Part shown: one piece after another, positions 1-64,000 of the stretch
Layout of the letters: every line of letters begins with the position of its first letter
How positions within the stretch are numbered: the stretch's first letter is position 1
NCBI GenBank assembly: GCA_000320545.1
Contig: ADNK01000415.1
Coordinates: 1 to 64,000 of the forward strand
From: Bigelowiella natans CCMP2755
Taxonomy: Eukaryota; Protista; Cercozoa
DNA length: 64,000 nt
Direction of reading: 5' to 3'
The notes under the pieces: model-generated
Told to the model about the DNA's origin: nothing
What the model saw: only the letters and a program-made list of their open reading frames with translations
Database searches by the model: none
Made by a program: the position numbers and the translations under genes

Positions 1-8
1 ATTATTTC

Positions 9-49
<41 letters not shown>

Positions 50-1580
50 ACCAACTACTTGCCTGAATGCGTTCCATCGTGGTCAGTGGCGGGAGCACGG
101 CTTCTTCGAAAATTTGGACAAAGACGGAAACGTTCCAGCGCCTAGCCAAAAAACCAACTCGAGGAAGAAACAACCCCTAATATTCGCAACTTGGACTATC
201 CTCCTCAACCGTCCAGCTTCAAACTCAATCACACTCCAAAACCTACTCCCCAGCCCTACTACCCGTCATCTCCTACTCCCACCCCGACTCCCTTCCCAGG
301 AAAAGGAAAAGGCCCCGGAGCAATGGTTAAGGCGGCAATATCCAAATGCCGGGATGTGATAACTCAAAGGAAGAGATCCATTCTATGCGCCCTTGCGATA
401 GTAGAAGCAGCACACTTCTCGGTAAATCTCCCAATATATTAACGATCTGGAAAATCTGTATCACTACCTCGTCCTTGTGCTGTGATTTTTTTTTAATTTG
501 CTGAAATTTCTTGACTTACCTTACCCCTTCCTATGTTTTCAGCGTCATCATCTTAGACAATTTGTGTCAACGAAGCTTTTACGGAAAAATGGCCCAAAAC
601 CAGCCGTAATCAAGGAAAACCCGCGCCAGGAGAACAATCGCATTGACACAGCAACATCGCCATTTGACGTTCAAGGAAAGGGAAATGAGAAGCTGTTAGG
701 TATGGATGAGGACCTATCATCTTCACCAGACTCTCCAGAACCTACGGGAACAGTATATGAACCAGGGGTAGAAGGTGATAGAAGACGACTTGAATCATCG
801 AGAATGATGACGACGATGATGAAGATGATAGTGATGATGTTGATGAGGTGTTACGTTTTCAATGGCACTTTTTCTTGTGCGATAATGTAGCTGAAGAGTG
901 TGCTTACATTCCCACATTTGATGCTATAATCTTTTTATGATATAACCATGCTTGAATGATCCTTCGTTTCCCATTTCATCTGCTTTGTACATAAACCCCA
1001 AAGCCAATGTATGAAAACATTTCCCTTTTGCATGTAGATCACCATATTTCACTTCTGCTACAATTTTTGTGAAATCATAATTAGAGTTGTCAAGCTATGT
1101 CGCACAAATGGATAATAATGATGATGGTAGCTAACACGTTGCGAGACTACTACCATCACATCTCGGAAGCCATCGCTTGACTATTACACCCATACTACCT
1201 CAGAAGGCGGTGGTGAAGGAAGAAGGCATTGTACGCCGCCTCCGTCGGATCCTCATCGTCCACATGCCACGGCGGCGAGTGACATGCAGAGCAACAGGCT
1301 ATCTCGCAATCCCCCACACGAATGTAGTGATGGCGGCATCATCGACATTGAGAAATCTACACGCCAAATGTACTCGCGCGGAAACTCACCTGAGGTTGAA
1401 GATGTTGTTGATCTCGCCAATTTCTGCCGTTCAAAAAATGATAGTCGGCCACATCGCACACCCTCCAGTAGTAGGAACAGAAGAAAGAGGAAAGCCAAAA
1501 ATAACAAAACTGTAAAAGAACGATCTCCTCAACCAGGGGGATGGACGCGAGATGAAAAGTTATCACGATACGTAGACTAA
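1..1580 (+). CDS. Hypothetical multi-exon gene, 3' portion (Pro-rich and acidic low-complexity segments)
   Basis: Same-strand ORF pieces 191-442, 498-890 and 1284-1580 separated by GT..AG-bounded AT-rich spacers (e.g. donor near 422, acceptor near 542). No recognisable domain; the 5' end may lie outside the window. Confidence 0.3.
13..44. repeat. (CA)n microsatellite
   Basis: Perfect acacac run; one of dozens of (CA)n, (GA)n, (TA)n and trinucleotide tracts in the window. Confidence 0.95.
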
Positions 1581-1689
1581 TCGATTATTATTGTTACATA
1601 TAGTCAAGAAATAAATCAGCAGTGCCTTCGCGTAGGAGCCCATGGTTCAGTACTGCCTCTATATCGCTTTTGATTTACTTGATTGTTCA

Positions 1690-2560
1690 GCTAGGTCTGC
1701 ATATGAAACGGATTGCCTACATTTTTAATTTTAGCTGTAAAGCGTAGCAGATCGAGCTATATAGCGAGCATGTACGGTCTAGATGGTACTACTTATTCGT
1801 GCCACAAGTAGTGCTGCGTAGGCAGGCAAGCTATTAGGCCAATAACGTCGCAGCAGCGATAGATGTAGCTATCTAGCTATGTCTAGATTCATCGTAGCGC
1901 ACCGTCCCGCGGGGCGGCTTCGCGAAAGCTAATCTGGACATGACTAGATCTGAGATGACTGATGACAACTCTAGACAACTGTGTGTGCGTCTGCGCTAGC
2001 AGCTAGTCCGACGTGCTGCCTACGATACGCTACTCTAGCTAGCTAGTACTAGGCTAGTGTCAATTGGCTAGTGTGTGTGTCTGACATCTAGTTATGATGC
2101 GCGTAGCTGCGCACGCTAGTGCCAGAGCGCCGCAGACACACTCTAGCACTGCTCGCTAGCTGCGAGCTAGTGCTGCATCTCTGGATCTCGATCTAGATCT
2201 GGCACCTAGGTCTAGAGGTGTCTGCATCTGTGTTGCAAGTGCACTAAATAAACACGTAGCTAGCATAGCTCTAGCTAGATCTAGTGGTCTAAAGATGGTA
2301 ATAAGATGGTCGCGTACACTTCTAGACTTGTAGCACTACTAGCTAGCTAGCTAGACTGTAGTACACTACACCGGCTAAGATTTGGATCTAGCTAGCTAGA
2401 GATGCTGGCGTGGTCGACGATAGAATGATTATCAGATTGTGATGCCCCGCGAGCGCGCTGCGCAGAGGACAGCACATGCACATCGCATTTAATATTGTCT
2501 CCAGCTATGAGGATGGCATGTCTAGCATATGTCTGAATGTCTTCTAGATGTGCTATCTCG
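1690..2560. other. CTAG/GCTAGC/TCTAGA-rich non-coding zone between convergent gene ends
   Basis: Dense gctagctag, tctaga and tgca words, no ORFs in the track; lies between the + gene ending near 1580 and the rps21 stop at 2944. Confidence 0.75.
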
Positions 2561-2943
2561 TGATATATATGTATGTCTGTGAAATGTGTTGCTACTACTG
2601 TTCACTTTATGATTTGGTTTACGATGTATGGAAAACTAGAACATTTGTTCTCCATTTAAAAATAAGGCATATCTAGCACATATGCAAATCATATTTTAGT
2701 GAATTGAACAGTATCTGGTGTTCATATTTGCATTTGTGAGTGCACGTAACAACGTGTAGGTCATGAAAAAAATATCTGAATTGTTGCTCATATAATAATT
2801 GTGAATAGTGTAGGCAGTCACGTCTAGTGTTTTTTAAATATTCATTGCACATCATGTTTTTGAGGCAAGTTTTATGAGTTCACATTGTTACAACAATTAA
2901 ATTCACGTCATCAATATTCCACTCAATTGCTGAAATCTCTCCT

Positions 2944-3582
2944 TTACTTCTGGAAAACATCGTTGTTGTCGAAAAGATCTGCAAATGGGTCATTTTCAAC
3001 GCCGAAGACGTCGGCATAGCTATTTGCCCTTCTTGGAGGTTTCATTCCGCGGCTGTAAAGAACACACAATCTCATTTACGCACCCTTTCACAGTAACTCT
3101 AAGGAATTACCTAGCAGCACGTTGTTCTTGTTGTTCGTATCTTCGGCTGATTATGATATGATTAAGTAAGAGGGAAATCCCAAACTAGAATATACTTCAA
3201 TGAAATGAATCGGTGAGACTTACATCAACTTTCTTCGCGTATGGCCCTCTTTAACTTTCCGCTTCAACGTTTCTACCTTAGGCTCATGGAAACGACGGCG
3301 CTTAGCTTCGATAATGAAACCACCTTGCTGAATCTGTCTGGTGAATTTCTTGATAGCCACTGGCTCGGGGTCATTTCCCACAACCACTTGAACGTTGTAT
3401 GGTTTTCCCTTGCCGGCAGCGTGACAAGCCACACCGCGGCCCATACTAGTCATAGGCTGAAGTCCAGTTCTACCAGATATGCTAAGCGACACCTGGTTCC
3501 CATTGCTCCCAGAAGAGAGGAAAAGAACGGAGGCGAGCAAGGCCATGGTGGCCAGGAGGCCGTACACCATACCCCTCATCAT
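2944..3582 (-). CDS. rps21: Plastid ribosomal protein bS21 with bipartite (signal + transit) targeting leader; 3 exons (3582-3224, 3146-3111, 3052-2944)
   Basis: Mature region YNVQVVVGNDPEPVAIKKFTRQIQQGGFIIEAKRRRFHEPKVETLKRK resembles plant plastid S21. Hydrophobic N-terminus followed by a Ser/Gly/Arg-rich segment. GT-AG introns 3223-3147 and 3110-3053 keep the frame to a TAA at 2946-2944 (...DPFADLFDNNDVFQK*). Confidence 0.85.
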
Positions 3583-4255
3583 GATATGTGTCAGACATAA
3601 GCCGCACTCACGTCGACTGCTTTCTCGGTCATTTCATGGGGAAAAAGTACATCTGCCGAAATTTCTTCCATAAATGGCACACTTTGGATCATTGTCTCTG
3701 CCACCCCGACGAAAGCTGCTCCACGAACGCAAGGCCAAATAGAACCGGCGGAATTAAAAAAAGCGGCCTGACCACTCGGCATGTTTAAATGTGTCGCAGA
3801 ACAAAAAATGGGCGTTGACGATCGTTTCTGGGCGCATTCCTGGATCCCGATTGCGGATAAAATATTTCAGGAATCTTTCCCACTAAACGTAGGAGATTTA
3901 GTGCAAAAATAGCGGAGAAAAGAGAAAAGTAATCTAAATGCAGTGCCAGAGTCGCCTACGTGCTGATTTGGCAATAAGTGTAATGACGTACAATTTCTAT
4001 CGTAATCCCTAAATATGATGTCGCTCGAACATAATTTGTGGGCAATTTTATATTCTTTTTCGCTCCCGCTCTTTGGCAGACGGCAAGTAACACGGACCAC
4101 ACGTCGTCTCGTCCACTCTTCAAGATCCCGCTGCCACACACGGTGAGAGCCATGAAATTTTGTTCCCAGCTTCCATTCTAGTCCTACTTCGGTCGAGAAC
4201 GGGTTAGGTATATGTACTAATGGTGTTCTGTATCTTCAGGAATAGAAGAAGCACA
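3583..4255. promoter_or_regulatory. Putative bidirectional promoter between rps21 and ftsH
   Basis: About 670 bp between divergent start codons; probable 5'UTR intron near 4208-4239. Positional inference only. Confidence 0.45.
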
Positions 4256-6603
4256 ATGAAAGCTTTCTTCCAGCGTTTAGCAGGATTTTTCCTCTTATAC
4301 TTAACCCTTTCTGGGCACGGAATTGCGTCAGCCGCAAACATCAACAATGGTCTCAACCAGAATGACCCACTCCTTCCTATGACTGTGCCTAGAGCTTCAC
4401 CTTCTATTAACTCTTATCTTCTCACTGGAACCTTTGCTGGAACCGCATTGCTGCTCTCTGCTGGTCTATTCTTTGGATCAAGTTCGAGCTCTGGTCAATT
4501 ATCGAGTCCAGCAATGGCTCGTCGTCAAGTTGCGCCTGGTTCCCTTGCAAGAGTTGCTCTCCCTAGAACGACCCACCGTATTGCAAGGGTGTCTGCACTT
4601 CCAGACTTGAACCTCGCTCCTCAGGCTCCTACTGAGCAGGCTCAACCTGCTGCAAAGGAGTCTGGAGATCTCATGCTCTCCAAGAAGAAGGAGCTGAGAT
4701 ACTTCGAGCTAGTCGATGCTGTTGTGAATGATCAAATTGAGAAGGTCTCCCTCACTGAAGATGGTGCCACTGGTCGCGCTATTGACAAGGAGGGCCGATT
4801 CTACCGTCTTTCCAATGTTCCTGTAACTCTTGATCTCTTCAAGATCTTGCGCGAACACAATGTTGAAGTCGCTATCCTGCCTGCTCAAAACCAGCAATCG
4901 AATCCTCTTCTCAACTTCGCAGGATCCATCGTAGTTCCTATTATCATCTTCACTATTATCGGATTCTTCCTCTCCCGTGGTAATCAAGGCGGTGGCCAGG
5001 GAGGCGGAGGAGGAGGGGGACCGTTCGGAGGCGGTAAGTTGTAACATAATGAATATTAAAACGATCTTTTGAAGCATGTGAGCGTCGATTTGATGTGCTG
5101 CTATGCTGCAATATGAATACAGGTGTCAACCCAACCCAGTTCGGACGTACTAAGTCAAAGATCGAGATGCAGCCTAACACCGGGGTTGACTTCAGTCAAG
5201 TTGCCGGAAACGACGAGGCTAAGCAGGAATTGCAAGAAATTGTTGAGTTCTTGAAGAATCCCGAGAAATTCACCAAGCTTGGAGCTAAGGTCCCCAAGGG
5301 AGTGATTATGGAGGGACCTCCTGGTACTGGTAAGACCCTTCTTGCTCGTGCGACTGCTGGAGAAGCTGGAGTGCCATTCGTTTCTTCGGCTGGTTCCGAG
5401 TTTGTTGAGCTGTTTGTCGGTGTCGGTGCTTCTCGTGTTCGTGACTTGTTCGACATGGCTAAGAAGAATGCTCCTTGCATCATCTTCATTGATGAGATCG
5501 ATGCCATCGGACGTCAGCGTGGTACCGGTATTGCCGGTGGTAACGACGAGCGAGAGCAGACTCTGAACCAGATCCTCACCCAGATGGACGGATTCGAGGG
5601 TAACACTGGAGTCATTGTCCTTGCGGCCACTAACCGTGCTGATGTGCTCGACCCTGCACTTCTTCGTCCTGGTCGTTTCGATCGTCGTGTGCAAGTTGGC
5701 CTTCCCGACTTCCAAGGACGTATTGCTATTTTGAAGGTGCATGCACGCGGCAAGCCTCTGGCTGAGGGAGTCGATCTTTCGTCGATTGCACGTCGTACCC
5801 CTGGTTTCTCCGGAGCTTCTCTTGAGGCCCTGATGAACGAAGCTGCCATCTATGCTGCTCGCGCTAACAAGACCGTGATCGAGTATGTGGATATTGACTC
5901 CGCTATTGACCGCGTCCTTGTTGGAATTGAGAAGAATGGTGATGCTTCGTCTCTTATGCGCCGTAGCGACCTCGTAGCTTACCACGAGGCCGGACACGCT
6001 ATCGTCGGTGCTCTCATCAATGGATACGATGCTGTGCAGAAGGTGACCATCATTCCTCGTACTGGTGGAGCTGGAGGATTGACTTTCTTCGAGCCTAACG
6101 AAGTGCGACTTGAGTCTGGTATGTACTCTCGCTCCTACCTGGAGGGACAGCTTGCTGTCGCTCTTGGAGGCCGTGTTGCTGAGGAGCTTGTCTTCGGACA
6201 AGACGAAGTCACCACTGGCGCTTCCAACGATATCCAGCAAGTGACAAACATCGCTAAGCGCATGGTTTCCGAGTGGGGATTCTCCGACCTCGTCGGCCAC
6301 GTTGCAGTCTCTGACTCTGGTGGAGGAAACCCATTCCTTGGCCGCCAGATGGCTATGGGCGGATCCGGATGGTCGCAGGATAAGATCAAGACTGTGGACT
6401 CCGAGGTCGACAGAATCATCGCGAACGCCTACGATGTGTGCAAGAACCTCCTCACCACCAACCGTGCTTTATTGGACGACCTTGCAGGAAAGCTTATCGA
6501 GCAGGAAACCGTCTCAGGCGCTGAGCTGTACGATTTGGTTGCAGACTCTGGCGCTGAGACCATCCTCTACGATCCTGTTTCTCACAAGGGAGCTACCGCA
6601 TGA
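4256..6603 (+). CDS. ftsH: Plastid thylakoid FtsH protease (type A, FtsH1/5-like) with bipartite leader; 2 exons (4256-5033, 5123-6603)
   Basis: Walker A GPPGTGKT, Walker [24 protein letters not shown], zinc motif HEAGH, and [27 protein letters not shown] typical of the plastid/cyanobacterial type. Intron 5034-5122 (gtaagt..tacag) joins G|GT in frame. N-terminus is signal-peptide-like ([26 protein letters not shown]). Confidence 0.95.
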
Positions 6604-6779
6604 AGGGAGAGGATTAGCCATTAGTTTGTTATAGTGCTACAGTGCTACTGCTGCTGTGATGGAAGAACCAGAATCTATACCACCAAGTTGGTGCTAAGCT
6701 CTTCTCATACTTGAAAAAGAGAGGACTGTACAGACCTTAAAATATCGCCTCGATTCAACTCGAGTGAGGCTCTTATTGA

Positions 6780-7400
6780 GAGATCTGGTTATGATCCCGA
6801 GAAACTAGTGTATCACCTTTGTTGACGAATGATGACACACAAATTATTTGTTGACACAGCCTGTCGATTGTATGTAACCCTAATGTATTCTGCAATTCTG
6901 CTGCAATGATAGCGCGCAAGGAAGCTAGCGCACATGCTCGTCTAGTCGTGCTCAAGAATTTGACAGGTGGCGCATGTGGTGTGCACATGTAGATGCAGCA
7001 CTGCTAGACTGCATGTAGTGGGGCAGAAAATTGTGTTCCCACCACATGCACGTTTGCGCCATGCAGTCTGTGATCGCGAAAGATTGGGATCCTTCATTGC
7101 CAATGATAGCACCAATTGTGATGTGGTGGACAAAATGTTGGCGTGCTAGCTAGCTAGCGTGTGACAGAGATGAATGAACAACTGATTTTCATGCCCTACT
7201 TGGATAGCGACGTCAAATGTGCATGCTACATCTAAACATGTACACTACATGACCATGAGCATCTCACGCTTCATGAGACAGAACTGATATGATCAGATCA
7301 TACATTCATTCTTAGCGTGTCATTATTCTAGTAGTGCATACATGCATACATGTGTGTTGTGTAACGTATGGAAAAACATCACACATATATATCCGCGCCG
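6780..7400. other. CTAG/TGCA/CATG-rich zone between convergent ftsH and Pet127-like 3' ends
   Basis: gctagctagctagc, gcacatg and tgcatg words; most remaining TpA are in CTA/TAG context. Confidence 0.65.
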
Positions 7401-7494
7401 ACTTTCTGTAACACTAGAACCATTACCATCACTGATGTACAATCAATGAATATACCTAAAAAGAAATCCATAAGGAAGAGGGAGTAAAGAGAAA

Positions 7495-7579
7495 TCAAAT
7501 GTAGTTCCTTACAAGCACTTGTACGCTGCATCACCGAGCCGTGATAGTGATGATACGATGATGATACTGATGATACTGA

Positions 7580-7610
<31 letters not shown>

Positions 7611-10320
7611 ACCTATTTGCTAAATTCCGCATGAAACCAAGCTGTTCATTCTCCTTCGCCGCTGCAACTTCCCTCTTCTTCTTGGTACCCCCTTTTCCGG
7701 TTTCCTTATGTCCGAACTTTTTCCTACGTGCCTCCGCGTACTCGACTTTTGGTGGATGTTGCGAATCGGCACCCTCATCCAGGGTGAATCTGTTAACCTT
7801 AAGTTTATGCTCATCCTGCTCTGCTTTCTTAGCCATATGGCTATGGTATGCGCCGGCAGCAGCGAGCTTGTGGGGATCGACTTGAATATAGGAGCAGATA
7901 TTGTCCTTTTTGCAGGTGAGCTTTAGCGGGTCATGCACTAAACGCCCATTGTGGTAGCTGCAATTTATCATGACATTGTAAGCGCAGCACGACAAACAAC
8001 ATCAACCCAGAAAACATCCAGGATTGTTCGTTTGAGCAAGAGCATACGACTACTGTTCATCACCATACCCAAAAAGCGCCACGACCGACCATCACACGCA
8101 CGAAGTAGATGTAACCGACCTTGCCATGCGAAAGGCGTAGCGCTTGAGATACCCCTCCTCCTCAAGGTCCTCGTAGTAGGCCTTTGGAGGTACAAGGCCA
8201 TCAAGAGTCTGCATGATTTTGCCCTCGAGACGTGCTTTTCGATCCTTCTCGACGCCATCCACGTCCAAGCCATTCTTGGTTAATTCATCGGTCAGTACCT
8301 CCTCGGACATCCCGTCTACTTCTGTCCAGTGAGGCGTAGCAGCCTGGAGGGGAGAAGAGAAAGAGGAAGGAAGAGGAAGGAGCGGGGGGGGGGGGACAGA
8401 GAAAGGGATAATGGTGATGATGATGATGATGATATAGATGATCATGAAAGTGTCCTCATACAAAACAGGAAGGGCGGTGAATTATACATTTTCTAGGAAC
8501 GGTTGTTGACGGATGAACGTGTCTAGATTTCCGTGTGTTCGTTGTTCTTCTTCGCGGCACAAAAATTCACCAAAAATCGAATAATTCACAACAGGCCGCT
8601 CTTTCATCCACCCACCCACCCACTACCACATACATGCGGACCCATCACTTAAAGAACAATATAACACAACACGTCACCATCAGCTGCAGTTTTTCGTAAG
8701 TTTCCTCGTCGTCCTTGAGTTTGTGCCATTCTGCTATGTCGCGGAGCCTTTGGCTGCGATCGGCAGGGACGCTCTCCACGTAGATGTCGATGTCATGCAG
8801 ATGGTCGCCCGCATTAAAGGTCACGATCAGGCTCTCGTAGTCATGGAATTCCGTGACGACATCGGTGAGGATCTTATCCAAAGACTGCACGCCGACGGAG
8901 AACATCATATCCGCCACCTCGGAGCCTCCGTAAAGGAAGTAATCAATGACGCTGAGCGGAACGTACTGGTAGCCTAGTACCGAGCGCGTGTTGTGAAAAG
9001 CGATGATCACGCCGTCCATCGCCCCGATGCGGACCTGGAAGTTGTACTTGAGGAAGGTGGAGCGCACCATGTCGTACCACTCTCTCTCGAAGCTCTTGAA
9101 CGCCCCTCCAGGCGTCTTTATGCGGAACTGGTCGAAGTACTTGTAGTTCTTCACGTCCATTCGAATCGGGTTCACCGCGCGGGTTTTAATGTCGTATACC
9201 TTGACGCGCCGCCGACGCCGTCGCCCATTTTTCGATAGAGGGTCATTCTTCTTACTCTTCTTTATTTTCTTCTTCGCATTGGTGCTGGTGTTTTCTATCT
9301 GCTCCTCACGATGGTCGTCGTCAACGGAAGCAGCATTACTACTGCCACCATCTTCACCCTCGGTAGTAGTAGTAGTAGTAGAAGAAGAAGAAGAAGAAGA
9401 AGTGGGAGAGACATTAAAGGTTCTTGCTGTCATCACCTCCATCTGCGTCGTCGCTAGTAGTAACATCTAGACCATTTTCATCACCATCATCAGCAGCAGC
9501 AGCAGCAGCGGCATCACTCTTTTCCTCTTCCTCCTCCTCCTCCACCACCTCCTCGTCAATATAGCCATCAAACTTGGCAGTATCGAGCTGTGACCGCAAC
9601 AGGAGGTTCCCAAACTGTGTGTAGCGGAATACGTCCTCAGGCTCAGGGGTGTACGGGGCACCAGGCGTGCTCTTGAGCATTCCTCGCCACTGCTCCTCGT
9701 TAGAAACCAGCATCTGCTCGAACGACTTCCCCAGTTCCATCAGGACATTCTCCTCCCCTTCCTCACTTAACTTGTTCGGCAAGCCGTCCAGGCCCCACAG
9801 GCCATCTCCGCGGTTGCGAAGGACGATCTGCGTCGGCGACCGTAGCGTGCGAGTGAAGCGGCCCGGCAAGGATTGGAAGATGGAGGAGAAGTGATGCAGC
9901 CCCGAAGGCTCTTTACCACAAAAGGCGAAGTGGCAGTGCACAAGGAGCGACCCAATGGAGCTGGTTGACGCCATCACCTTCGAGCTCCGCTTCCGAGCGA
10001 TAGACTCGAGGGTCTTGTCGCGAGAGGACGGGGTGAAATCGGTGATATATTCAGGGTACATATCCTTGGGCAGCACGATGTCCTCGTACTGCTTTGGCAC
10101 GTCGACGCGTTTTAACGGGAAATGAAGATCCAGCGCGTTCGAATGGGGGACGCTACTGCGACTGTTGCGACGATGGCGATTGCTGCTGCTGCTGCTTCTT
10201 TTACTGCTACTACTACTGCTGCTGCTACTACTATTACTACTACTACTACTACTACTACTACTTTCAGTAGTAGAGGTAGTAGCATCCACAGCACTATTAT
10301 CTGTTTCAGCAGCATCCTTT

Positions 10321-10354
<34 letters not shown>

Positions 10355-11130
10355 TGGTGCCGTTGTCCGCAGCAGACGACACAGCATGGCTGTGACTACT
10401 GTTCTTACTATCATAATGCACGGGCAGATGCTCGGAGGGTTGCGTCAGATTCAAAGTCCCAGGATATTCCAAGGACTTTATGCAGTCTGGAAGGCGAGGA
10501 ATGGCCAATTCGTCCGTGTTCGAATCCAAGATAGTGGTCTTCGGAGTCATGTCTAACGGCTGCATCCTGTCCTCAGCGTCCTCCTCGAGCTCAGGCACAG
10601 ACAACTTGCGGCTCCTGTGCTGTTTCTCTGAAGTGTAGTAACCAGAAGTCCTCAAGTTCTCCTGCATACGGATGTATTCGCTGTCGGTGAGCTGGCTGTT
10701 GACCCGATCTAGTTTGTCCACGTAGCTCTCCAAACCGACCATCCCCAACAACCCACCGTTGCTCTCTGAGCTATCGTCGTTATCATCCCGCTGCTTTGCC
10801 TCTTTCAGGCGACGTCGACTCGCAGTACTGCTTTTCACCGATTGCGCCTTTCCATTTGTCGTCGTCGTCGTCGGTCCTACTACTAAGCTTTCGTGTTCAA
10901 GAAGGCTACGAAACTTGCCACCACCACCACCACCAGTAGAAGAAGAAGGTGAATCACCAGCAGTCGCTACACTACTAGATGGCTCCGCCTTGAAGTCCAG
11001 AAAAGCTGATAGTTCCTCCCTAGATTTCACATTGGAGAACAACCCTTCTTCCCCTCCCAAGGAATCTTTATGTTTTCTTCCTAGCTGCTTGGTCTTGGTG
11101 GATGGTGATGACGACGAAGACGATATTGAA

Positions 11131-11163
<33 letters not shown>

Positions 11164-11573
11164 TATGGTGGTTTTTGAGTCTCAAGAGATGCTGCTGCTT
11201 CTGCTGAAGATGACGCCATCGCATCATCGACATCATCGCTTTTGTTTCTTTGAGTGCTTCCTTCTCCTCCTTCTCCTCCTCCTCCTCCTCCTTCTGAGGT
11301 TGCTCCATCACCCTCCTCTTCTATGACATCTCCGATATCATCCCATTCATCTTCCCCACCCTCCTCCGTGTCCTGATCAGCAGCATCAGTAGCGTAAGCA
11401 TCGTCGTCGGTCAGCCTTAGCACACTTCTATAGAAGTATGATTCGCTTGACCAATTTTTCGCAGAGAACCCCAAGATAAAGTAAGAAGCGAACTACAACA
11501 CGAGGAGGAGGAGGAGGAGGAGGAGGAGGAGGAAGAGGAGAAGAAGGACTATTAGAGAATACAACCAACGGAA

Positions 11574-11615
<42 letters not shown>

Positions 11616-11900
11616 TGTTTCGAATCTGACACAAGGAAAATCGTAAAAGGTTGGATGTTGCTGATGTAGATAGAGAGTGCATCCATCATTGGGCATGATT
11701 CGGCACACCGCTTTGACTTACATCCATCAGTGGCAGCATCATCAGCATTCAGCAGTGCTTTCATCACTCTCCACGACTTAATAAAAGGTATCATATCGTA
11801 CTACATACCTACACACTTATTACCGGTCTCATTTCCTTCGCGAGTTTGAGGCGATTGCTGTATTCGGGGCACTCAGCAGCCATAATCTTCATCACCTCCT
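7495..11900 (-). CDS. PET127: Pet127-like mitochondrial RNA-processing 5'-3' exonuclease, multi-exon, with long low-complexity insertions and an apparent +1 frameshift near 9415
   Basis: Family motifs: ITDFTPSSRDKTL, ASTSSIGSLL, FTRTLRSPTQIVL, NVLMELGKSFEQML, FRYTQFGNLLLRSQLD, VYDIKTRAVNPIRMD, SFEREWYDMVRSTFLKYNFQVRIGAMDGVIIAFHNT. Downstream exons near 8343-8118, 7959-7612 and 7526-7495 join in phase. Confidence 0.8.
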
Positions 11901-12052
11901 ACAAGTACATTCAATAATACGTTAATACTACGAGTTTACCACTCTTATGGCGACTACACTCAATAAAGAACAACAATTAATCAGCACCCCTCGACATACA
12001 TCGGTGTTTTCTCCCTCCTCCTCTTCCTATTCTTCTCCTTCTCTGGCTCTCG

Positions 12053-12085
<33 letters not shown>

Positions 12086-12099
12086 CAAATTTGGGAGGA

Positions 12100-12449
12100 G
12101 GAGGAGGAGGAAAAACCGATGGCCAGTATTGGATGCGAACACCGTTTCTTCGCTAGAAAACATGCATTTCTTCGAGAGCTGCTTCCAAAAAGGTGTGAAC
12201 GTATGCTTGTGGAAACACCCGCATTAATTATGTTATATGTTCTTTTTAACCCTCTTCCACCTCCTCCTCCTCCACCACCTCTTCCTCCTCAATTTACATG
12301 TACATGGACGACGCTCACTCTCCGGAATAACTTTTGAAACGCGGGATAAAACTGGGAAAACAACAGTTTATTATGTCGTTTTCCTTGTAAAAACAATCGA
12401 ATTCATTCCTCAAATGGAAACGTAGCACAAATACATTTTTTGCACAAGG

Positions 12450-12488
<39 letters not shown>

Positions 12489-15400
12489 GACGAATACACC
12501 GCGCACGTATAGTCCGTCCGGTGCGAAAGACGTCGTCTCCAAATAGCTGGCTAAATCTAGCTCATCACCTTTTGCGCTTTGAGCAATTCTCCCTGTTTTC
12601 TTAAATCCGCAAGGTTGGTCCATTCCCATCGCTACCATTAATAAGAAGTATAAATGAAGAAGAAGAAGAAGAAGAAGAAGAAGAAGACGAGGAAGATGTA
12701 TATGTATAGCGTGCTGTTTGTGCTTTGTTTCTGGGGAGAAAGAGAGAGAGAGAGCGGAAAAGTAAGACGCAATCAGTAGCAGCAGCAGGAGGAGAGCAGC
12801 TTGTCGATATTAACAACAAGTGATTCTCTTATACGATGATGTGCGTTTGACCGGTAATGATGATGATGATGATGATGATGATAATCTCCATAATTAATGA
12901 AAACCATGCCGCAGGGCAAATCACATCCCATCGGTGAAAATATCAACGCAATAATGTAAATCGCATCCTTGACTGCCCATCTACTATTTCTGCTGTGATA
13001 TGCAATGCATAGCAGCGACTACCGGGAGATTCTTCAAACTCTTCAATCGCTCCTGAAACAATAACAACAACAACAACAAATAACGAGACAAACGATACAT
13101 GTAAGACCCCTTACAATCTATTCCAAACTCTACATCACAGCAGCAAAGAATGATGAAAATTTTTAGGTCATATAAAATTTTAGGTCATATTGCAGAAGCA
13201 ATGATACTCATGATCACAATGATAATGGTAATAATAGAAGTAATAATAGCAACAATGTGATTTCTAGAAGGATAACTTCCTTTCCACCCTTTTCTCCTTC
13301 CCGCCCCTCCGCAGTTTTTCTCTCCCAACACACACCAAACCAACACACAAACACACGATATATAACTTGTTTACATACAAGATTAAGCTTGAAGCCCATC
13401 CACTGCTGATTATCATCCTTCTTCGATTCAAATTGTGCAAGCCATACTGGCGGGTAGAGCCATCTCATGGTTAACCTCGTTAAGTCCGCCTTCACTGTGC
13501 GCGATTTGGCATCGAAGTATAGGTGAGGATGGGGATTCTGCCAGTAAGTAGAGAGGGTGAAGGGGGGGGGGGGGGAGGGAGTATTTAATTAATGATGTAT
13601 GGCCGTTGCAGCTGCTAATGATGATAACGATAGCGGTGATGATGAGGATCCGAAAACGACGATGTTGATTCATAGATTTGTCATCATTATCATCATCAGC
13701 ATCATATCCTCATCTCCATTATAGTTGCGAATTGGAACTCCTGCTACTTATCTCCCTCCTCCCCTCCCTCCTCCTCCTCCTCCTCATCATCATCATCAGT
13801 TCGATGATAACACTCACCCTCTGGAAACAGGACGCCAACATTTCCGCATTTATCTTCATGTCGGAGAGCATATATCGCTGCAACCCCTCCTATTTACATG
13901 TGCAAAGAAGAAGAAGAAGAAGAAGAAGAGATCATGATCGATATCTCTGTCTCTATGCAGCACATACCTAACCTAACCCCCGTTATCTGCGACAGATAAT
14001 GCTTCTACCGAGCTCCTTCTAATTCACGATTCTTTCACATACTAGTTTATTTGCGTGTTGTTGTGGTTGTAGTTGTTGTTGTTGCTGCTGCTGTTGTGTC
14101 AGGCTGCTGCTGTTAAATGAGTTGGATATCTAGACCTTAAGCTCCTCAACCGATGTCTCTTCCGACCCGCGCTCTAGCACAAACTCTCCAACAAGCTGCA
14201 CGGCGCGGAAGCTTTTGATGTCGAAGTCGTAGTAAATCTTATTATCTTCAATTTTGATCTTGATGTCCGGAAACATAATAGTGCCCTAAGCGTGTTTTAG
14301 AAACTTAACGCATACCACTTCAACAATACAGACAGTAGCATTTGAGCACCCCCCCCATTGTTCCCCGGCAAATACATTGTTAAATTGACTGAATGATGGA
14401 ACTTATCATCGTCAGATTTCGTCGCTAACTCTCTTTGTTGAAGTTTTTCTTGCATGCATCCTTAAACGGCGTAAAAATTGAAAACGCTCCTACCTTTGAG
14501 TACTCCACAGGTTTCCAGTACTTAACGACGACAACAAGTATTAAGTTCTCAGCAATGTGTCAAGCGAACGGTTTCATGCTCAAGCACTGTGATATTAATG
14601 TTTACTATCTTGCGATGCAATAGTTAATAGGGAAAGGCAGAATGTCTTTGAAATTGTTGATAATTGTACAAAATAGGTTGTTGAAGACTTGCTTGCATCA
14701 GCGTCCAGTATGTGTGCGTTTATGTTCGTGTGTGTTAAATCCCAAAATCCACAAACGTTCACACTGTTTCTCACGATTACTACAACGTTCTGATGCGTAG
14801 AAGTACCTTCTCAATGATATCAAACAAACCGTCTCTCACAATCCTCGATTGCACACTCGCCTCTTTCTCTCTCTTTGATACGGTCTGCACGCTAGACAGG
14901 AGTTTTAGTAGATATCGTTGCGTCGCAGCCCTGTCACCACCTCTGCTTCTCCCCTTCCTTCCTTTAGCACCTTTTGGAATTGAGGCGAAACTTCGGCGTC
15001 CTGTGTCCCCCCCCAAACTGGCTCGGGTGACTGATTGAAGTGGTAAAGGTGTGGTAGTTATATCGTTTTCACGATTGGCGATGTTCTTTGTAAGTAATGC
15101 AGGAACAGAATCATTTAATAATATTCCATTTATGTTTGATAGCATGCACGACAACCTGGCAACATTGGCGACCGCTGCAGTGACACTGACGGGGTGAGCG
15201 GGGAAGAGGACGTGAATGATGGTGACGGAGTGGCCCCCCTGAAAGCAAAACAAGATTAGAAACATGGCGATCCCATGCGCATAGCACGAAATCATCGTCA
15301 TTTGGGAACTGCTGCATCAAAATGAAGGCCAAAATGTTAAGAACATCAGTGGTTTCTACTCCAGCGTCTGGATAGATTTTCGGGAGCACCCTACCTGAGC

Positions 15401-15500
15401 TTGCTTATCAGCTTCGATGATCCGACGACCCGCTCTGTGCAATAGCTGTGCCGCTTCATCGCTGCCCGTAGAGAGCTCGACCCATTTGAACCCATACGCA
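12100..15500 (-). CDS. Upstream minus-strand exons, probably the N-terminal part of the Pet127-like gene (mitochondrial-presequence-like start), or a separate hypothetical gene
   Basis: Exon-like pieces bounded by AG/GT, e.g. MRMGSNGSSSLRAAMKRHSY...; ...GRRSFASIPKGAKGRK...DIIEK; ...RWLYPPVWLAQFESKK...; ...ELDLASYLETTSFAPDGLYVR. Basic, Ser/Arg-rich N-terminus. I could not resolve all splice phases. Confidence 0.4.
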
Positions 15501-16396
15501 TTTTTCTAAAAAAACCTCGTCGGGTTCTCCTTATGCTGCTGCTGCTTAGTTGCTCAGCTGGGTGGGGGATGCGGTAAGGTGCGGATGTGATGAGGTGCAG
15601 TGCGCAAGCAGATGGTGGCAATAAGGTTAAATTTATAGCCAGAAACTTCTGCAGAAGCGCGAATATTTTACCCGTAATAAACCGATTGACGTTGTGTGGA
15701 TTGCTCCCGCAAGTCTTCTCTCACTTTGGTATTTTTCCGGTCGAAAATAAAACATGCTCGTTCGGCGGCCTTCCGAGTGTTTCTAGTGTTTTTAAAATGA
15801 AAAGTACTAGGCAACTTTGCGATACAGAAACTTCCGAAATATTGTCCTGGAAATTACAAAAGATAAAAAACCATATTATCTTTCCCTTGCGTCATAGATA
15901 TATTGTTGTCGTAATTCTGAAACGCCATCAGAGATCGAGGTCCATGGCGTTCTCCTTCCTTAGTTACCCCGAGGTCCTACTTGGATAGAGGCGAGGCGTG
16001 CCACATCCATCTGGCTTTGTTCAAACAGCTATTTGGAAAAACAATAATGGGAGCTTGCTTTAGCAAGCTAAACCAAGACAAGGTTCCACTCACTCACTCG
16101 TTCACTCCATGCAATTAGTACACAACGCTGATGAGCAATGATGTCATCCAGAATGACACCGATCCGGGCTGTGATATCACCCGACTGGAGACCCAAAAGG
16201 CAAAGCGTGCGCCAGAAGGTATAGTTTCTCCTCTAATTACACATGATAACATGTCCGAAGTCACAGCAGCACGAAGTCTTCTTCTTCTTCTTCTTCTTCT
16301 TCTTCTTCTTCTATACTCAACAGCATCAATCAATCACTTGTTGATGATGCAGGAATACCCAATCAAAAACCGGCCGTTCAGCAACAACAGCGCCAG

Positions 16397-17255
16397 ATGT
16401 ACAGACCGAAAGATGGAAGCAATACAGAAACTGCTGGCAGTGAGAACCATGCCATGAATACAAATGGTGGATCAACGGGAAACGATGCAGATGGAAGCCA
16501 CCCGCCTCTCCCCTCAAAAACAGTGGTGCGAACAAACCAGGATCGACCCGATCTCGATATAACGACCATCAGTGATAGCAGTAGAGTTGTTAGAGAGCTC
16601 CAGTTCTCTACGCAATCCGAACTAAAGTCAGGGGACCCTACGAGCATTTACACGAGGCAGAGAAGAATTGCCGTAACCAATCTCGGCTTTGTTCATATTG
16701 CTACAGATAGAAAGGGGAAAAGGGTACTACCTTTCGCATCATTTTGTGTGTGTTTTCCTCATTTATATATATTATACATGCGAGATGCTGAAGAGTCCTA
16801 TTTTTCCCGAAAATATGAAGACGTAAGGGGGTGGTTGGTAAAATCATTATCAGTAGTAGCAGTGGGAGGAGGAGAAGTATATAATGCAGGTTTTTTTTCA
16901 ATATACCTACATACGTCCTGCTGCTGATATGTCCACCCTCGCCTATTCCAGGTAATTTTAAAGTCGTCACGCGCGGATCAGCGCCATTTAGAAAACCCCC
17001 GAGAGGAGATACGGATAATGCAGTTGATACGAGACAAGTGGAACCACCAGGATAAAAAGGTGTGGGGGGGGAAGAACGTAAACAAGTTATTACCGTCCGT
17101 GTTTCTGTGCGTGATACTTGTACTCCTGCATCAATATAACCAGATATTAGCTTAGTTTGAACGCCATTTTGTGACTAATCAGGATCAGGCTGGTGATAAA
17201 GACGAGCAAAAGGGTGCTGTAATTAATGGAGATCATCATTATCATCAGCAAGAGC

Positions 17256-17299
<44 letters not shown>

Positions 17300-18510
17300 C
17301 AACAACAACGCCATCCAGGAATAATAGATCTAGTAGAGGCCTATGAGAACAAAGGAATGGTTCATTCTGTGCTTGAGTATGCTGAAGGGGGAGACTTGTT
17401 TTACTACCTTATGGAAAGAAAGGTGATATATATATGCTTCTAATAGTGCATCAGTGATGATAATGGTGTGTTCTGTGGTATCTTTCCCCCTGGCCTCTCT
17501 TCGTACAAACGTATCCTCTCTTCTTCCTCATTTCACTGTCGTCTTCTTTTTATACGTGCATGTGCGCGTGTGCTTGTGCTGCGGTTATCCCTTCTCATTG
17601 TATCCCTAATTGGTGCGTGCGTGTGTGTGTGTGCATGTGTGTGTTTGAACTCAATAGACATTGAGCGAAGGGGAGGCCCGTGAGTTGTTCCGCCAGGTTT
17701 TATCGACGTTGGAGTTTATACACGCATCTTGTGGCTTGTGTCACCTCGATATCAGCCTCGAGGTAGGAGCAGCAGCAGCAATACTATTAGTAGTAGAAGT
17801 AGTAACATTAGTAGTAGCATATATAGTTTATGTAGAAGTAGAGTAGGATCAAGAGGAGGAGAAGGAGGTGGGTGGTGAAGGCTTGATTGCTCGATCGAGA
17901 AAACGAAGTAGAATAGACTCGCTGATCGCATGCGAGCACTCGTGTGCGTTCATGGCGTTACACTAACCTGCCATTCACCTTTGCCCCCCCCCCCCCCCCC
18001 CCTTGTTCCTGTGATCAGAATATCTTGCTGTCACAAGATCGCAAACAAGCGAAGCTGTGCGATTTCGGTGCGGCACGTGAGATCGTCTTTGATGCGGAAG
18101 GGAAGGAACGTGAGTTCTCGTGCAAATCGCACGGCACTCCGGGCAAGGTAGGCTACATGGCCCCCGAGATCTTCGCCGCTACAATCTTCAATGGGCGCTT
18201 AGCCGACATATTCTCACTAGGAGTGTGCTTGTTCATGGTACTAACCGGTAAGCCGCCATTCTTCAAGCCGGGGCCTATCTGCAAGTACTTTCGATTCCTG
18301 AAGAATCACGGCATTGCGCCCATCGTGAAACACTATGCGGTGGGGCTGAGCGACGACGCCATCGACCTGCTCACGCGAATGATACATCCAGACGCAACGC
18401 AACGGTTCGCCTCCGTCAAGGATATTCTCGATCACAAATGGTTTGTGACGACAGATGAAAAGAATGACGATGATGATAATGATGATGATGATGATGATAA
18501 TGCTAAATGA
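16397..18510 (+). CDS. Ser/Thr protein kinase (CAMK-like, HxDxSLEN catalytic loop), at least 5 exons; true start uncertain
   Basis: Spliced motifs VILK, ENPREEIRIM, HPGIIDLVEAY, VLEYAEGGDLF, HLDISLE|NILL, KLCDFG, GKVGYMAPE, ADIFSLGV. Introns approximately 16724-16951, 17060-17190, 17423-17657 and 17763-18019. Confidence 0.9.
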
Positions 18511-18649
18511 CTACCGTAGCAGACAAATAAATTCCGGCACGGAATGGGGTATTATAGACCCTGGTGACCGATAGCTATTCGATATTCTATCTCTTAGATC
18601 GAATTATTAAAAATTAATGCGTTTTACAAATTGCTCGTATTTTATGAAG

Positions 18650-19400
18650 CCTAGCTAGAAGCATTTTAGCTCACGATGCATGTTTTACATTTTAATTAGT
18701 ACCTTACCAAAGAGTAATCTATGGTTATCCATACAACCAAGACAATGTTGGCTCATCTCTTTGCTGCGTCGCATGTCAGCATGAAATTAAAGCGTACACG
18801 TGCTTTGGCCATGAATCTGTAACACAAAGCATCATCTCATATGCAGCTAGCATTATTAGCATGCACGTGCCGTTAGCATGTAGAGTTGTTAGCGCGTCAA
18901 TCGAGGCATTCCCGTACGTCGTTGTACGCAAATATGTAGTTATAGTACGTACAGGCATCGCGGACATCATAATCTAGACTAGTCTAGTAGTACATAGATA
19001 ACAACTTAAGCGCTGTAGCCGCTGCTCTGCATACCTGCTACATCTACATCCGTCTCCCATAGATGATAGCTCGCATCGAACTGTCCCTTAGCAGGCACAC
19101 TACATATAGCTAGATAGCGGCGAGTCATTATTGCATCTGCACGTGCATTCCGTGACATTGTCTAGCAAACTGTTTGTAGGGTTGTGGGTGACACAGACTG
19201 ATGCGATTGCACAGATGATACAAGCTATACAATGTAGGATGTAGTGCTAGCTAGATGCACATGCATGTCCGCCGGCCTATGGATCGTCGTTGCTGGACAG
19301 CGTTGGGTCAATCTGTGTAAACGTACGCGTGCAAATGTGTACACGTCCAGATATCTTTCTATGTGTGTTTGCATGATTTACTTTAACAACGCTCTCGCAA
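18650..19400. other. CTAG/TGCA/CATG-rich zone between convergent kinase and COG8-gene 3' ends
   Basis: tctagactagtctagtag, gctagctagatgcacatgcatg and similar words; non-coding. Confidence 0.6.
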
Positions 19401-19471
19401 TGCAGCCGTGAGTAGGCCGACTGGAAAGAATCCGGTGTCTTGAATTATACACAGCTTAACGCATTGTTGTT

Positions 19472-20145
19472 TCACTTGGGTACAACTTGGAATCGGTAGT
19501 ACACAACACGCGCTATATCCCAAAACAAAGGCCAAGTAACAGCTCCATCCATTTGCTTGAAGTCAGGAGCAGTATTCCCAGTTGTAGAGCTGCTGTCCGC
19601 CATCGAGTTGACGTACACGAAGTTCTCGATGAGCGTCGATAAAAAGGATTTAGGAAACGACACTGCAGCGTCCAGTTCCGCACTCAGGCTGCACACAGAT
19701 CGAGCACCAGGATGCCAAGGAGGTGAGAGACGGAGAATCAAAGGGAGAAGGTTAGTATATACGGATAGCAAATGGGTTTAGATATCATCACTTCACACCA
19801 CATAGAACTGGTACGAATAATGACATATTTCATACAAGCGATGAATATTGTTTCGCCGTACACACCTTAAATGACCATCATTTTCTGTCCTAAAAAGGTC
19901 ATCAACACAGATGACATCCCCCTTGCTGCTGCTCCCATCGGCTGCCTTTTCCAGAAGCAGCAGGCATGCAGAGGCCAGGGCAGCTTCATCGACTTCGAAC
20001 ATAACATCCTTCCTCAATGCCTGGGATAGAGAATGCATGTTAGTTTAAACTGCAGCTGTTTTGGGGTTACTCGATTATAGAGAGAGGAGGAAGAGGAGGG
20101 GGAGAGGCTAATATGCTTGTCATGCACACAAATACTGTATCTTTC

Positions 20146-20187
<42 letters not shown>

Positions 20188-21081
20188 ACAAGCATTTTGT
20201 AGATCTACACAGCATGGAATGAGCGCTAGATAACCTTCTTAAACTGCTCCATATTTATCATTATCCGCGTCTTTTCTTGCTTTGTCTCGAGTTCCTTCCC
20301 TCCCTCTTCGCTCGCACCAGAGTTGTTGCCACCCTCTTCTGTTTTTTCCTTCTCCCCTTCTTTATCATCATCATCATCATCACCACCAGCAGCAGCAGCA
20401 GCGTCTTCTCCTCCTCCTCCTCCTCCTCCTCCTCCTCCTCCTCCTTCAGCCTGCTCCTTGCTTTCCTTGCCGTCCTTTTTTGTTTCTTCTTCTTCTTCTC
20501 CTTCTTTTTCTTCTTTTCCTTCTCCTGACTCTTGCTTCCTCATGCCTGGCTTTGCTTTTTCCGCATCTTCTTGTTTGCTGCACTTTGGCACGATGCGATC
20601 ACGAATGGCCTGTGCTTTCGCAGGGAACGACGTCAATATGAAATCCATGACGTGTTTCTGATTTCAGCAGATATGGTGAAAGCAGATGTCAGTGTAAGCT
20701 GATAGAGAGATGGTGAAAGTGTGGATTTGATGTGTGTGTGTCTCTGTGTGTGTGTGTGTGTGTGCGTGTGTGAGTGAGTGTCAATGTGTTGTCTCATATT
20801 ATTAATAATATTATCATTATTATTACTATTATCACTATTCGCATGAATCTCCTTGTTCTCCACACCTTTTCTATGCAACGACTGCTAGTGCTGCCGCCGA
20901 TGTTGCTTTTGGAATGTTTTTGCGACAAGCTATCGAATGTCGCTTTGAGTTGGCTTTGCTGCAATGGTGGCAAGGAACTGCTTCGAATACCTTTCTCCAC
21001 ATCTAAGCATCACCACACATCAAAGATAACAACAACAAAAGAACAAATATCATCAACATAAAAGTGAGAATTACTAAAACA

Positions 21082-21139
<58 letters not shown>

Positions 21140-21206
21140 GGGGGGGGGGGGGGAGAGAAGAAGGGGGCTAGAGTAAGAATACTATCGAGCACCCTAATAA
21201 TGCTGC

Positions 21207-21238
<32 letters not shown>

Positions 21239-21399
21239 ATTATTTTGCAGCTTATTACCTGCTAGTTGGTCACGGGTAAAGCGTCTCTTCGCTTCTATTT
21301 CCCTCGCCGTTTTTTCTCTCTTTTGCCGCTCTCTTCTCTCCGCCAATGCAGCCTCCCGAGCAAGCCGTAATCTCTCCTCCTGCATTGGTGATTAGTGAG

Positions 21400-21445
<46 letters not shown>

Positions 21446-21676
21446 AACTGAAAGAATGAAGAGCTAATATACATATTTCCCCGTTGTTCGGCGCTCGGGA
21501 GAAATCATCTAATTGTCACGCTTATGCTTGGGGGGAGACGACTTTCGTGCTATGGCTGCTGCTGCTGCTGCTTCTCGTGGTGGTGGTAGTGGGTGGTGGT
21601 AGTGTGCATATGTGCGAGACCTGCGCTTTACGGATCTCACGGCATCTTTTTCGGAGTCCCTTTTCGTCGAAGACTT

Positions 21677-21718
<42 letters not shown>

Positions 21719-22423
21719 GAGGAAGGGAGGAAGGGAGGAAGGGAGAGAATGTTATGGCTAGTTATGCATGTTTTCGATGGTTTCGATGAATTCGATGACC
21801 GATGCAAATTTCCCACGGATATAGAAGAAAGCCATACAAACAAATGGATATATCTTCTACGCTGCCAAGTCAATCATGGTTGCGCATAGATTCTGCGCTG
21901 TTAAGCAGCCCATCCACAAGAATATTGAATGTGTAGGTTTTTCCCTAACAGAAAGAAGCTGTGCGGCACCTTCGATCGCGTCGTCGATATGAGCCATATT
22001 AGGACCAAACGCTCCCTCATTACTACTAGGATGGTTTTTGACGTTGGATTGTTTCTGCGCGTCCTTCGACTCTTTCTGCTGCTGCTGTTGTTGCTGTGAT
22101 ATCGATCGTCTATTTCCAATGAATAGCCGTCGTAGTTGGCCATGTAGGTACGGTAGTAAACACGTCTCGAAGGTCTCTAGCATCTTCACCATCACTCCAC
22201 CGCTACTAACCCCCCCTCCTTTGACCCCTCCCCTCTTTTTCTTCTTACTCCTAGCCTTATCCGTTTGCACATTTTGGTCTCCATTATCACCACCATCATC
22301 ATCGTCGAGGATTGATTGGTCATCATCATGCGAGTAGAGTGACGGGGCTTGGGCTGCATCCGAGAGCTCCGACAAAGCGTCGTTAAGGCTGACAATGATG
22401 ACGATGATGATGATGCAATTCAT

Positions 22424-22458
<35 letters not shown>

Positions 22459-22912
22459 TATTTATTTATTTAGAATATGTTGTTTTGAATGTCGGGGTAT
22501 GCGTTTGTGTGTGTTGTGTACGTCCTTGCTGTTGCTATTACAACTAATACCGGATTCCAACCAATCGACCAATTCTTGATTTGGTTTGGATCGGGGTACA
22601 ATGCCGGAGAGAGTTGAAGGCAACGATGATCTGTGGTAAAGGAGGAGGGATGGTAAGACAAACACGCATCGGCGACACCCTCTCTCCCAGCTCAGTGAGT
22701 AAACACGACGATGACGACGAAGAACAGAGAGCAACATCGAACACTACTACCGCTGCTACTACTACCGAGTTTGAAAGACAGGCTAACGGCGGAAAACAGA
22801 CAATCTTCGCAACTCTGCTTTCATCATCCTCCTCATCCTCCTCCTTCGAGTCATCGCTAGGCCCTTGTCCTGATCACGACGAGGAGAGGAGTGGGAGAGC
22901 AAGATATTATCA

Positions 22913-22952
<40 letters not shown>

Positions 22953-23702
22953 TCGGAAAAGATAATCATGCAATTCTATGTACACACACTTTACTATGAT
23001 AGTATTACAATATATGCGGGATGGGTCGCGTTTAAATCAGCATAGTACTTTAAGAGGTGACTCAAAATGGCAAAATGATAATAGCGAGTTATTATTATCC
23101 ACCACCACCACCACCTGTCATCGCCTTAATTCCTCCTTCTCCTCCTCCTCCTCCTCCTCCTTCAGCGACTAGTCCAAGCTTCTTCAGCTCTTGCTTGGTA
23201 TAGTACCAGTTGTGCTCCTTTAAGCTTTGAAGCAGCGCCTTAGATCCCGAGTGTAGTTGTCTAATATCAGAAAAGAAACGAGGCATTCACGGGAGAAGAA
23301 GTGGGTTAATTGATAAGGTTGGCGGTTGTTGATGGTGGTGGTGGTGATGATGATGATGATGGCGCATTCTCTTCGCTAAGTTTCAGAGTTTCCGATTTCT
23401 TCGAAGTTACTTGTAGTTCTTTCGATCTCAATTATGTACTTGTTGTCGCTGTTATTCTCTTCAATTTTTCTTTTTTTTTAAATTTTCTCTCTCTCTCTCT
23501 CTCTCTCTCTTGTTTCTTTCTAACAAAGTTAGGAGTAGTACTCCTGGAATATCTGCACGATTCTGTCCACTAGAATAGACCCCATCGCCGCTCTAAAGTC
23601 GACACCAACTCTGCAGAGTATGGTGCCACAACAACACACGCCAAGGATGTGAGAGTCTCCCATTCATTCAATGAGCTTCGTTTCGGGGAAGAACATAAAT
23701 AG

Positions 23703-23753
<51 letters not shown>

Positions 23754-24172
23754 GTGTTATAGGTCGAAGCATTGGATAGACGAAAGGAACAAAGGAGGCA
23801 AGTTATCAACGTTAAATTACCGAAGTAGCGACAAACCGCAGTACCTACGCATACAACACAAACAACACACTCAATCCCCAATTCCGAGAGGCAAAAACGC
23901 ACACACGGAAAGGCGGAGGGAAGGACAAGAAGGTGTTGGTATCTGGCTGCTGAGGCCTCTACAGGAACAGATAAAGGAAATGATGCGTGTTTCTGTGTTA
24001 CGTAATCAAAACAAGCATGTTTGGTTGTGGACGAATATGCGTGTATTGCTCATATATCTAGCACGTACATGCATATGCGTGTATTGTTCATATCTAGCAC
24101 GTACATGCATTGGTCTAGAATGTTCCCGATATAAGCTACTTCAGATATCAGCTCCACGCTCCTACCATGACA

Positions 24173-24225
<53 letters not shown>

Positions 24226-24843
24226 AGAGCTGCTTTTGGTATGGATGATGTTGCATATTTGCATGTAAACAAACAAAAAAACGACGAATAAACACACACG
24301 CGCATACATACCACTGCTGCTACTGCTACTACTACTACTACTACTACTACTAATGATAATAATACTACGGCTGCTCATAAAAGTGCTGTGACTTACCTTT
24401 TCAATGTTGCTTGGATTTCGAGTACATGGCCATTCACCCAATAGGCGACCAAATCGCCCCCATCGTCATCGTTATCATCGTCATCACCATCGGCATACTG
24501 TTTTCGCTCACCTTTCTTGTTGTCCACACTGCTGTTGCTGCTGCTGGCAGTGTTGGGGATAGTTGATGTCCGGAAGAGCTTCTTATCTGAAGGGAGGAAT
24601 ATTGCCCTGTACTGGTGCAGAATCTCGAAGATGTGCTGCCTGTTAAATTGAGTAGTAGGTCGTTGCAGTGGAGATATCATCAGAGAACAAAACTACATTT
24701 TCTCTCCCCACATTCCTCTTTACTGTTTTGGATTGGATTGGGTTTTCATTTGGACATTGCAATGCATACTCGAAGGTCGGTAGAGAGGCGATGAGCAACA
24801 AAATACGTCTTTAAGAAGGCATTTTACCATGGTGCAAATAAAA

Positions 24844-24882
<39 letters not shown>

Positions 24883-25298
24883 GTATTTCGATATTATTAC
24901 CTTGTGAAATCGAGATACCGTGTGATGAACTCATACGGCGACTCGTCTATCAATCACCACCAATATTATGTCAGGGGGGGGGGGGAGGGGAGAGGTAGGA
25001 TGTAGCCAGAGGAGAGAGAACAGGATGATTAACAGAAGCCACAAACGACATTCACGACTTTTTCTTCTTCTTCTTCTTCTTTCTTTTTTTTTACCAGGCG
25101 GCATCGATGCTAGTTGCCTTGTGAGTGATATGTCTCTACTCCGAAGGAACTTATGACGATTGAATGATGATGTTGGAAAACAAACAGAAGGACGATGAGA
25201 ATAATAATAGTGACGGTAAGAAACAAGAAGAAATCTATCATATCACCAATGGCAAGAATTTGGAAGCACATGCAAAATCGCCCAAGTTGGGGTGATGG

Positions 25299-25333
<35 letters not shown>

Positions 25334-26294
25334 CCAACCTGTGCTCTCAGTCGGCCTTCAGAGAATCCACCGACGCGCCGCAAATAGCTGCGTTCAAGAT
25401 AACAAAATTTGGAGAGGGAGGGGGGAGGGGAGGGAAACCGGGGTGATTTCGTCATAAATCGGGTTATTCTCTAAATGAGAACATCTTTCCGAGTATTATC
25501 AGCAAATCTATGCTGCTGTTTGTTTACTCGGTCACAGTACTACTACGTTACGAGGGGCATTTGGGGGTGTGTCAAATGCCATACACCAGCCCTTTTCATC
25601 GTTGTCTTCTTCTTCTTCGTCAATCATCATCATCATCATTACAGCAATCTAGCAACATACTACTACTACTACTACCACCACCACCACCACTACTACTACT
25701 ACTAGTAGTACCCTATTATCTTGAGGCACAGTGGTAAGCTCAGTTTACCCTCCTAATAGTATACATCCGATCGAAAACATCAACGGCATATCAATCAATA
25801 TGTTGTTGCGACGACGACGATGATGATGATGACGGTGAAGAAGATGATGATGACAAAATGAGAGTCTTAGAAACCACGATTTACAAACCATCATTGTTTG
25901 AAGTCATCATCCTCATCATCACCACCGCCACCACCGGCAGCAGCAGCAGCAGCAGCACAACGCTAAGTAATTACCAGCATCCTGAGGAATCGTTCTACCA
26001 CAATTTTCATCGTGGAGCGTGTCTGCTCAGAAATGTCGGCCAATACCGCCACGTCTGGGTAGCGTCTAGAGTAGAGAACAAGAGAATACCGGTGATGGGA
26101 ACGATTGTTGGCATGGTGAGAGAGTAGTATAAACCAACGAAAGAACAACGATGACCTTCTTTTTTTTTAATGTGTGGTTGTATCTGTTTGTCGCTGTATT
26201 ATATCTTACTCCACCGTCGCACCTTTGGAGGGCTCGCACAAGTGCTTCCAGGCCCAAGGCCTCCTCATACATTTCTTGACAATATTATCAACAG

Positions 26295-26331
<37 letters not shown>

Positions 26332-26744
26332 CATGCTTTAGCTAGCATCGATATATCGGCATCAACATCCATTAATGATAACTGCTACTGCTATCATTAC
26401 GCTCGGTTGATGTCTTTGTACCTACACGCGCACAAGAATTGATTAGTTGGGGGATTTCCAGAATTTCCAGCAATTGGTACTGATTCTGAAGCATTATGTA
26501 TTCACAATAACTTGCAGTCATTTTCGTGATCATAAGCGGAAACGACGAGGAGAGTGTGTGAGGCGGGCCTATTTGTATGCGTTTCCCATATTCGCTACTA
26601 CTACTCCTACTACTCCTACTACTCCTACTTGAAAGTAATATCAAAAGTCAATCATCACCTGAATCATGAGGCTGGTCAATCTGCGTTTTTTCCGTATCTT
26701 AGATGCTTCTGTTTCGAAGTCCTCACACCTGACGTCAAGTTTCA

Positions 26745-26830
<86 letters not shown>

Positions 26831-27599
26831 CACGTCCGTAAGCAAGGTCATATGTGGAAACTATTAACGGAGATCGATTGATTGAACATCATTCTCACTG
26901 ACTTTTGGATGAGGTCCGGCATCGTCTCTTGAATACCGCGTAGACTTTCCGACATCGTGCAAAACTAATTTCATTCGGGTGATTGACGGCACGCTTTTAG
27001 AACAATGTAACAAGCAGATGATGCTTTGTTCCTTTGCCGTGTCATCGATTATCAGTGTTTTCGTTCAGATTTCGGAATCCGATTAGGAACATTATACATG
27101 TCACTGTTTCTCGTTGTGTAGTTCTCAAGCGGTCTTACTCCATACAATCGTCACCAACCCTCTTTTTTGGTTGAGTCAGCAAGGTACTATGTTGATGTAT
27201 GTAAACATGTGCATTGCTGCTTGTTTTGACTTATATATATATATATATATATATATGACTACCGAGTCTTTGGTTGACCGAATACACTGGGAACCGTGCA
27301 GGAAACTGCAACAAATAACAAACACGTGTTTAGTGCTTTCTGTGCAAACACACACACACACACACACACGCGCGCGCACATGCACACCAAAATCACCACC
27401 ACCACCACCACCGCATATTGCCTTCTTTTGCTCAATCTTCTTGTCAGATCATGTACCTATCGTAGTTCTCAGTCGCCAGTCGTTGCATCTCCCCATCTAC
27501 TCTTTGCAAAGATGATTCTAGATGTGCGGGTTCCTACCATATTGTCAATTTAGTCTTACTTCTTCCTGCTATGATTCTTTTTCCTCGTTTCATGTAATA

Positions 27600-27644
<45 letters not shown>

Positions 27645-28065
27645 TCACTCATTCATTCAAAATGATTAAATAGTAATATACAGTCAAGGCCATATTGCAC
27701 AATACTATAATATGTATGCTACAAGCAAACAAATATTGACACGGAATGGAGGCAGCTAACATTCCGCGTATGCTTTGTGAGGGGCATATCGTAAAATACC
27801 AACATCTCTTTTTCCGCTGAGATTTGCATGAAGAGATGCTAGCAAGTTCTTTCCAAGTTCATTTTCATAGTACCTCTCCCCCAATTTTGTTCCACACCCC
27901 ATATCATCCCCCTCCCCCCCCCCTCCTAATAACCTTTTCTAGACGGATCATATTGAATGACGATAGGTCCCGCAGATAAGTAGCGATCTCGTCACGATGA
28001 TCTGGCATGCTCTTGTCTGCTGCATCTCCCAGCAGGGCATTGTCAGCCAACGCAGAAGTATCCAT
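19472..28065 (-). CDS. COG8: Conserved oligomeric Golgi complex subunit 8 (COG8/Dor1), many exons, apparently extended by a coiled-coil and degenerate EF-hand-like C-terminus
   Basis: Spliced motifs in COG8 order: YLRDLSSFNMIRLEK|EPAHLESSLQRVDGEMQRLATENY; QLLEILEIPQLINSCAR..YEEAL; YLRRVGGFSEGRLR; RQHIFEILHQYRAIF; ILCRVGVDFRAAM; IIVAFNSLRHCTP; FETCLLPYL. ATG at 28065 (MDTSALADNALLGD). Downstream exons join in phase to the stop at 19472. Confidence 0.8.
24035..24110. repeat. Tandem duplication of about 38 bp in a COG8 intron
   Basis: atatgcgtgtattg(c/t)tcata(ta)tctagcacgtacatgc present twice. Confidence 0.8.
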
Positions 28066-28217
28066 CTTCCCTCCTCCTCCTCTTATGAGCCGGTAGACGC
28101 TGGGGGGAGGACGATAGATAGCTCCAATAGCCGGCTGCCCCCTCTCTCTGAGTCTCTTGCCTGAAAAAGTGACGTAGGCGTTGACCCGATGGGAATCTAA
28201 TTTTGGGTGAAAATCGA

Positions 28218-28930
28218 ATGGAAACGCAGGTCATTTTTAATTTTATATCTTCGATTTTTCGGAGAGTCTCGAGAGATTGTGTGTTTCGGCGCTCAGACGA
28301 GCGTCTTCCTGTGTGCCTAACCCAACCGACCAATGCCATGCACCACGATTTCAGATGTTGCAGGGGGGGATGGCACTCTCCGTGGCCGCCTGTCCCATTG
28401 ATCTTTACGATCCTGGTGAGAGCCTAATCGATGTTGTTCGAAGTTCCATGTTTGGTTTAATCAAAGTCCTTGCAGCTATGGTCCTGTCGAGCATCGAGAT
28501 TTGAATGTGGAAATAATGTGGCAAATCCTCTGCCGTATCCATCGCAGACAGTAATCGGGTAACCGCTCAACGCTCTAACTCCAGTTAGATCCATGTATGT
28601 TCTGATTTGATTTGATGTAGGACGACCCGCAGTCATTTTACAGATGATGACGACGACAAGGCGGCTGCAGCTGCTACTGTATCGGTGATCCAGGCCCTCG
28701 GAGTGCAAGACCTGTCTCCCGAAACACCTACTACACTGCCAATGGTGATCGTCCATCGATTTGAGCTTTGCCTTGTGTGCATCATAATGCTGATCCGATA
28801 CATGCGATTTTGGCGCTGATTGTTTCTAAGATTACGGTGTTGACGATATTCGACAACAATCCGTTGAGCTGCCATCACAGAAATGTCACAGAAAGGTGCG
28901 AATAAGATCCCAGTTTTGATGATGATGATG

Positions 28931-28996
<66 letters not shown>

Positions 28997-30965
28997 ACTA
29001 AACTGCCGATTCTGAAAGGGTAATTAACATAACTTTCTGCTCGGCACATGCACCTATGTGATCATCTCAGGAGTATGATAGTTAACTTTGGCTACGCTCA
29101 TTATCCGCCGGTACGCTTTCTTTTATTGCAGCAAGGACGAAAATGGCCATCAGAAAAGTTGATGTCAAATCCTCATCTAATATTTGTACTATAGGAATTG
29201 CTGGATTGGATCATCATCGATGCCTCTGATACGAAATCTGACCACCTGTCCTCCGTTTCATTGTAATCTAGCTTAAATTCTTCTGCTTAGATGACATATA
29301 TTGATCGTCGAACATATTGAAGAAGGATTCTTTGTAACTACCCAGGGAAGACACTCGGATAAGATATTTTCACAAGAGGGGACTTCATTTCCAAGCAGCC
29401 GTTAAATATTCTATAGATTTGGCTCTGTCAAATGTGGCTTCGCCGCAAGTATTATGTGACCGTGATGTTGACATCGATCGATCGTTACTTTTGACAACCA
29501 TGAATAACGCATCCCAATCAGGATGTGGCAAGTGGGACGACCCAGCACGCTAGTCTTCTGGTCCGTAGAGAATGATACAGTAATTGCCATGATGAGTAGG
29601 TCGTAACCGATAGCGTTTCTTCGTATTAAGGTTTCCATGCGGCCAGGGGGTGTCTACCACCCTAGTTATTTGCACTTTGCAGCCTCTGCTTTTATCAGTG
29701 CTGCAACTAGCAGCCCACCAGTCATATTGGTAAGCGTATGTTATCATTTTTGTCAGCAATATTTGTTTAATTCTACGATGGTTGTTTCATTTTATACAGA
29801 TGCTAGAAACCGGGGTGTCACATCTGGAGCATGACCTTGATGGCTCTCTAACGGAGGGAACTTGTAATGACGATGAACGCACACGATCAAAATCGAACCA
29901 ACCATTTTTTAAAACAAAAAAACAAGATCGCTTTGCAACAAAAAAGTGAACAGTTTTATTGAAATCTTTTTAAAAAAATATTTTCAAGCTAAAAAATTAC
30001 GAATTCAGACTCTAATGCCCATTCAGGTGATATGATAGGCTGTCGCAAGTTTCCCATGCTAAAGTCTCAACTGAAGGAGTGGTTCTCTATGTTTCTGTTT
30101 CATTTTGCGTAGCACCACATAAACCTAATATCGTACCTATTATTATCATTCTACAAGGTACCTGGCTGAGTGGGCTATCAGTCTCTACCATTTTCATAAA
30201 AACGAATGCTCTTTAAGCGGACAGGTCGTACTCAAACTCTTCCCCACCACGTCAATTGCATTGAGATCCACGTGTTCTTCTCTGCAAATATAGAGAGAAG
30301 CATCAAAAGCAGACAACTCCACGATTTACTGCGAAAAGGTCACTTTCTCTTTACGATTCACAATTTTCTAACCTTAACCTACTAACACTCTCTATGCGGA
30401 TCTTTGTTTCCCTTTTGAACATACGTAATCAACCCGTCAGATTACTACTTCCAAGTTGCTCTTCGCAAATGTTTTGCCAAACGGTAGAACCTGACTCATT
30501 AACAAAGCTTGATGAGGCAGTAACTTTTGATTCCTTTGCACAGAGGATTTCCTTGTTTCCAGACTGGCAGATGACGCTGTGAAGGACGCTGATGCATCAT
30601 TCGAAAAAATGCAAGTTTGCCAAACGAAGGTGAGCTCTCTACTTCACAGGTATCTTAAGACATAAGCTTGTGTCTAATGTCAAATCACCATCCTTTTAGG
30701 CATTAAGAGAGAAAAACTTCAACGTACTGCAAGCATTGTTGCGGCCAGGTGAGAAGGCATGTTAGATTCATTCTCTTCAAAGACTTACAGACAAAAATCG
30801 TTCAACTATGGTTTTACAGATTGTATTCAGATTCGTGACATAGGGGAGCCTGATTTCTTTGACCCGAGGTAAATAATACGTAAACGTGTAAAAGTCTACA
30901 CTGCGATCTCATTCTCTTTCACAACATCCAGGGCGAGCTGGTTCAAGGCAATGTCGAGGGGCTGA
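28218..30965 (+). CDS. Hypothetical multi-exon gene with small exons
   Basis: Short AG..GT-bounded segments that read in frame: MLQGGMALSVAACPIDLYDP|DDDDDKAAAAATVSVIQALG...; DYYFQVALRKCFAK; DAVKDADASFEKMQVCQTK; DCIQIRDIGEPDFFDPR|ASWFKAMSRG*. No domain recognised. Confidence 0.4.
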
Positions 30966-31049
30966 AGGCGAGACCTGTCTGATAAGATCTGGAGGTTCTC
31001 ATGCCAGAAGAGTTTCTGCACAAAACTTGTCAAATTTGTATTAGCGCGG

Positions 31050-31097
<48 letters not shown>

Positions 31098-31174
31098 ACT
31101 ATACGCGTATGATATCAATTGTGGATGATGACTTATTTTTTCTAATTTGTACATTTGCCATGCATGCGCATGTA

Positions 31175-31233
31175 AGACGGATGTAATTAATCAAATTAAA
31201 TTTGTTCAATAATGCTCATCCTCGTGTAGCTGT
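31175..31233. repeat. Dispersed repeat fragment, copy 1 (related to 39054-39106)
   Basis: agacggatgtaat..aattaaattt(g/t)ttcaat...tgtagctgt is shared by both loci. Confidence 0.6.
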
Positions 31234-32100
31234 GCAATGCAGCGGCTACAGGTGTGACGGAGTTATTACAATGAATGGTGCGAGCGAGCAGCCGCGCGCT
31301 GCAACGCGGCGGTCTGGCGCTGGCGATTGGCCATCGGGGCACGCTAGCACGTGCAATGGATGCAGTGACTAAATTCTAGCGCAAATCTAGCAATGCAGAA
31401 TGCTAAAATGCCTTTGCGGTCGCAACATGGATGCATGTCTAGCATAGATGTGCCGCTAGTAGATAGAGAAAATGAGCAACATAGATGCGGCTCTATTGTT
31501 TTTTGTTGTCATAATTTTGATGAGTCACTTGTCTTTACCATGTCTAGCGTAGCAAACACATGTGCAAGTGGAGTCAACGCAGGCCATCGGCGACGAGGCG
31601 CTCCGACACTCACTAGCTTAGGCACATCGCCCGAACGAAGGAAATTGCAATGGACACAGTGATGCGCATGATGCATGAAACACACATGTTGCTATATTGC
31701 ATCACGTGTCGTATGTCTACAATAAGTGCCACTCTAGCACTGTTGAAAGGATTTAATCTCACTTCATTACATCCGTCTCATAATATTACAAGTGCCGCAT
31801 ATCTAGATATGTGTGATTTGTGTGCACATTAGTTGTAGTCACGCGTGCTAGCGTGTATGTCATCCATTTACCTGTGACTGCTCTAGTGCTGCGTGTTGGC
31901 GCACTTCATTCATATATTCATGCATGTTGCTGTCTGCTCCGCTGCGTACTTGGGTGTTGCTTTACGGTACGAACAACAACCCATCTCATCACTTCTTAAT
32001 TCATGTTTGCGAAGACTGTTTTGTGGTGATTCTGCTTACTATGTCGCTATGTTACATGTTGCAGGCACGTAATAATTTGTTTCGTTAGTGTTGCATTCCT
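31230..32100. other. CTAG/TGCA/CATG-rich zone between convergent gene ends
   Basis: gctagcacgtgcaatg, atgcatgtctagc and gatgcgcatgatgcatg words; reduced TpA outside CTA/TAG. Confidence 0.65.
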
Positions 32101-32294
32101 GATTAGAAACAACGACTACGTCGAACATACAATCTAAAGAGAACTAGAGCACTGGGTATTACAATAAAGAAGAATTTCCCCTACTACTAGATATTACGTT
32201 CTAACCTAACTTCATTATTCGATTTCTTAATTTGGTAAATATCTTGATTTGCAGCTTCTATGCGGCAATTCCAAAAACGTGGGTTTTCCACAAA

Positions 32295-34421
32295 TCATTC
32301 ACGAGAAGACTTAGAGAAAAGGCACCTGAGGCGAATCACATTAGCCTGTCCGTTCTTCCCCTTGACCTTTTCCGCCTTCCACGAGGTTTTCGAGGGGCAG
32401 GACTTCTTACTATTTCTGGCACCTGCTGCAGCGTCGTCTTCATTTTTAGGCTGCTGAGGAGACCCCCCGGCGTTCTTGAGCCGCTCCAGCTCCGCTCGTA
32501 GGTTATCGTACTGAATCTTCATCGCCTTTAGTTGTTTCTCCGTTTCAGCAGCCAGATTTTCCTCTCCTTTTGACTTATTTTGCAACTCGCCCTCTTTGCC
32601 TCTACTCCTCCGTTTCTTTTTCCGACCACGGCAGGATGGTATCATCTTTTTTTCAGCCGAAGGAGTTTGCTGCTTAGAATGTAGTAGAGCGTTGCTTTGT
32701 CTCTTCCTCTTCTTTTTCTTCCGATTCTTCTTCGGTTTATTATCTGCATGGTCCCGTGTAGTAGTAGTGCTACTGCTACTGCTGCTCTCTGAGACACCAA
32801 CCTGCATTTCAGCTGCTATACCTTGTTCGCTACTTCCATTACTTATGTTATTCGCCTCGACCCGAGGTACTACTACCAAGGTCTCCGTTTCTCTATTGCT
32901 ATTTACATTTGAAACAATGCCCTGAAAGCGAATGAGACGGGTAGGTTTGCGCCACGGTGTGGCCGTGGTATCGTAATTATAACGTAGGGGCTGAGAAAGG
33001 CCACTCTCTTGAGAAGGGGGGGACGATGATAAGTCCCGGTTCTCGCTGCTGCCCACTATCTTCTCTTTATTAGTCCCCGGCGGTTGTTTTTCAATGCTGC
33101 TAAGCTTCTTCAACTGCTTGGAGTTCGATTTCTTCCTCCTACGTTCTCGTTTCTGTTTCTCTAGAATCTCTGTGATTCGTGCACAGTCGCGTTGGTAGCT
33201 TCGCTTGTGCCAGGCGAAGTAAGTCTCATCAGAAATGTCTTCTTCACTGCTGCACTCGCCCACTTTCATCTTGTCCTCCCCTCCCTGCTCGTGGATTTCC
33301 GTATTATTATGATCCACCTCTTCCTTCTGTCGCCAGGGGGGTGTTATAATCTCTCTCTTAAACATCTGCCACTCCGTAGATATATCTGATGTTGTTGATG
33401 ATGATGGAATCGGAATGAGGACGAGATAAGAGAGGAGAGAAAAGAAGAAAAGTGAACGAGCAATCTTGTTGCACAATGATCACTCCCTTTGGCAGCAACA
33501 TGTCACATCCTACCCACCTCTTGGAACAGGAAGACTGAGAGACACGAAGCCGAGAAGATCATTTGAATTTTTCCTCCTTGGCGTTACCATTGGTGAAGCT
33601 GGCAAACGCTGGAGCTTTTGCAAAGCGGTGGCCTTTTTACTTCTTGAAGGAACGCTATTTGGGCTTTTGTGCGCAGTTTTTCTATCGACATGCTGCCTCC
33701 CTATTGCTTCCGGGAGAGATATTTGTTTCTTCATTGGAGTATTATTATGTACACAATGGGTTCCATTCAAAATTTGCGACACGTTTTTGGGCACGATGGT
33801 TTCATTTCCTTTTTGGGGAGTAGCCACCTTACCATGGCCGGGTGAAGGCTGAGTTTCGATCTTGAGTGTGGATGCATTTTCCAGTGCTGAATTTGTTGTA
33901 CTTACGTCAGGAGTGGACTTCGTAGAGGAAGGGGAAATTCCTGCCCCAAGATCACTTGTCGTCTGTGTATTTTTTATGTGCGCCGCAGCAGTTTGAGCAG
34001 GTGTGGCTTGGCCGATTGTAGGCATCATAGGCGCTGGAACATGAAACGTTGACGAGGGATTGACGTGTAAATTTGGTGAAGACTTGCCCATACCACCGTG
34101 CATTTGTGCCTTGTAGTAAAATTGCGAGGAAATATAATTTTGAAGGTACATCATATTGTTTCCTCCCTGATGATTGAAGAGAGTGCTTTGCGGTGGTGCT
34201 TTTACGGGTTGTTGCTGCGGTTGCATTGGAACTGAAACGAGAGGGAATAGGTATGGTCTCTTGCCGACGATCATGGCGTTTGTCATGGGTAGTACGTGAA
34301 TCGGCCGTCCACTCTGCTTCGAATCCACGAAGTTGTTGGCAGAGGCAGAGTGAAGAGACGGTGGTGCCGGATATGGTGCAGTGGCTGCTGCCGCGGAAGC
34401 CGATGGTCTTCCTTTATTCAT
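32295..34421 (-). CDS. PEHE-domain protein, MSL1/KANSL1-like (putative partner of a MYST acetyltransferase), at least 2 exons
   Basis: Intron near 33517-33387 joins RRKNSNDLLGFVSLSLPVPR|DISTEWQMFKREIITPPWR...EEDISDETYFAWHKRSYQRD, matching the PEHE pattern (EI-x-P-x-WR ... EDxSDExF/YxxxH). The rest is low-complexity and Lys/Arg-rich. The 3' end may include one more exon. Confidence 0.6.
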
Positions 34422-35399
34422 GTCTTTGTCGTTGAGTTGTGAAATCTAAGAGAGCATTTCTCAGGTAATGATGCTGTGCGAGGCTGGGAAATGGGGAGGT
34501 TTTCTAGTTTATTATGGAAGCGTATATTACTAGTGGTGTTGCAAGAGGAGGTGGATGCGCTGAAAGGATGACAGCGTATTTCTTATTTCACAGTCCGATG
34601 TACTTGGTTCAGGGCATTAGGTTTTCCAATTTCGCTCTATCTTACCTCTGGATTTTATGCCTCGAAGAGTTCAGGATAAGGTATAGGGGGCTACGATTTA
34701 CAGCAACATTTTAAATGTTTGAGATCTGTAATGAACGTTCCGACGGCTTACGTTGTCGTCTTCAGTATGTGAAGAAGCTCTAACAGGGTAGAATCTGATG
34801 TATAAGGCGCATTGGTGTATGGATTTTTTTTTTAAAGTTATGTAAGCACAAAATGTTTGTACAGTGGATACGAGAACGCGCACTGTGAGCACTGGGGTTG
34901 GAAAATGGTTGAAAATTAGCTCCAGTGCGTCATTAACAAATATCTCTTCTGATTTATCATTTACGATACATTTTTCATCTTCATTTTCGATCTATTTCGC
35001 AAAATTTGGAGGATCGGGGGGGGGGGGGGAAAGAGATGATTTTCTTAACCATTCTCTTTGATTATGTTTGTTGACCAATTTACATGGAATTCGAAGTATA
35101 CGACAATGATTCTTTGCAACAATTACAAAATTTTTAGCTTCCGCATTCCATGGATTTGCGCGCCGGCCTTTGGTTTTGTTCTTGTTTGAAGAGTTCGGGT
35201 TTAAATGAATGTTGCAGGACGCAATATATTAATGCAATGTATTTTTAGCATGTACGAGACAATCCAGATTTTCGTAGCCAATCCCAGATTTTCCTCAGAA
35301 GTCTCTCATACATGTATGTCATCGCAGGTTTTGTTTTGTCTCTTGATGGAGTTTCTCTGTGCTAGATCTATTTTTGGCGCGATCTCGGATAATTTCTAG

Positions 35400-36050
35400 A
35401 ATACCCGCACACGGAACCTCATCCAGAAATTTTACTGGTGATACTGGATATATTCAGAAATAAATGTAAATAATAAATTATTTGTAAATGCGGTATTATG
35501 ACCCAATATAAATTAATAGTCATTTATCTAGTTGAATCTTAAAAAAATCATTCGATTTATTTGTATTTTTTTGTCTCAGAAATTCTTACATTCTTACAAT
35601 ATTTATTACGTCGCATAAACTGTTTTCAGCATAAAAGAAATTACAGTAAGCCTATTTTTTTATGCTTAATGACATATACACCCAATTATCAACCTTTATA
35701 ATTGTCGATACCATCAATTCATATGGATACTGTCTACATTTTGAATTATAATTAGATAAACCGCCATCTTAAAAATCCTAATTATTCTACAGGTTTTGAG
35801 TGGTAGCAGCAACTTTCAGAGTTAAATCAATCTCTATTTTTAAAGTATCATGAAAATACAACACAATACATTGGAAGACACAAAATATAATTTAAAACCA
35901 AAAAATATTTTGAAATCGAAGATCCTTTGAATATGACCTTTAGATGTTGGGTTTTTTTTAAGGAATTGTTGTCTTATATTATAAATTACAAATAAAATTT
36001 GAATTTTACTTTATTGACAATTCTGAAATATTTTAAAAAGTCGCATCGGA
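35400..36050. promoter_or_regulatory. Very AT-rich divergent intergenic region upstream of the DAHP synthase-AKR gene
   Basis: Visibly the most AT-rich stretch in the window, with no ORFs; lies between divergent starts at 34421 and 36111. Confidence 0.45.
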
Positions 36051-36110
36051 CTCGGAGCTTTGCGGTAGCTACTATTATCAAAAATCAACAGAACAACGAA
36101 GATTCACCCC

Positions 36111-38584
36111 ATGTCTATGCCAACGAAAGCACACTGGTCTTTGGAAGCCTGGAGGAGCCTGCCTGCTAGGCACCAGCCAGTCTACAAGGACAAGAAGGAA
36201 TTGGAGCGTGTGCGCTCAACTTTGGAGGGACTTCCTGGTCTCGTTTCCTTTGCTGAAGTCTCGGCGCTACGCTCGAAGTTGGAGATGGTGTATGAAGGCA
36301 AATGCTTCTACCTTCAAGGGGGTCATTGTGCTGAGACCTTTAACCACTGCAACAAGGAGTCCATTCAGCCCATGCTCGATGTGATGAACATTATGAAGAA
36401 GGTGAGAATTAGATGGAAAGATAAGATTAAAAGAAATTATCACCTGATTGTCGTTCATATTTTCAGGTCATCTCCGAGTATACGGACATGCCAGTTGTGA
36501 CTCTTGGACGCATGGCTGGACAATATGCAAAGCCTCGTTCCAGCCCAACTGAGACTGTGAAAGGGGTTGTGATGGATTCATACAAGGGGGATATCATCAA
36601 CTGTAATCAAGCTGATGCCAAGGGACGGATTCCAGATCCAAACCGTATGATCCAAGGATACTTCCGCTCGGCAGCTTGCTTGAATTTCATTCGCAGTTCT
36701 ACTCATGTGAACAACCGCGTAAGCGGGGACATGCTTCAACGAGTGCGAATGATCTTGGGTTCAGGTGCAGTTCGATCTTGCTTTCATCCTGGTATGGTTG
36801 GTTTTGGGGATGATCTTAAGTTTAAGCATCTGTACAATGAGATGCCAAAGATTGAGAAAGACCAATCAAAGCTCGCTCCCGGTGAGAACTTTTTCATTTC
36901 CCATGAAGGACTACTTCTCGATTACGAGGACAGTCTTACTCGATGTGAGACAAAATCTGATGATGACGATGCTGCGAAGACTTGGTACAATGCCTCTACT
37001 CATATGCTGTGGATTGGTCACCGTACCCGTGGTCTTGAAGATGCTCATGTTGAATATTTCCGTGGACTCTACAACCCGGTCGGTGTGAAGGTTGGCCCAG
37101 GCACCACCCCAGAGGTGCTTGTGAAGTTGATCAACAGACTCAATCCGAAAAATGAAGCTGGGAAGATCGTCTTAATTACTCGTTTTGGTGCTGAAAAAGT
37201 TCTGAAAGATCTCCCAAGTCTGGTTCAAGCCGTAAAGGATGCTGGATTAAAAGTTATTTGGACCTGTGACCCTATGCATGGGAACACTTACAAAACCAAC
37301 ACTGGTTTCAAAACCCGTGATTTTAACAATATTGTAAAGGAAATTATAAACACCGTCGGTATCCATAAAAAAATTGGAACCCGTCTTAATGGTCTTCACC
37401 TAGAAATGTGCGGAGAAGACGTCACTGAATGCGTTGGTGGCCCTGAGAAGTTAGGAGAAACTGACCTTTCACGCTGCTTCACCTCCGCTTGTGATCCACG
37501 TCTGAACTTCGAACAAAGCGTCGCAGTTGCGTTTGCTGTTGGAAATGCTTTAAGAGCACCTGAAGCCAAAAAAACTATGTCACTTCCACAAGTCCCGTCT
37601 GTACAGTATGGTTCCGTCCCCGGTATGACGAAGCCAGTCTCAAGACTTATCTTTGGAACTCTGTTCCTGTCAAAAGTCTCTCAACCATTTAAACTTCTGG
37701 ATTCTATCTGGAGCAAAGGTGTCAATGCTTTTGACACTGCAGCAATCTACGGTGAACCTGAAGGCAGTTGCGAGAAGATACTCGGTGACTGGATCAAATC
37801 TCGCAATGTAAATAAAGAACAGCTTGTTCTCATCACTAAAGGTGGTTGCAGTGGCGCGGAGTCTAAATGGGCTGCTCGGACGAGCAAAGCTCAAATTTTG
37901 AAGGACATCGAAGGCTCTTTGGGACGTCTTGGTGTAGACACCATTGACATCTATCTCCTTCACCGTGATGACCCTTCAATTACTGTGCCAGAAATCGTTG
38001 ATACCATGAACGAACTCATTAAAAAAAAGAAAATCCTGAGTTGGGGTGTTTCTAACTGGAGTCTTGACCGCTTCAAAGCAGCTGTCGACTATGCTAAATC
38101 CAAAGATCTGGTTGGCCCCGTTGTAGATTCTCCACAAGCAAGTCTTGCGAAACCTGCGGGTCCTGTATGGCCTGGCACAACCCACATGAATGCGGAACGG
38201 GAGAAGTACTACACTACCAAAAAAGATGATGTATCTGTTTTTGCATGGGAAGCCCTCGCCAAAGGTTTCATGACTGGGAAGTGGAACCAGAATGACCTTG
38301 ACTCTGTTGAAGACAAACCATATCGCGAGAAGACACTAATTAAGGCTTATTGTACTGGCAGCAACTTTAAGCGTCGCCAGCGCGCCGAATTTCTTGCAAA
38401 GGAGAAGGGTGTCCCACTTCACTGTATCGCCCTTGCATACCTCTTGAATCTCCAGTGTGAGATGTTTGTACTTGTTGGTACCAGCAAACTTAATCATTTC
38501 AATTCCAACGTGGGTATGTTTGACGTCACTCTTTCAACTAAAGAATGCAAATGGTTGAACGAAGGAGGCGAACTTCAAGCATAA
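36111..38584 (+). CDS. Class II DAHP synthase fused to a C-terminal aldo-keto reductase; 2 exons (36111-36401, 36467-38584), about 802 aa, no targeting leader
   Basis: DAHP synthase II motifs WSLEAWR..QPVY, LQGGHCAETF, GRMAGQYAKPRS, SHEGLLLDYEDSLTR, WIGHRTR, NPVGVKVGP, CDPMHGNT, HLEMCGEDVTEC, CDPRLN. AKR from about 37600: FDTAAIYG, LVLITKGG, IDIYLLHRDD, GVSNWS. Continuous ORF across the junction; intron gtgaga..ttcag is in phase 0. Confidence 0.92.
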
Positions 38585-38649
38585 AAAACCAAGATTTGGA
38601 TTCGATATGCATGAAGATGGGTTTTCTAAATTATTTCGATTTGTAGAAC

Positions 38650-39200
38650 ATTGATACAGCATCCTGTGTCCATTCTGCATTATCTGCAGCTTACCGCCAT
38701 GCTAGCATGCCCACGGAGCGAAGCATCATGATCCACGTGCACGTATCTAGATATTTCATGCATCGCACAAGCTAGATAATTCATCATGTCTAGCTAGCTA
38801 GATGTACGTAGCAGCGCGCTAGCTAGCTGCTAGCGCGTGCAATATCACAGCTAGCAGACAGCGGCAAATGACTACTATCAGATGCAAAGCTAGATTTAGC
38901 TATAGGACATGTAGCGGCTGCACATCTAGCTAGACATGTTCTAGATGTTCCTTGCATCACATCATGTTGCATTGTTGGCGCACTAACACAACAATGCGAG
39001 TGCTGCATGAGTGTCGCGGGGCTGCCTAGCTGGTCATAGACTGTCTATATATGAGACGGATGTAATGAAGAATTAAATTTTTTCAATGGACACCTGATGT
39101 AGCTGTCTATATATAGCTGCTCGTCTCGACGACGACGCGACTTCAGATATGTGCTAGCTAGCTAGCTTATTGCATGCTAATTTACTGACATTAACAATGT
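38650..39200. other. CTAG/TGCA/CATG-rich zone between convergent DAHP synthase-AKR and GCS2 3' ends
   Basis: tctagctagctagatg, gctagctagctgctagc and tctagctagacatgttctaga words. Confidence 0.75.
39054..39106. repeat. Dispersed repeat fragment, copy 2 (related to 31175-31233)
   Basis: Same core words as copy 1, same orientation. Confidence 0.6.
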
Positions 39201-39222
39201 CTAAAATGTACGATGCAGTTGC

Positions 39223-40470
39223 TCAAAAGCCACAGTTTATCTCAGAATGTGAAATAAATCCCTGAAGTCCATCAGATTTTGCGATCTCTACTGCCTCCTG
39301 TGCAGGATTTTTCCTCTTTTGCATACGACTGTATGTTAAATGCATAGATGCAATGAATGGGTCACTCCAGCTGATCAGATTGAACAACTATTAGTAACTC
39401 ACTGAAAGAGCGGATCTAAAAGATGCTCCTCGTTTAGTCCCCGGGACTCGAGGCCCTTTCTTAGAGATAGAATTTTCATTTTTTTTGCTCGTTGTTTTGG
39501 AAACCACACATACATCACATCTACGCATGATTGTCATCATTCATGAACCTGCATTCTTTGAGAATGCTCTCAACAAAATCAGCGTTAAGAAACGAAGCAT
39601 CCTCGCGCAGCATACCGAGCCCCTACAAAGACGAATAACCAATAGCCGTTATATTCCTATTTGGAAAGTACGATATTGTATGTAGTACCACATTCTCTGC
39701 ATCCATTGTGGTGTTCTGGAAATCTCCCCACACCTGCAATGCACACACACACACACAAATGCATCGCGGTCATCCACACGATGCATTGACTACTAGCACC
39801 CAGGGATCTAAAAATTCATTCATGATACCCCTAATCGAATGAATGCTTTCTCCGATTACGCAGAGGGTAACTACCTCATCGAATGTCATGTTTTCTCCCC
39901 CCCCCTCCTCCTGTATTAGGCTCCAGATTCCCTCTGAGTTCTCCACCTAGTATCACCGGTGGTAGACGAGTTGATCGTTAATTGTCGGCACACATTTTGA
40001 AGGAGAATTGATTTTGCAAAGTGTGGGGGTAGGGGGGGGGGGGGCTGTGTGACTTTCTATGCCTCACAGAAGGGAAAGCATTCAAGAAAAGCTGATGCTT
40101 CCAGAAGCTACCAGATGCATACTTTTCTTCTTGCGACATCAACATATCCAAGTAAATCACCATCATCATAAACGTCAAAAGCTAACGAGAAATGCTGTCA
40201 TCAACGTGGTCATCCTGCCTCGCAAAGAGGTTGCTGCACGACTGCTGCATTCATTCAGGTACGATTACAAACACCAGCATTTACTAAGATCGTGTATTGT
40301 TATGGGTAGTAAGAATCGGTTGACCATTCCAAGGTGAAGTGCAGCAGCGCTCATGTGTTCAGACCTTCGTTCGCATATAACGGAAATATTTGTCATTCAA
40401 GATACAAACGTTAGAGTTTATCTTTTTTTCCTCACACACACACATATGTATCAATATATATATATATCGT

Positions 40471-40507
<37 letters not shown>

Positions 40508-40527
40508 CATATATATCACATACACAA

Positions 40528-40585
<58 letters not shown>

Positions 40586-41335
40586 TCTAATCATCGACAT
40601 TAGATTATCAAGACTAATTCGATGATGTTTGATTGCTGATGCTGCTTCTTACCAGGGCTGCTGGCATGCTGCCCGACATTCCACCGTCCCTTGCTTGTTG
40701 CGTGGACGTGCCGAATGCCAAACGTAGTGATCATGGAGAAGGAAGCAATCGTACTCCTGATGGATGTGTGTAAAGCAGGTAGCAAGCAGCAGTAGAGAAA
40801 GAAAGAGGGGGCACAAGAAGAACATCACAGAATGCCTGACAGCGATGGTGATGAGAAGGATGATGACTTTCCCTTAATTTCGAATCTTCTCCATACGACT
40901 TAAAAAAGTGCATTGGAAGCCACATTGATGGCAGGTTTCTCTGCTGCTACGTCACGTGTGTTAGCAAGGAGTAGCAGTGGTGGTAGTAGTAGTATCATGG
41001 CAAGATGGTCAATAATGATGATTGCTGTGCTGGTAGTACCGATCACATGTAAATGGGTTGATTGCTGGTACTACAAATGCTATCATTGCTACTACTAACA
41101 TTTTTACTATTACATTGTCAAGCCGGGTGGTGCTATTCGATCCGTGCTTTGTCTGAGGAGCATATCACCAATCCCCGTACAATCAAACATCACCACACAT
41201 GCTGTGCTGTTATCCTCTTCCAATATGTTGCCCCCTCGATTCTTAACCCCTTCCTTCAATATGCATGATGCAGGCTGCTGGCTTGCATTACCCATTAAAT
41301 AAGTACTTAACAATCATATTAAAAATATAAATATA

Positions 41336-41386
<51 letters not shown>

Positions 41387-41567
41387 TTCGCAGAGCTCTA
41401 AAGGCGGTGAAAGCGTTGTTCTCTCGCACTGCTAAGCAGCAGTACCTCTTGTTCTGATGCCCACTGCTCGAAGGTTCTGTCCTCAATCTGTCGTCATGCG
41501 TGCAGCAGATATTTCAACAATTACGACGATATCCCACAGCGTAACATGTAGTTTGTACACTTTCCTC

Positions 41568-41613
<46 letters not shown>

Positions 41614-42116
41614 TCTCTTACACAGAGCAAACGCACTCAAAAGAACCGAATATGCCCCCAGAACAAATATGCATGCGGGGTGAAAGCAAGGGCGGTATTT
41701 CGAATGTAGTATCAGTTTTGCAAAACTCTCTTCGTCGGAGAATCCGACTTACCACTTCCAGCTGGCCATCATCGTTTCGAATCCACAGAAAAGGAAAATC
41801 CATTATCCTATTATTCCACCATGCAGCACACATACAGACGCATCGTAAGCTGTTGCTTCGAGATGCGAACAGCTGGGTGATGAGAAAGCAGAGTATAGAT
41901 ATATCTATATCATGGACGGCTGCTGCTGCAATGTTGCGTTTGTATGCTACTTCGCAATGTGGTCTCTGAGACTGGAGATGGGTGTCAGGGGCATTCCATG
42001 CCTGCACATTATATGACCAGTGAATCATCACACACTTGCTTACAGAAACACGGATGTAGCATAGCGACCACTTTCATCATCATCAATAACAACATCATCA
42101 GCATCATTATCATCCC

Positions 42117-42150
<34 letters not shown>

Positions 42151-42196
42151 TTGTCACACCTATAGCCCAAGTCTCGCATCAGTCCCTTCAGATTGC

Positions 42197-42242
<46 letters not shown>

Positions 42243-42474
42243 TTATATATGTATAAGAATAACATCAAACTCTATCTCTAGCCTTAATCTTGAATAGAAA
42301 ACTTCGCATGCACAGAAAGTACATAACTCGTATTTATCAGAGAGAATTAATCATATCATCATGAATGCCAGTGCTTAAAAGAACAATTTTCCTCCTCTTC
42401 TTTGGTGTCAAACTGTCGTAAATTTCGATTTCTTCCCCTACTAGTGAAACGCCTCAAAATTTTTGTATCAAGCG

Positions 42475-42517
<43 letters not shown>

Positions 42518-42912
42518 ATACACATTGTGCATGCTTTCACGGCTCGATACGGGATTTAGAAAGCGACTACACTGTTCCCTAGCAGATGAGTTATACGCGT
42601 TTTTTAAACGCCGTTATTACCTGTCGAGCGCACATGAATGGTGAGATCTCTCCGCCAAGTACCGCCGAATTTCCACATAAAGCCACCACCAACGGGTGCA
42701 GCAAATTGACTATTTTGTTGTCATCATTGCAAAGCCATTGAATAATAAATAATAATACGACAACGATGATGATGATGAGACTGGCGCTCAGGAGAAAACG
42801 AAGGCGGACCTAGATTGTTCACTCGAGGAATCTCTTCTTTGCACACGTCCACATGAATCTGGACGATAGTAATTATGATATAAGAAGAAGAAGTAGGAGA
42901 AGAGAATCATCG

Positions 42913-42946
<34 letters not shown>

Positions 42947-44043
42947 ATTTCCGGAGGCTTGCCGTGTGAAAACAACAGGTTGCTGTCACAGGGTAAAAGA
43001 GGTAGCCCCAACCATGCCCCACTCCCCCAAAAGTCGTTTAAAAAAGACTACGAGCATGGGCAGTTCTCGGCAAAACTTAAAACCAGTCAGTTAGTAGCGT
43101 CGTGTAGGTGTAGTTCGGAAAAGCAAAGACACGTGAAATCTCTTTGTTTGTCAGTTTAGTTGTTCGTGTGTGTCGTCATTTTTAAGCGAAACACTCTATT
43201 CACTCATGGATGATAGCTACCTGATCGCTCGCCGTAACGCACCAGGCCTCCCACACCTTGTACCACCACAGTAATCATTATCATCATCATCATCGACATC
43301 ACCATCATCACCACGCAAATAACAACAACAACAACAACAACAACTAACAACAACGCACAACACTAATAACGACGTATGCATTCCATGCGTAACACAAGCG
43401 GTTCTACTATGATTTGTTGCATCAGCATCTGCGTGTCTCTATGTAGCTGTTCTTGCCTCCTCTCCCAGCAGATCTCTCATGGTCAGATATCGCGGTCGCG
43501 GTGTCATTAATTCGAGGTCTAATTTGGAGAGAACGTGCAACTATATGATGATTCAAAGCTATGGCGGAAGACACGATGATCGGACGATGCAAACGCAATA
43601 CCAATCCGTAAATAGAGAAGGACAAAACAACAAAATCACGGCGATGTATATGGGTCGATCATCGTCAACTCTTTACTTGGACGCGTTCTTGGCTGCAACC
43701 CGGAACCCAAAACCTGTGCGGGGGGAGGTTGGAAGGGGGAAGAAGAAGCAATCGGTGTTCTAGCAGCTAGAAGGTCGTCAGCATAAACGGTCGTGGCAAG
43801 TTATATTTAGGTCTTCAGTGACGTGCAAGGTTGGAACTAAGTAAATCACTTCGTATAAATACAAAGGTGATTTCTGTCCTGCAGCTCGATCATATGAGGT
43901 GTTTGCGGAGCAAAGAGTCATCGATATTCTTAGCACTTAGGTGCACATTTTGCCGACAATTGGCAAAATTTTGCAAGCATTGCTACTGCTGCGGCAGTCG
44001 ATAGCAGCCGTAGTTGCATTTCAAAGAAGAAGAATAAGAAGAA

Positions 44044-44074
<31 letters not shown>

Positions 44075-44682
44075 AAGAACACCTTCATTCCGAGTCTGGC
44101 AGCAGCATGTACGACAAAACGCATAGCCTGTTAAGGGGGAAATGGGAGATTCATTCCATATTGTGCAGCACCAAGTAACGATACAAATGCTTCTAGCAAT
44201 AAACGGTAAACGAGCAGCGAGTTGCAGCATATAGATCCTACATCCTCGTGTGCGGTTTTGAGTTCGTTCAGGTCGCCAAATGGCCCCGTTATCACCTCCA
44301 CGGTACCCCACCCCACTGGTGGTAATAAAAAGAGAACAATTTTGCGGATTTATTTTGGATCAAAGAGTGGGGGGGGGGGAAGGAGGACGAGAAAGGAGAG
44401 AAGGGGTTAGATGCTTGGTCACGTGTCGCGTAGGTTATAGTTTGGAAAAGCAAAGACACAGAATCTCAGTAGTGTTCTCGGCGTTGCTCGATAACCTTCC
44501 AGAACGATCTCAAGCTTCTTATCAGGCGATCTTAATCCAGCCAATTGTTTTTCTGATCCCTGATGCATTTTCAGAATGGTGTTAAGAAACAACCTTTGTC
44601 TTTGGAGATAGGGGAGGAAGGAAGGAGGGAGAGGAAAGGGTAACCAATAGACGACAAGGGAGCTCCTCAAACCTGAACGCGC

Positions 44683-44720
<38 letters not shown>

Positions 44721-45029
44721 TCGACTCAACATATGATTTCACAATGTTCTGTACATACATCAGTACTTGTGTGTGTTTTGGGGATAGCTTGCAATTAAGT
44801 ATATGGCTCATCCTCACCACATACATTCATTCATTCATTCATTCATGATGGAGAAAGAAGTGCGTCATAGATACTAATTTACAATGGAATACATCGGTGT
44901 GAAATCCTGTAGATCCTTCTTGTGAAGTTCTTTCAGTAACAGTCTATCACCAAAGACAGTCAGTGTTATCAGCACACTAGCATGATATGTTGTAGTAGGT
45001 GATTGTGTGATGGTGTGTGTGCGTGTGAT

Positions 45030-45069
<40 letters not shown>

Positions 45070-45356
45070 TACATCATAGTGTACAAAAGATTACTGTTAC
45101 TACCTAACATCTGCTGCATTGCCATCAGGCCAAACAACAGGGTATTCAGCCTCACGACCGATCAAACGCTAATTAATAATGTTGATGATGATGATGAACA
45201 AGGGCAAGATGTTTCCGAGGAATTTAAGGACAACATCGTAAGCACCTTTTGAGTCAACTTCTCCACAAAACCTTTCTCGAATCGGCCAATGATTCTATCG
45301 ACTACCCCCCCCCCTCCCCGAGCGGCACTCGCAAAACCCCTTCGGAAGAGACTCAT
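39223..45356 (-). CDS. Glutamate-cysteine ligase family 2 (GCS2, bacterial/plant-type) with mitochondrial-type presequence; roughly 20 very small exons
   Basis: Hand splicing gives [12 protein letters not shown]...|[22 protein letters not shown]|...|LEIVLE|[25 protein letters not shown]|...|[12 protein letters not shown]|[21 protein letters not shown]|[12 protein letters not shown]|IHVDV...|[20 protein letters not shown]...|RHGMP...|[30 protein letters not shown]|...|[18 protein letters not shown]|[12 protein letters not shown]...CGF* (TGA 39225-39223). Motifs fall in GCS2 order. A few internal exons are unresolved. Confidence 0.8.
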
Positions 45357-45695
45357 CGAGAAGATATGAAATTTGGTATCCTCATATGAACGGAAACGGC
45401 CTACGTTTTTACGTCATACGAGAGCTAAATCCATGTCGCAAGATTATTTTGTGATCCTTGGTTGTGTATCGGAAACAAATCGGAAAAATATAAAATGAAA
45501 ACTTGTTGCGTCCGTGTCGCTGGCAACAATTACAACAAATAATCAGAGAGATATCCATAGTTAGACAGATTATCAAGCAGGATATTACCAAAAAATAGCA
45601 TCTCTGGGCGAGAACGATCCAGCCAGAACCGACCACGTCCCTCCCGGCTGACGGAACCCTTCGAATTGCGGTTGGTTGGACTATTGCCTTTAGAG

Positions 45696-46783
45696 ATGTC
45701 TTCTAATGAAGAGAAGAAGGAGAAAGGGGGGGAGACTCCCAAGGACCAATTCTCAACGAAGTTCGACAAGTTGAAAATCATGCCCTTGACCCCATACCTC
45801 AAGTTCTTGCACGCAGCAATCCGTGATAAAAGTCAAAAAAGAGAGAAATTCGTGTTTTATACCGACCAGCTCCTCCGTCTACTGTGCGAGTTCGCATTTA
45901 TCGCGGTTCCACACACGCCTAAAGTAGTAAAAACGCCGACGGGAGCTGACTTTCAAGGGGTAAGGATTATTCAAACACTGAGTGAGTGAGTGCGTGCGTG
46001 CGTGCTGCTGAAAGCAAATCGGACATCACTAGATAGATAAACCCGCATGTACTTAGAAATATGTCATTATTCAAAGGCAACATATCACTTGTGTGACGCA
46101 ATTCTTGACGGATATGTCCAACGACTACGTCATCATAAACGCCTCCACTAATTGTTCCGCCAGGTTGCATTCAGCCCGGTTTGCGGTGTTTCAGTGATGA
46201 GGTCAGGGGAAGCTCTCGAAAGTGCACTACGTGCGGTGATGCTCGATTTGAAAATCGGTAAGGTCTTAGTCCAAATGGATCCCGAAACTAAGCAACGTCG
46301 ACTCCTCTACTCGAAGCTTCCGAAAGACGTCACCAAGAACTTCGTAATGCTGCTCGACCCTATCCTTGCCTCTGGGAGCACCGCAATTGCCGCTATAAAG
46401 CATTTGCTTGAGGTCTGTTGCTGACATTTACGTGGCACTCACAAGCATATTATAATTAAATCGCTAAAGACTCTTCTTTTCGTCACTCTTCCTTATCATA
46501 AGTGCTTGGTGCCATTCTCTGCTGTAAGGTGGGCTGCAAAGAGGACCAGATCAGCTTCGTGACAATGATAGCTTGTCCAGAAGGAATCGAAAACATATTC
46601 AAAAAGTATCCCAAGATCACTATCGTGACCTCCATGGTGAGTAATGAAGGCACAACGTTTCCCCTTTGGTTGAGGTTGTTGGTTTGATATTTCTTTCTTT
46701 ATTAGCTTGACGATGGACTAGATCAGAACAAGCTCTTGATTCCAGGGATAGGGGAATTTTCCGACCGTTATTTTGGCACATAA
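45696..46783 (+). CDS. UPRT: Uracil phosphoribosyltransferase (eukaryotic type), 4 exons
   Basis: IRDKSQKREKFVFYTDQLLRLL, VKTPTG, CGVSVMRSGEALE, LKIGKVLVQ, YSKLPKD, PRPP-binding MLLDPILASGST, C-terminal IPGIGEFSDRYFGT*. Introns approximately 45960-46163, 46413-46528 and 46637-46704. Confidence 0.9.
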
Positions 46784-46839
46784 ATTTCCTCATAAAGTCT
46801 GAGGAGCGTTACCTTCCTGCCCATTTACATTTTATGAGA

Positions 46840-47350
46840 CTCTCTTTAGTCTAGCTAGTACGACATCTATCGGCGTTGTTTTGCAAAGCATTTAGTCACA
46901 CAGTCAGCCACAGGTTGATATTTTGATTAGTGCTCCCATTATTATATATGCTGCTGGAAACAATGCTAGAATGATGAAATAGGTTTCATAATTTAGTAAT
47001 GAATCATAATCATGGATGCTACTACCAGTGTCACTGCCGCATGTGCATGCAGCAATAATGACATCTAGACATTACTAGATTAGCGCCGCAGACTGTGACG
47101 CGATACGAATAATATATAGCTGTACTGCTCCAGCGGGCAGGCAGTTCATCCCCGGTGACCACTCGTTCAGCAAAATCTACGTCACGAAACATGTAAGCTA
47201 TTTTTGCCGCTGCATCGTGTTCATCGAGCATATTTCATCATGCATGGGCTAGCGCCGCAACCTGCGACTTATACTGTATGCATATAGCTAGATGGGCTAA
47301 CTGATACATACACGTCATAATGAACAACGCGCAGTTATGTCGATTAAAAG
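46840..47350. other. Weaker CTAG/TGCA/CATG-rich zone between convergent UPRT and hypothetical 3' ends
   Basis: tctagctagt, catgtgcatgc, tctagacattactag and catgcatgggctagc words. Confidence 0.45.
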
Positions 47351-47407
47351 TTGTGTCATGAAGGTTATGTATGTTGATAGTCAACGCTTCAATCACGAAT
47401 TCCTATG

Positions 47408-48927
47408 TTAAATATCAAAGGTTGAAAAATAGTGTATTCGAGCTGGTGTCTCAGTGATAAGGCTAGGCTTCGGTCTCGATGGCTGCTGCTGCTGCTGGTG
47501 GTGGTTTATCTTAGCCGCTTTGCGGGGTGGGCGACGCCGCTGTTTTTTTGGCGACCATAGCTCCCATCCAGGATCTTTCTCACCGCTGTATGCTCCGACG
47601 ACGGGGGTGAAAGCTGCACAACGCATACATATGATATTATTTCTAGTGTGTGTGTATATGTGTATGTGTGTACGTGCATCACGAAAGCTCGTATCTCTGT
47701 AGCAAGTACATGTTCTGATGTTTCTTCTTATTCCTAGCAGCAGCAGCAGGAGGAGGGGGGGTGAAGAGGGGTAACGGTAGCCATACCTATGACTTGGGGA
47801 GTTGAATGCGCTGCCGTGGCTGATAGGCCCGCCTTTTGCACGCACTTTTTCTCATTGATCTTTATGACAGTTCCTTTCGATTCTATGAACTTGAGCAGCG
47901 TGTAATACAAGCCGGAAGAGGATGTATCTGTCGAGCGAGAACAACAGACAAATCATGATTAATAGCAGCAGTTCCTTCTGTGAGCGTTCCCAACAACATC
48001 AACAACAACTACAACAGCAATAACTACAGAGCTGCTTGCGCTGCAGTGCTGCTGGTGCGACAGTGTCCTCGAATTTCCCCTCCCCTCTCTTTTCCGATTC
48101 ATTTCTATCGTACCTGGGGATTCAATGCGATCTGTGACTTCTCTGACGGCCTGTGTGAGCATTACCAAATCAGAACGTTTGTGCGTGTAGAAGAAGGCGT
48201 TGGCTTCATAATGGAAACGGTCAACGTGCTATAGAACATACCCGTGATATCGTGGTCTTGTGAATCAAAACTAGTTTGAGAGCCTATATTGTTTATACCC
48301 GACGAATCGTGTTTTGCACAAACAACCACAGCACGTCAGATTAAGTGAGGAGGAGGAAAGAATGGGAGAGGTGCTAGCGACGACTCACCGCGGACATAGC
48401 TCTCACGTTTCGCCGTTGGGTCCTGCAATAATTGTGATGGTTTTTGGAATAATAAAGGAGAGAAAGTGTGTTCTGCACGCTTCTAGCGCGGCGTATTATA
48501 TATGTAACACTTTGAGTACAAACTGAATTCGGTTATCACTTCCAACATACTTAGAAAGCCTCCGGCCATTATGATGGAACGAATTGTTGCGTATCCGCAA
48601 TAGAGTAGAGTAGGCCTGCGAAGGAAGAAGGGAGAGATGGACGAGGCGGGGGGCGACAATAAGAGGGAGACCTCAGCATGACGCTTATGATAGCGATAAA
48701 GCGACAACGATGACGGCAAGAATAAAACAAACCAGCGAGAGAAGAAGAGGAGACCATATCGAAAGGAAAAGAAGAAAGGCCATCACCATTTTGAGGATGT
48801 TGTCCTTATATCTCTTGCCGTCAATCCCTCGATATCTGGGCTCCCACTGGATATTCTCCTCTACCGAATACATGCAACAAGTTTCGAAGAACAGATAGGT
48901 CAACAACAAATACGCCATTAATGTGAG

Positions 48928-48967
<40 letters not shown>

Positions 48968-49253
48968 CAGAATATATACTCTATATTCTACGTTGGTTGA
49001 GCCAACCCCCCCCCCCCCCCCCCTCCCCGCGACCACCACCACCACCACCACCACCACAACAACAACAATAATAACTACACCACTACTACAGAGTATTATT
49101 AGTCATATTAATAGGTTTCTTATACTAGTACCTAGAATATGCTCTTCATTGAGTGAGATGTTCAATTTGGCCATTTCTGCCTGACACGTCTCAAGGACAA
49201 CCTATTCATGTTTGTTGATGTACTATTATCCGGTTTCTTCAAATGATGATATA

Positions 49254-49291
<38 letters not shown>

Positions 49292-49684
49292 ATATTTACT
49301 AATACGCTAATCTAGCAGTAAGGGTGCTGATTATTCCTCCTACTATACAATAGGAGTTTCTTAATTGCTATGTTGTTGATGATGCGTCTTCCTGTATATC
49401 ATATACAGACGCATGCTTCTCATTGTTACGTATGATCACTGCCCCCCCCCTTTATGTTTCTCTATCAATTCCTTTCTCTTCTCATCATGTACACCGCCGC
49501 CACTACAACCACCATGACCACCACTACCACCTGCCTCAACCCATGTGCCTGAATACGTGCCTCCACGTCCTCAGGAAGGACAGTAGTCTGTGATACACAC
49601 ATACACACAAACACACACACACACACACACATCAATTTACAGAGAAACAATATCCGCAAGAATCCTGAGACAGGTGATTACATA

Positions 49685-49722
<38 letters not shown>

Positions 49723-50563
49723 ATTATTTGTCATCATCCTTTTCTCCTCCTCCTCCTCCTCCTCCTCCCTCCCCCTCCACACAGTTGACCGAATTCCACG
49801 TACTACCGTCATATCAAAATGAAGTGCTTCTATCTCGGGGTCCAGTCTTACGGCCTGAGAAGAAGACATCGCCACAAATCACACCACTGCTCGCCTCTTG
49901 AACGCGGGGCAATGAATTGTGTGCTCCGCATTGCCGATGGTGAGTTTTGTGTTAGGCGAAGGTACTTCCATGATCTTCCCCTCCTTGACCAGTCGCGCAC
50001 GCTCTGATTCCAAATCTTGCAGCTATGTACGTTGGTGAGGGATACCGCATTGATCGAATTTACATGATGACAACTTATCTTCTTCGTATTTGGCCACCCC
50101 CCCACCATGTGCTTGATTGTGTAAATAGGGACGACGCGAAAGAACAATCATTTGAATAATCGCTCCACTAACGAGAGCATCATGGAAGAATGAAAATCTT
50201 CGTTCAGAGATTATGAGACTTGCTTGTTAGGCCCTGTTTCTCGCCATTGGTATCTCAGGTGGTTTAAAGAAGAAAACGTTGGACAATTTTCGATGATGCT
50301 ACTAGCACTACCCTGAGCATGCATAACTTGGACTTTATAGCCGAAGCATGTGCGTCAATCTAAGAAATATCGATCCATCATTTAAACCAATCATGCTGCG
50401 AACGATTTTGCATATAATTAAAAGCAGGGGGAAAGTTGTTTGAATTATTGAACACTAAAAGCTAACAATACCGATGGCCTCTTCTGAACCTGCGGGAAGA
50501 CAGTCCCAGATACATCAACGCCTTTGATGGTGAACAACATGGAGAGAAAGAGAGAAAGAGAGA

Positions 50564-50598
<35 letters not shown>

Positions 50599-52972
50599 CA
50601 TGAATCAACAATGGATGATATGTGCTGAGGGTAAAGAAGTGGATTCATCACATTTCATCAATCTACTGCTGCTGCATGGTATTATACCTCGAATCCATTC
50701 CTGGGGAGGGGTGCAGACAAAGTGCTTCGATTGCGAATGATACATCACATCAAAGCTTTCAATTTCAGCCCGCTTCATTCTGAACTTGTTTTCAAAATCT
50801 TGCAAGTCCGTTTCGAATCTCTGGGACTTATTCTGCCGAATATCGATGTACCGCCCCACGCTCTGGAGCTGCCTCTTTAACTTCATTATCTATAATTTAA
50901 AAGGGAGAGATTATCATCACCAGAAATCCATTCTCAAAAGTGGTTATCGATCATTCTGCTGGACCTTGAGAGTATTCGTTAAATTGGTGCTACTACTGTG
51001 ATTCAACGTGGAGATCTCTGTCGTTATCTCATGCCTGAACGTATCCTGAAAATCGGGTATTTATTGGTGTTAATTGCACAATAGATCAAAGGCGATAGTA
51101 CAGCAGAATCAACCCACCCAATAGCTTGCCACTGCCTTTTCCACTGCATACTGTGCGTCATTCTGAGAATTAATGTGGTTTGTCGCCATTATGGATCATC
51201 ATCACCATCATCATCATCACTATTCCTACAAGCAACAATCAGGCGTGTGTTACTATTCTTGTTCTTGTTGTTGTTGTTGTTGCTGTTCTTGCTGCTACAT
51301 CTATCTACAGATAGTAGTACCCGAGAATCAAAGGATCCAATCCATTTTTTGACTCTCCCATCTATTCATCGTCAATTTGTGAAATTCTCGTCATCAATAC
51401 CATATAACATTTATATTTAGCATCTCGCCCAACAATCAGCAACCGCAAACGGGAAGATCGACAACCTGAAATAATAATTAATAGCAGCACCTGGTCTAGA
51501 TGGCTCCATTTTGAAGAACCCACCACGCCATTTTGATGTTTTCTTGTCGTAGTAAATGAACCTGAGGAGGACAACTTGTTAGTGACTGTTGACGACAGAG
51601 TGAATCTCTGTTTCGAGAGAATTACTGCTGTGAAGGCCTTTTCATTTGTGATGATGCAGCCGTTATATTTCTTTCAAAGCTGATTAATTGGCTCTCCATC
51701 GCTTCAGCAAGAGATACATTGCCGACGGCACGGGCCATCTTAATGCTTTCCACTAATCTCAAGCGGCGTCGATATTGCTGGTAACCCCTAACCTGCAATG
51801 TCAAGGATCAGCCATGAGAACCATATATCTCGTCGGTGCGCTGTTAAAACTTATTTGAAGGACCGTTGCAATCTTTCCGAGCACCTTGAACAGATGGAAT
51901 AACAACAAATAAGATGATCTTCATATCTTAAAATTCAATTTTCGTGTAACTCAAACAGGTGATATACACATATATGTATACACACATATGTATAATGAAT
52001 ACCTGGCATTTTCCGCCATGAACTCGCCAATGTCGTTCCAATGACTTCATGTTCTTATAGTTCTTTTACAAAAACCATGGTATTACCTATGTCTATCAGA
52101 TGATCGATATTTACTCACAAACCCGCGAATGCGATCCACAAATATGACATCGGAGCTCATTGCCATCAGCACCCTCATCGGTGAAATTGGGTGAGAATCG
52201 TGACATCAGCCATCGTTCGTAAAAACACTGAATCTGATGAGAAAGAGCGGGAAAAGCTTCACGGTTGAATCTTGGACCTCAGTGAACGCATTGTTACCGC
52301 TATCTTGGACACATTTTTCAGCTCATCCAAACGACAAATGTCATAGAATCGGTGTTGCAGTCGCCGTCCCTAAGTATAATGTGCTCTCTGCTGAGGATTT
52401 ATGATTTTATAAATAGAAAAATGCAGTCATGGCGTCTATATCGGAACCTCAGACACTATCAGGAGCTTCTGGTCCTTCGAAAGCCCCTTCGTGGAAGCTT
52501 GCTTGCTCTTGTAAGGGCGTGAGTTCATGCCAATGTGAGGGGTGTTCCGGGGTACATCAACATGCAACAACATGTAAACGAGGAAGATGGCAACTCCTGC
52601 ACCGTGGTATCTAAATTTTGAAGACTTCCCACCACCGTGCCGTCTGATCGGAGCGTCGTAGTTCATGGGTGTGAGCAGAACTCCAGAAATCAAGAACTAA
52701 CTTTCCCCCCAAGTAAGGAACAACATCCCATGACGCGCGTTATGAGAAATAACGCGAGGGTGGGTGATTCCGAGGGAAGAGAAAGGAACTAGTTCGGGGC
52801 GGACATGGGTCCCCCGACCTTCCTTCGTAACATGTAATCGTTGCTCCTTTTTTTCAAAGGGCGGATGGGTATTGGCTTTGTTGACGTCCTCCTGGAAATA
52901 CATGCGATTTATATTCCGCGACAATCTTCTTGATATATGAAGGTAACGACACCCATTTCCCTTCTCCGTCAA
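47408..52972 (-). CDS. Hypothetical multi-exon gene or genes with coiled-coil segments
   Basis: In-phase exon chain at the 3' end (VVLETCQAEMAKL..|EENIQWEPRYRG..|AYSTLLRIR..|HVDRFHYEANAFFY..|DTSSSGLYYTLLKFIESKG..|AFTPVVGAY...FDI*) plus upstream exon-like ORFs 50605-50886, 51622-51804 and 52697-52972. May be two genes. Confidence 0.45.
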
Positions 52973-53169
52973 TATGTTTTATGAAGAAACACTAGAAACA
53001 GGTGTATGACACAGGCATAATGCAAGTCGTCTCCTCAATGGTCCTTGTGAAGCCGAAGGAACCAGCCAGCTCCATTCCTCTTACTCAACACACGTTTATT
53101 TGACAGTAAAGCTTCGAGATATTCATTGGGCTTCGTGATAAGAGGGGAAAATAGAAGTAAAAATTAAAA

Positions 53170-54880
53170 ATGAGTGAAGACATGACGATTCGACACGATG
53201 CAGAAGGTGAGAAAACTTCGTCTTCGTCGGGCGTCTCAGCTCCTTGTTCTGATAAGACTGGAAAAGCTGAGAAAGGACTTTCGAACAGTGGGGGTGGGAT
53301 GGAAGATGGTGCTGAGGTTGATACGGATACTGATGAGTGCATCTTCTGCATGGATAGCATTTCAAAGGATGACCAGGGCGGAATTGAGTGCTGCGAGCAT
53401 ATATTTCATGCAGATTGTATTAAAAATTGGTCTAAATTTAATAACCAATGCCCATTATGCAGAAGAAGGTTCTACAAGATACGTCGTTGTATCGTCATGG
53501 GGAATCAGCTTAAATATATTGATATGCATGTCAAAGATGTGGATCAAAAGATAGAAGAGGATGGAGATGGCAGCCCTGATGATTTCCTCGGCGACTTAGA
53601 AAATTTCCTCGGTGAAGATGACAACTTTGTCGTACATGACGAATACGAACATGAATATTACAACGATGAGGAATATCAGGTTGCAGCTACGAAATAGTTC
53701 ACTTATGAATTAGCATGTTTGTGACAATGCGATCTTGACTGCATAGTGCGATGTTTACCGTTGAGATTGATGAATTATACTCACCACACAAAGGAGAGAG
53801 ATGACGGCTCTAAGGCATTACATATTGTAGGGTCATATAGAACAAGATCAAGGTGCAGAGCTGAGAAGAAGCAGTAGATCTGCAAGACCACCACAACCGC
53901 AACCGTTGTCGGTTCCGAGAAGCCTTCATCGTTTCACACGTTCGTATCTTGGTGTCTCATATCGTGAGATGTGTGAAAGTAGTGAAAGACGTCGCGCAGA
54001 GGTTGCATCGGCTAAAGAAGAGCAGCACAGGGAAACAAAATTCGCAGAGACACCTGTGCAGCCTCGGCAGAGCGAAAATGAAACGAGAAAGAAACGGCGC
54101 CAAAAAAAAAGGTTAGCTGCCCAACAAGCACAGCTGAGGGAGACAAAAATCATAAGGACATATGCACAGTCTCGACGGAGTAGAAATGAAACGATTTCAA
54201 GAAGTACAACACAGCGAAAATATAACCATCAGTCTCGTGACAAGAATGTGTCAGACGCGAGGAAAAGAGCTGCCGCCATTCTTCGGTTGGAGAGGAAGCG
54301 CAAATTGCGCATTTTTGCAAAGAAATTTTTCCGTGATGGGAAACAACATCAGCAACATCCATATGAAAGAAATCGGAAGCAGAGACAGCCCAAGCATAGA
54401 TTACAACAGAAAAGCAATCGACACCAGGGAAAGGGAAATGGTGTCTCACAAACACAATCAAGTTTGAATGGTTGCAAAGGAAAACTTAAGAGAAGAAAGA
54501 AGGCATTCTCATCGACACCGAACATCGTAGATTTGATTTTGAATGACATGGATGACAAACAGGACACCAGTTCATTTGATTCAAAACCATCATCATCCTC
54601 ATCATCATCAGCAGCAGTAGCAACGGCACAATCTTCTCATCAGACCCAACTCATACCACCACCTTCCCATTTGAATCGGACGAGTGCTGAAGACAACATG
54701 AAGCGGAATCAACGTAGAGTTCAGCAGCAAACAACGAATCGGAAGAGAGAGAGAATTCAGATCAATGGCGCAAGGAAGCAGGAAACAAAAACAACTAGTT
54801 CAGTCCGCAAGCGCAAGAGGATAAAAATTCCACGCCGAAAATTGTGCCAAAGGCTGATGCTACTTAGCAAAGCAATTTGA
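53170..54880 (+). CDS. RING-H2 finger protein with basic low-complexity C-terminus, at least 2 exons
   Basis: CIFC-x13-CEHIFHADC-x10-CPLC followed by RRRF; the IKNWSKFNNQCP signature recalls PHRF1/SCAF11-type RINGs. Donor near 53679; the second ORF 53906-54880 is Arg/Lys/Gln-rich. Confidence 0.75.
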
Positions 54881-55170
54881 TCGTAGCATGATAGGCTGCA
54901 CAATGTTTCTTCTTGTGAAGAAATCATGACGCCACAATGATGCATGTACACTAGTACACACGAGCGGAGCACAGCTGCCCCCGTCGCGCTCGCTTGCGCA
55001 ATCAGTTGTTTGTATTAGTTGTTGCGATCCTGGAGCGTGTGCGTGATCATTTGTGCGATTGTCGCACTTCATCTCATTGACGTTGGAAGAATTAGCAACT
55101 AGTCTAGTAGTGGCAATGGCAGAACCTGCACATCACTAGAAGACTGCCCCGTGCATTTGTCACAACAATG
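54881..55170. other. Short TpA-poor CTAG/TGCA zone between convergent RING and multi-TM gene ends
   Basis: tgcatgtacactag, actagtctagt and cacatcactaga words; many tgtg/caca/tgcg. Confidence 0.55.
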
Positions 55171-55191
55171 ACACTCATTGTATTTTTATCG

Positions 55192-56757
55192 CTACATGCC
55201 CTTTTGATTCTTGCACACGTAGTACAAAAAATACAAATTTCCAATCACAAGAAACCAAATTCCAAGGTCGCTTCCCGCCGAATAGTTTCGAGATTGAAAA
55301 TCTTGTTCTTCGCTTACAGAGGCATCCCGTTGAACGATTGTAAATGTGAAAGCAAGAATACTTAATCCTGTGATAGGTACAATTATGATCGCTGAGATTA
55401 ATAGACATGCAAGCCTTTTCTTGGCGTAAGTATATTGCTTCACGGTCAAAAGACGGCGCTTCTTCGCTTCTGAGACAATAGTCTGTAAAGGCTTCATCTT
55501 GACGCTTGTTGCTGTATGTGATTCTTCGACGCATTCTGATTGATGCTGACCTGAGGCAACAGAATGCACAGAAAAGTTCTTGTTGTTTGGTGGACCGGTT
55601 CCGTTTCTGGTGTAATCACTTTTGCTAGTTGGCGAATTTGCAACATATTCTTTATCATGTTTGCGGTCTGTGATAAAAAGCATATTATGTTAAACAATGG
55701 GATATTATTACAAGTCTCATTTTGTCAAAAAATAAGACAACACCCTTGTTTGAGTAATTTAGGGGTTGCTTGTCATTAGTAGTCTGAGAGGGATTTGAAT
55801 TCTCAAGAATCCCCTGCAAAACATAACTGCGAAGCCTCACCAAACAACATATGTAATAGAAACCACAAACAAGTATTGTCAATCCCGCGGTAACTTGTCT
55901 CAATGCCGCCCATCGATTGTCGTCGGTCACAATGGTTGCGATGAGAGAGGCCACAAACAACACTTCCGGAAATATGATCGCTGTATATTTTGAAAACATA
56001 TATTTAGAAAACGAGTTGCAGCACATGTAATGATATGTAACCGACCTGCTATTAAAGATGAAGTTGCCGACGATGGTATTCTTATAGTGATATTCACTAA
56101 TGAATATGCCGCTAGGCTCACAAGGTAGACCAAAATCTTACGTAAAATAAGATGAAGATTATACATGTGATAGGAAAGCTACAACGAAGTCGTGGACATG
56201 TTTACTATGTTTACCACAACGAGCCCGAGTAAATTTCCCTATGTAAATAAAGGATAGTGTGTCTGTTAATGCTGGTCGAGCGTGCGTTTATGCGTTTAGT
56301 GTTGACTTTACAACTGTATCAAAAACTCTATAATTGTTTCTCTACCACAGCTATGGTGTTGAGGGTGATGCTTGCTTCCCTATTCATTAAAAGAGGTTTG
56401 TCTTGTCAACTATGTCAACTTGTGCTACTTTCACATTTAGTGTAACTTATCGATTGAAATTAGTATCACCATCCATAATAGAATGGCTCGTGTAATCCGA
56501 AAATATACACCACTAGAAGCAAAGCTTGGAAAGTTGTCAACCTGTCCCATCAAAGATGCATCACATGTAATAACTGACATCCAGATCTAACATTGAATGG
56601 CCAAGCAATCCGTTAAAGGACTACAGGACTACAACCTTCTCATCGATGTGAGATGAACATTCACCGTCTTCGATTCGTAAAAAAACAACCACAAGAACTG
56701 TGCTACACATCCCGCAATCTTGAGGGAGTCGCTAACGACCCATACCAAATCGGTCAT
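55192..56757 (-). CDS. Multi-pass (7TM-like) membrane protein, multi-exon
   Basis: Several hydrophobic helices (YLVSLAAYSLVNITI, AIIFPEVLFVASLIATIV, VTAGLTILVCGFYYICCLV, LACLLISAIIIVPITGLSILAFTFTIV, LGIWFLVIGNLYFLYYVC) with a long polar loop before the last two. Putative ATG at 56757 (MTDLVWVVSDSLKI). Confidence 0.55.
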
Positions 56758-56816
56758 CTGGAGCTATGATTGATGATGGAAGTGAATGTTCATGCGCGCA
56801 CGTTTTGGATCAGGTC

Positions 56817-59800
56817 ATGAGTAGTGTCCCCCACATCCCACAAAACGGTTCTGTGCTCACTTTGTGTTCACACTGAGTTTCCATGTATTTTACCAAGTCG
56901 CAGAGGACGAATTCCATGCGTTCAAGGTTGTAAACACGTACACGTGGAAAACAAAAGTGCTAAAAATGGGATCTCTTGGTCGTTCAGTCTTTGCAGAGAT
57001 TGCTCATTTGTTTCAAAGCATGTTCGGACATTTGATTTGTTCCCTGCGACACGATGAGGATGTGCAAAGCGCAGATTGCATAAAAAGCAACGCGATTCGA
57101 ATCCTGCGACATGAGAGAGAAATGGTGAAGAACTTTCGAGCAAATTACGATGACCCGTGGCATTTTGTGTTGCAAAAAGCATGTCGTAAAACAAAATTCA
57201 CCTGTGTTGTCAAACATAATTTATACGAGCATTTCATTGCCCCCTCTGTCGGCATGATCAAACTCTTGACCCTAGTGGGCTTGGCCTTAGCAGATGATAT
57301 ATCAACCTCACTGTCACCATCCTCAGTATCTCGGGAGAGCAATATCTTGAGTTGGGAGCCAAAAGATATTCAGGCCTTCTTCCTGGAGGCTGGCAGGACT
57401 GAGGTAATATTTTTGATTCGCGAGGGGTGCAGCCACTTTCCTACAATTGATGTTTACTAATTTACGCATGTACAAATTCTAGTATCAGTCCGAATAGATA
57501 ATTAGTCTGTGCACTATTATTTTGATATTGCTTAGCATCCCATTGTTTTTAATAATGTGAGTTCAGGTGAACTTGTCTTTGATCGAGGACATGGGGCTAA
57601 CAGGGTCTGATTTCTTGAGGGGTGTCCTCGATGGGGATGTACTTGATGCCTTAGGAGTAAATTCAATACTATCAAAGAAACGAATCTTGAATGCGGTAGG
57701 TTTTAATAAAGGTATAGTAAATATCATATTTTTAAATCTGCGATGACAACAAAGGTGGATCATCTCCAGTTTGAGTCCCTTCCAGAGGATCTTTTCGAAC
57801 AGGGAAGTGCAAACCGCCTCTTGAAGACGGTGCTGTTAATAATATTAAGATAAAGATATCGAATAGCTATTGCTTATGGTATTTGATTCTGTACTGTATA
57901 CATGAAAACAGATACGACAGTTACAAGTTGAGCACTTCGGTTCTCCTCCAAAGGACATCCTTGAACGGCGTAGCGCAAACCGTCCAATATTTTATTGGCT
58001 GTCTTCAATGTATTCTACGTACCAAACTTACGCCTAAGGGGGAGAGAGAGAGAGATACAAACACTAAGATGGTATGGAGAAAGCCCCTCTGTATGAAACA
58101 TGAAACAGACTGATAGGAGAAAGGGGGATGATCTCAAAATAATTAGAGACACCGAAAAGAAGCTTCTTCTTAGGTACGAAAGTGCGCCACGCAGTACGCT
58201 AATATGGCTACGGTACTTCCGCGAGAACAAGGATAATGGGCTCGATATGCTAACCGAACAAATTCGGTCGTTAGATTCGACACACTTCTGGCTACAGACA
58301 TTCTTTATCCCCAACTATCCAGGTAATATGGCGAATCTTAAAGCTATGCTCTTCAGAATATAAATCTTTGTTGTGTACAGCATATGTGCTTTCAAAAACA
58401 CTGGATCTAGATTCCTGGGTCGATGAAATCATAGAGTAATAACAACAAGCTGTGCATCATTGATAAAAATATCGGCTTAATTTAATGAAACATATGTGCA
58501 TGTGCATGTTTGTTTTTTATCATCTAGGTATACAATTTTAGCAAAGATTTTCTTAAGTACGTGCTCCATTTTAATTTGCCTCCGAGAAATTTATAGAGGC
58601 AGGCGGACATTGAAGCAAATTCTAAAAAATAACCTCTTCGAGGATTTCAAAAGAGCTGTAGCATGCACATTATATTGGTAACTCTCACCAGTATTAGGAT
58701 CCATAATTTTGAAAAAATGTTAACATTGATGTCAACTGTATGATCAAATGCTGTGTGATGTCTAACATGTAAATGGTACACTTAGGATGGGATTCAACTA
58801 CACCTTGTACTACATCATCCCAAATTTCGTTCTGGATTTTCTCTTTTACTCGTGCGTCTACTTGTTGTATCCTCTCTCTATCATCGTCAATGTTTGTGTT
58901 GGCATTATTGCGATTTCTGAACTTGAGGTCGAGCAGACATTCATTCATTGGCTGGTAAGTTAGTAGTTCGGTAGACGCAGGGAGCACTGAAACTTTGTAG
59001 AAGTAGTTCTGATGATGCTTAATGCTGATGCTGTAGATAAGTGATAATAAGAATGAACCTGTTTGGTTGCGTGCCTTCCACTCTTTCCTATCCCTCTCAG
59101 CATCTCTCCGCTGTGATTACGCCTAAACATCCTATTTTCTCCATCTGTGACGAATTTAACCAATTAGCGAATCATGGTGGAAGATTATCTACTTGGTCCT
59201 GTTCTTCGAATTCGTCGGGACAACATCCTTGACTCGTCGGTGTTTGAGCTTCAGAGATTTTACAAGTTCAACAGGAACAAAAACCGGAGAAATTCCGTCC
59301 CAAAGATAAGATTCATGAAGGATAACAAGGTAAGTGGGTTGTAATTGGAGAGCATTTCATTCTGTAATTATCAACCAATTGCACTTCTTTTGTATCCCCA
59401 ATATCATCATCGGATTTATCATTGTCAGCCAGAAACTGGAATTGACTTAAATGGACTGTTTCGTGAGTGGTTAACGCTCGCGGCTGCAGAGTTCTTTGAT
59501 GAAAAACGGTTAATCAGCAGCTGAAGTAGTAGTATAGCGGTAGTTGTATCCCTTTCTGACTGTCAAATCAAATTTTCCCTCTATTCAATTCTCCCTCCCT
59601 TACAGAAACGGTCTGGTAACGAGCGTTAGGATTGAGGAGAAGGACAGTGATCTCGTCGAATCCTATGCGGGAAATAGCTGGGGCCTTCCCTCAGGTGCAA
59701 CCTACTTCCGGCTCAGTGAAACGCCCGATGCACTGTCTCCAGCCGGTCAGTGGCATATAGTTTGTTGTAATAGTCAGATACAAGCAGTTATGATAAATGT

Positions 59801-62316
59801 ATGCAGGATGAAAACGAAAATGAAATACATGATGATGATGACGATAATCATTGATTGTTCACACTTTACTTGTTTATATTCGACCTAGATTATTACATTA
59901 CTTTTCAAACCTGTTCATACACATGGTTCTCTTTTTATTTTCAATTTTATCATTCCGCGCATAGAGAGTAACGGAACGACTGCAGGATACAAGGAACGTT
60001 TACGTGCACTAGGGCAGCTGATCGGTCTTTCAGTAGCCACTAACTGTCCCCTTGGTGTAGACCTCTCCCCCTCCCTCTGCAAGGCGATATGTAATATTGC
60101 GCTTGCGGACGAAGACCTTCTGTTTCTCTCTCCAATGAAGTAAGCATAGAAAATAGGAGAAGGAACAAAATATAGTACGTTCAATGATACATGGAGATGA
60201 TTTAGTGTCAATAGCCACAGATATTCCCTTTTTGTAAGACTTCACACAAATTCATCTGGTAGGTATAAGTACTATCGAATGTGCACGGATAAATCACTTA
60301 GCTTAGCTGAGAAGAAAAAGCGCGTTCAGCTTTACTTCGATGACTGGGAGTTCTCCGCGATCAGCCGCCAGCAGCAAGCGTTTCAAGCTAAATTTCAGGC
60401 TAAAAAATTGCGAGAAGAAGAGCATCAGGTACATATATTAAGAGAAGCTGAGGACGGCAAGGACACCGAGGGGCACGAGGTTAAGGAAGTTAATAGAAGC
60501 CAAAAAAGAAAAGGGGGATGTGTAGACGATGACGACAATACTGCAATCAGCGATGGCTCTACTATAGACCAAGGTACAGCACGTTTCCAAATTTAAAGAA
60601 TGTAAAAAATTTTGACTTCATCGGTGGTAGGAATACAGCCGAGATTATGTCACAGGCAAAAATATCGATGTATTCTATGCCCGACTGCACCACACACACA
60701 TACAAGATACGCATAAATGGGTTTGTGTAGAATTCTGGCAGGATATTTTCGAGGATGAAGGTTTGAAAGAAGTAGGTCTTCGAGAACAGCAAGGTTATGG
60801 CATGTGCACATTTTTGTCTTAAGATCTATGTGCTTTACTTTATTTTAGTTTTTCTGTTTTTCTTTCGCATCATACTACAGCATCGAATGAGAGTAAGGTA
60901 GAGGGGAGGAGCAGCATAAGTATCGATGTTCCCGACACAAGTAACGAACTTCGTCCAAAGCTCATCAGGCGCGAATCATTGCTGTCACCTAGCACCAAAG
61001 GACAAAAAGTAACAGTGGAAAATCTGGAGAATTATGCAGCCTTGTGTGTAGAAAAGAGGTTGTTTGACAATGTGAAAGAAGCTCTTACGCTGGTGCGATT
61101 GGGTGTCGACGATGCTCTTGAAGGATGGTGGACAGATGGTCATCTTCTTCATTTTCAGAAAGAACAATCGCACCAAAATATTAATCTTAAGTGAGTATCA
61201 TCAACTTTTGGCCAGGGTCCACTGGAATGTCCGCGATTGCTTCACCATCCGAGGAGTCTCGGAAGGAGTTCAAGGGACAAAGTACATGCTTGTATTGTGA
61301 GTGTAGGAATCTTATCTTCGTGTACGACTCAATCTATTTTACACTGTTTATACACCGTTTGTAAAAGTCTGAAAAGGGTGGTTACTGCTTGTATGTGTTT
61401 ATCTACCTTTTAATCTTTGTCCACAATTCTTCTCCGTAAACCCAAATTTTGCACAAGCTGAATAGTTATTTATGTGTGGATGTTTTTGTGCGTATTTTGT
61501 TTCTCGTTAACCTACAGCAAGTCCAACAGCAAGTAAACATAGCGCAACTTCGAAAGAATATGATTGATATCAAAATTTACACAATTGACTGTACAAAAGC
61601 AACCGTACATGCGCGTTGGTGCAATTTTAGAACACCACCTTTCAATTTATCAACTATACTAGCATCCCAGTTGCGTCATCATTATTATTTATCAACAGCA
61701 GTTATTGTTTCAATAACATGCTATACAACTATCCTCAAATCATCATCCTCTTGTCTAATACTAGGGACCTTGATATCTGCGAAAATGATCCAGATAAAAA
61801 ACGCAGGCAAACCAGGCATCGACATGAGCGATTTCAAAGCACACACACATATAAAAGGTTATCAAATTCAGATTTGACTGAAAAGAAAGTGTTGCATCCG
61901 GGCCAATTAACACAGTCTCTGCTGTTGTGAAGTTGTAAATACTCCTGGCTATCTGTTTTGCCTACTTCCAGGCGATGTGCGAGTAGGTCAGCTTTTCTTT
62001 GAGGTAATGGAGGAAGATGAGGCTCTAAGGATGAAGTATTTCCGATGGCTTACCGGTTTCCCTCCATTGTTCACTTCTTATCCTCCCTCTCCCTGACTTC
62101 TCTCTCGTTCTTCCTTCAGGACTACGCAGGTTGCCTCCTGGGGGATTCAGGGACCTTCCCAATCAAGTCACATTGAACATAGGCAAAGATCCGTCTCGAC
62201 TCCCCGTTGCTCATGCATGCGTGTTCCAATGCGATCTACCGCCTTACACGACTAAGGAGGCCATGCACAAAGGTCTTTCATTGGCCGTAGAGAGCACAAC
62301 CTTTGCGTTGGCGTAG
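56817..62316 (+). CDS. HECT-type E3 ubiquitin ligase with an N-terminal SAM-like domain, many exons
   Basis: SAM-like ILSWEPKDIQAFF..|..GLTGSDFL...LDALGVNSILSKKRILNA. HECT motifs GIDLNGLFREWLTL, LRALGQLIGLSV..PLGVDLSPSLCKAI, KVTVENLENYA, IDMSDFKAHT, LPPGGFRDL, SRLPVAHACVFQCDLPPY, terminal FALA*. Confidence 0.85.
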
Positions 62317-62359
62317 TTTTTGTGCTCCATTTACACAGTGCACATCTACGATTGCGTAG

Positions 62360-63560
62360 TGTGAGAAGGAGACTTCTAGACTGCTAGACTGCTTGCGTCT
62401 CGTCTTGCACAGCATTTCATGATCATCATCACTGCTGTTCTTCTCACCTCAAGTGACGCTAGCTTGACTTCCATCAGTGATGTGCTTGTTTGCTGGACTC
62501 ACATGTCAACAATTGCATGCATGCATGTTTGCACTGGTTTCATTCTGAATGCTGCATGCGCTTTCTAGCTTTGAATGAGCTGCCTGCACTCTAGCACTGT
62601 CAATTTGAAGACTTTTCCGATGTTTCCTTTGCCAGCCTAAATGAGCATCAGTTTCCAACATCTTCATCCAGGGTGGCTAGCTAGCAGGCCCAGACTAGCA
62701 GAGCTAGCGCAGAGCTCTAGAGCTAGCAGAGGCGCACAACTTGACAATTTGATGGCACATGCACACATTCAATTCCATCCCTGGTTTTGCCAAGACTCAC
62801 ACCTCTAGACCTGGGAGCGTTGCAACACGTGCTCACACAGTTCACAAATCAAAATGCTCCCAATTTGAAAAAGACACACGCAAAACCAACTGGCCAAGCT
62901 GCACAACAAATTGTGCAGACGAGCTGTCCCTTCTTGTTTTCATGTCACTGTTGATCTGACTTGGTGGCTGTCAAGTCCACGAGGTCGAGGTGCGCTTGGG
63001 CGATTGATTGGTTGATTTGTGATTGTCACGCGGTGCTAGCGTGGTCACGTGCACCGTGACAGCCTGGTGTTTCCAACGTGCAAAGCTGGAAAGGGCACGC
63101 TTGTGCCACTCTGGCAGCTGTGGCACGCTTGTGGACGTGTCTCAGACAAAAAATGAAGAGTGAACGAACGACGTGTTTCCAATCCAGGCAATGCAGGAAT
63201 CGCAGAATTCCATCAACGACTTGGTGAATGACCGTGAACGGACGATCGAGTCAACGAAGTTTTCTTGTTTGTGCACACAAAAGTGCACTGGATCAATTCA
63301 ATTTGTCAATCCGCACCGTTCTCAATTTTTTTCGTTTGAATTTCAAAGCCGCGATTTGCCAATGAGGGACTTTGTTGGCTTCTTGATCTGCGCTTGCAGC
63401 TTGCGTCCCAAGCACTTTCATTCCGATCGCGCTTCTCCTTCCTAGCTTCCTCCAACGTTCCAGCGTTCCTCAAATTCAACAACTTTCAGTTCCATGCTTT
63501 TCAGCTCATTCTCTAGCCTAGCGATCCTGAAATCCGCCGGAAAATTGGAGCAACCCGAGA
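62360..63560. other. 1.2 kb tract with TpA almost only inside CTAG
   Basis: Manual scan: 16 CTAG and a single other TpA (gcctaa at about 62638). Confidence 0.85.
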
Positions 63561-64000
63561 GTAGGAAAGAAAACACTCGTGATTTTTCGTACGGCGTTGT
63601 TGTATGTAAGTAGCTAAATATCACATATATTAATATGTACATGGTGTTTTCCTTACATTTCCATGTTAAATTATAGATCTTTACAGCCTAGAATTTTGCC
63701 CAGAACGATCGCTTGCACGCACAACAACACAAGGACCAGACGCCATAGCAGTGAGAGAACGAAGTGAATCATCTTGAGACAGGTGTGATGGCTAATGAGG
63801 GGAGGAAGTGGGTAAAAAAAGGGTCCTGCAGCCGATAGGAGAATTGTTTTTTGGGGATCGAAGCAGTGGGTTCCAATAGTGAGCAAGTAGGCCGATTCAA
63901 TAATTCTTCCTGATTTCTTTTCTTCAGGTGCACAATGCCATTACGCATCATCCTAAGCTTCAAATGCCCCACAGACCAGAAATATGAGGCAAGCTTTGCC
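63170..64000 (-). CDS. 3' part of a hypothetical coiled-coil gene, possibly frameshifted or decayed; extends beyond the window
   Basis: Exon-like pieces MMRNGIVHLKKRNQEELLNRP and IARLENELKSMELKVVEFEER; a different frame continues LEEARKEKRDRNES. Confidence 0.3.

Follow-up and report, generated by a model that had tools for sequence, protein, structure and literature searches.

The window, 64,000 nucleotides of the genome of the marine alga Bigelowiella natans CCMP2755 (contig ADNK01000415.1), carries at 36111-38584 on the plus strand a two-exon gene encoding an 802-residue protein, in which a predicted type II DAHP synthase (DAHPS) is joined to a predicted aldo-keto reductase (AKR). The corresponding JGI model is Bigna1/85850, in its EST-extended form (EP00466_Bigelowiella_natans). 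The features of the gene are as follows.

36092..36110, plus strand: 5′ UTR, minimum extent (alignment start of transcript contigs L020 and L021)
36111..36401, plus strand: coding part of exon 1, residues 1-97, N-terminal part of the type II DAHP synthase (Pfam, translation)
36402..36466, plus strand: intron, 65 nt, GT..AG (sequence; missing from transcripts L020 and L021)
36467..37558, plus strand: exon 2, DAHP synthase part, residues 98-461 (Pfam PF01474, TIGR01358, PDB 5UXM, Foldseek)
37559..37600, plus strand: interdomain linker, approximately residues 462-475, of variable length among orthologues (AF2 pLDDT, orthologue comparison)
37601..38581, plus strand: AKR domain, residues 476-802 (Pfam PF00248, PDB matches, tetrad, Foldseek)
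38582..38584, plus strand: stop codon (open reading frame)
38585..38750, plus strand: 3′ UTR, minimum extent (transcript L020 aligned through 38750)

Two independent transcript contigs, L020 and L021, match the window over 36092-36403 and 36465-38750; the intron is spliced out as modelled, and each contig contains one unbroken 802-codon open reading frame. The splice junction (MKK before the intron, VISEYTD after it) is identical to that in the database protein P0001. The fusion gene is real and expressed, beyond serious doubt. A first-pass annotation of the sequence had described a single exon running from one domain into the other; this holds for the domain junction, which lies within exon 2 in one open frame from 36467 to 38584, but not for the gene, which is interrupted further upstream by the intron. 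The motifs named in that annotation were all found in this same frame on the plus strand (CDPRLN at 37490, FDTAAIYG at 37730, ITKGG at 37832, LLHRDD at 37955). Its view that the fusion is not a gene-model artefact was also borne out by Pfam matches to both domains on one exon, with which the transcripts agree, and since L020 and L021 are spliced with a single 802-codon frame, the cDNA carries no stop between the domains. These transcripts rule out a chimera of two neighboring genes created by assembly or gene modelling, a reading in whose favor no point was found: the genomic frame is continuous across the domain junction, the same frame is present in both transcript assemblies, and three other chlorarachniophyte data sets, as well as uninterrupted metagenomic reading frames, contain orthologous fusions. 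The chance of such an artefact is negligible.

Profile searches were performed on the exons separately and full-length analyses on P0001 and P0248, database entries that depart from the window's product at two residues. The DAHP_synth_2 profile PF01474 (cut-off 27 bits) matched exon 1 over positions 1-90 (E 5.2e-23, 81.7 bits) and exon 2 over positions 97-437 of 438 (E 2.4e-126, 422.2 bits), a full-length match above the curated cut-off for class II DAHP synthases. TIGR01358 matched residues 9-461 of full-length P0001 over profile positions 1-441 of 443 with 473.1 bits, which is below the equivalog cut-off of 614.7 and marks the domain as a divergent member, so that DAHPS function was assigned from individual residues rather than from the equivalog rule. 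All four metal ligands are present, namely Cys73 in the motif GGHCAE on exon 1 (36327-36329; the usual type II motif is GGDCAE), His368 (37277), Glu410 (37403), and Asp440 (37493, within CDPRLN), as are the PEP/E4P-binding residues Lys119-Ser122 of KPRS (36530), Arg283 and Arg285 of RTR, Lys305, and Arg336. These active-site residues aligned with PDB 5UXM (E 5.5e-88); their roles follow the numbering of M. tuberculosis AroG, with which the metal-ligand and substrate-binding positions of the fusion almost coincide. The domain is 35-40% identical to P. aeruginosa PA2843 (5UXM), M. tuberculosis AroG (2B7O, 3NV8), and the C. glutamicum enzyme (5HUC), and Foldseek gave a target-normalised TM of ~0.85 against type II DAHP synthase structures. 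By sequence, the first 460 residues constitute a type II DAHP synthase that is divergent but has its full set of catalytic residues.

Like the type II enzymes of primary metabolism, the fusion has the long form with the alpha2a/2b insert, but unlike any solved or characterised type II DAHPS it adds a C-terminal AKR domain of 330 residues. An earlier hint at a secondary pathway (PhzC) lost ground in this comparison, as the domain resembles the long primary type (5UXM, M. tuberculosis AroG) and not the short PhzC-linked 6BMC. Substrate specificity could nevertheless differ from the canonical one, given the score below the equivalog cut-off and the long branch on which the domain falls in the DAHPS tree.

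The Aldo_ket_red profile PF00248 (cut-off 24 bits) matched exon 2 over positions 19-286 of 291 (E 7.7e-51, 173.3 bits), and a (beta/alpha)8 barrel, as expected for the AKR superfamily, was indicated by both AF2 and Foldseek (target-normalised TM 0.76-0.81 against AKR crystal structures). The PDB matches were Kv-beta2, DepB, IolS, and YghZ, at E ~1e-19 and 22-25% identity with the tetrad aligned. That tetrad consists of Asp520 (37733), Tyr525 (37748), Lys555 (37838), and His596 (37961), which align with the catalytic positions of Kv-beta2, and the cofactor-type motifs are WGVSNW, SPQ, and LVGTSKLNHFNSN, a pattern that can also be written GVSNW, Q, G-x-S...N. By these features, the last 330 residues form a complete AKR of the NADP(H) type, its tetrad intact. 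The fold, the tetrad, the GVSNW and Q motifs, and a length of ~330 residues are shared with AKR6 (Kv-beta), AKR11 (IolS), AKR14 (YghZ), DepB, and AKRtyl-type enzymes; in contrast to these long-chain families, the domain reaches no curated family threshold, belongs to a protist-type clade of its own, and is covalently bound to a DAHPS. The Kv-beta/AKR6 model TIGR01293 scored 77.9 bits on the domain and 74.4 on the full-length protein (cut-off 365.4), and the AKR14 model NF007388 for YghZ-type L-glyceraldehyde-3-phosphate reductases scored 75.7 and 72.2 bits (cut-off 448). Since the Kv-beta score is far below its cut-off and no better than that for YghZ or IolS, no specific kinship to Kv-beta is indicated. 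ESM Atlas look-ups of P0001 and of P0240, an AKR fusion of another type described below, returned generic AKR clusters (score 0.78-0.79). The AF2 model has a mean pLDDT of 91.7 with both barrels confident (AKR residues 476-800) and the linker alone weak, falling below 50 at residues 463-466; this linker is ~12-15 residues long in B. natans and 10-33 in orthologues (12 in B. natans by the same measure).

Orthologous fusions were found in Lotharella globosa (72% identity), Amorphochlora amoebiformis (68%), P0004 (68%), and P0005/P0247 (54%), the last being one unbroken reading frame on a 26-kb eukaryotic metagenome contig near VPS13 and histone genes. In all orthologues a discrete AKR domain is covalently joined to the DAHPS, and the two are about equally conserved (56-71% identity for the AKR, 58-76% for the DAHPS). 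Pfam detected only PF01474 and PF00248 in the fusion, with no chorismate mutase or ACT/ferredoxin-like domain among the matches. Further DAHPS-II::AKR proteins are P0369 (Tara Oceans) and P0371, whose AKR domains group with stand-alone choanoflagellate AKRs (support 97) and whose DAHPS domains join the chlorarachniophyte ones solely via long branches (91, with a long-branch warning). All four tetrad residues are retained in six of six orthologous fusions, in all eight class II fusions examined, and in 28 of 28 near stand-alone relatives.

The AKR tree separates the protist-type clade from bacterial-type AKRs with an SH-aLRT support of 100, and every fused AKR falls inside it. Within class II fusions the AKR is C-terminal, both in chlorarachniophytes and in the second, metagenomic group near the choanoflagellate AKRs. 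A new finding, made by sequence comparison, is that the same clade is also fused in reverse order, N-terminal to class I-alpha DAHP synthases, in more than ten distinct proteins (P0240, P0242, P0251-P0258, P0264). Two class I fusions carry an additional domain: P0263, from a Hematodinium TSA, is EF-hand-AKR-DAHPS-I, and P0260 has a ketopantoate-reductase-like domain in between (AKR-ApbA/KPR-like-DAHPS-I). The tetrad Tyr, Lys, or His is lost in P0251, P0255, P0256, P0257, P0263, and P0264, with every DAHPS-I catalytic motif kept, and we count these apparently dead domains in favor of a non-catalytic role for the AKR. Of the three functions that the first-pass annotation had suggested (DAHP reduction, supply of an unusual aldose phosphate, NADP(H) sensing), they lend indirect support to sensing or regulation alone. 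A dinoflagellate origin for the main clade of AKR::class I fusions was considered and set aside, as the dinoflagellate spliced leader was looked for on four transcript contigs and not found. Stand-alone members of the clade exist in choanoflagellates, Diplonema, and a pelagophyte, and no aromatic-metabolism gene was found among the genomic neighbors of the Diplonema (P0143) and pelagophyte (P0153) copies. The bacterial-type cousins adjoin sugar or cyclitol oxidoreductases and not aro genes; the genes around P0150 form a sugar cluster with fucose-isomerase-like and GFO/IDH/MocA members, those around P0170 are uninformative, and no aro gene was found in either neighborhood. More distant cousins occur fused to, or next to, sugar or inositol dehydrogenases of the GFO/IDH/MocA type or a xylose-isomerase-like TIM barrel.

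In the B. natans genome, the fusion is the sole copy of the DAHPS-linked AKR clade. A single arom-type locus is present, on C237, with DHQS, EPSPS, and SDH matches on one strand within 9 kb. The idea that the AKR stands in for an absent shikimate dehydrogenase was considered and discarded, as a Shikimate_dh_N match lies inside this locus. The absence of an N-terminal leader, proposed from the sequence at the outset, is upheld by a DAHPS profile match starting at residue 9, an in-frame stop located 15 codons ahead of the ATG, transcripts that start ~20 nt before it, and orthologues that are equally short. Given this absence and the single arom-type gene, the fusion protein is likely a cytosolic shikimate entry enzyme. 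It need not be the main entry, since B. natans also has two more class II genes and a tandem double class I gene for DAHPS. Fused aromatic-pathway enzymes are a protist habit, as in the Amoebophrya AroG-tryptophan synthase and arom-AroC proteins (PMC6482013). Those fusions and the pentafunctional arom protein join known consecutive or same-pathway steps, whereas the partner in B. natans is an AKR. We know of no AKR-catalysed step in the shikimate or aromatic amino acid pathways.

Given that the same AKR clade occurs with both DAHPS classes, in either order, and sometimes with a dead active site, we read this pattern, on sequence grounds, as the mark of two domains that function together. Functional coupling of the AKR to the DAHPS is probable. 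The reading that we prefer, a bienzyme in which the AKR would serve a catalytic and a regulatory function as in DAH7PS-chorismate mutase proteins, has in our estimate an even chance of being correct, and the specific mechanism of such dual coupling is put forward more tentatively still. The fusion protein would act in the cytosol and feed the single arom-type multifunctional shikimate gene, with the AKR as a coupled partner module rather than a passenger. The AKR would bind NADP(H) and a sugar-like carbonyl compound, which it probably still reduces, and its ligand or redox state would be transmitted to the DAHPS barrel, possibly also in reverse, by interdomain allostery of the kind seen in DAH7PS-chorismate mutase bienzymes, such that shikimate-pathway flux would track NADPH or carbonyl status. 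Regulatory domains are commonly recruited by DAHPS enzymes (PMC8408635), and in DAH7PS-chorismate mutase systems, fused or complexed, the allostery is reciprocal and the partner is both catalytic and an allosteric handle (PMC8408635, PMC7762937). These systems are fused in Prevotella nigrescens, Porphyromonas gingivalis, Geobacillus, and Bacillus and non-covalent in M. tuberculosis and C. glutamicum; as in the AKR fusions, a DAHPS barrel is combined with a second enzyme domain that may be N- or C-terminal. They differ in that chorismate mutase is small and helical, while the AKR is a (beta/alpha)8 barrel whose ligand is not known to take part in the pathway, and the allosteric communication in DAHPS-AKR proteins is suggested by sequence patterns and analogy. 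Several observations count against coupling: the intact tetrad of every class II fusion would suit an ordinary enzyme no less than a sensor, an AF2 pTM of 0.70 leaves a fixed interface between the two domains conjectural, stand-alone members of the clade exist, and the bacterial-type cousins lie beside sugar or cyclitol oxidoreductases.

The conserved tetrad and cofactor motifs of all class II fusions and near stand-alone relatives would also be expected of a metabolic branch enzyme, in which the AKR performs a committed NADPH-dependent carbonyl reduction at the pathway entry and the fusion channels or co-doses the two activities. Candidate substrates are the 2-keto group of DAHP (giving 3-deoxyheptonate phosphate), E4P, and two carbocyclic ketones, 3-dehydroquinate (giving quinate) and 3-dehydroshikimate (giving shikimate). 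The divergence of the DAHPS domain fits this reading, as do the ketopantoate-reductase-like domain of one class I fusion, which belongs to a family of 2-keto-acid reductases, and the GFO/IDH/MocA and xylose-isomerase-like partners of distant cousins, which point to sugar- or cyclitol-like carbonyls. A committed step could not be lost, however, yet several class I fusions are dead in the tetrad; the shikimate dehydrogenase domain is kept in the B. natans arom-type gene, so that no canonical step is missing, and no known product or pathway needs such a reduction. We consider this reading unlikely. More doubtful is its farther-reaching form, in which the DAHPS-linked AKR clade would catalyse a new NADPH-dependent step at the shikimate entrance (reduction of DAHP or 3-dehydroquinate) and so open a new C7/cyclitol branch, into which marine protists would channel the DAHPS product by way of the fusion; were it true, this branch would have been elaborated further in the tri-domain AKR-ketopantoate-reductase-like-DAHPS protein.

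Alternatively, the AKR may be a general detoxifying or housekeeping carbonyl reductase whose link to the DAHPS ensures equal expression and nothing more. AKRs are promiscuous, some stand-alone clade members lack aromatic-pathway neighbors, and the short linker varies among orthologues and is predicted to be disordered, all of which would suit mere co-expression. Such a fusion is nonetheless quite unlikely, as two DAHPS families acquired an AKR of this clade in at least two independent events and in opposite order, the chlorarachniophyte genera have retained the fusion with an AKR as well conserved as the DAHPS, and co-expression leaves unexplained why the AKR fold is kept beside an intact DAHPS after its active site has decayed. 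The dead domains of some class I fusions, the presence of Kv-beta2 among the best profile and PDB matches, and the recruiting habit of DAHPS enzymes would instead suit an AKR whose role is purely regulatory also in B. natans, where it would turn over no substrate but bind NADP(H) and sense redox state, much as Kv-beta subunits do on potassium channels. With a tetrad strictly conserved in all class II fusions examined and a Kv-beta score that is no better than those for YghZ or IolS, this pseudoenzyme is very unlikely.

DAHP synthase is the flux-controlling gateway to the aromatic amino acids and a textbook case of allostery by recruited domains such as ACT and chorismate mutase. To our knowledge, an AKR partner is not among the regulatory solutions described for it. 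The statement of the first-pass annotation that no DAHPS-AKR fusion has been characterised agrees with the searchable full-text literature, which does not cover subscription journals and in which none was found. The architecture itself is not unique: public databases already contain it under automatically assigned names, and it recurs in several lineages of protists and with DAHPS of both classes. Fusions of DAHPS-II with AKR were found in Lotharella, Amorphochlora, and several metagenomic eukaryotes. If the AKR is catalytic on a pathway carbonyl, a new branch would be revealed; if, as in the coupled bienzyme that we favor, it senses NADP(H) or a carbonyl metabolite, aromatic biosynthesis would be linked to redox or pentose-phosphate status in marine protists. 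In either case, the AKR is a partner that recurs with two unrelated DAHPS classes.

Two exons make up the gene that joins a class II DAHP synthase (DAHPS) to a C-terminal aldo-keto reductase (AKR) in an 802-residue protein:

36111-36401, + strand, exon 1, an open stretch of 97 codons with the 3′ boundary AAG/GTGAGA
36402-36466, + strand, intron of 65 nt, 3′ end TTTTCAG
36467-38584, + strand, exon 2, 705 codons and a stop, in frame with exon 1

The one point to correct in the first-pass annotation is that the whole gene spans two exons. In domain searches run exon by exon, exon 1 matched positions 1-90 of the Pfam profile DAHP_synth_2, and exon 2 matched positions 97-437 of 438 of that profile and then Aldo_ket_red 19-286 of 291, placing the junction within one exon as proposed; every motif named in the first-pass annotation was also found in place. 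Full-length analyses were run on the database proteins P0001 (the fusion of the chlorarachniophyte Bigelowiella natans, whose cluster includes EP00466_Bigelowiella_natans, JGI model Bigna1/85850, prefix estExt) and P0248, in which the exon junction reads ...NIMKK/VISEYTD... and two residues differ from the product of the window. Two independent transcript contigs, L020 (JGI sample 3300017170, 2587 nt) and L021 (Logan SRR6233159, 2503 nt), matched window positions 36092-36403 and 36465-38750 at 99.3-100% identity with the intron absent, and both carry a single 802-codon ORF with no stop between the domains, in keeping with the uninterrupted fusion first annotated. The fusion is present on mRNA, and an artefactual origin was excluded. 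The window and these transcripts differ at 8-16 positions per 2.2 kb (99.3% identity), with two amino-acid changes (Glu/Lys, Gln/Glu), indicating allelic or strain variation. Low-complexity intergenic DNA of an ordinary kind, a long TA-rich stretch resembling a microsatellite, lies 3′ of the gene (40353-40625, + strand) and shows up among the ORFs as YIYIYI...

All four metal ligands of the DAHPS half, Cys73 (GGHCAE), His368 (DPMHGN), Glu410 (HLE), and Asp440 (CDPRLN), were found, and the substrate-binding KPRS, RTR, Lys305, and Arg336 were all in place, at positions close to the numbering of M. tuberculosis AroG. The closest solved structures were the long primary-metabolism type II enzymes of P. 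aeruginosa (5UXM, E 5.5e-88), M. tuberculosis (AroG), and C. glutamicum, while the short PhzC-linked 6BMC was further away. Judged by sequence, this half is a divergent class II DAHPS, assigned to the family by Pfam and catalytic residues although its TIGR01358 score (473 bits) is below the equivalog cut-off of 614.7. In a quick-search tree with an unresolved backbone, long branches lead to the fused DAHPS domains. In the AKR half, the catalytic tetrad (Asp520, Tyr525, Lys555, and His596) aligned to the catalytic positions of Kv-beta2 and the usual cofactor motifs were present. No curated AKR subfamily profile reached threshold, and the half is classified from its residues as an AKR superfamily member outside every named AKR family. 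An AlphaFold2 model of P0001 from a 96-row alignment gave a mean pLDDT of 91.7 and a pTM of 0.70, and was weak only at the termini, one loop, and linker residues 463-466. Foldseek matched the first half to type II DAH7PS structures (target-normalised TM ~0.85) and the second to AKR structures (0.76-0.81), and returned no chain spanning both. Both halves look functional by prediction.

Full-length fusion orthologues were found in Lotharella globosa (72% identity), Amorphochlora amoebiformis (68%), the JGI transcript P0004 (68%), and a more distant eukaryote (P0005/P0247, 54%), where P0247 is an unbroken ORF on a 26-kb metagenome contig with VPS13 and histone genes as neighbours. Among these orthologues, the linker is 10 to 33 residues long and conservation of the AKR half (56-71% identity) matches that of the DAHPS half (58-76%); both domains are under strong purifying selection. 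An AKR-domain search of 1.8 billion representatives added two proteins, P0369 (881 aa), from Tara Oceans contigs, and P0371 (879 aa), both of the same architecture and each one ORF with a longer linker. The B. natans polypeptide carries two complete domains, both predicted to be catalytic. Public databases already contain such sequences under automatically assigned names, such as the L. globosa UniRef entry 'Phospho-2-dehydro-3-deoxyheptonate aldolase', and no described or characterised DAHPS-AKR fusion was found in the full-text literature outside subscription journals, which agrees with the first-pass annotation.

The proteins closest to the AKR domain (40-48% identity) form a protist-type clade with members from acanthoecid choanoflagellates (Stephanoeca, Diaphanoeca, Savillea), Diplonema, a Hemistasia-labelled transcript, and a pelagophyte, split from bacterial-type AKRs at 100 SH-aLRT in quick-search trees whose backbone is unresolved. 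More than ten distinct proteins of this clade (P0240, P0242, P0251-P0258, and P0264) carry the AKR on the N-terminal side of a class I-alpha (AroG-like) DAHPS. Class I and class II DAHPS belong to separate families, and the two domains stand in the opposite order in the class I fusions, indicating that AKR and DAHPS were joined at least twice independently and that the fusion is recurrent. The dinoflagellate spliced leader was found on none of four class I fusion transcripts. P0263 (803 aa), from TSA record GEMP01017566, whose prefix GEMP01 denotes a Hematodinium transcriptome (PMC6642578), carries an EF-hand pair (49-109) ahead of an AKR that is degenerate (170-442) and a class I DAHPS that is intact (482-781); the EF-hands could be a calcium input on the DAHPS of this plastid-less parasitic dinoflagellate. 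P0260 (1051 aa, Logan, four cluster members) carries an AKR (26-327), an ApbA/ketopantoate-reductase-like domain (351-681), and a class I DAHPS (736-1037), placing two NADPH-type reductase domains on a single DAHPS. More distant bacterial-type AKR cousins (34-38% identity) are repeatedly fused to or adjoin GFO/IDH/MocA oxidoreductases (P0413, P0415, P0441, P0448, P0464, P0477, P0480, P0490, P0491, P0493, P0390, and locus L012:6828-8969); in one cousin (P0421) the fusion partner is a xylose-isomerase-like TIM barrel, and in another (P0457) a GMC oxidoreductase. AKR catalytic residues were lost in six class I fusions, in which all DAHPS-I catalytic motifs examined were intact:

P0251, Tyr to Asp and Lys to Asn
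P0255, Lys to Gln and His to Gln
P0256, His to Gln
P0257, Lys to Ser and His to Gln
P0263 and P0264, more extensive tetrad loss

AKR domains predicted to be dead are thus retained beside apparently live DAHPS, and an AKR kept after decay of its active site must render some other service to its partner.

DAHP synthases acquire regulation through recruited domains, and in DAH7PS-chorismate mutase, fused or complexed, the partner serves as enzyme and allosteric handle at once, with two-way communication (PMC8408635, PMC7762937). By analogy, we propose the same logic here: the fusion would work like known DAHPS with fused partner domains, with AKR as a new kind of partner. Given two complete domains, purifying selection, independent recurrence, and the retention of dead AKRs, we infer that the AKR serves as a partner module coupled to DAHPS, and some functional link between the two is probable. 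A specific mechanism, which we hold only tentatively, is that AKR occupancy modulates DAHPS, with catalysis kept in chlorarachniophytes. The AKR would bind NADP(H) and a sugar-like carbonyl compound, which the chlorarachniophyte enzyme would still reduce, and its occupancy would tie pathway entry to redox or carbonyl status.

The chief alternative is a true branch reaction, in which the AKR would act on DAHP, E4P, 3-dehydroquinate, or 3-dehydroshikimate. The intact tetrad, the additional 2-keto-acid-reductase-like domain of P0260, and the association of distant AKR cousins with dehydrogenases of sugars or inositol (GFO/IDH/MocA) and with a xylose-isomerase-like barrel favour this reading. Against such a reaction as a committed step stand the dead tetrads found among the class I fusions and the normal shikimate dehydrogenase that the genome encodes. 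A neutral fusion kept for co-expression is unlikely, because the joining recurred independently.

The AKR clade has one copy only in the B. natans genome, which encodes these other shikimate-pathway loci:

G000:C247:18150-19934, - strand, multi-exon class II DAHPS paralogue without AKR, with the usual GGDCAE
G000:C2666:16704-18717, - strand, multi-exon class II DAHPS paralogue without AKR
G000:C3598:2027-6653, + strand, tandem double class I DAHPS gene (loci L008-L011)
G000:C237:4135-12728, + strand, arom-type locus (L005, L024-L027) with DHQ synthase, EPSP synthase, and shikimate dehydrogenase N-domain matches in order in <9 kb

Tandem class I DAHPS proteins (700-820 aa, two PF00793 stretches) also occur in Partenskyella glossopodia (P0259), Amorphochlora amoebiformis (P0262), and a metagenome (P0261). 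The DAHPS profile begins at residue 9 of the fusion, an in-frame stop lies 15 codons 5′ of the ATG, the transcripts begin ~20 nt 5′ of it, and the orthologues share the start position, leaving no room for a bipartite plastid leader, whose absence had been noted at first pass. The simplest reading is that the fusion would be a cytosolic entry enzyme supplying the arom protein. Two chorismate synthase genes are present, and further DHQ-synthase-like loci on C567 (463-aa open frame) and C3696 may be sugar-phosphate cyclases.
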